Shown: positions 1 to 64,000 of the stretch, piece after piece
How the letters are laid out: each line of letters opens with the position of its first letter
How positions within the stretch are numbered: position 1 is the first letter of the stretch
Assembly: GCA_951406725.2 (NCBI GenBank)
Contig: OX597816.1
Span: forward strand, 78,554,001-78,618,000
Direction: 5' to 3'
Length of the DNA stretch: 64,000 nucleotides
Source of the DNA: Octopus vulgaris
Taxonomy: Eukaryota
Notes under the pieces: generated by a model
The model's database searches: none
The model's input: the letters and a program-made list of their open reading frames with translations, nothing else
What the model was told of the DNA's origin: nothing
Program-made: the position numbers and the translations under genes

Positions 1-152
1 GTGATAGTACTTAAGATACGAGTGTTATCATTTTTAAGATGTAAATAATAATTTCTTTAAAAGGCTAAAAGGGCTCTTAATAAAAAAAAAGAGAGTAAAT
101 ATTAATGCAATTTAAATATTTTTGAGCAAAATCAAATATAAATAAAACTTAC

Positions 153-266
153 CTGAGCAATTATATTCATCTTCTCCATTGGGACAATGATCTATACCAT
201 CACATTTTTCAGAAAAAGAATAGCATGTGGCATTGTTATTACAAGGATACCAGTTTTCTTCACAAC
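153..266 (-). CDS. Exon: LDLa module 3 ([38 protein letters not shown])
   Basis: ttcaaaag| acceptor, TCAG|gtaagt donor, 114 nt, phase 1-1, six Cys and acidic EDE-x-x-C end. Confidence 0.92.
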
Positions 267-919
267 CTTTTGAAGAAAAAAGAAATAATGATTATAAATA
301 CTATTGAAATTTATGAAATCACACTCATTTTTTTTTAATCAAGCAAACTTTCTAATTATAAATTATAACATATTCATAAAATATAGAGTTCAAAACCTAG
401 GTAAGGCTGTAAAAAAACACAAGGTAAAAGTTTTTATTTTTTATTCTTTTCGAAATTGCTCTTAAATGTGGTTTTGGTCATTTTGACTGCTCCTTCTAGC
501 ATGTAAGACTGCCTGTTAAGGGTCGTCTCTTTTGTGTTTAAATGTACACTAATTTCATAAATTATAACATATGTGACATTTAAAAAAAATTATTTTTTAA
601 TAAGTTTTCAAATATTAAAAAAGATCAATAGGCAAATTCAATTTGTCTCTAGATTTTGGTATGTATTTGGATCAGAGTGGTGAAAAAGCTTAATCTTTCT
701 GACTTAGTGCTGGTGCCGCATAAAAAGAACCGGGGCTGGTGCCATGTAAAACTACCCTGTACACTCTTTGAAGTGGTTGGCTTAAACAGGGAAACATAAG
801 AAGAGATTAATATTTTTTAAAATATAAAAATACTCTCTTGTAGGTTAACTATATGCTATTGTTCCAATTCCTAGAAACACATCAAAGAAATTGTTAGGGT
901 CATTATTATGTCATTGCTC

Positions 920-1142
920 AAGGTGGGGAACTGGCAGAACTGTTAGCGTACTGGGCAAAATGCTTAGTGGAATTTTGCTTGTCTTTTTGTTCTGAGTTCA
1001 AATTCTGCTGACGTTGACTTAGTCTTTCATTCTTGTGGGATTGATGAAATAATGTACCAGTGGCGCATTGGGGTCAATGTAGTCAACTAGTCCTCCCACT
1101 CCCAAAGTTTCAGGCCTTGTACCTAGAGTAGATAGGATTATT
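920..1142 (+). mobile_element. tRNA-headed SINE, family A
   Basis: A-box-like TGGCAGAA and B-box-like GAGTTCAAATTC, conserved core CTTTCAT...GATnAAATAAnGTACCAG, (TTA) tail; homologous copies near 2341, 33790 and 59915. Confidence 0.75.
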
Positions 1143-1149
1143 ATGTCAT

Positions 1150-1375
1150 TGCTAATAATTTCGGTTGCCTTCCTTTGGATGTGGTCTTAGATGTCTCTGT
1201 GTGTTGCAGTGGCACTACCCCATATGTGGCAGCAGTATTCCATTGAGAGTCTCACCTGAGCTTCATGGAGGATTAGTAGTTGGAGACTGATGTATTTTGT
1301 GGTGCTGAAGAGGAAGCCAGTTTTTGCTATGTTCTCTTCTTTGTTGAGGATGTGCATTATCAGGGGAAATATATT
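1150..1375 (-). mobile_element. CR1/L2-like LINE RT C-terminal fragment
   Basis: Translates LLILHEAQVRLSMEYCCHIWGSA, matching the YKxxVRPxLEYCxxxW motif of CR1/Jockey-group RTs. Confidence 0.6.
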
Positions 1376-1550
1376 CAATGATGATGTACTGGAATTTGTT
1401 ATGAAAATATGGAAGAAATGAAAGTTTTATTCCTGATAGATTATAAAAATGGAACTTTTGCAACTAATTTATGTTATCATTTATTTGATAAATTCTGTAT
1501 ATTTTCTGAAATACAAATATCAAGAAAAATAAAAATTTGAACAGTCTTAC

Positions 1551-1859
1551 GTTTGTGTAAACATCTTCCTGGGATTATTGAAACACTGTCAAGTGCCATT
1601 GCTCCAGATGTGCTGTTTCCCTCCTTTGAGTATGCAAAGTGAATGTTGTGAATTCCTCCAGACAATGTGATATTGACACCTCTCCACATATCATAATCAA
1701 ATTTAGAAAGGTTCATTAGGTAAGTATTATTGTCATAAACCGATGCAGTACCATTTCCATAAAACATGTAATGAAAGTTAAAGCAGAAAGTCTCCTCAAT
1801 TTCTATTTGAGGTACTGTAAACTTGCTTTCTTCTCTATAATATGACATTATATATTGGC
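1551..1859 (-). CDS. Exon: MAM domain 5, C-terminal part (GQYIMSY...FCFNFHYMFYG...W...MALDSVSIIPGRCLHK)
   Basis: ttttgcag| acceptor, AAAC|gtaaga donor, 309 nt, phase 1-1; CxxFxY and ALDxVxIxxGxC MAM motifs. Confidence 0.93.
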
Positions 1860-1959
1860 CTGCAAAATAAAGTAATATTTCATTGTAAGTAAATATCATG
1901 ACAAGAGACCAAGCATTTAAAGTGTGTAGGAAAATGAAAAGCTTATAGAATTTTATGAT

Positions 1960-2335
1960 TTTACTTGCTGGGTTGGGAAAAAGAGGAAGTACCCATGATA
2001 TTTGTGGTTCTTCCAAGACCAAAGAGATTCATGCCATTACTCTGTTTGCTTTTGTTTGTTTTTGAGAAAACAAACATGTGCAGGATAACCATCAGCAGAA
2101 AGGAAATTTCAGAAGGCTGATGTCTTGGAGAGGAAGGACTGAGCAATGTGGTTAGTACAGAACCTGGCAGAGTTGGACATTACATGGGTGATGAAAGGAT
2201 GGATGGGTTGGGACTGCTTGAGTTGAGGTGGCATGAGACCATATTGTTCTGAGGAACAGGCTACTATAGTGGTGGTATCAAAAGTAGAGAGAGACGACCA
2301 CATGTTTGCAGGCCAATGGCTAGAGTAAGACTCTG
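1960..2335 (-). mobile_element. CR1/L2-like LINE 3' end fragment
   Basis: Degenerate CSSEQYGLMPP...TNHIAQSFLSKTSAF terminus typical of this clade. Confidence 0.5.
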
Positions 2336-2340
2336 AGTAA

Positions 2341-2560
2341 TATAATCCTTTCTACTCTAGGCACAAGGCCTGAAGTTTGACGGGAGGGCTAAGTTGGTTA
2401 CCTTGACCCCAGTGTTCAACTGGTACTTAATTTATCAATCCCAAAAAGATGAAAGGCAAAGTCGGCCTCAGTAGAATTTGAACTCAGAATGTGAAGATGG
2501 GTGAAATGCCACTAAGCATTTTGCTTGGTATTCTAGTGATTCAGCCAGCTTGCTGCCTTA
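2341..2560 (-). mobile_element. tRNA-headed SINE, family A (inverted relative to 920-1142)
   Basis: Reverse complement aligns full length with 920-1142 (AAAATGCTTAGTGG, TTCTGAGTTCAAATTCT, CAGGCCTTGTnCCTAGAGTAGAnAGGATTA). Confidence 0.8.
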
Positions 2561-2699
2561 CTCTGAAGTAATGTGAAGAAGTTGAGTGACTTTTCCTTGG
2601 ATGCAATCTAGGATGTTTGTGTATGCAATAGTAATACTGTCCCAGATGTGAGAACAGCACATTCCACAACAAAAGATTTAAGGCCATTTTCCTTCATAA

Positions 2700-5440
2700 A
2701 ACTGGAGTTGGCTTAACGTGTCCAATGATAATCTTTCCATTTTGTTTCATTGCCTTCATTTTCCCTCACTAATACCCTTGCCCCCATTTCCTCTGCATTA
2801 ATCTTTAACAATGTCTGTTTTGTTTTTCCACTTTCCTCTGACTCCCTCCACATTCGTTTCCATCAATCCTCTCACTTAGTCACTTTCATCCATCCCCAGC
2901 ATATGACCTAGTCAATTTTCTTTACAGCATCCATCACTAACTATATTCCTATTATCTGCACTTAATTTGGTTGCATTCTTCTCTATTAGTGGTACTCAGT
3001 TCATCTACCAAACCATTCTAAGTTCTTTTCTTTCCAACCTTCTGTGCTACTTCACATTTATACAGGTCCCATAAATTATAACACTTGTTCCCATAAATCA
3101 TAGTACTTCTTACTCATGATACATAAACCTCTCCATTTATTTTCAGTGGTACCCAGCTTTTCATTACCATACAACTCACTTTCAGGAATGTCATCCATGT
3201 ACATCCCACTCTAGCCACCATTGCCATTTGAAAGGTCTGAGGTAACCAAATGCTTTCTCACCTTTCATCTTCATACCATTTTCAAGACTCAGTTCAACTT
3301 ACCCTCTAACTACAGCTCTCTCTATGCATATACTTAAATATAACTACCACATTAATCAATTTTCAATGAATTCACTCAGTGGATAGGGTACACTTAAACG
3401 AGTTTTAACACCCTTTATGCATACTGCACATGGTCTTTTCTTCTCATCACATGCTTCCCCACTTGCTAGTACCTATTCTTACAACTATGCACACTCTCTC
3501 ATACACTGTCATCCCTGCTCTAAGCAATCTTTCCTCTACTTTTTAACTCTCTTAATGCCCCAGTCACTATTTTGTGTGAAATCCTATCAAAAACCTCCTC
3601 CAGCCTAGAAACATTTTCTCTTTTAATTGCCTCACAATACTTAAAAAGAAAAGTACAATAGTTGTTCCTCTTTCTGATGTAAACGACCCAGCTTTTAACA
3701 AATAAACAGAACATTAATGACATTAAAGTCACTAATCTTCAAGAGCTGGTGAAAGAGATAGGCATTATCCCTTCCTGTAAATCTAACATATAAAAAAAAG
3801 ATAAAAGCCTGTTTTTCATTACACTTCACTTCCTGTATCATTCTCTTGATTATTAACTCTCATCTAACTTCATTCCATGCTCCATTAGATTAATTGCTCT
3901 AAATGAGCCACAGACTTAAGAATCACTTTTCTTATGAACAGAACAATTCTCAGAATATGACTTTTTCCCCAACCAGCCTATAAATCTCAGTAATTTTCTT
4001 CATACTTTAACTTTCCACAAGTTTTAACATACTTTCCAGAACTTTTCTCAGATCTCCTGCTTTTCAGTTTTTCAATTCTCTTATTAATTTCTCAAATACT
4101 TTTTCTGTTATTTCCTCTGCCATTCCAAAAAGTGAATAGCTCTCTATGCTTTCATCCAATTGATTTCTCAAGTTGAACAACCTCCCCACATATCCTTTTA
4201 ACTTTCCCTTAGTTCCATCTCAGGTCACAATTTATTCCACCTCATCCTTCAAGCAGCTCACTCTTGTCACATTGCATCTCTCTCTGGTTGTTTTGCAATC
4301 TTAAATACCTCTCTCTGACCTTGCTCTCAATCTATATTTACTCTGAATATTTTTTAATGTACTTCTTTCTTTATAGCCTTCTTGCTGCTTTGTAACTTTC
4401 ATGAGGTGTATCCTCTGCTACTGATATCCCATAACCTCTACCATTCTCTGAACCTCTTCCCTTTGTCATCATCTTATCACCATCTTTCTGAGTGTCTTGG
4501 CGGGTCTCTGTTCATCCATACACACCATCACTAGTTACTAAAAATTATCCTTCAGTGACCTCTAACTATTTTCATGTTCAACGATTTCACCCTCAACTGT
4601 ACTCAGCTTCTCATTTAAAGCCTCTCTCATTCTCACTCCTTTCAGTCTGACACTTTTATCTTTAATTGGTACTTCATCTGCTGAGCTCTCCTCCTTTTCT
4701 TACTCTGATGTCATACAAACTATATGATGCCTCCTCTCCTGGGATTACATTTGTACCTGTATTCTGAAGATTTCACCTGTCTCATTACATATGTGCCTTC
4801 AAGTTATCAACAAGTGACATCAACCAAACTGATGTATTAAATATGTGTATTATCTGCTTTCTTAAAGAGAAAATATAACAGATTAATAACTCTATCAACA
4901 CATTCCAAAACTCTTTCATCCATACCATCCCTTACACCATATTTGTAATCCCTATAATCTTTCTCCAAGCCATGCTAATTTTCACATTCATTCAAGTCCC
5001 TTCCAACTACAATAACTTCCTCATCTTTCATATTTTCTCTCAGTTTCTCTATCAAATACCAAATCCATCCTCTTCAAAACTCTGAGATAATGTTCAGCAA
5101 GATCTTTCCAATCACCATTATCACCAACATTAGCTTTTCATTTGTTTTTATCAAAGCCACCACACTATCTACAAAATCTACATAAATCTAGGCACAAAAT
5201 CCATATACATCATTTGGACAACCTCACTACCTAAATTCGTACTTCTGTCCTTGCCTTTCCCTCTTCACTCTCAAACAACTTCATTTCGATCTTTTGACAA
5301 TATGATACCAACTTTCTTTTGATCAATGTGTCATCCACCTTCTCTGATCTCTCTGTCATCTTTCCTACATCCCATGTCCCAAATTTCAGGTGTCAATCTT
5401 TACAAGGGACCATCATAAAATGAGCTAATTTCTCCCTTGC
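2700..5440 (-). mobile_element. Old, highly decayed RTE-type LINE (EN + RT remnants)
   Basis: Pyrimidine-skewed plus strand; minus-strand remnants such as LKFGTWDVGKMT (EN start) near 5370 and RT/3' remnants toward 2700; no long ORF. Confidence 0.6.
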
Positions 5441-6089
5441 TTTGACTATGTTCTCCAATTTGAGCTTGAGAAAAGGAAATGAGGATCTGCACAGAGTACA
5501 TTGGATCATGAGCAATCCATATGTAATCACTCATCATGGGGTTCTTTTTGAGGCAGTGTTTTTCAGCTTGTTGCCCTTCCTGATTGTGACCCTTTTAACC
5601 ACCTCTTATGATATGTTGCAATACAGTGTACCTATTCCAAATTGGGATATATGTAATTTATACTTTTGTTGGTAAGGAAAAAAGAAGTTTCTTTATGATA
5701 TTTCATTGTAATGAAACATACATAGTACCTATACATTCATAAGATGAAATCATTTTGAGTATTGTCTACTAAATGTGCAAATATTGTGAAAAAAGATAAG
5801 CACAAGGGAATCATGAAAGCACATGTATTAATGAGAGTGAATACTGGATAGAGGTATAGCTGAGTGGGAAAAAATTAATTAATGAGAAGAAATGCCTGTA
5901 GAAGAAGCTAAATATAGACCTGAAAGGAAATAGCTAAATTAGCACCAAAAATCTTGAGTTTCATAGAAAAAATTATGCAATATTGATAAGCACTGAGAAA
6001 TAGTTTATGGCAGACATCTCCAGTACATGTTATCATGGAGATATAAATATTGAAATAGCAAATAATTTAAATGTTGAAAGACATTTCAC

Positions 6090-6224
6090 CTTCATATGTT
6101 CCTTCTGAATTATCAATTGAGGGTATATCGCCAGACATTCCAGTAGATATCCACCATGCATTTTCTGGGTGACTTTTACAACCACACATATTAGTATCTT
6201 CAAAATCACATGAAAAGTATATTG
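6090..6224 (-). CDS. Exon: MAM domain 5, N-terminal part (PIYFSCDFEDTNMCGCKSHPENAWWISTGMSGDIPSIDNSEGTYE)
   Basis: aatttcag| acceptor, GAAG|gtgaaa donor, 135 nt, phase 1-1; canonical CDFE-x4-CG...W...PxxD..GT. This frame is absent from the ORF track. Confidence 0.92.
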
Positions 6225-8006
6225 CTGAAATTCAGAATAAGTTAAGATCAGTAAAGGAGCAAATAGTGACAATGACAATATTCCTGGTATTTCAATGATC
6301 TATCAGTAATCTAATGATTGATTATTGAACTTAGTTTCATTAGTATAAAATTTAGCTTGCAATTTTACATTTCATTAGTAATATAGATAACAATAGTAGT
6401 GATAGAAAGCTTAAACCATTATCCGAATTAAGCTTTTGAATCTGAACATAGAGACACTTTCTGTGAGCATATTTTTGCATGTCAGATCAGTTGTAATTTG
6501 TTTGTAGAAACAAAGTTTATTGTAGTTAGAAAGAAGTTATGAATTTTATTGTGGACTTGAAACCACCCCAGACTCTAAATCTGTAAATAGATGTGTTGGC
6601 CACAAAGCAAAATTATTTCCCCACATTTCTTTTTTTAATTTAAAGATATATCTGTAACAGATAGGTTATCAACATACTTATAAGTGTGAAAAATACATAT
6701 TTTGAAGCAAACTCATATGAAGCAACTGTGTATTCACAAACTGTACTAAGTGATATGACAAGCTAGATGGTGCAACCAATAATGGAGAGAAAGGGAGAGA
6801 GAGAGAGGGGGGTGGGGGAAGAAAAGAGAGAAAGAGAATGTGGTTGGGTTGTTTGGTTTCTTAGACATAGCAACAAATTTTTATCAAATCACATTTTCAT
6901 GTCTTAAAGAAAAGAGGTTCACATTAGATAATCTCTCTATATATAAACGGCAGTTTGTCTGTGCGTGCTTCTGTGTGTCTGTTTTCTCGTACCCTCACCC
7001 TGACCACGGCTTTCAACCGATTCTGATGAAACATGACACACACATAGCCCAATGTCATAATTCAAAACTAACGCAGCGAAAATTTTGAAAAGTTCCCCCA
7101 GTTCTGAAAAAATTGATAAATTCGACATGGGGTCGAGAATCATAAACACGAACCGCAGACTGTCTAGGGAACGCAACTCGAGAATCTAAGCTTTTTTTAT
7201 GCAACGCATTATCTATGGTAGTTTTCACAACTTGCAATCGATTTTCACCAAACTCATGGTGAAGCTTAATGTTACCCTAAGAAACTCAATTCTGACGTTA
7301 GTTTTCCATGCAATACCTTACCATCAGAAACAATCGATAAAATCATGCCATTTTGGGAAATCGCGTTCAAATTCAAGATGACATATTTTCGACAATATCT
7401 TTCACAAATTGGCAGGAATCTTTTTTTTTTTCACAACGAGCATCATGTCTGCTCCAAGGAGCTATATAGCCCTTTTTATTCCAATAGGATACATTATTGG
7501 AAAAAATCGGTTAATTTAATCATATGTGGCACACATAGCAAACAAATTTGTGTATTAAACACAAACCAGACTGTCTAGGGGACGCAACTTGACCTTTTTA
7601 GCTATCGATAATTCGATCCAACCAATTCCTACTAGGAAGAAATTACATTCGAGACTTTACCCCCAACACCGCCACTTCTGCTAATAGCTGCTGCAGCCGC
7701 AAGTTATTCGAGTACTTTTTTTGTTTAAACTTTCTTTATAACTACCACCCCAAACGTTTTACCTTCAATTTTTGACGTACCCTAACGGTCCTCGGACGCT
7801 ACTTGCAAACTCTTGGTTTATTATAAACCACTTTTGTCGTGTGCATCAAAAAACTTTTCCTTTCGTTTGTTCAGTTTGATCACTTTTGACATTTTCGTTG
7901 TTGTCACTCACATTGCTGCCAGCTTTTTGGCCGTTTTTGTACATTTTTATACATTTTCGGATACTTACCCCACGAGCTCCTTTTTATTACACCTTTACCA
8001 AACACA

Positions 8007-11000
8007 TTGCTATCCACCAAAATACTTACCCCACGTGTTCCTTTTTATTACACTGCTTCTGCTAGGGCTTCAGATGGTGCTGAGGCGAGAGCTGAAAGGC
8101 TTTCAAGGGATGCCACTGCTACCGCTGTCGCACGTGCATCTGAATCTGCTGAGGCACGGTGCACTCGACTTGAGAGTATCAACAAACGTCGGGATATCAT
8201 TCGTGGTGTACGTACCCCTGCCCCCGCTTTCTGGTTGTCACTAGCATTCAACTACGACGCCACAATTAACTTCTCCTTGTGTGACGACATCAAGATAGGG
8301 TCAATGACAATTGTATGCCAGTTTTGCAAAGCCAAGAAATGGCCCGGAGAGCCACCTGGTTTGTGCTGCTCTGGTGGCAAAGTGGACCTGCCACCCCTAC
8401 GGGAACCACCTCAACCACTGAAGGATCTCGCGGCGGGTTTAACCCCCGATTCGTCACAATTCCTTGAAATAATTCGAAAGTACAACTGCTCATTCCAAAT
8501 GACCTCTTTCGGGGCCAAAATTCCTCCCAGAGAAGGCTGGATGCCTACTTTCAAAGTGCAGGGACAGGTCTACCATCTTATTGGGTCACTTCTGCCAGAC
8601 GAGATTCAGCAGTCTTCTTTCCTCCAAATATACTTCATTGCCGACTACAACCACCAGGTTGATGCACGCCTTGGAATAATACCGGGTACAAGCTATGTTC
8701 CCCGCAAAGACATTCTTCTCCGTCTCCAAACCATGCTTCATGATATCAACAGCTACGTCTGCAGCTTCAGATATGCCTTGGACAGTGCTCCATCTCCAAA
8801 CTTCACCGTTGTCATTGATGCTGATAAACGACCCCACGGGGAGCACGAACGCCGTTTCAACGCACCTGCGTGCAACGAAATTGCCGCAGTCATACACGGA
8901 GAGCAACACAACAGCCGTGACATAATGATCTCCTCCCGTGGTAACAACCTACACAGGATCAGTGAGACTCACAGATCTTATGACGCGCTTCAGTATCCAT
9001 TGCTTTTCCCTTATGGGGAAGACGGCTGCCACTTCGGAATTCCTTTACGGCAGCCCTCCAATCAAACTACTGCGGCATCAAAGACGGTTTCCTGCAGGGC
9101 GTTCTACTCATACCGGTTCATGGTCAGGGAGGTTGAGTTTAACTTATTGCCCCGTTGTCGTCAGCTATTCAACCAGTTCGCCGTCGACATGGCCGCAAAA
9201 ATGGAATCGGAAAGGCTGCTATATATTAAACTTAATCAGACCAAACTTCGCTCCGACTCCTACATTCATCTCCGTGACGGTTTGCAACAAGAAAATGACC
9301 CTCGCAACATCGGCAAGCCATGCATTCTACCCTCCACCTTCACGGGAGGACCGCGATATATGCGTGAAAGGACCCAAGACGCCTTGACCTACGTGCGCAT
9401 TTACGGCCGGCCGGACCTCTTTATCACCTACACGTGCAATCCCAGCTGCGACGAAATCACTCGCGAACTCCTCCCGGGTCAATCTCACACCCATCGACAC
9501 GACATCGTTGCTAGGGTTTTCCGTCTGAATTTGGGCAAAATGAAGGATTTGATAGTTAAGGGTCAGATTTTCGGGCATGTCAGGTGCCACATGTTTTCGG
9601 TCGAGTGGCAAAAGAGGGGCTCGCCACATGCTCACATCTTAATTTGGCTCACTCATAAAATCGAGACTAATGACATTGACAAATTCATTTCCGCCGAGAT
9701 TCCTGATCCCGATGAGGACCCCGGACTCTACGAAATTGTCCGCACTACCATGGTACACGGGCCCTGTGGACCAAATTACGCCAACACACCATGCTACAAA
9801 AACGGATTAGCCTGCTCAAAGGGATTCCCTAAACGGTTCACTTTGGAGACTCAAACAGGCGGCGATGGGTATCCGCTGTACAAACGAAGGAGTCCAGCCA
9901 ATGGAGGCCGCACGATTACGGTTGGGCGACATCAAGTGGACAACAGCTACATTGTCCCCTACTGTCCTCTCCTGTCGAAGATATTCAAAGCCCACGTCAA
10001 CGTTGAGTTCTGCAGCTCCATCAGGTCAATACAATATGTCTGCAAATATATCAACAAAGGCAGCGATGCTGCCATGTTCAGCATCCAGAGGACCACCAGT
10101 CGCGACGAAGTGTCCAACTACTTGGCTGGCCGGTACCTCAGCAGCAACGAAGCGTTTTGGCGCAATTACGGCTTCCCGCTCCATCAGAGACACCCGGCTG
10201 TGGTGCAGCTTGCTGTACACTTGGAAAATGGACAGCGGATTTACTTCACAGAGCAAAGTGCTGTGCAGATAGCCACCAGCCCTAAAGACACAACGTTGAC
10301 TGGTTTCTTCAAATTATGCCAACGTGATGACTTCTCTCGAACGCTTTTGTACCCACAGGTCCCATCGTACTTCGTGTGGTCTAAAAACACCTGGGTTCGA
10401 CGGAAATCCGGCAAAAACGTCGAAAGCTTCCCAGGCGTCAAGTTTGACTCCTGCCTGGGTCGAGTTTACAACATCCCGCCAAACCAGCAAGAATGCTTCT
10501 ACCTCCGTCTCCTTCTACATGAGGTCACTGGTCCAACAGGTTTCGCCAATATACGTACCGTCAATGGGGTTCTGTGCGACACCTTCAGGGAAGCATGTAT
10601 GAGACTTGGCCTTCTAGAGGATGACTCCCAGTGGGACGCCACGATGGCAGAGGGTGCTTTACTGCAAACGCATTCGGCCCTACGACATCTTTTCGCAATC
10701 CTTCTTCAAAAATGTCAGCTTAGTGATCCACTAAGTCTCTGGATGAAATACAGGGATGACATGTCGCACGACGTCTTACGTACGGCTCAGCAACACTGCC
10801 CTTCCGCCGAGATCACGTTCACCAACTTCACTTACAATTTTGCGCTCATTCAATTCGAAGACGCTGTCATCGATATGGGTGGGTATGCTTTAACAGAGTA
10901 CGGCCTTCCACCACCCACACGTGAACACGCCAATGTTATGTCTGCTGAATTGTTACGCGAAACTTCCTACTGCATTGAGGAACTGCACCAGTACGTCCAA

Positions 11001-12383
11001 GATAATGAACCACGGCTGCTTCCAGACCAGCGCATAGCCTACAACACCATCGTAGACTCTGTCAGACAGCAACGTGGGGGGATTTTCTTCCTTGATGCAC
11101 CCGGCGGCACTGGCAAAACCTTCGTCACTAAACTAATTCTGGCAGAGGTCAGACGCAACACGGACATTGCCCTGGCTGTAGCTTCCTCTGGTATCGCGGC
11201 CACGTTGCTTCCGGGTGGCAGAACCGCCCACTCTGCCTTCAGACTCCCGCTCGATCTGGCAAAGTCCGAGTCACCTATCTGCAACATTGCCAAGAACTCA
11301 GAACAGGCCGACATTCTGCGCAGATGCAAACTCATCGTATGGGACGAGTGCACTATGGCACACAAAGGCGCCCTTGAGGCACTGGACAGGTCCCTGCAAG
11401 ACATCAGAGACTCTACGGCCCCCATGGGAGGATTAACTTTACTTCTTTCAGGAGACTTCAGGCAGACTCTACCTGTTATTCCAAAAGGAACCCGTGCCGA
11501 TGCCGTGCGCGCGTGCCTTAAGTCGTCAGCTCTTTGGGCACATGTGCGGCCCTTGCACCTCCAAACTAACATGCGCGCGCAGTTAATTGGTGACAGCGGA
11601 TCCGCTGCATTCTCCAGGGACCTCTTATCGCTCGGTGAAAATAGGATGCTGTCTGATGCGGATGGCTACGTTCAATTTGACTCACTTTGCACCATTGTCG
11701 ACACCCCTGCTAGCCTCCGGGACGCTGTCTTCCACGACCTACAAAACAATTTACGCGACCTAAAATGGCTGGCAGGCAGAGCTATTCTCGCACCCAAAAA
11801 TACAACCGTCAACTCCATCAATATCCAGCTACTTGAAGCTATTCCTGGTGATGTCCACGTCTACAAATCTATAGATAGGACAGCAGACCCCGCCCAGCTT
11901 GCCGATTATCCTGTTGAATTCCTGAATTCACTTGAACCGCCAGGCCTGCCACCACACATCCTGAAGTTAAAAGTCGGTGCGCCCATTATGCTCATCAGGA
12001 ATTTGGTTCCACCTAAACAGTGCAACGGCACACGTTTGGTTGTGAAACATTTGGCACCACATTTAATAACGGCCACAATACTTACCGGTTGTGAGAAGGG
12101 AGAGGACGTCTTCATTCCACGGATGCACCTTCAACCGTCGGGCGCTGACCTACCAATCCACTTCAGGCGTTCTCAGTTTCCTGTTAAACTCTGCTTCGCA
12201 ATGTCCATCAATAAATCCCAAGGCCAAACGCTACAAGTCGCTGGGTTACATTTGGGCGAACAGTGCTTCGCTCACAGTCAACTCTACGTGGGCTGTTCAC
12301 GCGTTGGGAGGCGCAAAGATGTTTTCATGTTTTCGCCCAAACGGACAGCTAGGAACATCGTATATACAGAAGTATTCCAGTGA
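8007..12383 (+). CDS. Helitron RepHel transposase (HUH-Y2 Rep endonuclease + PIF1-family SF1 helicase); open frame 1458 codons, first in-frame ATG at 8304 (1359 aa)
   Basis: Zn motif CQFC...CCSGG; Rep motifs PDLFITYTCNP, VEWQKRGSPHAHILIW, YVCKYINKG; helicase motifs DAPGGTGKT, IVWDECTM, GDFRQTLPV, CNGTR, QFPVKLCFAMSINKSQGQTL, HSQLYVGCSRV. Confidence 0.96.
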   Translation: MLSTKILTPRVPFYYTASARASDGAEARAERLSRDATATAVARASESAEARCTRLESINKRRDIIRGVRTPAPAFWLSLAFNYDATINFSLCDDIKIGSMTIVCQFCKAKKWPGEPPGLCCSGGKVDLPPLREPPQPLKDLAAGLTPDSSQFLEIIRKYNCSFQMTSFGAKIPPREGWMPTFKVQGQVYHLIGSLLPDEIQQSSFLQIYFIADYNHQVDARLGIIPGTSYVPRKDILLRLQTMLHDINSYVCSFRYALDSAPSPNFTVVIDADKRPHGEHERRFNAPACNEIAAVIHGEQHNSRDIMISSRGNNLHRISETHRSYDALQYPLLFPYGEDGCHFGIPLRQPSNQTTAASKTVSCRAFYSYRFMVREVEFNLLPRCRQLFNQFAVDMAAKMESERLLYIKLNQTKLRSDSYIHLRDGLQQENDPRNIGKPCILPSTFTGGPRYMRERTQDALTYVRIYGRPDLFITYTCNPSCDEITRELLPGQSHTHRHDIVARVFRLNLGKMKDLIVKGQIFGHVRCHMFSVEWQKRGSPHAHILIWLTHKIETNDIDKFISAEIPDPDEDPGLYEIVRTTMVHGPCGPNYANTPCYKNGLACSKGFPKRFTLETQTGGDGYPLYKRRSPANGGRTITVGRHQVDNSYIVPYCPLLSKIFKAHVNVEFCSSIRSIQYVCKYINKGSDAAMFSIQRTTSRDEVSNYLAGRYLSSNEAFWRNYGFPLHQRHPAVVQLAVHLENGQRIYFTEQSAVQIATSPKDTTLTGFFKLCQRDDFSRTLLYPQVPSYFVWSKNTWVRRKSGKNVESFPGVKFDSCLGRVYNIPPNQQECFYLRLLLHEVTGPTGFANIRTVNGVLCDTFREACMRLGLLEDDSQWDATMAEGALLQTHSALRHLFAILLQKCQLSDPLSLWMKYRDDMSHDVLRTAQQHCPSAEITFTNFTYNFALIQFEDAVIDMGGYALTEYGLPPPTREHANVMSAELLRETSYCIEELHQYVQDNEPRLLPDQRIAYNTIVDSVRQQRGGIFFLDAPGGTGKTFVTKLILAEVRRNTDIALAVASSGIAATLLPGGRTAHSAFRLPLDLAKSESPICNIAKNSEQADILRRCKLIVWDECTMAHKGALEALDRSLQDIRDSTAPMGGLTLLLSGDFRQTLPVIPKGTRADAVRACLKSSALWAHVRPLHLQTNMRAQLIGDSGSAAFSRDLLSLGENRMLSDADGYVQFDSLCTIVDTPASLRDAVFHDLQNNLRDLKWLAGRAILAPKNTTVNSINIQLLEAIPGDVHVYKSIDRTADPAQLADYPVEFLNSLEPPGLPPHILKLKVGAPIMLIRNLVPPKQCNGTRLVVKHLAPHLITATILTGCEKGEDVFIPRMHLQPSGADLPIHFRRSQFPVKLCFAMSINKSQGQTLQVAGLHLGEQCFAHSQLYVGCSRVGRRKDVFMFSPKRTARNIVYTEVFQ

Positions 12384-12477
12384 AGACAAGACATTGCAAC
12401 GTCCACATGCACCTTCGTTCCCTGGAGGGAAAGGACTACATTGGGATTAGTCGTTGCCTACTAGGGGCTCTTACATA

Positions 12478-12505
12478 CCCGGGCAACGCCGGGCTATGCT
12501 GCTAG
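12478..12505 (+). other. Helitron 3' terminal hairpin and CTAG end
   Basis: CCCGG-GCAACG-CCGGG (12478-12493), 8 nt spacer, then CTAG|T. Confidence 0.92.
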
Positions 12506-12633
12506 TGTAGTATAAATGAATTATATCTGAACAAAAAATAAAATGAACAGAGTGGTTCCATCTGATAATAGATTTGTTTGGTCAGATTTACTTGATAAAA
12601 CATAATTATCATAAAATAAATAACTATCTTCAA

Positions 12634-12870
12634 ATCATCATCGTCATCATCTTTTAATATCCATTTTTCATGCTGGGATGTGTTGGATGGTTTGATTAGA
12701 TTTGATCAGTCTGAGTGCTGCACCATGTACTAGTGTCTGCTTTGGTATGATTTCTATAGCTGTAGGCTTTCCCTAATTCCAACCACTTCACAAAGTGTAT
12801 TGGGTGCCTTTTACCTGACATCAGCATTCGTGAGGTCACAAGACAGCTTACAAGACTAAAATTTTTCAAC
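12634..12870 (-). mobile_element. RTE-related 3' end fragment with (GAT)n tail
   Basis: Plus-strand CATCATC...TTCATGCTGGGATGTGTTGGATGG...CCAACCACT motif shared with the RTE 3' ends at 42027, 46500, 57498 and 61618. Confidence 0.65.
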
Positions 12871-13911
12871 AGAGTGAGGCTACAGGAGAAAAAGATAGAT
12901 TTTATGCAAGAAGATTAATTCTAATAGTTTGAATCTTGTTTTAATCTGGTTTCTCTCTCTCTCTCTGTTGCATCATGGATGAGTTGTTGTCAAAGTTCTT
13001 CAACACAAGAAGGCAATACTTTGGCTAATGACATGCATGTATCTATTTAAAAGATACTAAATAATAGCCAAATACTATTTCATTTATCAAAGATGTCTGG
13101 TAAACTAGAACTTTCACAATTAGCTTCCATACTATAAGAAGTTTTAATCTTGGTAGTTTAAAGGGAGCTAATATGGCTGTCAGCAACCAACTATTTTGTA
13201 TAACACCAGGGTGACATTAGGATCCATTATGATCTGTATAATAATTGAATGATATACTCTTGATTCTGATAGGTTCTTGGAGGCTTTGTAAATATTTTGC
13301 TGTTTGAGAGTATCAAGAAAATGATAGACAAAATACTTTATAGTATTGAGTTATATATATTGCTTTACATTCTTAGGTTAACCTTGCCTTTTATTCTTCT
13401 GGGTTCAATAAAATTTTCAATTAAATAGTTAGGTTCATACATTTGTTTATATCCATTAGTCCAAATTTGTGACACTGTGCATATGTGAAAAATAAATATT
13501 ATTGAATGATTTATGTGTAATGAAGCAAATTATTCATTTTATCTTCTAACTGTAAGTTTTTTCCTGTAATGGGAAACTTGCATGAATTTGCTAAAATATG
13601 AAAGAAAGCTCTTTCAGTTGAGTATAATCATGTGATATTATATATATTCATATGTAACTGTGTAATGACATAGTTATATACATGCACACACGTTCATATG
13701 AGTGCATAATTACTGAAGCAAACAGATCATTTAAACACAATACTTTTGCAAACATCAAAGTATACATAAATGCATCCACACAAACATGTGCAAGTATACA
13801 CATATAGAAAGATATACATACTTATATTAAAAAAAAGCATACTTAAAGCAAATTAAAATACTTTAAAAAATTAATTCTTTTTTGAACAAAATGACATTAA
13901 GTTTTACTTAC

Positions 13912-14022
13912 GACAATTTGCTTCATCACTGCCAGTAATGCAATTTTCGTAATTGTTACACAGATTTTTTTCATTGATACATTTTGAATTGTCTAAACAT
14001 TTATGGCTATACTTTGGACAAT
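13912..14022 (-). CDS. Exon: LDLa module 2 (NCPKYSHKCLDNSKCINEKNLCNNYENCITGSDEANC)
   Basis: aattacag| acceptor, TGTC|gtaagt donor, 111 nt, phase 1-1, six Cys, GSDExxC. Confidence 0.92.
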
Positions 14023-14129
14023 CTGTAATTGATAATAATAATAATAATTGTTGATTAAATGTCAAAATATCTGAGCTGAATTGTTAACAAGATTATAATT
14101 CCCCAAACTATCAATCTTATTTTTAGATT

Positions 14130-14472
14130 ACATCTTTTATCTTTTACTTGTTTCACTCATTGATCTGTATCTATGCTTCAATGCCATCTTCAAAGTGACC
14201 CCAGTCTGGTACTTACTTTATTAGTATCTTTTGGTAAACTGTTAATTTACAGGGATGTAAACAAACCAGCACCAGGTGTCAAGTAGTGGAAGGAAACAAA
14301 AATGCAAAGTCATGCACATAATGGGCTTTCACATAGTGTCTGTCTCCCACATTCACTCAAAAAGAATGGTTGGCTCAGGGCTATAATAAAAGACACTTGC
14401 TCAAGGTGCTGTACAGTGAGATTGAACTTGAAACCACATGCTTGCAAATTAAGTTTCTTAACCACACAACCA
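14130..14472 (-). mobile_element. tRNA-headed SINE, family B (degraded)
   Basis: Aligns with 14790-15147 (AAGACACTTGCnCAAGGTGC...GAnTGAAC...CTTAnnACACAnCCA). Confidence 0.7.
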
Positions 14473-14789
14473 ATTAAGTTTCTTAACTACATCACCAATA
14501 AAAATGTAATATGGATATCGATATTGAAAATATACACTCTACAGATGACATTAAAATTCCATAAGATTCTAAAGATAAACCCCTTAAAACAATCAGGTAT
14601 TTAATATTTTGAAGAGCTGCCTTTCAACAAGCTACTAACAATTCCCATACACTTTTCATATAAGGTTAAAGTATTTATATTAATGTTTTAATATCAAAAT
14701 TCAGCTTGGTAGAAAGATTATAGAAAATGGAATCCCAAAACAGGTATAATAAAGGAACTCAAGTATCTGTAATTAAAAGTGATGGCATT

Positions 14790-15147
14790 CATCTTTTTCT
14801 TGTTTCAGTCATTAGACCATGGCCATGCTGGGGCACTGCCTTCAGGAATTTTAGTCGAACTGATTGACCCCAGTACTTATTTACTTTTAAGCCTGGTACT
14901 TATTCTATTGATCACTTTTCCTAAACTGCTAAGTTACAGTGGTTGTCACATAGTAGCGGGGGACAAACACACACACATATATATATATTCAACAGACTTT
15001 CAGTTTCTATGTACCAAATCCACTCACAAGGCTTTTGTCTGCCTGAGGTTATAGCAGAAGACACTTGCCTCAAGGTGCCATGCAGTGGGACTGAACCCAG
15101 AGCCATGTAGTTGGGAAGCAAACTTCTTACTACACGGCCACACCTGC
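14790..15147 (-). mobile_element. tRNA-headed SINE, family B (CORE-like segment)
   Basis: Minus strand GTGGCCGTGTAGTAAG (A box)...GGTTCAGTCCC (B box), then CACCTTGAGGCAAGTGTC and an A-rich 3' end. Confidence 0.8.
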
Positions 15148-16121
15148 ACCTATATTCATTAAGCTTGACACAAATTAAATGTCCTAATATTTGCATTACA
15201 TTACATCCAGCTGTGTCAACATATTTGAATTTTGATATATATCTGTTGTGATAAAACATAAAACTAGATAATGTTGCAAAATGTGACCTCCCTTCTGTAC
15301 CAACATGGCTCCAACAGCAAAAGTTAGCTGTAGGGAAAGTGCAAATCAACCCAGCAAGCCAACTTACCCAAAGAAGAAGTCATGCACTGCTGGGTGTCTT
15401 CAAAACATGCATCTTGTGGAATGTAGTTCTTTGTTAATTAGTTTTACGCTGACTTCTGTTTACCACTCCCCTACACACAGAGACTAGCTGTCCTTATATA
15501 CTTGTACATTCATCTAGAATCTTCTAAAGAGTCATGTTATGTTGTATCTTTTAGAACTTTATTCTGAACCAATTAATTTCCTAGTTGCTAGGAAACCCAT
15601 ACAGCACCTGACCTATGAGACATGTCATTTATCATGTGACACAATTCTGGAATTTTCTCTGATACTCTAACATGATACAATATTATAGAATGATTACACA
15701 GGAAACTAAACAATATTACATAATTATTACTCAGAAAACTAAACACCTTTACCAATTTACCAGAGAATATCATAGATAATACAAACAGAACTTATTCTCT
15801 CTTTCATAACAATATGGTCACCCTACAACAAATAGAAACAAACATTGCATATTTTGAAACTGCTCACTACATACTGTCTGGTAGGTTTCCCACCTCTCAG
15901 TGTATTTTGGTACCTAAACATTTAGTAGAAACATATGGTACTTGAGTAACTTCCTAGGAATTAAAAGCATAGATTTTCAAATTTGTTGTTTTTGCTTAAC
16001 TTCAGTTCTGATTGAGCAGATCTATGATGAAAGCTGTTCTGAATGTGATCAATGATCAAAATTATGAAAATAAAAATCAAAACTATGAAAAGTCAAGAGT
16101 AAATAGAAATGAATTACTAAC

Positions 16122-16445
16122 TTAATTCAGGACAGGTTCCATTATAAATGTTGACACTATTAATTGCCAGTCCCCCGGTCTTGATATCTGCAATGAATGT
16201 AAGAAAACTTGTCCCTGCTGGAAGCTGGAATTGTCCTTCATATGTTCCATCTCTTAGACTAAAGAAATATTCATTCCAAGCAAGATGACGTGAAACATCT
16301 CCATTAGAGTTCAACTGATTTAAAATAACTGAGAAATTCCCAGTTAGTGCAAAAGCTGTAGTAAACTTGAAATTCACACATGAATCTGCCAATGTTTCGA
16401 TGGGTGACAGCATTTTCCCTTTTGTTCCTATAATCTGCATACTAC
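16122..16445 (-). CDS. Exon: MAM domain 4, C-terminal part (GSMQIIG...MLSP...SCVNFKF...LAINSVNIYNGTCPEL)
   Basis: atttacag| acceptor, TTAA|gttagt donor, 324 nt, phase 1-1; LSP, CVxFxF and terminal GxC MAM motifs. Confidence 0.9.
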
Positions 16446-17159
16446 CTGTAAATCAAAGAATATTATCAGAAATATTAGCAGAATTACTGAATTGCAAAGC
16501 AAACAATTGAATGGGTGAAAAGTCAGAGTTTCTACCTTTTCTTCAAAAATAAGTCCTTATTTGTTGAAACATTAGCAAATAAGTTTACTGTTTCTTCCAA
16601 CAAATAAAAAATTTCAAATTCCAAACAGAAAGCTTTTTCATCAAACGGACTGTTCCTTATTTTAGCTTTCTCTGACAATATGCAGATAAGAGACAAATGT
16701 TTCTCTAGCTAGGATGCTGTCAGTTACAAGTAAATTTTCTTTTATGATAAGCTGAACCATGCAGTCCAACGAATTAATTTTACAAATCACTTTTCCAAAG
16801 CAGCCATTAACAGATTATATTCTTCTGCAATACATCTATATATCGTATTTGCCAGCATGTAAGATGTACTCCTTTTAAACAAGTATATATTTTGAAAAAA
16901 ACAACAAATTTAATATGTTTCTTCATGCACTCATATACCATCTGTAACCAAAAGCTAAGACACAGTGTGCTCCAGAGTGGGAGTGAATTTGGAGTCTTAT
17001 AATTGAGAAGCAAACTTCTGATACAGTTGGCCATGTATGCATAAAATCCAGATGGGGATAGCAAAAAATATTGCAGGCATTAAGCATTATCTAGGATGCT
17101 AGATGATGCAAGGAGTACTTGAGTGAAACAGAGAGTGAGGGAAAAGATCATGAAATGAG

Positions 17160-17166
<7 letters not shown>

Positions 17167-17208
<42 letters not shown>
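17167..17208. repeat. (GA)n microsatellite
   Basis: Pure GA run. Confidence 0.95.
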
Positions 17209-17210
<2 letters not shown>

Positions 17211-17275
17211 ACAGATAGAAAGGAGAATGTAAAAGACAATGTTTAGGCTGAAAGTTAAGTGACTACTATACTTAC

Positions 17276-17383
17276 CAGGAACTTTAAAGAAACTAGTACC
17301 ATTATCTAATACCGGTACCCATCCATATGCAATTTTATAACCACAGTAGTATTTTGTTGCGAAATCACATGGAATTGAATCAG
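17276..17383 (-). CDS. Exon: MAM domain 4, N-terminal part (PDSIPCDFATKYYCGYKIAYGWVPVLDNGTSFFKVP)
   Basis: cttaccag| acceptor, CCTG|gtaagt donor, 108 nt, phase 1-1; CDF-x5-CGY...W. Confidence 0.9.
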
Positions 17384-17912
17384 CTGGTAAGGTAAAAAAT
17401 AATATAAATTGAAGCAATAAATCAGTTGATCGATAATGATGATGATAAGGATGTAAATAGTTTAAATGACCTTCTTAATCTCAGTGATTATATAATTTCA
17501 ACAGAATGCCACATCATTCTCCTTCTTAGAAGAGCATGAATACAGCATGGGATGACAGCCATGTTGCATTTTCTTCATGAATGAAAATAGAAAGATGTTG
17601 GGATTCAAACAAAATACATTGCAGTATATAGTTACATTGGGGATCAATTTGATTTACCATTCCAAGTTGGTTGATGAAATAAATTACCAGTTGAGACTTA
17701 ATCAACTATTCTTTATTCTGAAATTTGGGGTTGTCATCCAATGCTAGAATTCAATATGAGATAAAATATAATGGTGGTAAATTGAATGGGCATGAGGCAA
17801 AATGTATTTCAATATTAAGGTACATTCATATGTGATGTGATTTGAATTATTGCAATGTTTTAATTTAGCATTGATTCCTTTCAAAATTAAAGAAAAAGGG
17901 ATATTCACATAC

Positions 17913-18013
17913 ATTTGTTTGTTTGTTTGTTTGTTTGTTTGTTTGTTTGTATGTATGTATGTATGTATGTATGTATGTATGTATGTATGTATGTATGTAT
18001 GTATGTATGTATG
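17913..18013. repeat. Compound microsatellite (TTTG)n then (TATG)n
   Basis: Directly visible; the two units differ by one base. Confidence 0.95.
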
Positions 18014-18177
18014 TTATATAAGCACACACATGTAAAACAAGAACAGAAATGAAGTTTTAAAATTTGCAACAGCTGTTTCAGGAGCACTTAATTGATGAAT
18101 ATTTAGGTTATATCATGACAAAAATCTGCTGTCTTGAAGAGATTTTAAATAAACAGATTGGAGAAAAAAATTTAGGT

Positions 18178-19562
18178 GCAAAAGCAAGGTCTAGAATGAA
18201 AGGGCATTAGAGTTAATTTAGCAAAACTCCAAATCTTAATAAGTAGGAAAGCTGACAATTTCCAAATCCTTTCAGGGAGATGGCCCTGCTCGATATGTAG
18301 AAGTGGCATAGGTAGAAACTCCATAACTTGGTGCAAGCTATGGACACATATGAGGTGCAGAAATATCAGACGAAGGCTAACAAGGAAAATAGTCTTTGTG
18401 TGTGGCAGATGTACAGGTACAATAAACACTAGAAATTAGAAATAATATATTTCTAAATCTCTCAGAGCAATTTATGCAGTAGCAGCACGATAAAATGATA
18501 GCATGTTGTCAACTTAATGTGACAGTCCCATAAAAAGGAAGAATGCTACTGTTATTTATCCCTAGGAAACACCATTTCCTAGGGCTAAATAACAGTAGCC
18601 TTCTTCCCTTTTATGGGACTGTCACATTTAGTTGACAACATGCTATCACTTTAACACTAGAAATGTACAGAAAATAAATTTCGTGAAAAGTTATGAGTGA
18701 TACTTAGAAGTAGTTGATAGCTTTTGAATCTGGGTGACCAATTCAGTTGTCGAGATGAATGCTCTGAGCGCATAGGTGCTAGAATAAGAATAAGCTGGGT
18801 AAAGTTCAGAATGTTTCTACCTTTGTTGGTAGCAAAGGCCTCTCCCTTATAATGAAAGACAGATTGTATGATACCTGTGTGTGAACAACCACACTATACA
18901 GCAGTGAAACATGGGCTGTGACTGCAGAGGACATGCAAAAACTTGAAAGAAATGAAGCTAGTATGCTTTGCTCTATGTGCAATGTTAGTCTCCATGAATG
19001 ACAGAGTGTAAGTGTCCTGAGAGAAAAATTAGGCATAAGAGGTATCAGATGTGGTGTGCAAGAGAGAAGACTATGCTGGTATGGCCACATGATGTGTATG
19101 GATGAGGACAGCTGTGTAAAAAGTGCTGATCTCTAACTGTGGAGGGAACTGGTTGAAGAGATAGACCCAGGAAAACATGAGACAGGGAGGTGAAGCATGA
19201 TCTTTAAATGTTGGGTCTCATGAAGGTGATGACAAGTGCTTGAGACCTTTGGTAATTTTCCCTGTTTGAGAAGTCTCATCAAGCCAAATGAAATCAGTTG
19301 TAGCTAGAGCCAGTGACTCTTAAAAGGTATCCATGCTGGTGTTACATGAAAGACACCTGTGCCAGTGACTTGTAAAAGGCACCAGTGCCAGTGACACATG
19401 AAAGGCACCCACTAGACTCTGAGAGTCTAGGAAGGGTATCCAATCATAGAAACTCAACCAAATCAAATTGGAACCTGGTACAGCTCTCCAAATTACCAGT
19501 CCCAGTCAAACTGTCTAACTCATGCCAGCATGGAAGACAGATGCTGATTGATGATGATGATG
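18178..19562 (+). mobile_element. 5'-truncated RTE LINE (RT C-terminus, PHD-like finger, 3' UTR, (GAT)n tail), interrupted by a 216-bp insert
   Basis: WPCSICR...LWTHMRC...FVCGRC, SETWAVTAEDMQKLERNEASML, RRLCWYGH, tail GATGATGATGATG near 19550. Confidence 0.9.
18491..18653. repeat. 163-bp palindrome (79-bp arms, 5-nt loop CACCA, 5 mismatches)
   Basis: 18491-18569 is the reverse complement of 18575-18653; it lies in an insert flanked by the duplicated 12-mer AACACTAGAAAT (18425-18436, 18653-18664). Confidence 0.97.
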
Positions 19563-19826
19563 TAGGTGAAGAATTCAAGTTAACTCACTCACTAAATTAA
19601 AAAGCGAGACAAGTGAAGTTATCAGAATACCCTAAAATTCATGAGGCTGCAATTTATAAAGTCTCTAGATTATACTTCTGAATTAGAAATACTTCCTCCA
19701 GTTGTAGAGAGGTTATGCACCTTTGACCATTTGGGTTTGGTAAGTTGCCTATACTGTTAAGCACTTTATAGATGTGAAACCAATGGTCACTCTATGACAA
19801 GCCATAACATTTAACTTCTTAAAAAA

Positions 19827-19857
19827 TACACACACACACATGTATATAAATACATAC

Positions 19858-19933
<76 letters not shown>

Positions 19934-19970
19934 ACATACATATATATGTGTGTGAGTGTGTGTGTATGTG
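19827..19970. repeat. Compound (CA)n/(TACA)n/(TA)n/(TG)n microsatellite
   Basis: Directly visible. Confidence 0.95.
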
Positions 19971-20018
19971 AGCCAGCGTTTTACTTTTCGTTTCTTACTT
20001 TCAGTTGTCCTGATTGTA

Positions 20019-21113
20019 TTAGGTTAGCCCATAAATAATGCAGTTTTTTCAATTGCATGAACTAAAAGTTGGAAGGGGACAGGATAAACTACCTGCACCA
20101 ACTTGTTATATAAATAGGTAGTAATTTTACCGTGTTCTTATTCTTAGTGCAAGTTTTAAAGTGTGCAGTTCGATTTTAACAGTTATTTTTTCAAAGGTAT
20201 AATGGAAGTGACAAAGGAGCTTTTTCAGCATATTTTGGTTTATAGTTCAATAAAGGCAACAACACCACAGAAAGTGCGAGGAATATTTATGCAGTATATG
20301 GGAATTGGACAATAAATGTAAGCCAGTGTCAACTGTGGTTCCAGGAATTCTGAGCCAGAAACTACAGCCTAGAAGATGAGCCTCATCCTGGAAGATCTGT
20401 AGAGCTCAATGATGTCCTGCAAATCCTGGTGGAACAAAATCCCATCGTAACTGTTGAGGAACTGCATGCCATCAGAGAAGTCAGCAAATTGGGTCCTTCG
20501 CAAACTTGCTGCATCTAATCGTGTGCAGAGAGTGAATGTATGCTCTTCTTTGCTGTCATGTTTCATGAATGAACCTTTTTTGGACTGAATAGTGACTGGT
20601 GACAAGAGATAGGTTCTCTATAAAAATATCAAGTGCTGAAGCAATGGGTAGGGAAAGAAGAAACACTGGCACCCCAGGCCAAAGAAGATCTTCACCCACG
20701 TAAGATTTTGTTATCTGTTTGGTGGGATATGAAAAGTTTAGTCCACTTTGAACTTTTAGACCCAAGCCAAACGATAACAAAGGAGATCTACTGCGAGCAG
20801 CTCGAGCTGCTTAAGTCAGTGCTAGAAGAAAAACGACTATCCTTGGTTTCAAGACTGAAAGTGTTCTTCCATTAAAATAATGCTCAGCCACATACAGCAA
20901 GGATGACATTGCAAAGGTTGAAGCAGTTTGAATAGGAAACGAAGCCCCATCCACCACATTTGCTGGACATTGCCCCATCTAATTATCACTTATTCTGCAG
21001 TCTTCAAAATTATTTGGACAGTAGAAATATGAATTCTGTAGGTCAGAACAGTACTGGAAAAGTATTTTCGTCACTGACAAGTGAATTTTGGAAGAAGGGC
21101 CTTGGAAGTCTAC
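20019..21113 (+). mobile_element. Decayed mariner transposon, 3' end lost
   Basis: TA then TTAGGTTAGCCC end; IVTGD, LHPRKILLSVWWD, ELLDPSQTITKEIYCEQL, DIAPSNYHLF remnants with stops. Confidence 0.88.
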
Positions 21114-21262
21114 CAGGCTCCAGTCTGATCTGAGAGTGTTTCTACAACTGGATGCCCTTCCTAACGTCAACCACTCTGTAAGTGTAGTGGGTGCTTTTCA
21201 CGTGCCACCGGCACAGGTGCCAGGGGAGGCTGGCAATGGCCATGATCGGTTGGTGCTTTTGA
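21114..21262 (-). mobile_element. Internal piece of RTE 3' UTR abutting the mariner
   Basis: CTGGATGCCCTTCCTAACGTCAACCACT...GTGCTTTTCACGTGCCACC, as in 61740-61850. Confidence 0.75.
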
Positions 21263-21289
21263 AGTTGTAAGTTACCGCACAAGTGAAAA

Positions 21290-21608
21290 TATATATGAAA
21301 GAAGGTTTGAAAAGGCAATTTTAAAAGGTTTTTATTCACTTGACCGGTTTCACTGTTTTAGAAAAAGATTGTCAAAAGTAACATGTAAAAGCTTGGTTGT
21401 GTTAGGTACTGGTTGTCACAAAATACTGCAATACATATATACATTCTTTAATAACAAGAACATGTTAGAACAGTTTACATGTTAGAACATGTAAGAACAG
21501 TTTACAAGGGAAAATCTTACTTTTGACAATCTTTTTCTAAAAAAGTGAAACTGGTAAAGTAAATAAACATCTTTTAAGATTGCATTTTCAAACCTTCTTT
21601 CATATATA
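21290..21608. repeat. Fold-back element with about 90-bp inverted arms ending in (TA)n; possible Penelope-like pLTR remnant
   Basis: 21290-21381 is the reverse complement of about 21517-21608; arms carry GAAACnGGT and AATAAA; the loop has short AGAACATGTT/AGAACAGTTTAC repeats. Confidence 0.8.
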
Positions 21609-21643
21609 ATTCCACTCATGCAGTACCTTACAATTCCACTTTG

Positions 21644-21678
21644 TTATATATATATATATATATATATACATACATATA

Positions 21679-21758
<80 letters not shown>

Positions 21759-21765
21759 GTATGTA
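21644..21765. repeat. (TA)n/(TATG)n microsatellite
   Basis: Directly visible. Confidence 0.95.
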
Positions 21766-24700
21766 CAGGTGTGATGGGTGAATTGTCGCCATTTCATATT
21801 TTCAATTGCGTGCATGTGCATTGTTTGTTCTTGATTTTGTTGACTACACAGCATAATAGGGTCAGTTGGGTACTGTCTGTGAGAAAAACCATTTTGCCAG
21901 AAACTCGGAAACAACATGCTGTACTGCTTTGCATTTGCACCAGAAAGTGCAATACGAACATTTCAAAGTGTTTAGGTCTCAATCTGAGGACAATGCAGAG
22001 GATTCAGGAAGAGTTTGGTGAGTCTGATGGTGATTACAAAGGTACAGCAGCTCAGAAAACTCACTCTGATCATTCTGATAAGAAAAGTAACTCCTGAATT
22101 TGTTGGTGAAATCCAGGCCATGATTGACAATGATCTCTCCAAAGATCAGATGGTGAACACTCAGAACAACCATTGACTTGCCATGTTCCAAAACATATAG
22201 TGAGAATGATAAAAATTAAACATCCAGTCAACATCATGATGTTTGGAGTGATCACTAGTGATGGTGATGTTATGCCACCATTCATCTTCCCACATGGCAT
22301 CAGACTCAACATGGAGGCTCACATCAAGTGCCTGGAGGAGGTACTGCTTCCCTGGATCAAGAGGGCAGTTGATGGAAGACCCTATGTCTAGCAATAGGAC
22401 TCTGCACCATTCCATACAAGCAGGAGACCCCAGTCAAGGCTGTCAGACAATTTCTGTGACCACATCCCTGATAACCTGATAATCAATAAGGTGATTCTGC
22501 TAGCCAGATTAATTTCATCCTCACCAGACAGTGGGATACAGGGTTGCTCTTAAATTCAAAGCCCCTCCCCCTCCCAGCGAAGAATGTCCCCCACCAGCAT
22601 AGACTAATTATTAGTAACTTTAGACTTGAGGCCAGAAGGATGCCAAGAAGCAGACCAATCTGGAAAAGAAGGATTTGGAAGCTAAAGAACCCTTCATATG
22701 GTCAGAGATTTAGGGACATCCTCCTTGAGAAATTTGATGAGAGGGAGGAGGAGCTACAGACTTGTGACATAGAGGGCAACTGAGAATTCCTGTAAGACAG
22801 CTTGTTGAGTACCACAGATGAAATCTGTGGTTGGTGCAAAATCCCCTCCAGACCTAGGGTAATATGGTGGTGGAACAATACTGTAGACAGGGCCGTTAGA
22901 GCAAAGGCTAGGCCTGGAAAGCCTGGAAGAGATGGGGTAGCAGTGAAATGTATCAGATTGCCAGAAGAGAAGGTAGGAGACAGGTAGATATAGCCAAGGG
23001 AGAAGCAGAAAAGAAGTTTGCCATTGACAGCAATGTGAGGACCAAAGAACTGAAGTATTTCGGATTGCAAGACAGTGTGTGAGAGAAAATTGTGACGTCA
23101 TAGGAGAGAAATGTGTTCACATGGATGGTAGTGCACTTGCATTTAATGATTCTGCAAAGAAAGCTGCTTGGAGATGTCATTATGAAAGACTGCTGAACGT
23201 GGAGAATGAATGGGAAGAGGAGAGTCTGTCAAAAGTTGAGCTAGTTGAGGGACCAGCTACCTGAATCAACAGTACCCTGGTAGATAAAGCAATTAAGGAT
23301 ATGAAAACAGGGAAAACCTCAAATCCATCAGGAATCACCACTGAGATGCTTAAAATATCTGGAGGTGTGGGTTATAATCTAGTCATCCTCAAGTCTAATG
23401 TCACTAATAACTAGTCATCAGGTAGTTCACGAAAGAGTCATACCCAATAACTGGTGTAGCAGCACCATAGTCAACTGCTACAAAAGTAAAGGGGATTCTT
23501 TATATGGAAATAACTACAGGAGTATCAAATTGCTGGATCAGGTGATGAAAGTTATGGTGAGAGTCATAGTGCAACTAATTAGGGAGAAAATTAGTCTAGA
23601 TGAGATGCTGTTTGATTTTGAGCCAGGCAGAAGCATCAGTGATGCTATATTTCTGGTAAGGCAACTGCGGGAGAAATACCTAGCCAAAGATAAACCTTTG
23701 TACTTGGCTTTTGTTGACTTGGAGAAAGCCTTTGACAGGGCCCCCGATCCCTTATCTCTTGGTCAATGTGGAAACTAGGGATAGACAAGTGGTTGGTAAG
23801 AGCTGTACAAGCCCTGTTCAGGGATGCTGCTAGTAAGGTGATGGTTGGCAAAAGATATAGTGAAGAATTTCGGGCAGAAGTAGGAATTCACCAATGATCA
23901 ATCCTCAGCCCTCCTCTTATTTATCATAGTCCTCTAGGCAATAACAGAGGAATTCAAGACAGGGTACCCCTAGGAGCTTCTCTATGCTGATGAACTTCAT
24001 CTAATAGCTGAGTCACCAACAGGAATAGGGATGAAGTTTCAGCTCCTACCTCTATTAGCAACAAAGGGCCATTTGCTCAGAGTGAAAGTTAGACTGTATG
24101 ATGCATATGCGCAAACAACCATGCTACACGGCAGTGAAACATGGGCAATAACTGCTGAGAACAGGCGCAGGCTTGAAATAAACGAAGCTAGTATGATACA
24201 CTGGATGTGTAATGTCAGTGTGCATATACAACTGAGTGTAAGCGCCCTGAGAGAAAAGTTGGACATAAGAAGCATCAGATATGGTGTGCAAGAAAGACAA
24301 CTGCATTGGTATGATCACATGTTGCATATGGATGAGGGCAGCTGTGTGAAGAAGTATCACACCCTAACAGTGGAAGCGACCTGTGGAAGATGTAGACCCA
24401 GGAAGACATGGGATGAAGTGGTGAAGCATGACCTTCGAATGTTGGGCCTCACAGAGGCAATGACAATAGACCGAGACCTTTGGAGATACACAGTGATTGA
24501 GAAGACACAGTGCCGCCTGACTGGCACCTATGCTTGTGGCATATAATAAGCACCATTCGAACGTGACTCGATGCCAGTGCCCCCTCACGGATCCCCATGC
24601 CAGTGGCATATAAAAAGCACTATCCAACCCACGCCAGCATGGAAAACAGATGTTTAAACAATGATGATAATGATAATGATGATGATGATATCACCCTTAA

Positions 24701-25049
24701 CATCTGGCAACCTAACTCCTCACACTGCAACCCCCTTGATTATTATGTATGGGGCGCAGTTGAGTGAGAGACCAAAAAAAAGGAAAACTTCTAGCACTAA
24801 AGATAAACTGAAAGCAAGAATTATGGCAGCATTCACCAAAGTAAACATGGAGAACAGAAGAGTTGCAGGAGATTCTGAAGTCGTCTGGAGGCCGTGGTTG
24901 AAACCAATATCGATTTTATTGAATAAATTTAGTCTTTAGTATTTCAAGATATCTTTATGTAATTTTGGTAAATACATCTGTGAAAATGAGATGTCAGTGT
25001 TATTTTCATTTTTGCGTAATTTAGACAACATTTTATTCACTGTACCCTG
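21766..25049 (+). mobile_element. DD37D (maT-type) Tc1/mariner transposon, internally deleted and split by an RTE insertion
   Basis: TA|CAGG...CCCTG|TA ends; MMFGVITSDGDVMPPFIF; removing 22467-24689 restores D-SAPFH...DHITPNIWQPNSSHCNPL-DY with 37 residues between the aspartates. Confidence 0.85.
22467..24689 (+). mobile_element. RTE LINE, 5'-truncated and internally deleted, nested in the maT element
   Basis: NYRSIKLLDQVMK, YLAFVDLEKAFDR, LLYADEL, RPRKTWDEVVKHDLRMLGLTEAM, (GAT)n tail 24661-24689. Confidence 0.92.
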
Positions 25050-25463
25050 TAAACACACACACATTAATATATAGAGGGTGCAAAGTAGCACCAGCAATTA
25101 CTAAAAATATGAGTCAAAATTACTCTAAAAGCCACAAAACACACAAACCTCATTATATTTACTGGAAGCAGGCAAAACAAGCTAAAACAATCTTTCCCTT
25201 GTGAGATAAACTCACAAAAAGAAATAGTTGGACAAAGCTTTATCATGTGATTTCGAAATCTAACCATTAAGGTGTTGTTTCTCCTCAGAAGCATCTACCA
25301 ACCACTCAGGATTAAAGATATAGCTTACCTTGTAATATTACATGAGGAGAGAAAACCGTTGGTAAGCAAGCGCCAAAATTCAAATGGCTAAAAAGCATAT
25401 TATCAATATGAGAAGATACTACAATGATATATTAATATATCAAGATATATTAAACACATTATA

Positions 25464-25714
25464 TTGGGTTGGTGAATATTTATTGCGGCTTTTTTTCAAC
25501 AAATTTTATTCAACAAAAACAATAACAACATGTAACAAAAACATCTTTAAATGATTATTCCAGAGCATATACACCATCTACTTCAATTACTGCTTCTCAT
25601 TTACTTGGCAGACGGTCAGATCATCATTTAAAGATGTTTTTGTTAAATATTGTTATTGTTTTTGTTTAATAAAATTTGTTGAAAACAAGCTGCAATAATT
25701 ATGCACCAACCCAA
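25464..25714. mobile_element. Mariner-derived fold-back MITE
   Basis: TA|TTGGGTTGGTG...CACCAACCCAA|TA; inverted arms about 90 bp; the centre holds a transposase C-terminus remnant on the minus strand (LPSK*EAVIEVDGVY). Confidence 0.88.
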
Positions 25715-25905
25715 TAGAATACGTGGCTTGCTAGCAATTAAAAACCAAAAGAGAATTAATAGATAAAAGGTGCTAGTTTTCTCGAGAGTTTACCATTTGT
25801 GCAATAACATTTGCCACATCAATTATATAATGAAAGGAAAGAAAACATCTTTTATTAAAAAGATATATGGCCATGAAAAAGATAATGGACAAAATAAACA
25901 CTTAC

Positions 25906-26013
25906 GGCAATTCATTTCATCACTACCATCACTACAATCATTGGTTCTGTCACATACTTTAGATTCACTATAACAATAATTATTTTTACACTTTCTTGTT
26001 CCAGCTGGACACT
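25906..26013 (-). CDS. Exon: LDLa module 1 ([36 protein letters not shown])
   Basis: tatttcag| acceptor, TGCC|gtaagt donor, 108 nt, phase 1-1; canonical CDxxxDCxDGSDExxC. Confidence 0.95.
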
Positions 26014-26581
26014 CTGAAATAATAGAAAATAAAAACAGAACATTTTAAAAACATGTAATTAAATGTAAATACTTAAAATCTAAACAAGTTGATGTATTTA
26101 CTTGATTACAATTTTTGCTTTCTATGAATCAAAACAATAAAGGAAATATTTGTCTCAATTATTTAAGAACCACACACACACACACATACACACTCTCCCT
26201 CTTCCCCCTCTCCTTCTTCCTCTATTCCTCCCCTTCCCCTCTCTCTTAGGATAACCTCACATGTATAACATTTCTAAGACTTCTTTACAAAGAATTCTTC
26301 TTCAGAGCCACAATACACTTTGTCTCCAACCACCTGGTGACTTAACAAATCTCAAAGGATATCTACACTTGGAGTATTGTTCACATATTGAAAGTGCTGC
26401 TGCTTTGTTCATACCAATGCAGTCGCTTCTTTTCTTTATCCCATCTACTGATACTGCACCAAGTTTCATTCTGCTAAATCATCTATTTCATTAATCCCCT
26501 CCTTTCATCACCCTAATATGCAAATATTTTGGGAGTTGGATGAAAGTTATAAGCTTTACATTTAAGTGTTCATATTGACTA

Positions 26582-27063
26582 CACTGTGTAACAAAAATTT
26601 TATTTGTTCTTGTCTTTGGTCAGTAAGTGTTATTTCCTATTTGCTTCTATTTAGAAATTAAAGGAAATGACTACTATTCCCCTCAAACTTTGCTTTTGTG
26701 ACCTAGATATCAATGTTTTGAAACTGACCTATTTTTCATTACATTTCAGGCAGACTGAGTTTCTGAAGCAGAAATTCTGTTATGATAAATATTCTGCTCA
26801 ATACCACAGTTTTGCTTGTCAGTTGCTTGATCTTAACCACTTGAGCATGTTTGCTTAGTGGTTGACTATATGTGCATCACTGATAATGAGCAGGAGCAGT
26901 GGAGCATCATCATAGACATGTGTCAAGAGAGATTTTTTGGAATTTGAATAAATGTAATAAAAGCAAAGTTAGAAGGAAATGTTAGTCATTTTTTTTTTTC
27001 TAGGGGTAAGTAAACAGGAAATAACAGTTGCTACCCAAGGACAAAAAATCGTGTTACACAGTG
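26582..27063. mobile_element. Tc1-like non-autonomous element with long imperfect TIRs
   Basis: TA|CACTGTGTAACA...TGTTACACAGTG; inverted similarity extends about 110 bp (TGTTATTTCCT, AATGACTA, AACTTTGCTTTT). Confidence 0.75.
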
Positions 27064-27649
27064 TTTTACATGTGGCAGGAATAATTAGTAATTAGATCAC
27101 TATATTTGATGTCACGATTCGCAAGAAAATTACCTATGTCATTAAAAAAATCTGAACAATAAAGACTTCACATAAAACTGGCTCCAACAGCAATTTCATC
27201 ATTTGGCATGTTTCTTTCTGTGCTTAATCATCACTATATATTCAGCAATAAACAGGTAGTGGATGAGAGACATTAGAAGACAGTAGTGTGACCAGCAGCT
27301 AAACAATGAATGAATGATAGTAGCAACATAAGGACTAAAATTTTATCTCCAAACACTGTCAATGTTTTGTTGTTCATAGTAATGGCAACATTATTCTTTT
27401 GTTTACAAAAAGAATAGATATTTTGTCATTCAGAAATATACAAATAGATATCAGTGTTCTTCTTCGTAACAAGTAGTAACCCTGCAAAAAGAATGTCTTT
27501 GTCTATAGGACATTGTGCAGCTTTGCAATTTGCAAAACACTTATAGTGAATGTATTGCCACTTTACTGATGGTAGTCACCAGTTTAGTGAGTTGGTCACT
27601 AGTATGGTGAGTTTGCTATCTATGTAGCTAATGTGTAGCTATAGCCCAA

Positions 27650-29970
27650 TGGAGTGTTCACAATCAGGTTGTTGACTGGATTGAGGTGGACACTGCACTG
27701 TGACATCTTTCTCTTGCAACATCAAAATGCTGCCACTGGTCCTCTTCAAAGGCAGTTGCTGCTCATGAAGTGAGAGATCTCTATGTTTATTTGTCTGTGG
27801 CAGAAGCTTCAAGTTCCTGTGAACTAAAGCTGCTCCATTTGAGATTGCTTTTCAGAGTGTCTTTGTACCTCATTTTAGGCCTTCCTTGTTTGCATGAACT
27901 TGCCATACAACAGCCGTCTGGGTCAGTCATTCTGATAACATAGCCAGTCCAGCCTTAATGAACCTTCAGCAACATTGACTCAATATTTGTTGAACAAGCT
28001 CTGTCCAGCGCTTCTTGATTTATCACTCTGTCCTGCCAGTGAATGTACATGATCCTGCACAGTACCCTTGTGTGAAACTGTTCTAGTTGTTTGATGTGCC
28101 AATGGTATGAGGTCTATGTTTCATATCTATAAAATAATGTAAAGATGACTATAGCCTTGTTGCTCTTGAGTTCTGCTGAAGGATTTTCGCTTTCAGTGTT
28201 CCAAGTGCTTGGCTGGCTTTGTGGATTCTGGATGAGATTTCACTATCCAATGATCCATCAGCTGAAATTGTGCAGCTCAAAGTACTTGAAACACTTAAGC
28301 TGGACTCCCTCAATGGTGATGTTTAGCTGGGGGTGAATTGTGTTCAGAGCTGCTTGGACTACAATCTCCATTTTCTCAAGGTTGATGGTCAGTCCAAAGA
28401 ACCTTGATGCTTCTGTAAGGCAGTCAACAATGGTCTGTAAGTGATTTTTCTTATGTACCATAAGGGCACAGTCATCTGCAAATAGGGCTTCAGTGATGAG
28501 CTTTTCTACAATCTTGAGTTCAAATAGAGAGTTGGTGGAGGTCAAAAACTGAGCCATCTAAGCGATATCTGATGTATATGCCCATCTAGGTCTTTCATTG
28601 TGTAAAGTAGGACCTGTGTGAAGAATAAGTTGAACAACTTGGGGGTGAGTATGCAGCCCTGATTCATATCACTGGATATATTGAAAGAGTTGGTGCAGTT
28701 ACCATTGCAAAGAACTTGACCAGTGATATTATCAAGAAAGAGTCTTATCAGTGTGGTGAACATGTGTGGGTAGCCCAGCTTAGTTAGGATTGTTCACAAA
28801 GCTTCTCTCTTGATTGTGTCAAAAGCTTTGGTCAGGTCTATGAACATGGAATACAAATCTATTGTTCAATACACTTCTCCTTGACATAACACACAAAAAC
28901 CCCCATGTCTATGGTGCTGCAACCAGGGCAGAAGCCACACTGGGGTTCAGGCAAGTTGCTCTCAGATATGTTGGTGAGGAGCCTGTTGAAGAGGATGCAG
29001 GTCAGGATTTTTTCAGCAATGGAAACCAGTGAAATGCCCCTGTAACTTCTGCAGTTTGATTTGGCTCCTTTGTTCTTGTAGAGTGTAATTATGGTGGTGT
29101 CATGGAAGTCTACTGGCATTCACTCTTCCTCTCAAATGGATACAAAGATGTCATGGAATGCACTGAGAGCTGTAGTACCAAGTGCCTTGTACAGTTTTGC
29201 AGGAATTCTATCTACTCCTGGAGCTTTGCCACAACTCTTTTTTTTTTATGGCAGTCTTGACCTCAGCTACACTTGGCGGCAGGTCAAGATCTTTGAGTAG
29301 AGGCTTCTGAGGTATTCGCTGCTATGCTTCCTGGTTGACTGTGGACAGTCAGTTTAGGCATTGGTTGAAGTGCTCCTCCTATCTTTCCCTGTTGTTGATG
29401 ATTACTGAGACATCAGCAGACATCACAGGGCTGTTCCATTTCTGGAGGGCCGTAGATGACCTTGATAGCTAGCACTGTACTGCATCTTAAAGTTGTTGGT
29501 GTCGACATAGAGTTGTGTCTGTCTTGCATGTTATGAAGTTCTATCTGAGTTCTGATTTGACAGTCCCTGTATCTGTCATGCTGTGAGGAGCAGTTTGGGT
29601 GGTTCTGCCAATCAGTGTAGACCTTTCTCTTATCATCCAACAATGCCTGTACAGCCTTGTGGTTATCATCAAACCAGTCCTAACGAAGTTTTTCTTTTGG
29701 GCCTAGAACTATTTTGACTGTCTCTGTGATGACTCCATTGAACTAGTTCCACTTTTCCTCTGGTTCCTATCACCTTGAACTTGTCACCTAGTATTACAAG
29801 CTTGTCATTAGTAGGCATGTCATGTAACAGTGTCCAAGTCATCATAGAACTGCTCTCTGAGGTGGGTTTGCCAGTTTAGTTGCTGATGATCCAACCATGT
29901 GATAGGTTGTATTGGGATACCAGCATTGCTCAAGAGTGACCAGTAGTGCACAAGAGCAACCTGGCATAAC
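27650..29970 (-). mobile_element. Decayed RTE-clade LINE of a second family (FADD type, no PHD insert seen)
   Basis: LYKNKGAKSNCRSYRGISLVSIAEKIL, QCGFCPGCSTIDM, QGCILTPKLFNLF, LFADDCAL, FGLTINLEK. Confidence 0.9.
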
Positions 29971-31048
29971 TATGTAGTATATATACATAGAAAAATGGCA
30001 TGAGGAAATAACCCAAATGAAAACAAGACACGTTTTAACCTAAAAATGTCACTTTGTAAAGTACATTTTTCTCTCCTCATTGTATGTAGGTGACTGAAGC
30101 TAGTGATGCAAGTACTTTTCTGTGTAGCTGAAGCAGTTACCAGATGTTTATACAGCCAGATGTTCATCTTTCAATTTATTCCTATTAGATATACTTTTAT
30201 CATCTCTATAGATATGGTAGTTAATAGTAATAATAAAAAAACAATGGTCACATTTGGGCATAATGGTATAATGCAATGATCAATTTTGTGAAAAAAACTG
30301 TTACTGACAGGATAACTTCTTTATATATTTTGAAATCAGCAGGTAAAAATTGATCAATTCCAACCAATACATAAGAAACTATGTTTTGGTTGTAGCTCTG
30401 TGAAATAAATAAATAGAAAATTGAGGATAATTTCTGGAATTTTCAGTCTGTCAGTCTAATAATTCTAGTATTTTATCATCATTGCTGTCAGCTGTCAGCT
30501 ATGCTCCTCTCTTTTGAGACACATCAGTATCACTTCACATTTCATATCTTTAATTCTCAACTGTTATCTCAAGTCTTTCTCTGAATATGTTTGTTCAAAT
30601 TCTTACTGATCTTCATTAGATTTGTCTAAAATTTGCAGTATATTACCACTTATAAACAATCAATGCTTTAGTCTTTTGTAGTGTTCAGGTGTAATAAATT
30701 TCATTGTTAAAAAATAGGTGAAATGCTTAAAAACTAAAAAACAGCATTATTTGTAAACAGCTTAATTCTGCACTGATGACATAACCTTACTTTCAATTGA
30801 CTAGATTTTTAACACAATTCCTTCTAATTTGGTTGAATGTCAAGAGGGAAATTCCTGGTAAAAAAGGAATATAGAAGTTTAAGCAAAATTTTATCCAATA
30901 TAGACTCACTAGTGTAATTTTATAAAAATTATCAGAGCAGCATGGATCTGTTCACACTACACAAACATAAAAGTCTAATAAACAAAACATTTTTATTTAG
31001 TTTGATATAACCAGAATTTCTAAAACTTGAGTAAATTTAAAAGCTTAC

Positions 31049-31366
31049 CTAATTGTAGACAATTAGTTTCTCTGATGTAGACATAATCAAGTAAAACTTC
31101 GCACGCTCCATAGCTTACACTTTTTGCCTGGAAAACGAGTTTTGTAATCTCTTGCTGAATATACACTTGAGCTATTCCCCATGGAGTTGTATCATCACTC
31201 ACCATACTTAAAATAGTGTTGTTGTTAAAGGCATTATAGATGGTCAGCTTGCAATTTTTGTTGATTATCTTATATCTAATTTGTACACAGCTGTTGGTGA
31301 TATTTTCAGTTGGAGATGCCAAATTGCTTTCACTATAGTAGAAGAGTGTAGTTTTCATATAAAAGC
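31049..31366 (-). CDS. Exon: MAM domain 3, C-terminal part (GFYMKT...LASP...SCVQIRY...W...VLLDYVYIRETNCLQL)
   Basis: ttctctag| acceptor, TTAG|gtaagc donor, 318 nt, phase 1-1; GxYM, LxSP, CVxxxY and LDxVxI...C. Confidence 0.93.
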
Positions 31367-32014
31367 CTAGAGAAAAAAAATTTGAAATTTTATTCATTAT
31401 GTAACATAGACAAACTAAATGTGATTTAAGTCATCTTAAAATAGTAAAAAATACTTTCTCTGAAAATTGGTAATAATTTGGATTGTGAGAGTAAATTCTA
31501 CAACTGACAGGAGATCACTTGAAGAATCTGAATTCTTTGTACCTATTTATAGTAAAGAATACTCAGGCATTTTGGAGTTAAGTACATTGGTCATGAATAC
31601 TATGTTGTATCAATGATAGGATACAAAGGACTGTCCTCTCAACTGAATGATTGATAATTAATCAACATAGTCTACCATAGTCTCCTTTAACTATTCTTTG
31701 TATGGAACCTATTTGCAGCTGGGAGAGCTAAGTATCTTAATTATGGATATAGCACAGCGATGGTGATAGAAACCAGCTAAAAATACTTTCACTTGTATGA
31801 TGATACCTTATTGATTAGGTCTGCTGCAAAAATCCAAATAACTGCTGATCCAAGTTATTTGTTGATTTTCTTTTTTTTAGCAATAAAAAATAATAGGAAC
31901 AATATAAAAGGAACACAAACAAATATATGTTTGTTGTGTGAAGAGTCTTTTCTTTTAGTGTTTCTCAGCATTTTTGTACACAGCATGTATTTACGTGTGC
32001 ATGATGTTGTTGTT

Positions 32015-32172
32015 TCCTTGGTTGGCATTAGGAAGGGAATCCAGCCATAGACACCAAGTAAAATCACATTGGAACTTGGTGTAGTTCTCCAGCTTGCCAG
32101 TTCTGGTCAAACTGCCCAATCCAAGTCATTTTAAAATGTCTGTTTTATGATGACAATGACGAGGATGATGCA
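32015..32172 (+). mobile_element. RTE-related 3' end fragment
   Basis: GGTTGGCATTAGGAAGGGAATCCAGCCATAG...GATGA tail, the same motif as other RTE 3' ends. Confidence 0.6.
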
Positions 32173-32655
32173 TGCATGTATGTGCATATGTTCATGTGTA
32201 TAGCAAATATATGCAATCAGTGAAACTGATATCCTTCACAAAATTAAAACTGTTTGTCAAATATGTAGATCTTTAAGAGTCAAAGATGCAATTTCCTTTT
32301 AATGATAAACTGATAAGTGATATAAAATGATATAAAAGTTATATAAGAGCATAAACATCAAAATACCTCAAAGCGATAAATGGTGCAAACCAAACAAAAA
32401 AAAACAAAACAAAATATTTATCAAGGCTTCAATGAGAATTTACCTATGTCCATGCAAAAATATCAATAATGTAGGAAGGTTTGAACAAGTAATTGAATCT
32501 TAGCTTTAGACTCAGTTTTCCACAAGTTTACTTCTTTATATTTGAAGCCCCAAAATCAAAGATAACTAACTGAACACATAAGTCTGCTGATAAATATACA
32601 TTCATCAGAAATAAAAGAAGGCTCATGCAATATAAAATAAAGAATAATTACTTAC

Positions 32656-32766
32656 CATCTGTTAGGTTAGTATCATTTCTTGAATTTATTCTTTCCCATG
32701 CTGGGTAGTAAGTTAAGTTGCTATACTGGCATGTGCCTTCTGTGAAACCACAGGAAATATTTCTGT
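32656..32766 (-). CDS. Exon: MAM domain 3, N-terminal part (DRNISCGFTEGTCQYSNLTYYPAWERINSRNDTNLTD)
   Basis: cattaaag| acceptor (the nearby cag is phase-incompatible), GATG|gtaagt donor, 111 nt; SCxF-x4-CxY...W. Confidence 0.88.
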
Positions 32767-33784
32767 CTTTAATGAAAACGAGGAAAAAAATCAACAACAT
32801 TATTTACTTCATGTCATAAAATATTCTCAAAACTGAAAAAATAGCTTGTTATTGTATACAACAAATAAACAAAAGCATTGAAATCAGAATGTTTGAAATC
32901 AGAAAAGAATGAGGTGAGCACGATCCTTTTGATGTGTAATATTAACTTAAGAGAGGAGAATCAGTAAGTTGCCAAAGACATTAATCAGTCTGATGTTTCC
33001 TGCCTGTCTGTGAGCCCTATCTTAGTCAATCATGCAGATCAAAAATTTGTAAGTTGGGTAGTCAACCATTTTAAACTGAGGACTACCTACTGGATCTCTA
33101 TTCACTATACTAATGAATACTCTATCTAGGTATGATCTCGCTGACACACTATGGTTGTTTCATGATGTCATATTTGGGAAATCCAGCTAGTAGATATTGG
33201 AAAGGTCTGATCTGGTTTTGATGCTTTAGCATCACTTCTAAAGGATTAACCCTATACAGTCTTAGTAAGCATCTAAAATATGGAATTATAACAAACAGAA
33301 GGCTGTTTACAACTTACTACAATTCATTGATAATTTTATTGATAGAGTCAAGCCCAAGAAATCAAAAGGAAATATTGTTTTAGAATCATATCAGTTGCCT
33401 TTATTTTGTATTTCCTTATACAGTATTCATAAATTGTTTATGCAAATCACTACCTTGTTAATAAGTGTTTCTCTTTCTTTAATTAATCATTAAAATGTTG
33501 CTGATTTGTTGTTTCATTTATAAGAACCACAAGAAATTATTGATGCAATTTTGGCTTTTTGTCATGTATCTTCAATCATAAATGTTATGTTGTAAATAGC
33601 TGTACATTTGTGTTTCATTTGTATATAAAAAACTATAGTTAATCAACTACAACTATCAACAACATCAGTAGTTACTAGCTCAATAGTAAACAGTTGTAGT
33701 TGTTAACTTTAGATCCCTTATGTCTTATAAGTCCTCTCTTTTATTAACAATAGTAACACATCTATTAGGCAACTTGTCAAGTGC

Positions 33785-33980
33785 ACAAGTGGTTAGCTGA
33801 ATTGTTAGAATGTTGGACATACTGGCTTGTAGTATTTGTTCTAACTCTTTATATTCTGAGTTCAACTTCTACTGAAATCATGTTTGCCTTTTATTCCTCT
33901 TGGGTCAATAAAATAAAGTACAAGTAAAGTAGTGGGGTTGATGTTATCAGCTAAACCCACCCTTCAGAATTGTTGGGCAA
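33785..33980 (+). mobile_element. tRNA-headed SINE, family A (degraded)
   Basis: TTCTGAGTTCAA, GCCTTTTATTCCTCTTGGGTCAATAAAATAAAGTAC core. Confidence 0.6.
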
Positions 33981-35050
33981 AGAAACATAAGAGTAAGTAT
34001 AAGAGACATTTGACATGGTGTAGACCTGTGATTAGTAGTAACTTTTGTATTGCTGTATGAGGCTAAATGAAAGGTAACCTGTGGTTGGCAGAGACATCAA
34101 AATGGACTTGCAAATCCTAAAGACCCCTGAAAACCACAAAGCCATCCTGGAACTGTATCTAGTAAGTAAAGAGGTGCTGAGACAAAGAACTTGTGACTGA
34201 TGGTACCAAATAGAAAGCTTAATTGTTACATTTGTCAGAGTAAAATATACCTTAAATCTAAGTGCACAGAAGAACTGGGAAAAGTAATAAAAATCGTCCA
34301 CAGCATCAGAAAGAGCAACAAGCCCTAGTTTCCTGAATACCACCAGCCAAAGTTCTGGAGATAGCAAAAGAAATCTCTTTAAGCCCTGTATCACATACAG
34401 ATGATAAAATGCTTTGTCTCCTAACAATGCCATCATGCTATGAAGAAGACATAATTACAGATGAAATTATGAAGGAAAAAAGGAAAAAAATCACAAAAAC
34501 AAACATAATACAATGGAAACATGAGTTGGACGAATTTCTTAAAAACAGTAACAAAATCTCTCATCAGGAGAAAAATGAAGAAAATGCAGAGGTTGAAAAT
34601 GAACTAAGCATCACTATTCTTTAAAAAAATCAAACTAACAGTTGATAGACAGAATTACACACATCTAGTGGCAAGGACTCTCTAAAGAAGTCATAATAAT
34701 ACAAACACAGTTAGGCACAGAATACAAACAACACACAAAAGATATTTTGTCAAACTTTAAAAAAAAAGAACACTTTCAAGATGTTTGTGTATCTCAGTAC
34801 CAAATATCTCAAAAAAGGGTTTACTGGTGCATCTGGTCATACTAGACTGCAGTTTGAGAAATGGTTATGTGAATAGGCATATAGAGTTTTCAACTCAACC
34901 TAGTCAGGAAATCTTTCATGTCATGTTTCTTTAAACTATATCTTGTTTTAATTACTGTATGTTTTATTGTACATTTTGAATTTATTTCAGAGCAAATACA
35001 TTGATGAGTATTCATATATATATGTATATGTATGAAAATGTGAGTGTATT

Positions 35051-35645
35051 AGATGAAATGTAGTTTGGGTTTTATGCTGAGGAGGAGCACTACTGATGCT
35101 ATCTTTATAGTCAGACAACTGTAGGAGAAATATTTGACTAAGAATAAACCATTGTACTTGGTTCTTGTTGACTTGGAAAAAGCCTTCGACGGAGTACCCC
35201 ACTGTGTGATATGGTGAGCTCTGAGGAAGCCAAGGGTAGATGAGTGGGTTTTGAAAGCTGTACATGCCATGTACTGAGGTTCAGTCAGGAAGATGAGCAT
35301 TAACCATGAGTACAGTGACAAATTTAGTGTATAGGTAGGTGTTCATCAGGTATCAGTTCTCAATGCCCTTCTATTCATTGTCTTACAGGCCATAACAGAG
35401 GAATTCAAGATTGGTTGTCCTTGGCAACTGCTCTATGCTGATGGTCTTGCTCTTGCAGTAAATTCTGAGACAGAACTAGAAAAGAAAATTCTGGTGTAGA
35501 AGCAAAGCATGGAATTGAAGGGCCTTAACGTTAACTTAGTAAAGACCAAGATTCTAGTGAGCAAGAAAACAGTCTGGACCCTACCCTCTTTAGGTAAATG
35601 GCCCTACTCAATGTGTAGGAAAGGTGTAAGCGGGAATTTCATATG
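35051..35645 (+). mobile_element. RTE RT fragment
   Basis: LVDLEKAFD, VGVHQVSVL, LLYADGL, KGLNVNLVKTKILV, WPYSMCRKG. Confidence 0.85.
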
Positions 35646-35699
35646 TAGTATGTCATTGTTCAACACAGCTTCAGGTCCAATCAAGCTTTCATTCTTGGC

Positions 35700-38300
35700 T
35701 CAAGCAATAACAGAGGGAAGAGAAATAAAGATTTTAGAATATAGACTAAAAAGACAAGAACCTTATGGAGAGTGTGAGCTGTATTGTTTAGTAGTATTTT
35801 TTTTGATTTTGAATTTGCTAGGATTTCCTGGGATATTTTCAGGAAAGCCATTGACTGTTTTTTGCCTTTTATAATGATCCCCAGTGCTCCAATCACAGTT
35901 AGCTTTGCTTCTGTCTTTAGGTGACACATCCTGCTTGTTTCAGTTTCTAGGCTTTTATATTTGGTAATTTTATCATATTCCTTGACAAGTACATTTTGTT
36001 AGATGGTATAGTCATGTCTGTAAATAGGCTAGTGTTGTTTTTGGTGTGTTTAACAATAATAACTCAGCAGTTGGCATTAATTGTGTGATCAGTATATAGT
36101 GTAAAGTCATAAAGGACAGTGGTGTCATTACTTCTAACTACTGATTTAGGTTGGTGTTCAAACCAGCTTTCCACATGTTTAGCACTGAGGCTTTTGTACA
36201 AAGTCCTGTGAATGTATTGGCCAACTCTGTCGTACCTGGCTTTATATTCTGTTAGAACCAGTGCTGGCCAACCTGGTGGTATATGGTTCAATTATTTTAT
36301 TATGGGCATCACAGACTCTACACATGGAGTGTGCTCCATTTTTTAAGATGTCAACTTAATAATGTTTTGTATATAGACTGTAGTCCTAGGCAGCAAGAAT
36401 GGATCCCCTGTTTCTACCTTCAGCCCTGAACTTTACAGCCACTGCTGGGTTTATGATTGATCTATATCAGCTTCCCTGGTGTTGTGTAGGTGTCAGGGGT
36501 AGACTGAGCTATTGGTCACTCAGGCACTGTTCAAGGGCCTGGAGCTCTGAGGGTCCCCCACTCTACATATTAACTATACTGAAACACACATTCAAAGGGG
36601 CCCGGTAAACAATTATGCCCAAGGGTCCTTGATATTCTCAGTCCGCCCAGCTAGGTGTTGACGATTTTTACTGCAATCTGTCTTTCAAGGTTTTAGGTCC
36701 TTCTGCTTTTGCTTTCCTCTTGTGTACTTTGACTGTCTGTGTTGATTTATGTCAGCTTTGTTAGCATTTTATATTTCTGCAAAGTGTTAATCTGCTCTAT
36801 ATTTCTCAGCTTCTTTGTTTACAGAATGGAGTTTGTTATGGGATTCATGTTCTGTCTCGAACATCCAGTTATGGTTCTTGTTTAAGTACTTCTGCAGATC
36901 AATTGTAGCTATTTTATGGGAGAGCTCTATTTGGATTACACCTCTTCCACTTTCTTCCCTTGGCAGATAGAAGTGTTCTATATCTGCCTTTGGATGCTGC
37001 ATTTAATTGATAGTTGGTAGTGTTCTGGTTTAGTCCATTCTTTGTAGGTCAGCAATGTTCCTGTTGATGACAGTGAAACCATATTATACAACAGGCACTG
37101 CTGAATTGTAAATAGATTCTATGTAGTTTTGGGAGTTCAATTCAGTTTCCAGGATCAGCTTTATTCTTCTGTAGTACTCCTTTTGAGTTTTCTCCTTCAT
37201 TTGTGTATGCTGAATACCATCATCCTCATTTATGCCATGATATTTATAAATTCTTTCTGGCTCTCATTCTTTCTTGGTTGCTTCTATGTCTGGTTGAATA
37301 AATAATGTCAGTTTTCCACCTTAGAAGTTGTTTTTGTGCATTTGTCATTATCAAAGTGCATATCATTACTGAACTGCTTTATCATTGCTAAAAGTTTTAA
37401 TTCTTAGTTATTCTTAACATACCACTTTAAATTGTTTATAAAATAGAGATGGTTGATCAGACTAGTTTTGTTATTGCTAAGTTTATATCCATACAGAGTG
37501 TTGTTTAGTTCACTTGAAAAAAGAAAAGAGTGCAACACAGAACAAAAGTGGTGAGAGTAAGTCAACTTGGATAATTCTACAGTTTTATTTTATTTTGCCA
37601 GACTTTATTGTTGTGGTTAAGACAAAGGGTTGTTGTGCACCAGGCTATATTATATCAGAGAAAATCTGAGATAGCTGAAAGGATTTTGTTTTTGTTAAGA
37701 GCTTTCAATATTCACTTATGTCAAAAGATTTCATGTAGCTTATCCATGCAGTATTCAAATTATTATTTTTTTTCTTGTGACAGTTTTCAAGAATCACCCT
37801 ATTAATGTGAAACTGATATTTAGACCCATAGGAATTTAGTTTGCCACATTTTTGTTATGGTATGACTGTGCTTTCTTCAAGGAAGGTGTACATTCTTTCT
37901 GTTAGTAGAGTCCTAAATCTGGTAAGTTTTGATGAGACTTATAATGGGTATACAGTTTCTTAGGTTTTTAGCTTGCTTTGTTTTGGAAAGAAGATACATG
38001 GTGCCTTTTGTCAACCACTTTGGAGATTTATCAAGATTCTGAATAATGATATTGAGTAATACCTTATGGATACCTGTAAGTGCATGCAACAAGTAAGTTG
38101 GTATTTGGTCTATTCCTGGTATATTCCATTTGTATGCTTTACTGAAGACCTGTCTCAGTTGTGGCACTCTTAATTGTTTCCACCTCTGTTGTCCAACTTC
38201 CTACATTATTTCATAGTCTCTAGTGATACAGGATGCTTCCCCACTGTATTCCTTTTAATTTGCTTCAAATGTTCTTCCAGAATTTCTCATCTTTCTCTGC
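35700..38300 (-). mobile_element. Decayed R4/Dong-type LINE (RT + RLE)
   Basis: PGIDQIP...PKWLTKG, HPKADIEHFYLPREESGRGV, EYKARYDRVGQYIH, WFEHQPKSV, TDHTINAN; homologous to 60149-61572. Confidence 0.85.
36494..36650. mobile_element. hAT-type MITE nested in the Dong element
   Basis: Ends CAGGGGTAGACTGAG / CTCAGTCCGCCCAG; 8-bp flanks GTAGGTGT and CTAGGTGT (7/8 identical). Confidence 0.78.
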
Positions 38301-38439
38301 TTGGTTGTTACTTTACTTCTACTTGCTGTTTCTCTGATTCTCTGTAGAACTTCTAGGTATCCAACTGGAAAATTTTGTTTTTCTATAAAACTTATTTCTC
38401 CCAACAAACACACAAGCCCAATGTGCTTTCACTTGAATA

Positions 38440-38950
38440 AACCCAGGAAGACATGGGACGAAGAAGTGAAGCATGATCTTTGAAATTTGGGCCATACAGA
38501 AGCAATGACTAGTGATTGAGACCTTTAGCAATATGCTGTGGTTGAGAAGACCCATCAAGCCAAGCGAAATTGTAGTCCTGGCTGATGCTGGTGTCATATA
38601 ACTGGCACTCATGCCAGTAACACGTAAAAAGCATCTTTTGAATGTTGGGCCTTATGGAGCCAATGACCAAGAACTTTGGCATTATGTTGTGCTTGAGAAG
38701 AAGACCCATCAAGCCAAGAAGAATTGCAGTCATGGCAGATACCGTTGTCACACAAATGGCACCTGTGTCAGTGACAAGTAAAAGCAGCACCCATTACACT
38801 CTTGGAGTGGTTGCAATTAGGAAGGGCATCCAGCCAGAGAAACCATGCCAAACTTGACTGGGGGCTGGTGCAGCCATCCAGCTTGCCAGCCTTGGTGAAA
38901 CCATCCAACCCATGCCAGCATGGACAATGGACACTAAATGATGATGATGA
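38440..38950 (+). mobile_element. RTE 3' end with duplicated ORF-terminal segment and (GAT)n tail
   Basis: PRKTWDEEVKHDL; GCAATGAC...TTGAGAAGA...CCCATCAAGCCAAG occurs twice (about 38502 and 38660). Confidence 0.85.
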
Positions 38951-38959
38951 AGTTTTATG

Positions 38960-39800
38960 ATCTCTTGATGTTATGAAGAATGTCTTAGCTAGTAATACAT
39001 TTCCTTTTCACTTTCCTCAGATTCTTGTAGAATACAGAATGGAACTTGCTGCAGATTGACAATGCATCCTTCAATTCCAATATCCTTCAACTACTTAGGT
39101 AGCAGTTTGGGTGATGTGCTAGGGGCACCAATTACCACAGGAACAATTATAACTTTTGCATTCTACAATCTCCTAATCTCTCTGGCTAAGGTCTTGATAG
39201 TTCACAATTTTCTTAGTTTCTTTGATGTCCACTCTCCTCTCATATAATACTGTGTAGTCTATGAGCATACACATTATTTTTTTGCCTTCATCTATCATAT
39301 CTGGTCTCCTTGCTTCAAATAGTATGATCAGTCTTTATGGAAAAAGCTCATAAAATCCTGTAATTATCATTCACCATCACAATCTGTGGCTCATGCCACT
39401 GTTCTGTTATTTTGAATGCACACACATGGTTTACATCCCAATATACTCTTTTACTGACACAATCATACTTGTGGATATATTCTTATTGCGCTGCCTTACT
39501 ACATTCACTTAAGAGATGCTTAATGCTTTTACCTTCTATTCCACAGTTGTCTTTACTCTCTGATTGAGTTTTATCAAACTTTGTTTGCACCAAGTGTGCT
39601 CTAATAATTTGTTTCTGAATTGCTACAATTAACAATTCTATTTTTCATTTTAGGTTTTTACCTATCATTCACAACCAGCATTTTTCACTTCCAACATCCT
39701 CGGATTGGTGCATGAAATGGCCATGTAAATGCTTCTTTCTAATTAAATGTCCTGCCATTCTTCTTTTTGCTCTTGAATTCTCTCACTGCTTCAGTGACTT
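38960..39800 (-). mobile_element. Second decayed RLE-type (R4/Dong-like) LINE 3' fragment
   Basis: Minus-strand LHGHF and VPVVIGAPST remnants matching the LHGKY and IPIIVGALG segments of the Dong copy at 60149. Confidence 0.65.
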
Positions 39801-40297
39801 TTTGGACGTCTGCAGAGAGTATTCTTTTTTCATTATGCACAAACACAATTTTTCAAAGCTTATATCAAAGCACTGATGGTGACAGCAATTAATTTATCAT
39901 CGGCAGCTAGAACTTGACTGTCAATTCCCAGTGGTTTTAATTCTTAGTGGACGTAGTATACTAACTACTGCCTTAGAGCTTTTGATGGAGATAAGGAGAT
40001 AGAAAAAATCGTAGCTATATTACCATCTCATGAGCCCCGTCATTATTCTTTTCTGCCACTAAGTTCATTCTGCTACAATAATAGCAGCATGACATTCTTT
40101 CATTCTTCAGTTCTGATGAAATATTTGTTAAAAATTATAATGCAGTATCCTGTATGTTGAAAACCTATATTATTCATCCGAAGATGGTGATATATTTTCA
40201 AATTGATATAATGCTTGCGTTGTTCGATTAAATGGAGCCGCCTGAAATGGCTGTAATGAACTAATACCTTAATCTCCTTGTTACTTATTTACTTTCT

Positions 40298-40545
<248 letters not shown>

Positions 40546-40607
40546 TATATTATCATGTACTTTCAGCAAGAGAAAGAGAGCAAGAGAGTTAGCAAAAAAA
40601 ATCTCAC

Positions 40608-40803
40608 CTTGACATTCTTTTCTCAAGAAACCAACATTCGTGAGACCAATATATTGACCCATTCCATACCCATGTGTTGCAATAAATTCAATGTCTGTAT
40701 CTTCATTTGTTACCCGAACACATCCAGATAGCCATGCAGATGATGGAGCAACACTAACTTCTTCAAACACAAGTTCCTTTCCTTTTGCAGTTTCAATCTC
40801 AAT
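40608..40803 (-). CDS. Exon: MAM domain 2, last part ([13 protein letters not shown]...AWLSGCVRV...IEFIATHG...[14 protein letters not shown])
   Basis: tttttcag| acceptor (phase 0, matching 52963), CAAG|gtgaga donor, 196 nt. Confidence 0.9.
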
Positions 40804-40849
40804 CTGAAAAATATATATATACATATTATATGATAGTTTGCATGCATAC

Positions 40850-40912
40850 ACGTGTGCACGCACACACGCGCGCACACGCGCACACACACACACACACACA
40901 TACATACACACA

Positions 40913-40945
<33 letters not shown>
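40850..40945. repeat. (CA)n-rich microsatellite, (TG)n on the coding strand
   Basis: Directly visible. Confidence 0.95.
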
Positions 40946-40946
<1 letters not shown>

Positions 40947-42020
40947 GAGAGGGATTAGCTGATCGAGAGTCTCATGGAATGTAATCAAATGAGGTTTATT
41001 TTCCAACGTAGTCCACTTGCTGTGCACACACGTCTTCCATCACTGCTGCAATGCTTGAATCCCATTGGTGAACAAGCTTTTAACCTGTTGGTCAAAAATG
41101 TCATCAAAAGTAGGTGTAACATCATTATCACTGCGACTCTGGTTTGCAGCCAAATGTTTTGTCATGTTTGAAAACAGACAATAGTCAGATGGGGCCAAAT
41201 CAGGAGAATAGGGAGTTTAAATCACAGCCAGGCTTTGCAGTCATTAAAATCAAGGACTTGTGTACTGGAGCATTGTCCTGATGAAACAAAACTCCTTTCG
41301 TCAGTTTTCTTGGGCGTTTGGCTTTCATAGCCTTTTGTAACTCTCACGGCATATTGGTGTAGCCCTTTTCAATAAACACAATCCTTTTTGCGTCCCCAAA
41401 ACTGAGGCCTTCATTTTCCCTGCAGATGAAACATCCTTGGCCTTCGCTGGAGAAAATGAGGGGTATTTCCACTGCCTGAATTATCTCTTAGTCTCTGACT
41501 CAAAGTGATGACATCAACACTCATCCTGGATTAAGAAACATCCAGGAAAACTATTTGAATCTGCCTTAAACAATGTCAGATTTTCCCGTGATGTCATCAG
41601 GTTGGTGTGCTTTTGATCAGAAACCTCTGTCATGCTGAGTTCATCGTGCAAAATATTCTCAACTTTCTCATGGGATGTGCTGATGGCATTGGCTACTTGA
41701 TCTATAGTCAATTGCCTATCATCCATTACAATCAATGTTTTCCTCGGTGATGGCACTTGCACGACGTCAAGACCTTGGGTCATCTTCAAGACTCTCCCTT
41801 TCCTCTTCTAAATTTAGCTGCCCACTTTTGTACTGCTGATCTTATAGTGTCACCCCCTAATGTATCAACAATGTCGGCATGAATGTCGTTGGGGGTTAAA
41901 AACTTTTTCTGCAGGTACTTGTTAACCCCACAATGTTGAATTATGTTCATTTGCAAGAGAAGTCATAACTACTTACTTTTAAAGTCTTTGAGAAGTCACG
42001 TGTCAGTTTGGTTGGAAAGA
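40946..42020 (-). mobile_element. Decayed mariner transposon
   Basis: LEDDPRS, VMDDRQLTIDQVA...ILHDELSM, FLIQDE, FHQDNAPVH and PYSPDLAPSDY remnants. Confidence 0.82.
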
Positions 42021-42026
42021 AACATT

Positions 42027-42776
42027 ACATCATCATCGTTGTCGTTTAATATTTGCTCTCCATACAGGCATGAGTTGGATGGTTTAACTAAGAACTAGCA
42101 AGCCAGGGAGCTGCACTAGGTTCCAATATGATTTGGCATGGTTTCTACTGCTGGATGTCTTTCCTAACATTAACCACTCCGAGAGTGTAGTGAGTGCTTT
42201 TCACGTGCCATCGACACCGGAGCCAGTTAGATAGCTTTGGCATCATCCACGCTCGAATGGTGCTTTTTATGTTCCACCGGCACGGATGTCATTCAGGTGG
42301 CACTGGCATCATCCATGCTCGAATGGTGCTTTTTATGTGTCACTGGCACGAGAGCGTCAGGTGGAACTGGCATCAGCCATGCTCTAATGGTGTTTTTTAC
42401 AGGCAGCACTGGCATTGGCCACGACTACAATTTCACTCGGTTCAACAGGTGTTCACAAGCACGGCATATCGACCAATGATAAAAGGGTGGTTTTAAATGG
42501 CCCAGTTATGCAACACTGGCATCGGCCACGACTACGATCTTACTTAGCTTGCCATGTCTTTTCAAGCATGGCATATCTCCAAAAGTTTCGGTCACTTGTC
42601 ATTGCCTCTGTGAAGTCCAACGTTCGAAGGTCATGCTTCACTACCTCATCCCATGTCTTCCTGGGTCTACCTCTTCCAAAAATTCCCTTCACTGTTAGGG
42701 TGTGACACTTCTTCAAACAACTATCCTCATCCATATGCATCACATGACCATACCAGTGCAGTCGTCTTTCTTACAC
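42027..42776 (-). mobile_element. RTE 3' end with tandem 3' UTR units
   Basis: GRGRPRKTWDEVVKHDLRTLDFTEAMTSDRNFWRYAMLEKTWQAK*, units of about 66 bp at 42194-42430, (CAT)n at 42027. Confidence 0.9.
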
Positions 42777-42979
42777 AATGCATGCAATATTTCATAGCTC
42801 TTTCATTAATCCTTCATAGTCAGCTTATGAATTTTTTTGCCCATCCTCATATGCAACATTCAGGCTAACTTTGATGATTTTTTATGTCACCTTTTTTCAA
42901 TAACAGCTTGATGTTTTGGTGAACAATCAATAGTATTGGAGAGCATGACGATTAAAGAGGTAGTTGAGAAATAGTTAGA

Positions 42980-43450
42980 TGGCATGAGGACAGGAAGCCA
43001 TCTAACTATTGGAAAAAGGTTACCAGTATCATAATTATTTGCACCAGATATTAAAATGTCAACATTATGCCTGCTGATCAATACTTTGTAAACACTGTAA
43101 AGGCTGTATGATGTGAGATGAAGATCATGGAAACCAATTTCTCCCAAACTGTGATGGTTTTTGGGTGTGTCTCTAGTGTGGGTGATGTCATTCCACTCCA
43201 CATCTTTGAATAGTGCTTTATGCTCAATTTCGACAGCTGTAGAGTGAACAGCTGTTTGAAGCTGTTGGAAACTGTGGTCAGACTCTAGCTGGAGGCAGTT
43301 GCTGCAAGAAGACCATATGTCTGGAAGCAAGATTTGGCTCCTTGCCATACTTCTGGAAAGAGTCAGAAGTGGTTGCCTGAGAATTTCTATAACTTTACTA
43401 GCCCCCATTTCTGGCCTCCTTATTCTCCTGGTTGTAATCACATAGATTAT
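42980..43450 (+). mobile_element. Second DD37D (maT-type) transposase remnant, cut by the Gypsy LTR
   Basis: YVWKQ-D-LAPCHTSGKSQKWLPENFYNFTSPHFWPPYSPGCNHI-DY, 37-residue spacing. Confidence 0.8.
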
Positions 43451-44216
43451 GTTGTAGGAAAAATCGTACACTCCATCCCACGTGACAAAGTGGGATGAAC
43501 CAGCCGCTACAAAATTCAGACAGTCAGTCGTTGTAGGAAGTCAGTAGTAGTAGAATTATCGTATGAGTTCTCAGTTGGAGCCAGTGTCGGTTACATGATA
43601 TATACGAGTTTGAGTTACTGTTAAGATAGACGCTCAAATCATTGTCTTGCGGAGCTATCAACAATAGCACAACAGATATGTCATAGATAATAAGATGCGA
43701 AATATCACCACAATATAATAGTGGCGAAAAGTATATTATTGTACCGACAACAGTTTACAAGCGGACAAAGATCCACATTATAACAGTGTCGACGAAGATA
43801 TAAACAATTCCCGCAAACAACGTTGAAAAAAAGAATTTTTTTTATGAGTAAAGCAATTTACATGGACAACAATGAAAAAATGTTCACATGGAGATATTAA
43901 AACTTCAAGAGGAGTAACAAACATTTTTATTGTATGTATTTTACGAAAACCCCGTAAAATTAGAGAAAACCTGTTAGAGGGTTTAGTTGAGTTGTAAAAA
44001 CAGCAACAACAACAATTCAAAGACCAAGAACAACAACAAATGCTATAACTAATGAAGTCGGTAACAACACTGAAAAATACCTTTTCATCAGACCATGTAG
44101 AAAATTCAATAAATGAATTTAAATATAAGTGAGAAGAAGGAATCACTTTCGAGGCATATTACCGAAGATTTGAACAAATATTCATAAAAGAATGTTAAGA
44201 CTGGACAGGCGAAATG

Positions 44217-44411
44217 AAAAACGTCAATTCTGAGGAAACTGGTGGCGGTAAAGCATGAGAAATACTGTATTTTTTCTTAAAAACGTCAATTCTGAGGAAA
44301 CTGGTGGCGGTAAAGCATAAGAAATACTGTATTTTTTCTTAAAAACGTCTAATTCTGAGGAAACTGGTGGCGGTAAAGCAGGAGAAATACTGTATTTTTG
44401 CTTAAAAACGT
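44217..44411 (+). repeat. Tandem triplication of a 62-bp unit in Gypsy gag
   Basis: Copies at 44217-44278, 44279-44340 and 44341-44403, then AAAAACGT once more. Confidence 0.97.
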
Positions 44412-46499
44412 TTCTGACATAAATTTCACGGACACAATCGACATTTTATGTAGGATATTTAGTGAAAAAGTATTGCTGTTCAATACATACTAGAAGTATT
44501 TAAACACCGAAAAAAGTGATGACGAACACTTTATTATATGTTCAGGTAGAGGGAGCAGAGAATGTAAGAGATTTAAACAAGATAAACTAACTCCAGACTT
44601 GCTCAAGTGCCTGATTTTTGTTCAAGGACTTACTGCTAAAAAGGATGCAGAAGTCAGAATGAAAATTCTCACTAATCTGGAAATGAACCAGGATATAACT
44701 CTTCAGAAATTGTTGGAAAAGTGCAATAGGATTTTAAAAGTAAGGCACGGCACAAAAAATCCACTGCAAAGATTGTTTATAAATAAAACGAGTGTGAAAA
44801 GTTTGAAGACGTATAACGGGTTGCTCAAAAAACACGATATACATCGGGAGATAAACCAATTTATGGCATGTGGTGGTAGGCACCTGAGAAAAGAGTGTTC
44901 GTTCAAAAAGGCGAAGTGTTTTCGTGTGGGAGGACCACGCTGCAGAACTGAGATAACGAAAAATTGGACCAAGCAAGAAAAAATAAATAGTTTGTCATCA
45001 GAGAAAAAAGTTTGTACAATGAACAGAAAATTCATGAAGGTGAGAATCGAAACCACTTGTGTCAAAACGCAATTAGACACAGTTAGTGACATCACTATCA
45101 TAAATGAAGAAACATGGCAAAAAATCGATAAGCCGAAATTATTTATATCAAATGAAGTAGCATATAGTGTTACAGAAAAGAAATTATATTTTATTGGCGA
45201 ATGTATTTGCAATGTAACTTTCCGAGGTGAAATGAAAAGGACAATCATTTAAACCTATTTGGTACAGAACGCATGGAATTATATAAAATGTGGGATACAT
45301 CCATTAGTGTTCTCTGTGAAAATGTAGTCGGCACGGTTAAATGTTTGAATGAAGTCGAACAACTGAGGCCAAAAAAATTTTTAATTGTTTCTAAATTTAT
45401 TTTTTTGAAGGATTAGGCTATTGTACTAAAACAAAAGTGAGGATCGCGGTAAAAGAAAAGGCAATACTTGTTTTTAGGATCACATGGAACGTGCTGTTTG
45501 CCGCGTTGGACCAGGTCAATAAAGAGCTAGAAAAACTAGAAAGTCTAGTTATAATTGAAAAAGTCGACCATTCAGACTGGGCAGCTCTAACGGTTTATGT
45601 AAAGAAAACTAAAAATTAAACTAAGAGTGTATGCGAACTTTACAACTGAATTAAATGACTGTTTACTCGAACACAACTATTCATTGACAAGCCCAGAAGT
45701 GTTCTCAAAACTAAATGGAGGAAAAATTTTCTTGAAGCTAGACCAGTAGGAGACTTTTCTACAGATACATATAGAGGAGGATTATGCACACCTTTTAACA
45801 ATCAACATACATCGTGGATTGTATAAATTCAAGCGGCTTCCTTTTGAAGTAAAAGTGGCACCTGCTATATTCTAACAAGTGGACACAATGTTAAATGATT
45901 GCGACTTCGCTATCGCTTATCTCGATGATATTTTGACAAAGAGCGAGTCAGTCGAGCAACACTTTGAGTATATTAAAAAGTATTCGGAAAAATAAATAAA
46001 TACAGGTTTAGACTAACAGACAAAAAGTGTGAACTTATGATGGAAAAATATGAAATATTTGGGTCAAATAATTGACGAAAGGGGATGAAAGCCTGACCCA
46101 CCAGGAGCAACGGCAATACAGAATAAGTCTCCCCCAATGAACGTCAAATTGTTACAAGCATTTTCAGGCTTGATAAACTACTACCAAGTATATATCCCGA
46201 AGATACACAACACAAGGGCTCACTAAACGAGCTGTTAAAAAAGGATGCGAAATGGTTTTGGTCAGAAAAATGCCAGAAAGCATTTGAAGAGCTAAAAAGC
46301 ATGTTAACTTCAGATTTGTCACTTACATACTTCGATCAGAAGTTGGAAACGATACTGGCAACAGATGCTAGTGAGTACGGAGTAGGTGCCGTACTCCTAC
46401 ACAAATGTGAAATGGCAACCAAAAGGCCATAGCTCATGCACCAAGGACGCTATTGCCAGTGGAAAAAATTATAGCCAAATTGAAAAAGAGGCATTGGCG

Positions 46500-47300
46500 A
46501 TCATCATCATCATTTAATGTCTGTTGTCCATGCTGGCATGGGTTGGACGGTTTGACCAGGGCTAGCAAGCTGGAAGGCTGTACCAGACTCCATTCTGATT
46601 TGGCCTGGTTTCTGCGGTTGGATTCCCTTCCTAATGTCAACCATTCTGAGAGTGTAATGGGTGCTTTTACATTCAACTGGTATAGGTGCCATTTGTGAGA
46701 CAACGGTATCTCCCATGACTGTGCTTTTGCTCTGCTTGATGGCTCTTCTTCTCAAGCACGATGTAATGCCGAGAGGCCCAACATTCATAAGGAACGCATC
46801 CATTTTTTGCCTCCGTGAGCCTCAATGCTCAAAAGGAACTCAGAAACTTTGCTTCCGTGAGGCCTAACGTTTGAAAGGTGCTCTTTACGTGCCACCTGCC
46901 TGGGTGCCCATTACGTGACACCAGCATCAGTCACGACTACGATTTCACTTGGCTTGATAGGTTTTCTCAAACACAGTGTATCGCCAAAGATCTTGGTCGC
47001 AAGTCGTTGCCTCTGTGAGGCTCAAAGTTCGAAGATCATGCTTCACCACCCTGTCCCATGTCTTCCTGAGTCTACCTCTACCACAGGTTCCCTCCACAGT
47101 TAGAGATCAGCACTTCTTTACACAGCTGTCCTCGTCCATCTGCATAACATAACCATACCAGCGCAGTCATCTCACTTGCACATCTCAACTTATGCTTCTT
47201 ATGCCTAATTTTTCTCTCAAGATGCTTACAACGTGTCAAACATTCACACTGACATTGCACATCCAGCAAAGCATAGTGGCTTCATTTCTTTCAAGCCTAC
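46500..47300 (-). mobile_element. RTE 3' end inserted in the Gypsy RNase H region
   Basis: Gypsy YSQIEKEALA stops at (ATC)n 46500 and resumes IIFGIKKFH near 47526; RTE ORF end and 3' UTR lie between. Confidence 0.88.
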
Positions 47301-49334
47301 ACATGCAAAGGATGTTTCTTCTTTTATGATTATTGACCTATTTATTTTTTTATTTTTGACCTCCTACCAACTTGCCCAAATCAACCAAACTACCAAAGGG
47401 CTTAATCCGATTTTTTGTGCAATTTTTGGAAAAAAAATTTGTTGTAATCTTTACTTTATGTAATTGATAAAACATTATTCGATGTAAATTGGATTGATAA
47501 ATTTATTTATTTATTTATTATTCATTATTATATTTGGCATAAAAAAGTTCCACAGGTTTATACATGGTAGACGGTTTAGACTACAAAGAGACCATCACCC
47601 ATTGCTAATAATTTACGAATTCAAGAAAGGAATCCCAGTGCATAAAGCAAACAGGTTGCAATGATGAAGCACCATACTACTAAACTACGACTACACAATG
47701 GAATATTTACCTTCAAAAAAAGCTAGGACATGCTGATAGCTTATCCAGGTTAATATCCAGAAATAGTGAATCATTCGAGGACACATTAATAGCAGCCCTA
47801 AAAGCTGAAGGGAAAATTAAACAAATAATGTGAAACATTGCACGTGAGTTACCAATAACTCTGGAGGAGATAAAGTGACATGCATCAAAAGACGAGTTCA
47901 TTAATGAAACAAAAAAATTCTGTGGTCAGCAAAAGAAAGCAACAAAAGGTTCAGTAAGAAAAAATAACAAGATGTAAACATATATTCAACATGCAATGGC
48001 ATACTGATGTATGGCCAATGGGTAGTGAAACCTGAAATTCTACAAAGAAGAATGTTGAAAGAATTCCATATTGGATATCTGGGGATTGCAAGGATGAACG
48101 TGCTTATGCACATTTATGTGTATTGACTGAAGATGGACAAGAAAGTTGAAAACGTAGTAAAAGGCTGCAGAGAATATGTTCTGGTAGTGAAATTGCCTCC
48201 TAAAACATGGGTGCCTTAGCTAGAGTAAAAAGTTCATGGTCAAGACTTCATATCAATTTTGCGGGTCTGTTAAATGGTTATTACTATTTAGAAGTCGGCA
48301 GTTTTACAAAATGGTTGGAAATTGTTAAATGCAAAAGATCAACTGCCTCAATTGTAATAAATGTTTTGTATGAACTATTTCCAAGATTTGGCATCCCAGA
48401 CATGATTGTATCGGATAACTGAACACAATTTGTGTCCAGTGAATTTTTAAAATTCTGAAAAATGTTCACGGTAGATCATAAAACGATGGCATCTTATCAT
48501 CCCAGATCAAATGGACAGGCAGAGAGTTTTGTGGACATTTTTGAAAGAGCTTTGAGAAAAGCAAACAAGGAAGCTACAGATGAAGTCACTCTGCAGCAAT
48601 TTCTAAAGGTTTACTGGATGACACAGAACCCCAATACACAAGCAGGAAGTTCACCAGCTGAACTGATGTTCACAAGGAAGGTGAAATCAGTTTTTGATAA
48701 ATTGTTACCTGGTGAGGAAAGAAAAAGTAACAGCAAAGACGATCCAAAATGTTTGTAAAAATGGTAATAAGGTGTATATGAGGTTGTATGAAAATGGAAA
48801 ACAATATTGGGAAGGAGGAAACATTATGAAGTACATAGGAAAAATGATATGCAGAATTAAAAGCAAAAAAGGTATTGAAAAAAGACACAGAAACCAATTG
48901 AAGAAGAGATTCATAGAAAATGAACAAGACAGATTGGAAGAACTTATGAAATGGCTGTATGACACATTTCCGGTACCAACACTGTTAAAAGTGATGGAAC
49001 CCACATGTATAAGTGGAAGAAAAAGGAAGAACACAGAGTTGCTATAAATAGACATCAAAAATAAAAAATATTAAGTTGGAAAAAAATGTTAAAAAGGGAG
49101 GTGGGATGAATAAAGTAAAATAAAATTACTTGCTTCCCCAAGAAAAAAAAATCTAAAAGGAGGGAAGTTGTAGTGAAAATGCTACATTCCTTCCCACATG
49201 ACAAAGTGGTATGAAGCAGCCACATTTTGAAACCTACAATGTGTAGTGGTTGCATTGTACCAGGCTATACAAAACATGTGTAAGCTAAATAAATCATTAA
49301 TAATTCATCTTCAATCTTTGCTTTGTAGAGAGAA

Positions 49335-50960
49335 TTAAGATGTTGTGGGAGAGAAGTGTATACAGACAGATATTGGTGCACTTGCTCTTAGTGATGTTGA
49401 AAAGAAAGTAGCATGGAATAGCTACTATGAAAGACTATTAAATGTAGAGAATGAATGGGAGAAAGGGAGTCTTCCACATATGAACCCATCATAGGAACTA
49501 GCTATCCTAGTTAACAGCAGCATGATAGATAAGGCAATTAAAGATATGAAGACAAGGAATGCTCCTGATCAATCAGGAGTCACATATGAAATGCTTAAGG
49601 TATCTGTTGGATACAGCCTCATCACCTGTATAGTTAAGTAGGTTATTCAGGAAGGTGTATCCTTAATGCCTGGTGCAATAGCATTATAGTTAGCTGCTAA
49701 AAAGGCAATAGAGATGCCTTAGATAGAAGTTATTATAGAAGCATCAAATTGCTGGACCAAGTGATGGAAGTTGCAGAGAGAGTTATAGCCCAATTAATTA
49801 GAAACAGAATTAGACTTGATGAAATGCAGTTTGGCTTTGTCCCAGGAAGAAACACCATGGATGCTATTTTCATAGTCAGGTAGCTGCAAGAGAAGTATTC
49901 AGCTAAGACAGGCTGTTATACTTCGTATTTGTTGATCTACAGAAAGCCTTCAATGGAGTAACTTGCTCTGTGATACGATGGTCTCCAAGAAAACTAGGGA
50001 TAGATGAATGGCTTGTGAAAGCAGTACAGAACATGTACAGGGGTGCTGTTAGTAAGGTAAGAGTTAGCCATAGGTACACTAATGAATTTAATGTACAGGT
50101 AGGTGTCTGCTAAGGGTCAGTCCTCAGCCCCTCCTATTCATCATTGTCCTCCAGGCCATAACAGAGGAATTCAAGACTGGAAGCCCATGAGGACTACTAT
50201 ATGCTGATGATCTTGCCCTCATAACAAAATTTGTAATAGGATTAGAAAAGATATTCCCAGTGTGGAAACAGAATCTGGACTCAAAGGACCTTAAAGTAAA
50301 CTTAGTAAAAACCAAGGTCTTAGTAAGCAAGAAATAGGACATTACCCTTCACCCTTCTGGTAAATGGTCCAGCTTGATATGAAGGAAGGGTGTAGGCAGA
50401 ATTTCCATTCAGTGCAAACGATTGACACAACAGGTGCAGTGGAATAGTGGGAAGGTTAACAGAAAAAGTAGTGTTTGTATGCAGAAGATGTACAGGAGCC
50501 ATAGATACCACAGCTACATGGGAAACTGATTTCTTTAAATGTCTCAGTGGCTCTCTGGAAGTTATAGATAATGTTTGCCACCTAGGTCACCCAATTAGCA
50601 GTGGTGGAAGTTGCACAGAGTGTAATGGCAGAATAAGAATAGGGTGAAGAAAGATCAGAGAGCTTTTACCTCTGTTGACAGCCAAATTTCTCTCTCTCTA
50701 AGTGAAGGACAGATTTTATGTTGATTATAAAAGGAATGATAATCAGTGTGCAGGAGAGGGGACTGTACCGGTTTGGGCAAGTGATACAGATGAATGAGGA
50801 GGGGTTGCATAAAGAAGTGCTGATCACTTAAAGTGGAAGAAAGTTGTGGAAGAGGGAGACACAGAAAGAGATGGGATGAAATGCTGAATGCTGAACCTTA
50901 TGAAGGTGCTGGCAGAGGACCAAGATACATGGTGCCTTGCTGTCCTCAAGAATACCTGCC
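49335..50960 (+). mobile_element. Decayed 5'-truncated RTE LINE
   Basis: DVVGEKC, RLDEMQFGFVPGR, LLYADDLAL, VFVCRRC remnants with many stops. Confidence 0.88.
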
Positions 50961-52962
50961 CACCACAACAGAATTGTGATCCAATATTTACCCTTCTGTA
51001 CCTTGATGCTTGATCCTCAACATCTTTCCTTTTCTGGCTGGGATAGCCATTTATCTCTTCTTTACAAAGGTATTTCTCCTTATCCTTCTATTATACTCTT
51101 GCCTGGCATAACCAACATCCTTCTCATACACCTGACATAAGAAACTTCTCTCAATACTATATCTTACTCCATTAATCAAGGGTCTTGCCTTGCAAGCTAC
51201 TTGTTGACGTCAATAGTACCATTGACATGTAAAGCACCCAGTATACTCTGTACTGTGGTTGGCATTAGGAAGAGCATTCAGCCATAGAAACACTGCCAAA
51301 ACAGACACTGGAGCTGGACAAGTCCTTTGACCTGTCAGATCCTATCAAATCATTCAACTCTTGGCAGTATAATAGAATATGGACACTAAGCAATGATGAT
51401 AATGGTGATGTTGATATGTGTGTGCGTGTGTATTTACACACACACACACACACACATATATCAGTATCATTTTCATCTTTTTTTATCCATTTCAATGCTG
51501 AAATGGTTTGGATGGGCCATCATGGCTTGACTTCTTAGAAGGTACTACAATGTCCTTGGATGTTTTCAAATACTTTCTGCCATTGGATGCTCTTCATAAC
51601 ACCGAATACTTTACAGAGTGTTCTGAATGCATTTTATCATGGCACTGGCACTGAAGAGGTCACAAACTTCTCAAAATAACAACACTAAAGGGACTTCTTG
51701 TTCCTATGTTACCTCTACTTATTAGTCATTCATCAACTACATCACAGTGTGTTCAGTATGCATTTCATCATGGCATTAACAGTAGTAAAGTTGCCTGGTA
51801 TTTTGAAACATGTAAAATATTCCATTGCCCTTCATCACCCACTTTTGTTTTTTACCAGCAGAAGTAATTGTTCCCTAAACTTTCTCCAACTTGTTCAATT
51901 ACATTTTCAGGTCACCAACCTTTGCAGCTAATTAGGTCACCTAGATTAACAGAAGTTACCTATTACTGCTAGAGAGCCTTCAAGGTATTTAAGAAAATCC
52001 AGTTTTTGTGTCTCTGTGGACTTATGAAGTCTACTTTCTCTGTGAGCGTACTTGATATCTCACTATATAGTTTGTGTGTCCATAGTTTACACAAGGTACG
52101 CCATATAGAATTATTACCCACTTCATTTCTGTATACTGAGCATGGCCAATTCACTGACATTTGATTTGGCCCTTTCTTATTTTCTACTTGCTGTCACCTT
52201 AATCTTTGCTATGTTTACTTTGAAGGTTCTCTGTAGATTTGGCAATAAATCAAAAAGAATATTACATAAATAATACATCCCAGTCCCCAAAATTGATTCA
52301 GAGAAAGGCTAGAAATACATTCCTATACTGATTTAATAAATTTATAAGTTCTTTGGTGTTATATCATATCTCTTATATACAGATTGTTCAACATATTCTA
52401 GTACACAGTTCATATCCTCATTGGAATACTCATTTATGTTTGTGACATGTGACAAAAGCATTTAATTCTTGTAAAGGATAAGTCAAGAAAATAAAGTTTA
52501 TGTCTGTCAGTAGCTGGAGCATTGTAAAATTGATAAGTGTTCTGATAGTTTGAAATACTGGATTTAAGTTCCTTTGTGGTGCCTTAGAAAACACTGGGAA
52601 AATAATTTGGTAATTAGATTCAGAGCAAAGTCATTATTATTTATATTGAATTTAAACTGTAGTTTTAATTAAGAATTAGTGAAACTAAGTTATATTGCAT
52701 GAAACTAAGATACATTCCAAAGATCCATTGCATAGAGAAAAATACTCCCGTGTTTCATTAATGAGAGCCCTAAAGTTCTTGAAACTCTCTATCATCAAGG
52801 TTGATTATTTCTATCATAGACATAAGACATTGCTAGTCATTGTACAAGTACTGTTGATTTTATAACTGATTGTTGTACATCATCAATCATCCATTTGTTT
52901 TCATAAATATATTTCTCTGTGAATATGCTTATCATTTGAAGAGAAAAACTGTTTAACCATAC

Positions 52963-53099
52963 CTGAAGTTTGCCAGCTCCTTGCTGGAGATAATAATCAA
53001 AGTATAAACTATAGCCTGCAGGAGGTTTAACATTTGGAAAAGAAAGATGTGTCGCGTCTCCAGGTTTGCCATTTATAGAATCAGCATACATGTAATAGT
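52963..53099 (-). CDS. Exon: MAM domain 2, middle part (YYYMYADSINGKPGDATHLSFP...SLYFDYYLQQGAGKLQ)
   Basis: tctttcag| acceptor, TCAG|gtatgg donor, 137 nt, phase 1-0; YMYADS..G..GD.A.L MAM motif. Confidence 0.92.
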
Positions 53100-53562
53100 C
53101 TGAAAGAAAAGCAAGAAAATGGGAATTAAAGGACAAAACAATGACATGTTCATTACTAGTTTCTTTTATTGCCAAAAAAGTAGTTGATAAGGAACACTAT
53201 AAGAACAAATGACAGCATTATTTCCTTCTCTTATTTTGATTGTGAATGTTAATGTATGATGGACTCTCCTGTGGAAGATGATGTATATGTGTTCAGTTTT
53301 TGCTGAATGTTCTGCACAAATGATTTGTTTATAGTAATCAAATGCTTGTGCTGTACATAAGCTCACTCCCTCCATTCACTCGACATTTGCTGAAAAGGTT
53401 CACTATGTACCACATGTCTGGTGTCGAAGTGTTCACAGAGCAACGTGAGATGAAGTGTTTTGCTCAAGAATACAATGCACCATCCAGTCTAGGAACTGAA
53501 ACTATGATCTCATGATCATGAATGCAACACCCTAACCACTAGGCCATGTGTCCTGAATGCAT

Positions 53563-53608
<46 letters not shown>
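53563..53608. repeat. (TAC)n microsatellite followed by an (AGT)n tract near 53636
   Basis: Directly visible; the two tracts are mutually complementary. Confidence 0.9.
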
Positions 53609-53830
53609 GTTTCTGCTGTTGTAGTAGCAACTGTAAGTAGTAGTAGTAGTAGTTGCAGCAGCAGTTGGAGGAGTAGGAGAAGCACTATAAATATCTCAAA
53701 TTTAGTAAAATGTCAAAATATAATGGATTTTTTAAAGAGGAAATTTTACTGGAGGTATCTTAACCTTAATAATAACTATTTTATAATGGTTTACAGAATA
53801 TATGATAATGCATTATAATATCTGACTTAC

Positions 53831-53983
53831 ATCTGCCATATCGGTTGCCATGTTGACGTGGAATAACACGGTAATCTGAAGAAGATCCTTGGCTCCAGTT
53901 ATATCTGGTATTCTTTGGACATTCAACATGGAAATTACACAGATGTACTTCTTTGAATTTGCAAAAATGGTATGTAAGACCCA
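53831..53983 (-). CDS. Exon: MAM domain 2, N-terminal part (LGLTYHFCKFKEVHLCNFHVECPKNTRYNWSQGSSSDYRVIPRQHGNRYGR)
   Basis: ttcaacag| acceptor, AGAT|gtaagt donor, 153 nt, phase 1-1; CxF-x5-CxF...W...PxxH. Confidence 0.88.
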
Positions 53984-55043
53984 CTGTTGAAACACATGAT
54001 CAATAACATTTGTAAATTTACAAAGGACAAGACAAAATGTAAAATCATATAGTTTATTTAAGTCATCAAATAGTTTACTTGAATGAAAAGTGTAAGAATG
54101 TGCAATAACAATGGTAAATTTATTCAATATTTTGAGCTTAATAAGTTCAAATCAAGAAATAAAAATATTAAATTGATAGTATTACATTTTCCTTGAAGAC
54201 CTTAACCCTCATTACAGCTTTTGATATGACTGTAAATAAAAATATATATTTGCATATTAAAAAAGAATCAACCATATTAAATATAAAACTTGTAAATCGT
54301 AAAGAACTTCAAAAGGTCTCAAGAATCTATTGGTTAATATGAATGTCATTCCCTGCCCTTATTATACTTTATATTTATGGTACTTTGCATGATAGTTTTT
54401 GATATTGTGTACAACTGAAATTTCATTTTAAAGATTTTATTTCACGTTTAGAATTTATCAAAGACAAAATATTGAATGGATTTTTTTATTCTTCAACATC
54501 ATGTTACTTATCATTATTCTTTGTTTAAAATTATGCATTCATATTATTAAAAAATAACTCATGCATTATACTATATAAGCTTTCTATCTTCTGTAATTTT
54601 CAACCATTTAAAATATTTTTAGAAGTTTGGTAGATGATATAAAAGATTAACTAGGATTACTTAGTATTAGAATAAATATATTCCTAAAAACTCTTTTAGT
54701 AGAATATTTGAAAATTCAATGATCTGATGATAAAATTGAAACTATGGACTCTTGGTTTGGACAAAATTGATATATGCTTAAGTATGAGAGTGCATAGCTG
54801 AATGGCTAAGTAGTTCACTTCTCTAACAAAAGATTTTAGATTCTATTCTACTTTCTTGGCATGTAGAGAAAGTTTCTGCTTCAAATCTTTGGATTGATTC
54901 AACCATTCTGAATGAAACTGGTAGATGGAAACATGTGGAAGGCTCTCTAATGGATCATTGTACTAATCCTAGGATGCAATCTTATCAGACATTACTATAC
55001 AGAATCTGCTGGAAGATTGTGTTAAAGGTATTAGAGTTTAAGG

Positions 55044-55670
55044 CAGCTTGTGTAGTCTACAAAAGCATTTTGTGCATCCTGTAAAGGCATTTTGTGTGGC
55101 CCATAAAACCATTTTGCAAAGACTTTCTTATTTTAATAGGTGGCTGAAAATTAACATAATGAAATGCTTCTACCAGAACCACATACTGAAAACACATATA
55201 AAAGTATTTATTTATTAACTTTTATTATTATGTTTCTTTACATTAGTTTCCTTCATGTCTTTATTGAATAAATTGCCATATCCATCAAAACACACTCCTT
55301 TTTGTGGAATACAAGATCTGAACTTATTAGTACATGTTTTAAACAATTTTAGGACGCTTGTTGCCTAAATTTTAGTTTCCAGTAACTCACTGCCTGGCTT
55401 ACAAGAAGTTTGTGCCTGCATTGCATCAATGTGTCTCTTCATATGCAAGGTATGTTATTATACTTGAGCTATATTCAGAATAGATGTGTATATAAATATA
55501 TTTCTCCGTATGTAACACTGATTTTCTACATGCATATTTTGGTACACGATTATGTATATATCAGAACTGAAACATTTTTATATTTTCTTCAGCTTTATTT
55601 GATCCCAGCCCTCCTTGAATGATTCAATTCACAATTTGGCTCTTTGGACAAAAAAGGTTGTGCATCCCTG
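55044..55670. mobile_element. hAT (Charlie-like) non-autonomous element
   Basis: Right end AGGTTGTGCATCCCTG; 8-bp flanks GTTTAAGG (55036-55043) and GTTTAAAG (55671-55678); left TIR degraded. Confidence 0.55.
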
Positions 55671-57497
55671 GTTTAAAGAATGTTCAACAATTTACTCTAA
55701 AAGACAATGAGGAGGAAGCTTAATTAATCAGACAAATGGAATTCTCATTTGTCAAAACTGATACAAGGTTCAGTAATTAATTTTTCTGAGTAAGGCATGT
55801 AAAATAATTATAATGAAATTACTTAACATGGAATTTTATTGTTATTTAATAACCTGCTTCATGGTTGTTTATGCAAGCTGCAATTTGTTTATGCTAAATT
55901 TGCATGTTATATTAGTGAATAGAAGGCAGAGTACTGAAAAACAGTCATGAAGTTCAAGAATTAGTGGCTCATATATTGTCAGTTATTGCCAGTTTTTCAT
56001 AACCAAAGCACTTACCTCTCAGTTAACCAAGTCCATTTCTTGAACAATATTGACTGCGTCCTAAGAAAGCATAGGAATTTGAACCCCAGCTGTAACATAT
56101 CCAGTTAGGGATCATGAGTAAGCCACCACAATGTCACTCAATTGGTCAATAAATTGACCAGTCATCATGAAGCTGTGGTGTGATAAAGTTCTTCAGATGA
56201 TATAAAATCTGTCCCTTTTTCACCCTGTAAAGAGCTGTTTGGCACCCAACTTGGCCAAACAGCCATGGACATTTATCCAAAACACCTTTGGTACTTACAG
56301 AAGGCAGATCATTAAGGCCAAACCACCTTAAGCTAGAAATGATTTTGAACACTTATACACAATGTACCACAGCTAGCCTTCTACAGACACAGTATTCTAT
56401 TCTCCTCCAAGTTGGCGGTTATATTATCAGCATCTTTCTTTTGTAAACAGCCAAAGCAATGAATATGTTAAAAGTTAAAAGTTTGTGAGTTGCTCTATTT
56501 CTTTACACACACAGCCAGCTAGACCACAAGATATGGTCTTCAACAATACAACACACATCAACGAGAAACCACCATAACAATGATGACTAAGCAACCATTT
56601 GATAGAAGTCAGCTTAATTGATTTTCATAGTTACACATAGATAAGATCTCTGTCTCTTCTAGTGTTACTTCAACCACCTCTGCACCACACAGTAAGCATG
56701 TCTTATGTCATTTCCATTTTAACACTTTCAACTTTCTCATCTCTCCTCACCACTCATGTTGACTCCAACTCTACCCAAACCCTACTAACCACTGCACAGA
56801 AGCCTACTTCTCCAGAATGTTGGCCTCTAGAGTTCCCTCCTTCCACATATATTTTTCAAGTGTTGACCTGCTTGTGTGGAACATTAATGATATCCTTTTT
56901 AATGGTCTTGAAAGGCATATGAAGTCCATGGGCACAGCTCCTTTCTCTAGACATAGCTAGTGAAAAGAAACAGACATTGACCAATGAGAGGATAATCATT
57001 CTATTGTTAGAATTTCTCACATCAAGAGAAAAATTTGTGCTTTTGAAGAGAAAAGGCATCTCAAAATTGAGGTGGAGATACTGGAACCTTTATAAAATCT
57101 ATTTGATCACTAGATGTATAAGTAGCATATTTTTACAATTTAATACGCATGAGAATTTTCTCATTTGAGAAAGGTCAAGAAAATTATTTGACCATCTGAC
57201 AACAGGTAGATTGGCAATGAAAGTATTAATTTTAAAATATTTATATAAAACCATTTCCGAGTCAAAATGAATAAAATGACAATTGAATAACCTTTGTAGA
57301 ATTTAGTGAAGATTTTTTGTGACACTGATCAGGTTGAATGAATATGTAAACTTCCTTCCTCACTTGTTAAGTAATAATTTGACCATAACATTGTTTACTA
57401 ATAAAAAACCAGGTTAAAGACTTTGTGAGGATAATTTCAGTAGACATTAAATAGACTTTTATGTACAAAATTATATTTTGTCTACTGAAAACCAAGT

Positions 57498-58285
57498 TCA
57501 TCATCATCCTCACCATCATCGTTTAGCGTCCGCTTTCCATGCTAGCATGGGTTGGACGGTTCAACTGGGGTCTGGGAAGCCAGAAGACTGCACCAGGCCC
57601 AGTCTGATCTGGCAATGTTTCTTTGGGAGGATGCCCTTCCTAACACCACCGGCACAGAGGCCGTCGGGCAGCGCTGGCAACGGCCACGTTCAGATGGTTC
57701 TCTTACGTGCCACCAGCACTGGTATCACAGCTACAATTTCCATTGATGTTGATCGATTTCGATTTTGATTTTGATTCTGATTCTCACTTGCCTCAACAGG
57801 TCTTCACAAGTAGAGTTTTGTGTCCCAAGAAGGAAAGGTATGCATAAATGGACTGGCTACATCCTAGGTAGAGGCCACGGGTTATGGTCTCACTTGTCCT
57901 GCTGGGTCTTTTCATGCACAGCATACTTCCATAGGTCTTGGTCTCTAGTGAGACCTAAAGTTCGAAGGTCATGCTTCACCACCTCGTCCCAGGTTTTCCT
58001 GGGTCTACCTCTTCCACAGGATCCCTCAACCGCTAGGGTGTGGCACTTTTTCACACAACTATCTTCATCCATTCTTGCCACATGACCATACCAGCGCAAA
58101 CGTCTCTCTTGCACACCACAACTGATGCTTCTTAGGTCCAACTTTTCTCTCAAGGTACTTACACTCTGTCGAGTATGAACACTGACATTACACATCCATC
58201 GGAGTATACTGGCTTCATTTCTTGCGAGCTTACGCATATCCTCAGCAGTCACGGCCCATGTTTCACTGCCATGTAGCATGGCTGT
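57498..58285 (-). mobile_element. Young RTE 3' portion
   Basis: TAMLHGSETWAVTAEDMRKLARNEASILRWMC...RPRKTWDEVVKHDLRTLGL in one frame, 3' UTR, CAT-rich tail at 57498. Confidence 0.93.
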
Positions 58286-58774
58286 TGAATGATCTAAAAC
58301 ATCGCAGTAGAACTCTTGATTGGCAGTCTGGCCCTTGGGGAATAAATTCCAGATGCACAATGCTACAGATGTCAAAAAAAAAAAGATAAAAATGAGGAAC
58401 ATGCTCTTCATTGAGCTGTGGCTCTGTTGTGTGCCTGTGCTACTTGAAACGTTGCATACAACCCATTGCCTCATCTCAATAAGCTTACCAAAGCATGCTC
58501 AATGTTTCTGTAGCAGACTTATCAAGTTCAACGCAATATTTCCTGTTGGCCTTTGTTCCAACTTCCTGTCCATGACAAACGTTGCAGATGACAGGATCAC
58601 AAAAACACAAATTTCACAACTTGCGAAGTAAACACAGCAGGTTTCACAATCTGAGAAACAAACGACACACTGCATCATGATGATCACTGCTAGCTCTCAC
58701 TATGCATGCAACTTTATGCCGCCATCTGTTGGCACACTACAGAACTAATCCTGGGAACTTTTTGACACCTCTCG
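58286..58774 (-). mobile_element. Mariner 5' remnant (internally deleted)
   Basis: End ...TTTTTGACACCTCTCG|TA; PKGQTANQEFYCDVL transposase remnant. Confidence 0.72.
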
Positions 58775-58832
58775 TAATTTGAATGAAATCAAGAAGAATT
58801 TGAATTTAAAATGAAAATATTTTGAATCTTAC

Positions 58833-59180
58833 ATTTACATGTTTCATTATGGACTTCAATTTCATCCAAGTATATATATCCGTCCCGATATGAATTAGCA
58901 TTTACTGTACCCTGAAAATTCAGCCCGAATGTTGTTGAATTTGGAAAATCCACACAAGCAGTAATGAATTCAGGAATATCATTGAAATTTGAAGACCACA
59001 ACAATTCTCCCCTTGAATTAAAGTCATTAGTAAAGAGTGCAAATTCTTTCATATTTCTTCTCATTCGGTATTTGAAGGTGACACTAGAATTTTCCTTCAC
59101 ATCTGCTTGAGGTGACTGTATGGAAACTTTTGCATTTTCAGTATTTGTGTTTGAATAAATGTATAAGTATCGGTCTGTGT
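58833..59180 (-). CDS. Exon: MAM domain 1, C-terminal part (TDRYLYIYS...IQSP...VTFKY...LLW...IYLDEIEVHNETCK)
   Basis: ttttacag| acceptor, AAAT|gtaaga donor, 348 nt, phase 1-1; YLYI, xSP, FxY, LW and LDEI...C MAM motifs. Confidence 0.92.
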
Positions 59181-59914
59181 CTGTAAAATAAAGAAAATAA
59201 GCAAAATACATTAATATTGGTATGTGGTTTAAAATAAAGTTGTCAGAATAGTGACTAATCTAATAATAAATCCAAAATACATAGTAACAATAAGTTAATA
59301 ATTTTCTAACTAACAAGGAACTTGTGGATCCATTGTTCATTTTCAGTTTCTGATTGTGAAAGGATGAAACTAAGTCACTTGACCTGGCACTCTACCATTT
59401 TACCTTTCCACTGACTATAAAAGCATCCAGTGCAAAGTAGATTTTATGAAGGTAGAAAACATGTTTCTTGAAATAAGATAGTAAAATATTTGATTGAAGT
59501 CTTATACATATGAAATGAAAGAAAAGGCTGCACTGTTGATCTTAGCAAAATCATTAGTTCCAGTTTGTCTATAACCATTTACTTCAATATGAATGACTAA
59601 ACAAAAAACATTTCACAATGGATTAGTTGCAACAAGAGATGCATTGATTAGTATATTCAACTGATTCAACAAATAAACTAACCCGTCTTGTAAAGCATGG
59701 AAAAATTATTATGGAAAAAACCCCCAAATATATATATATATATCTATAAAGAACATTTTTTTAAATAGAAAAAAGAAAAAAAGAAAGAGAAAGAAAATGG
59801 AGAAGTAGGAAGATAGCTGAAAAAGAGAAAACCCATACAAAAATGATAGACTAAATGTTTGGCAATGCTTGGCATTCACATACATATTTCAGTAGAGAAA
59901 CAAATGCCAGTATA

Positions 59915-60094
59915 GATAATGATAATAAGGCGACAAGGCCTGAAATTTAGGAGGATAGGCCAGTTGATTACATCCATCCCAGTATTTAAATGGTACTCAT
60001 TTTATGGACCTGAAAAGGGTGAAAGGGAAACGCAACCTTGGCAAAAATGAAACTCAGAATCTAAAGAAAGAGAAAATGTCAAAGCAATTTGTTC
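59915..60094 (-). mobile_element. tRNA-headed SINE, family A, 5' part missing
   Basis: ACAAGGCCTGAAAT, GGTACTCATTTTAT, GAAACTCAGAAT as in 2341-2560. Confidence 0.65.

Positions 60095-60148
<54 letters not shown>
60095..60148. repeat. (AAT)18 microsatellite, left flank of the Dong element
   Basis: Pure 54-bp AAT run. Confidence 0.97.
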
Positions 60149-61572
60149 CCATGAACTAGATAAGACACAACACACACAAATGAAAGAGAAAATAAAAAAG
60201 AATATTATAGACGAGTTAGATCAATACTAAAAACAGAGCTCAATGCTAAAAACAAGATAATAGGTATTAACACTTTAGCTGTCCCAGTTATAAGTTACAG
60301 CTACAATATCCTTAAGTGGACACTAAATGAACTGACCAAAATAGATAGGAAAACAAGAAAAATAACGACAGGATCTCGGATGCATCACCCCAAATCTGAC
60401 ATAGAAAGACTATATATACAATGTATAGAAGGTGGTAGAGGCCTTATACAGCTGGAAAACTACTATAAAATAACCACCATAGGACTGCAAAAATATCTAC
60501 TTCAGAAGGAAGGAAAACTGATACAAATAGTGGCAAAACACGAGCAAAACAAAAAACTGTTCTCAGTATTTAAGGAAGCTGACAAATACAAACAAGAAAT
60601 CATACCACCTAATAAATATGAAGAAGAAGAAGAAGATGAAGAAACAACAAAAGCTATAAAACAAATGAAATCCAAACTAAAAATAGAACAGCAACGAGCC
60701 ATGATAAAACGATGGCAAGAAAAGCCCCTTCATGGTAAATACTGGACTAAACTAAACGCAAAAGAAATAGAAAAATCCCAGCAATGGTTGAGAAGCTCAG
60801 GATTCAAAGCAGAGACCGTGGGATTTTTAATTGCAGCACAAGACCAAAGCCTCCCCACCAGAAATTACCAAAAACATGTAATGAAAAGAAATATAACAAG
60901 TAACTGCAGAATATGTGGAGATGGACAAGAAACAATAAATCATATTATCTCTGGCTGCCCAGTCCTGGCTAAGAAGGAATATATTCACAGACATGACAGG
61001 GTTGGAACCTACATACACTGGAAGCTATGCCAACATTATGGAATAACAACAGAAAAAAAGATGGTATAGGCACGCACCAGAAAAGGTCACAGAAAACGAG
61101 AAAGCAACCATACTCTGGGATATGCCGATACACACAGATAGAGAAATTAAGGCCAACAGACCAGATATAGTTGTCAGAGATCATTAAGAAAAAAAATGCT
61201 TTCTAATTGATGTATCAATACCGGCAGATGACAACGTGTCTCTAAAAGAAATGGAGAAACTTTCAAAATACAAAAACCTGGAAATAGAGGTAACCAGAAT
61301 GTGGAATCTAAAAACAGAAACAATTCCTATCATAGTAGGTGCATTAGGCATGATAAAAAAATACTCAGACAAATACATAACAAAAACACCAGGACTTACA
61401 AACACATATAACATACAGAAAATTGCACTACTAGGCACTGCACACATCCTACGCAGAACACTTTCCATACAATAACCATCAGAGCATCACAACAAATCAC
61501 AGCACATACCTAAGGCACACAGAGCTGCGCTCGGTAGTGAAGTGAAAGCATGCTATAAAAATAAAACTACTG
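60149..61572 (+). mobile_element. 5'-truncated R4/Dong-clade LINE (RT thumb, CCHC finger, restriction-like endonuclease, 3' UTR)
   Basis: HPKSDIERLY...GGRGL, AAQDQ, CRICGDGQETINHIISGC, RHD, NRPDIVV...LIDVSIP, KLSKY, PIIVGALG; few lesions; (AAT)n on both sides. Confidence 0.93.
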
Positions 61573-61636
61573 AATAATAATAATAATACTAGTAATAATA
61601 ATAATAATAATAATAATCATCATCATCATCATCATC
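61573..61636. repeat. (AAT)n tract running into (CAT)n: tail-to-tail junction of Dong and RTE
   Basis: AAT repeats 61573-61617 with one ACTAGT interruption, then CAT repeats 61618-61635. Confidence 0.95.
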
Positions 61637-64000
61637 GTTTAACGTCCGTTCTCCATGCTAGCATGGGTTGGACGGTTCGACCGGGGATCTGGGAAGCCAG
61701 AAGGCTGCACCAGGCTCCGGTCTTATCTGGCAATGTTTCTACAGCTGGATGCCCTTCCTAACACCAACCACTCCGTGAGTGTAGTGGGTGCTTTTTACGT
61801 GCCACCTGCACTGGTGCCAGGCGAGGCTGGCATCGGCCACGGTCGGATTGGTGCATTTTATGTGCCACCTGCACGGAAGCCAGTCGAAATGGCACTGGCT
61901 TCAGCCACGATTCGGATAGTGCTTTTTACGTGCCACCGACACGGAAGCCAGTCGAGGCAGCGCTGGCATCAGCCACGATTCGGTTAGTGCTTTTTACGTA
62001 TCACCAGTCTAGGGGTCCCGGCAACTCTAGCCGTTACACTTTCAGCACACCCACCCCCACTACTGACTTGGTCACCAAAATAACGGAAGCTATCAACTAC
62101 TTCTAGTTTTTCCCCCTGGAAAGTGACGGAAGTTGTTTTCTGCGGATTTTCAGAGGTTAATGCTCCCGAGCATCTGCCACATACAAAAACTATCTTCCCA
62201 GTTAGCCTTCCTTTGACATTGCTGCACCTCTTATGTGTCCATAGCTTACACTGGGTACATCTTATAGAGTTTCTACCTACACCTTTTCTACAGATCGAGC
62301 AGGGCCATCTTCCTGAAGACATTTGTGGATTGTCTACCTTCCTACTTATTAGTACTTTGGTTTTAGCTAGGTTGACTCTAAGGCCCCTCGATTCTAGACC
62401 CTCCTTCCACACCTGGAACTTCTCCAGTTCTGATAGTGACTCAGCAATTAGAGCAAGGTCGTCAGCATATAGGAGCTCCCAGAGGCAACTTGTCTTGAAT
62501 TCCTCCGTAATTGCCTGGAGGACTATGATAAATAGGAGGGGTCTGAGTACTGAACCCTGGTGGACCCCAACCTCTACTTTGAATTCTTCTGTGTACATGT
62601 TGCCAACCCTAACCTTACTTATGGCATCCCTGTACATGGCTTGCACAGCCCTCACCAGCCATTCATCTATTCCTAGTTTCCTCATTGACCACCAGATAAG
62701 GGATCGGGGGACCCTGTCAAAGGCTTTCTCCATGTCAACGAAAGCCAGGTACAGCGGCTTATCTTTGGCTAGGTATTTCTCCTGCAGCTGTCTCACTAGA
62801 AATATGGCATCAGTGGTGCTTCTCCCTGGCATGAAACCAAACTGCATCTCGTCCAAGTTGACTCTCTCCCTAATCAGTTGGGCTATGACCCTCTCTGTAA
62901 CCTTCATTATCTGATCCAACAGCTTGATACCTCTGTAATTATTTGTATCTAGGGCGTCTCCTTTACCTTTGTAGCAGTTGACTAGTATGCTGCTACACCA
63001 TTCATTGGGTATGACTCCTTCGTGTATCACCTGGTTAACTATATGGGTGACTAGGTTATAGACGACACTGCCAGATATTTTGAGCATCTCTGCAGTAATT
63101 CCTGATGGGCCTGGGGCTTTCTCTGTCTTCATGCTTCTAATTGCTTTAACTAGCAAAGAATTGTCAACTCGGATGGCTGGTCCCTCTGTTGGGTTGACAT
63201 TTGGCAGACTCTATCCCATTCATTTTCTTTATTCAGCAACCTTTCATAGTGGCATTTCCAAACCTCTCTCTTTGCGTCCTCATTTAGCGCAAGTGAACCA
63301 TCATCCATGCGGACACATTTCTTTCCTACCACATCACGATTCTCTCTCACACACTGTCTTGCAACACAAAATACCTCAAGTCTTCCATCCTCACGGCGCA
63401 GAACATTGGCAAATTTTTTCTTATCCGCTTCCCCTCTGGCTAAATAAACCTGTCTCCTAGCTTCCCTTCTGGCTGTCTGATACAATTCCCTGCTACCACC
63501 GTTCTTACAGTCCCTTCAAGCCTGTTTCTTTTGTCTAATAGCCCTGTCAACCACATTGTTCCATCACCACTCTGGGTTGAGATGGGACTTTGCTCCATCC
63601 ACAGATCTGGTCAGTGGCTGTCAGCAGATTGTCTCGTAGAAATCTCCAGTTGTCTTCCACATTAAGTGAAGCTATATCCCCTTCTATTTCGTCAAAGGCT
63701 TCGAGTAGTATGTCTCTAAATCTCTGTCCATTTGCAGGATCTTTAAGCTTCCAGACCCTTCTCCTCCAAGCTGGTCTTCTTCTGGGCAACCATTTAGCTC
63801 TGATCCTGATTTCGCTAACTACTAATCTATGTTGAGGAGTACATTCTTCGCCTGGAAAGGTTTTGGCATTTATAAGCAGCCCTCTTTCCCTCTTTCTAGC
63901 GAGGATGAAGTCAATCTGACTAGTGTGTCTGCCAGAACGGTAGGTGACTAGGTGAGAGGTGGGTTTCCTGAAGTTGGTATTGCAAACCATAAGGTCATTT
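61618..64000 (-). mobile_element. Young RTE LINE (EN C-terminus, RT with YADD, PHD-like finger, tandem 3' UTR), running off the window
   Basis: Frameshifted ORFs 63547-63990, 63150-63485 and 61984-63156: SQIDFIL, NYRGIKLL, FVDMEKAFDRV, GVHQGSVL, LLYADDL; the coding C-terminus is deleted. Confidence 0.95.

What the first reader, a model, noticed from the sequence alone, without database searches (positions are those of the whole stretch)
6932..12505. Structurally complete Helitron with an uninterrupted RepHel frame, the only intact element in the window
Seen: both termini (A|TC, hairpin-CTAG|T) and a 4.4-kb intronless frame with the HUH histidines, both catalytic tyrosines (YVCKY), Walker A/B and the PIF1 motifs; it lies antisense in a host intron. 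Every other TE here has stops, frameshifts or truncations. Known: most genomic Helitrons are non-autonomous or decayed. Inference: a very recent insertion from an active or recently active, compact family, and a candidate for a reconstructable rolling-circle transposase.
Basis: partly seen in the sequence, partly recalled or inferred. Interest (0 to 1): 0.72.

Follow-up and report, generated by a model that had tools for sequence, protein, structure and literature searches.

The report
Crippled passenger of young octopus Helitron
This rolling-circle jumping gene in an octopus gene's intron has lost its start codon and the front end of its enzyme, so it was likely copied here recently by intact relatives elsewhere in the genome, which makes the family, not this copy, the candidate for a still-mobile element.

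Summary
The Helitron is real, but this copy is not intact. Termini (A|TC, hairpin-CTAG|T), RepHel motifs and the antisense position in an intron of an octopus MAM/LDL-receptor gene all check out. However, 23 of the 24 best-matching sister copies are about 6.14 kb and encode or encoded a 1,623-aa RepHel. The window copy lacks 571 bp holding the start codon, a PKKRR nuclear-import-like motif and most of the 23-aa STPR repeats. It also has four extra changes at near-invariant residues, and its substitutions are neutral (6 synonymous of 22). One twin with the same deletion lies on another chromosome, 4 substitutions away. The empty site is seen in 2 of 4 other runs laid. The copy is therefore most likely a non-autonomous derivative moved in trans very recently. 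The family is young (about 0.35% from its majority); 7 of 43 full-length copies examined keep an open frame; an older wave is linked to it under purifying selection. It is a canonical HLE1 Helitron. Recently active octopus Helitrons are already tabulated in print. The scan has notes on other Helitron STPR arms in this genome, none on this copy.

The parts
6932..12505 (+). Whole Helitron (HLE1) copy, 5,574 bp; internal-deletion derivative of a 6.14-kb family
6931..6957 (+). Target A (6931), 5' TC and left terminal sequence; a 26-mer of it occurs exactly 3,070 times in the genome
6932..8049 (+). Non-coding left arm (about 38% GC) with two short direct repeats (7156/7567; 7961/8022); its first 250 bp are shared with short non-autonomous derivatives
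8050..8053 (+). Deletion junction: 4-bp microhomology ACAC; 571 bp missing, including the start codon, the PKKRR motif and most STPR repeats
8054..8198 (+). Remnant last two 23-aa STPR-type repeats (Pfam STPRs 21 bits here, below the cut-off of 27; 62 bits in the intact N-terminus); two out-of-frame ATGs at 8074 and 8110
8304..12383 (+). Longest possible product from the first in-frame Met: 1,359 aa, starting 4 residues before the zinc-finger cysteines; stop at 12381-12383
8316..8369 (+). Zinc-finger-like CxxC...CC motif
9102..9644 (+). Helitron_like_N (PF14214, E 2.4e-51), ending in the HUH motif at 9624-9641; Leu>Ser at 9621 (Leu in 119 of 120 homologues)
10035..10049 (+). Y2 catalytic motif YVCKY, both tyrosines present
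11019..12305 (+). PIF1-type SF1 helicase (PF05970, E 3.5e-63): Walker A 11103, Walker B 11340, motif VI 12279; Gly>Ser at 12276 (Gly in 117 of the 117 homologues with a residue there), private to this copy
12474..12506 (+). Subterminal hairpin (12474-12497), CTAG end (12502-12505), target T (12506)
6085..6224 (-). Host exon after the intron (MAM and LDL-receptor class A domain protein); AG acceptor at 6226-6225
13912..14023 (-). Host exon before the intron (LDLa-like by its cysteine pattern, my reading); GT donor at 13911-13910

Best explanation
This is a canonical Helitron whose transposase gene has lost its start codon and front end through a 571-bp deletion, and which was likely copied into this intron very recently by transposase made from intact copies of the same family. 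Shown: the deletion, intact termini, neutral decay, a twin at an unrelated site, open-frame relatives, and the empty allele in other runs. Inferred from Helraiser biology: a full-length RepHel nicks at the 5' TC, peels off one strand, stops at the hairpin-CTAG and inserts the copy between A and T. Only the ends are needed in cis, so broken copies ride along. Inferred order: an ancestor lost 571 bp by microhomology-mediated joining, gathered about 26 neutral changes, and was then duplicated once, roughly 0.1 My ago on a borrowed clock (range 0.03-0.26). I put the chance that the family still transposes today at about 0.55.
For: Deletion of 571 bp against 23 sisters; ATG and about 178 codons gone. 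Exactly 2 copies carry the junction, on different chromosomes with unrelated flanks, and they differ by 4 substitutions in 5,574. Window changes are 16 non-synonymous and 6 synonymous, matching the neutral expectation of 29% synonymous. Four changes at columns at least 95% conserved in 120 homologues beyond those the family shares, against 0-3 in the seven open-frame copies. The two ATGs nearest upstream of Met139 are out of frame. Other broken lineages also multiplied: clades sharing a stop at codon 1022 (7 copies) or an early frameshift (8 copies), four copies ending at the same breakpoint, and 0.4-0.8-kb mini-elements. Empty site read precisely in runs X1 and X7. T follows CTAG in 68 of 68 ends and A precedes TC in 54 of 56. 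Cross-mobilisation of non-autonomous elements is shown for Helraiser (PMC4778049, passages).
Against: The folded core from Met139 on is complete and aligns to Helraiser from about residue 117. Helraiser's first 110 residues are reported disordered (PMC13286980, passage), so loss of function by the deletion is inferred, not measured. All HUH, Y2 and Walker residues remain. Some of the 4 twin differences could be assembly error. X6 and X9 showed no contig across the site among the rows displayed. No head-to-tail junction was found in the assembly with one pattern (0 matches).
Confidence: 0.87

Rival explanations
1. The window copy is itself autonomous: a shortened 1,359-aa RepHel starting at Met139 moved it and its twin.
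For: Stop-free frame, catalytic residues present, core aligns to Helraiser over 1,345 aa; 13 of 120 database homologues have 10 or fewer residues before the zinc finger, though these may be truncated gene calls.
Against: No PKKRR motif or STPR arm; out-of-frame ATGs upstream; neutral N/S ratio; hits at invariant positions; only 2 copies of this form against 132 sites with the native start context.
Confidence: 0.05
2. Same anatomy, but the family has already stopped moving; the young copies and the segregating insertion are leftovers of a burst about 1 My ago.
For: Most copies are broken (36 of 43 full-length copies lack a complete frame); star-like tree at about 0.35%; insertions can segregate for long in large marine populations (general knowledge); no circles shown.
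Against: Pairs at distinct sites differ by only 4-7 substitutions in about 6 kb (window/L031, L046/L047, L034/L048); two open-frame copies carry no extra change at conserved columns.
Confidence: 0.4
3. The young wave entered by gene flow or horizontal transfer from another octopus lineage rather than by local reactivation.
For: In run X8 (coded organism D) five element contigs, 3,287 bases, differ from the window only at the window's own private sites, while one flank contig differs at 21 of 512 bases. Selection is visible only between waves (31 S, 29 N; p 2.5e-4), not within the young wave. The ORF is 52% GC in a 36% window.
Against: Older copies 3-5% from the young majority, and one intermediate copy (L089, 1.8%), lie in the same genome. 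The flank figure is one haplotype at one locus spanning a microsatellite, and X8 shares flank variants with other runs. The best protein match elsewhere is only 58%. Organism labels are coded.
Confidence: 0.15
4. The deletion or the twin is an assembly artefact or a segmental duplication.
For: Segmental duplicates do occur in this family: L037, L042 and L044 share a left flank.
Against: The twin has unrelated flanks that stop exactly at the termini, shares 26 private changes and the same junction, and differs at 4 sites.
Confidence: 0.02

Closest known systems
HLE1 (canonical Helitron/Helitron1) as defined in the HELIANO paper (PMC11417382, passages)
   Same: 5' TC, 3' hairpin plus CTRR, insertion between A and T, single RepHel; that paper lists STPRs among domains almost exclusive to HLE1.
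   Different: Nothing in kind. This copy is a non-autonomous internal deletion; subgroup e-i not determined.
Helraiser / Helibat1 transposase (PDB 7LCC; PMC4778049, passages)
   Same: E 5e-259 over residues 135-1479; same HUH, Y2 and SF1 helicase order; TC/CTAG ends with a subterminal hairpin.
   Different: Helraiser was rebuilt from an extinct bat family. The octopus family is far younger, keeps natural open frames, and has about 260 residues, mostly 23-aa repeats, before the zinc finger. Its hairpin is shorter.
Heli1Xen1 of Xenopus laevis (PMC12001565, passages)
   Same: Young animal Helitron family with an uninterrupted ORF copy and insertion polymorphism; activity inferred only indirectly.
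   Different: Horizontal transfer was shown there; here it is not. Three autonomous insertions there, against tens of full-length copies here.
Feng8/Xuan of wheat (PMC13286980, passages)
   Same: An autonomous copy drives non-autonomous copies in trans, the relation inferred here.
   Different: Activity was demonstrated there (transcripts, circles, new insertions); its gene has seven exons, this one has no intron.
Recently active Helitrons of Octopus vulgaris (PMC13282606, passages and one supplement row)
   Same: Lists 8 families, 178 insertions and 765,802 bp at 2% divergence or less; this family is probably among them (not checked).
   Different: The passages seen give counts only: no structure, open frames or polymorphism.

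Membership tests
HLE1 (canonical Helitron) | 5' terminus begins TC | tested here: met
   6932-6933; boundary fixed by sister copies and by the empty site
HLE1 (canonical Helitron) | 3' hairpin followed by CTRR | tested here: met
   CTAG at 12502-12505; hairpin folds at -6.9 kcal/mol but z is only -1.06; 1,123 exact 3' ends
HLE1 (canonical Helitron) | Insertion between A and T without target duplication | tested here: met
   Empty allele joins 6931 to 12506; 54 of 56 and 68 of 68 ends conform
HLE1 (canonical Helitron) | RepHel: HUH plus two tyrosines fused to a PIF1-type SF1 helicase | tested here: met
HLE1 (canonical Helitron) | Transposase falls in the HLE1 clade | not tested
   No tree against HLE1/HLE2 references; only similarity to Helraiser
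HLE1 (canonical Helitron) | Circular intermediates with CTAG-TC junction | tested here: inconclusive
   0 head-to-tail matches in the assembly with one pattern; joint table showed 15 of 47 rows
HLE2 (Helentron/Helitron2) | Terminal inverted repeats, T|T insertion, often an endonuclease domain | tested here: not met
   No inverted repeat pairs the two ends among 13 found; A|T target; no EN hit
Autonomous Helitron (this copy) | Complete RepHel ORF from its native start codon | tested here: not met
   571-bp deletion removes the ATG and about 178 codons
Autonomous Helitron (this copy) | Conserved residues kept, purifying selection | tested here: not met
   16 N to 6 S, neutral; 4 extra changes at near-invariant columns
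Autonomous Helitron (this copy) | Expressed and able to mobilise | not testable with these tools
   Needs copy-specific RNA reads and an assay

The most novel reading that the evidence does not exclude
The 6.14-kb family is a naturally active animal Helitron. Unmodified open-frame copies still drive thousands of non-autonomous elements in living octopuses, its master lineage has stayed under purifying selection across at least two waves and possibly moved between octopus lineages, and derivatives such as this one, which lack the STPR arm, are ready-made controls for what that repeat arm does.
Probability: 0.45. Interest if true: 0.58.

Novelty: new member of a known kind. Interest (0 to 1): 0.3.

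Why it matters
For this copy: a caution that a long stop-free frame with both termini does not show intactness; only sister copies reveal the missing start. For the family: the one animal Helitron with shown activity in the papers read here is a rebuilt bat element, and the wheat paper calls direct evidence of real-time mobility scarce. A family with natural open-frame copies, segregating insertions and an STPR arm would allow tests of natural Helitron regulation, and is a source of structural polymorphism in octopus introns.

Tried and rejected
Head-to-tail junction search in the assembly: 0 matches with one exact pattern; circles would not be expected in an assembly. Expression: no RNA holder listed on record. 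Read depth as copy number: not used, as the tool warns. X6 and X9 have no cover at parts of the left flank, so they give no verdict on the site. Recent horizontal transfer from a distant animal: best of the 120 listed proteins is 58% identical (only 7,944 candidates were scored), and the 20 holder runs fall under four coded labels, of which the three non-A runs laid also cover the host flank; not supported. A simple single-invasion model was dropped when older copies turned up. The script count of 3 open frames was wrong: L070 and L077 (1,645 aa) end in a shifted frame and L065 (1,600 aa) is in frame, so the corrected count is 2 of 20. The Helraiser cryo-EM paper was not held. No structure prediction was run, because a solved homologue covers the core. 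Literature searches were made; no listing describes this family by itself, but subscription papers and repeat databases are not covered, and bioRxiv supplements could not be seen.

Full report
Observation. The window reads A|TC at 6931/6932 and hairpin-CTAG|T at 12505/12506. A stop-free frame runs 7890-12383, 1,497 codons, with Helitron_like_N (E 2.4e-51), PIF1 (E 3.5e-63) and Pif1 2B hits. It matches the Helraiser structure 7LCC at E 5e-259 over residues 135-1479. Thirteen exon matches of an octopus MAM and LDL-receptor class A protein lie on the minus strand; one database protein, labelled Octopus vulgaris by its source, is 100% identical over the exon searched. The element sits antisense in the phase-1 GT-AG intron 6225-13911. 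Other TE frames in the window are short reverse-transcriptase pieces.

The copy is not complete. A search of the own genome scored 25 of 4,273 candidates. Of the 24 other copies, 23 are 6,120-6,146 bp and one is 5,576 bp. Against the long form the window lacks 571 bp, joined at a 4-bp microhomology at 8050-8053. The lost piece holds the start codon of a 1,623-aa frame beginning MPPKKRR and about 178 codons of 23-aa repeats, which score as Pfam STPRs (62 bits, cut-off 27; the window's remnant scores 21). The first in-frame Met left is at 8304, four residues before the zinc finger, behind two out-of-frame ATGs. In 120 homologues the median length before that cysteine is 149 residues; 13 have 10 or fewer. 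Reading PKKRR as a nuclear-import signal is my recall; Helraiser is described with a putative N-terminal one (PMC4778049, passages).

The frame is decaying neutrally. The window differs from the majority of the 23 long copies at 29 sites; 22 are in the coding part, 16 non-synonymous and 6 synonymous, against 29% synonymous expected from the family's own mutation spectrum. The chance of no stop after 22 such changes is 0.37. Four changes hit columns conserved in at least 114 of 120 homologues: Tyr>Cys at 9027, Leu>Ser beside the HUH at 9621, Ala>Ser at 10335, and Gly>Ser just before helicase motif VI at 12276. Against over-reading: the family as a whole departs at about 16 of 339 such columns, the seven open-frame copies add 0 to 3 of their own, and the folded core from Met139 is complete.

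It moved recently. The deletion junction occurs exactly twice in the genome. The twin (L031, contig C9) has unrelated flanks, shares 26 of the 29 changes and differs by 4 substitutions and 2 single-base indels. With the clock implied by PMC13282606 (0.09 = 25 My; passage) that is about 0.1 My, range 0.03-0.26; the clock is borrowed and assembly error would make it younger. In contigs of public runs, X1 and X7 continue from the left flank straight into the right flank, the precise empty site (match checked). X1 also has a 51-base contig across the filled junction (29 + 22 letters, below the tool's 31-letter bar for bridging). X6 and X9 gave no verdict in the rows shown. X4 has a contig that stops matching at 6931 and runs on for 95 letters, and X2 appears to stop there too, which fits the empty site, but those letters were not displayed. 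One of these runs may be the source of the window and would not be independent.

The family. Exact matches number 3,070 for the 5' 26-mer, 1,123 for the 3' 25-mer, 132 for the start-codon context and 201 for a helicase motif, with 0 for each control. I fetched the 40 start-context sites on contigs C1-C4 not yet held (47 there in all, of 132): 20 are full length by my criteria and 2 of these have an open frame (L065, shorter by three repeat units' worth of codons, 69 bp, in frame; L091), after correcting the script's count. With 5 of 23 in the first set, 7 of 43 full-length copies are open; in the less biased C1-C4 set it is 4 of 47 sites. Broken lineages have multiplied: seven copies share a stop at codon 1022 (three of them segmental duplicates), eight share an early frameshift, four end at one breakpoint, and ten of ten sampled short elements of 0.4-0.8 kb share both ends at about 85-95% identity, one left end at 70%. 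Fifty young copies average 0.35% from their majority, seven older ones 3.8%, and one full-length copy is intermediate at 1.8%. Within the young wave changes are neutral (private 84 S of 285; shared 40 S of 118; 48 copies, two duplicates dropped). Differences shared by six old copies against the young majority are 31 S to 29 N (p 2.5e-4), which indicates purifying selection on the lineage that links the waves.

Mechanism. Shown: anatomy, deletion, neutrality, twin, empty allele, open-frame relatives. Inferred from Helraiser (PMC4778049, passages): the left end is essential in cis, the hairpin ends copying, circles are intermediates, and non-autonomous elements are moved in trans. The window copy needs only its ends, and it has them. 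Whether the family still moves today is open; I give it 0.55.

Comparison and novelty. By termini, target and domain order this is HLE1 (PMC11417382, passages), where STPRs are already noted; clade placement was not tested by a tree. Young animal families with an open frame and polymorphism are known (Heli1Xen1, PMC12001565, passages), real-time activity is shown in wheat (PMC13286980, passages), and recently active Helitrons are counted for O. vulgaris (8 families, 178 insertions; PMC13282606, passages). Five searches (listings only, apart from the papers cited) showed no description of this family. Earlier scan notes concern STPR arms of other Helitron copies in this genome; whether they are this family was not checked, and none covers this place or sequence.

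Verdict. A real, very young, non-autonomous copy of an ordinary kind of element, in a family worth testing for present activity. New member of a known kind; interest 0.30.

Noticed in passing
run X8 laid on window 6400-13000: The dominant element sequence in coded organism D equals this genome's young-family majority over five contigs (3,287 bases), while one host-flank contig differs at 21 of 512 bases; a weak hint of gene flow or transfer between octopus lineages.
   Followed up: partly
L060, L064, L067-L069, L073, L079, L089: An older wave of the same family (3-5% from the young majority) plus one intermediate copy; differences between the waves are enriched for synonymous changes (31 S, 29 N).
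   Followed up: yes
L066, L083, L084, L086: Four copies stop matching at the same family position (3180), a second amplified deletion lineage of about 3.2 kb; for L066 a 3' end follows within about 45 bp.
   Followed up: partly
L037, L042, L044 (G000:C7:58.76-58.97 Mb): Three copies share a left flank and differ by 2-4 bases: segmental duplicates, not separate insertions.
   Followed up: partly
L065 and L060/L067: Length changes within the STPR repeat region (L065 lacks 69 bp in frame; L060 and L067 show an internal repeat offset), so the arm changes in repeat number.
   Followed up: no
L031-L054 flanks: Many copies sit in (TA)n microsatellites; the window copy does not.
   Followed up: no
L089 and L096: A piece of the element's 3' region lies inside or before the 5' arm, suggesting nested or chimeric ends.
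   Followed up: no
window 16120-16446, minus strand: A host exon matched by two octopus homologues (P0122 at 89%, P0126 at 60%) is missing from the same-species protein P0124: likely an annotation miss or exon skipping.
   Followed up: no
window 61987-63999, minus strand: Broken reverse-transcriptase element with a PHD-like cysteine cluster after the RT domain; related fragments at about 22.5-24, 35 and 49-50 kb.
   Followed up: no
window 18491-18653, 21265-21633, 25458-25720: Three self-complementary (palindromic) stretches, probably MITE-like elements.
   Followed up: no
runs X1, X6, X9 at window 6915: A short piece of the left flank (about 6884-6915) is shared with another locus, so primers for genotyping should avoid it.
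   Followed up: no
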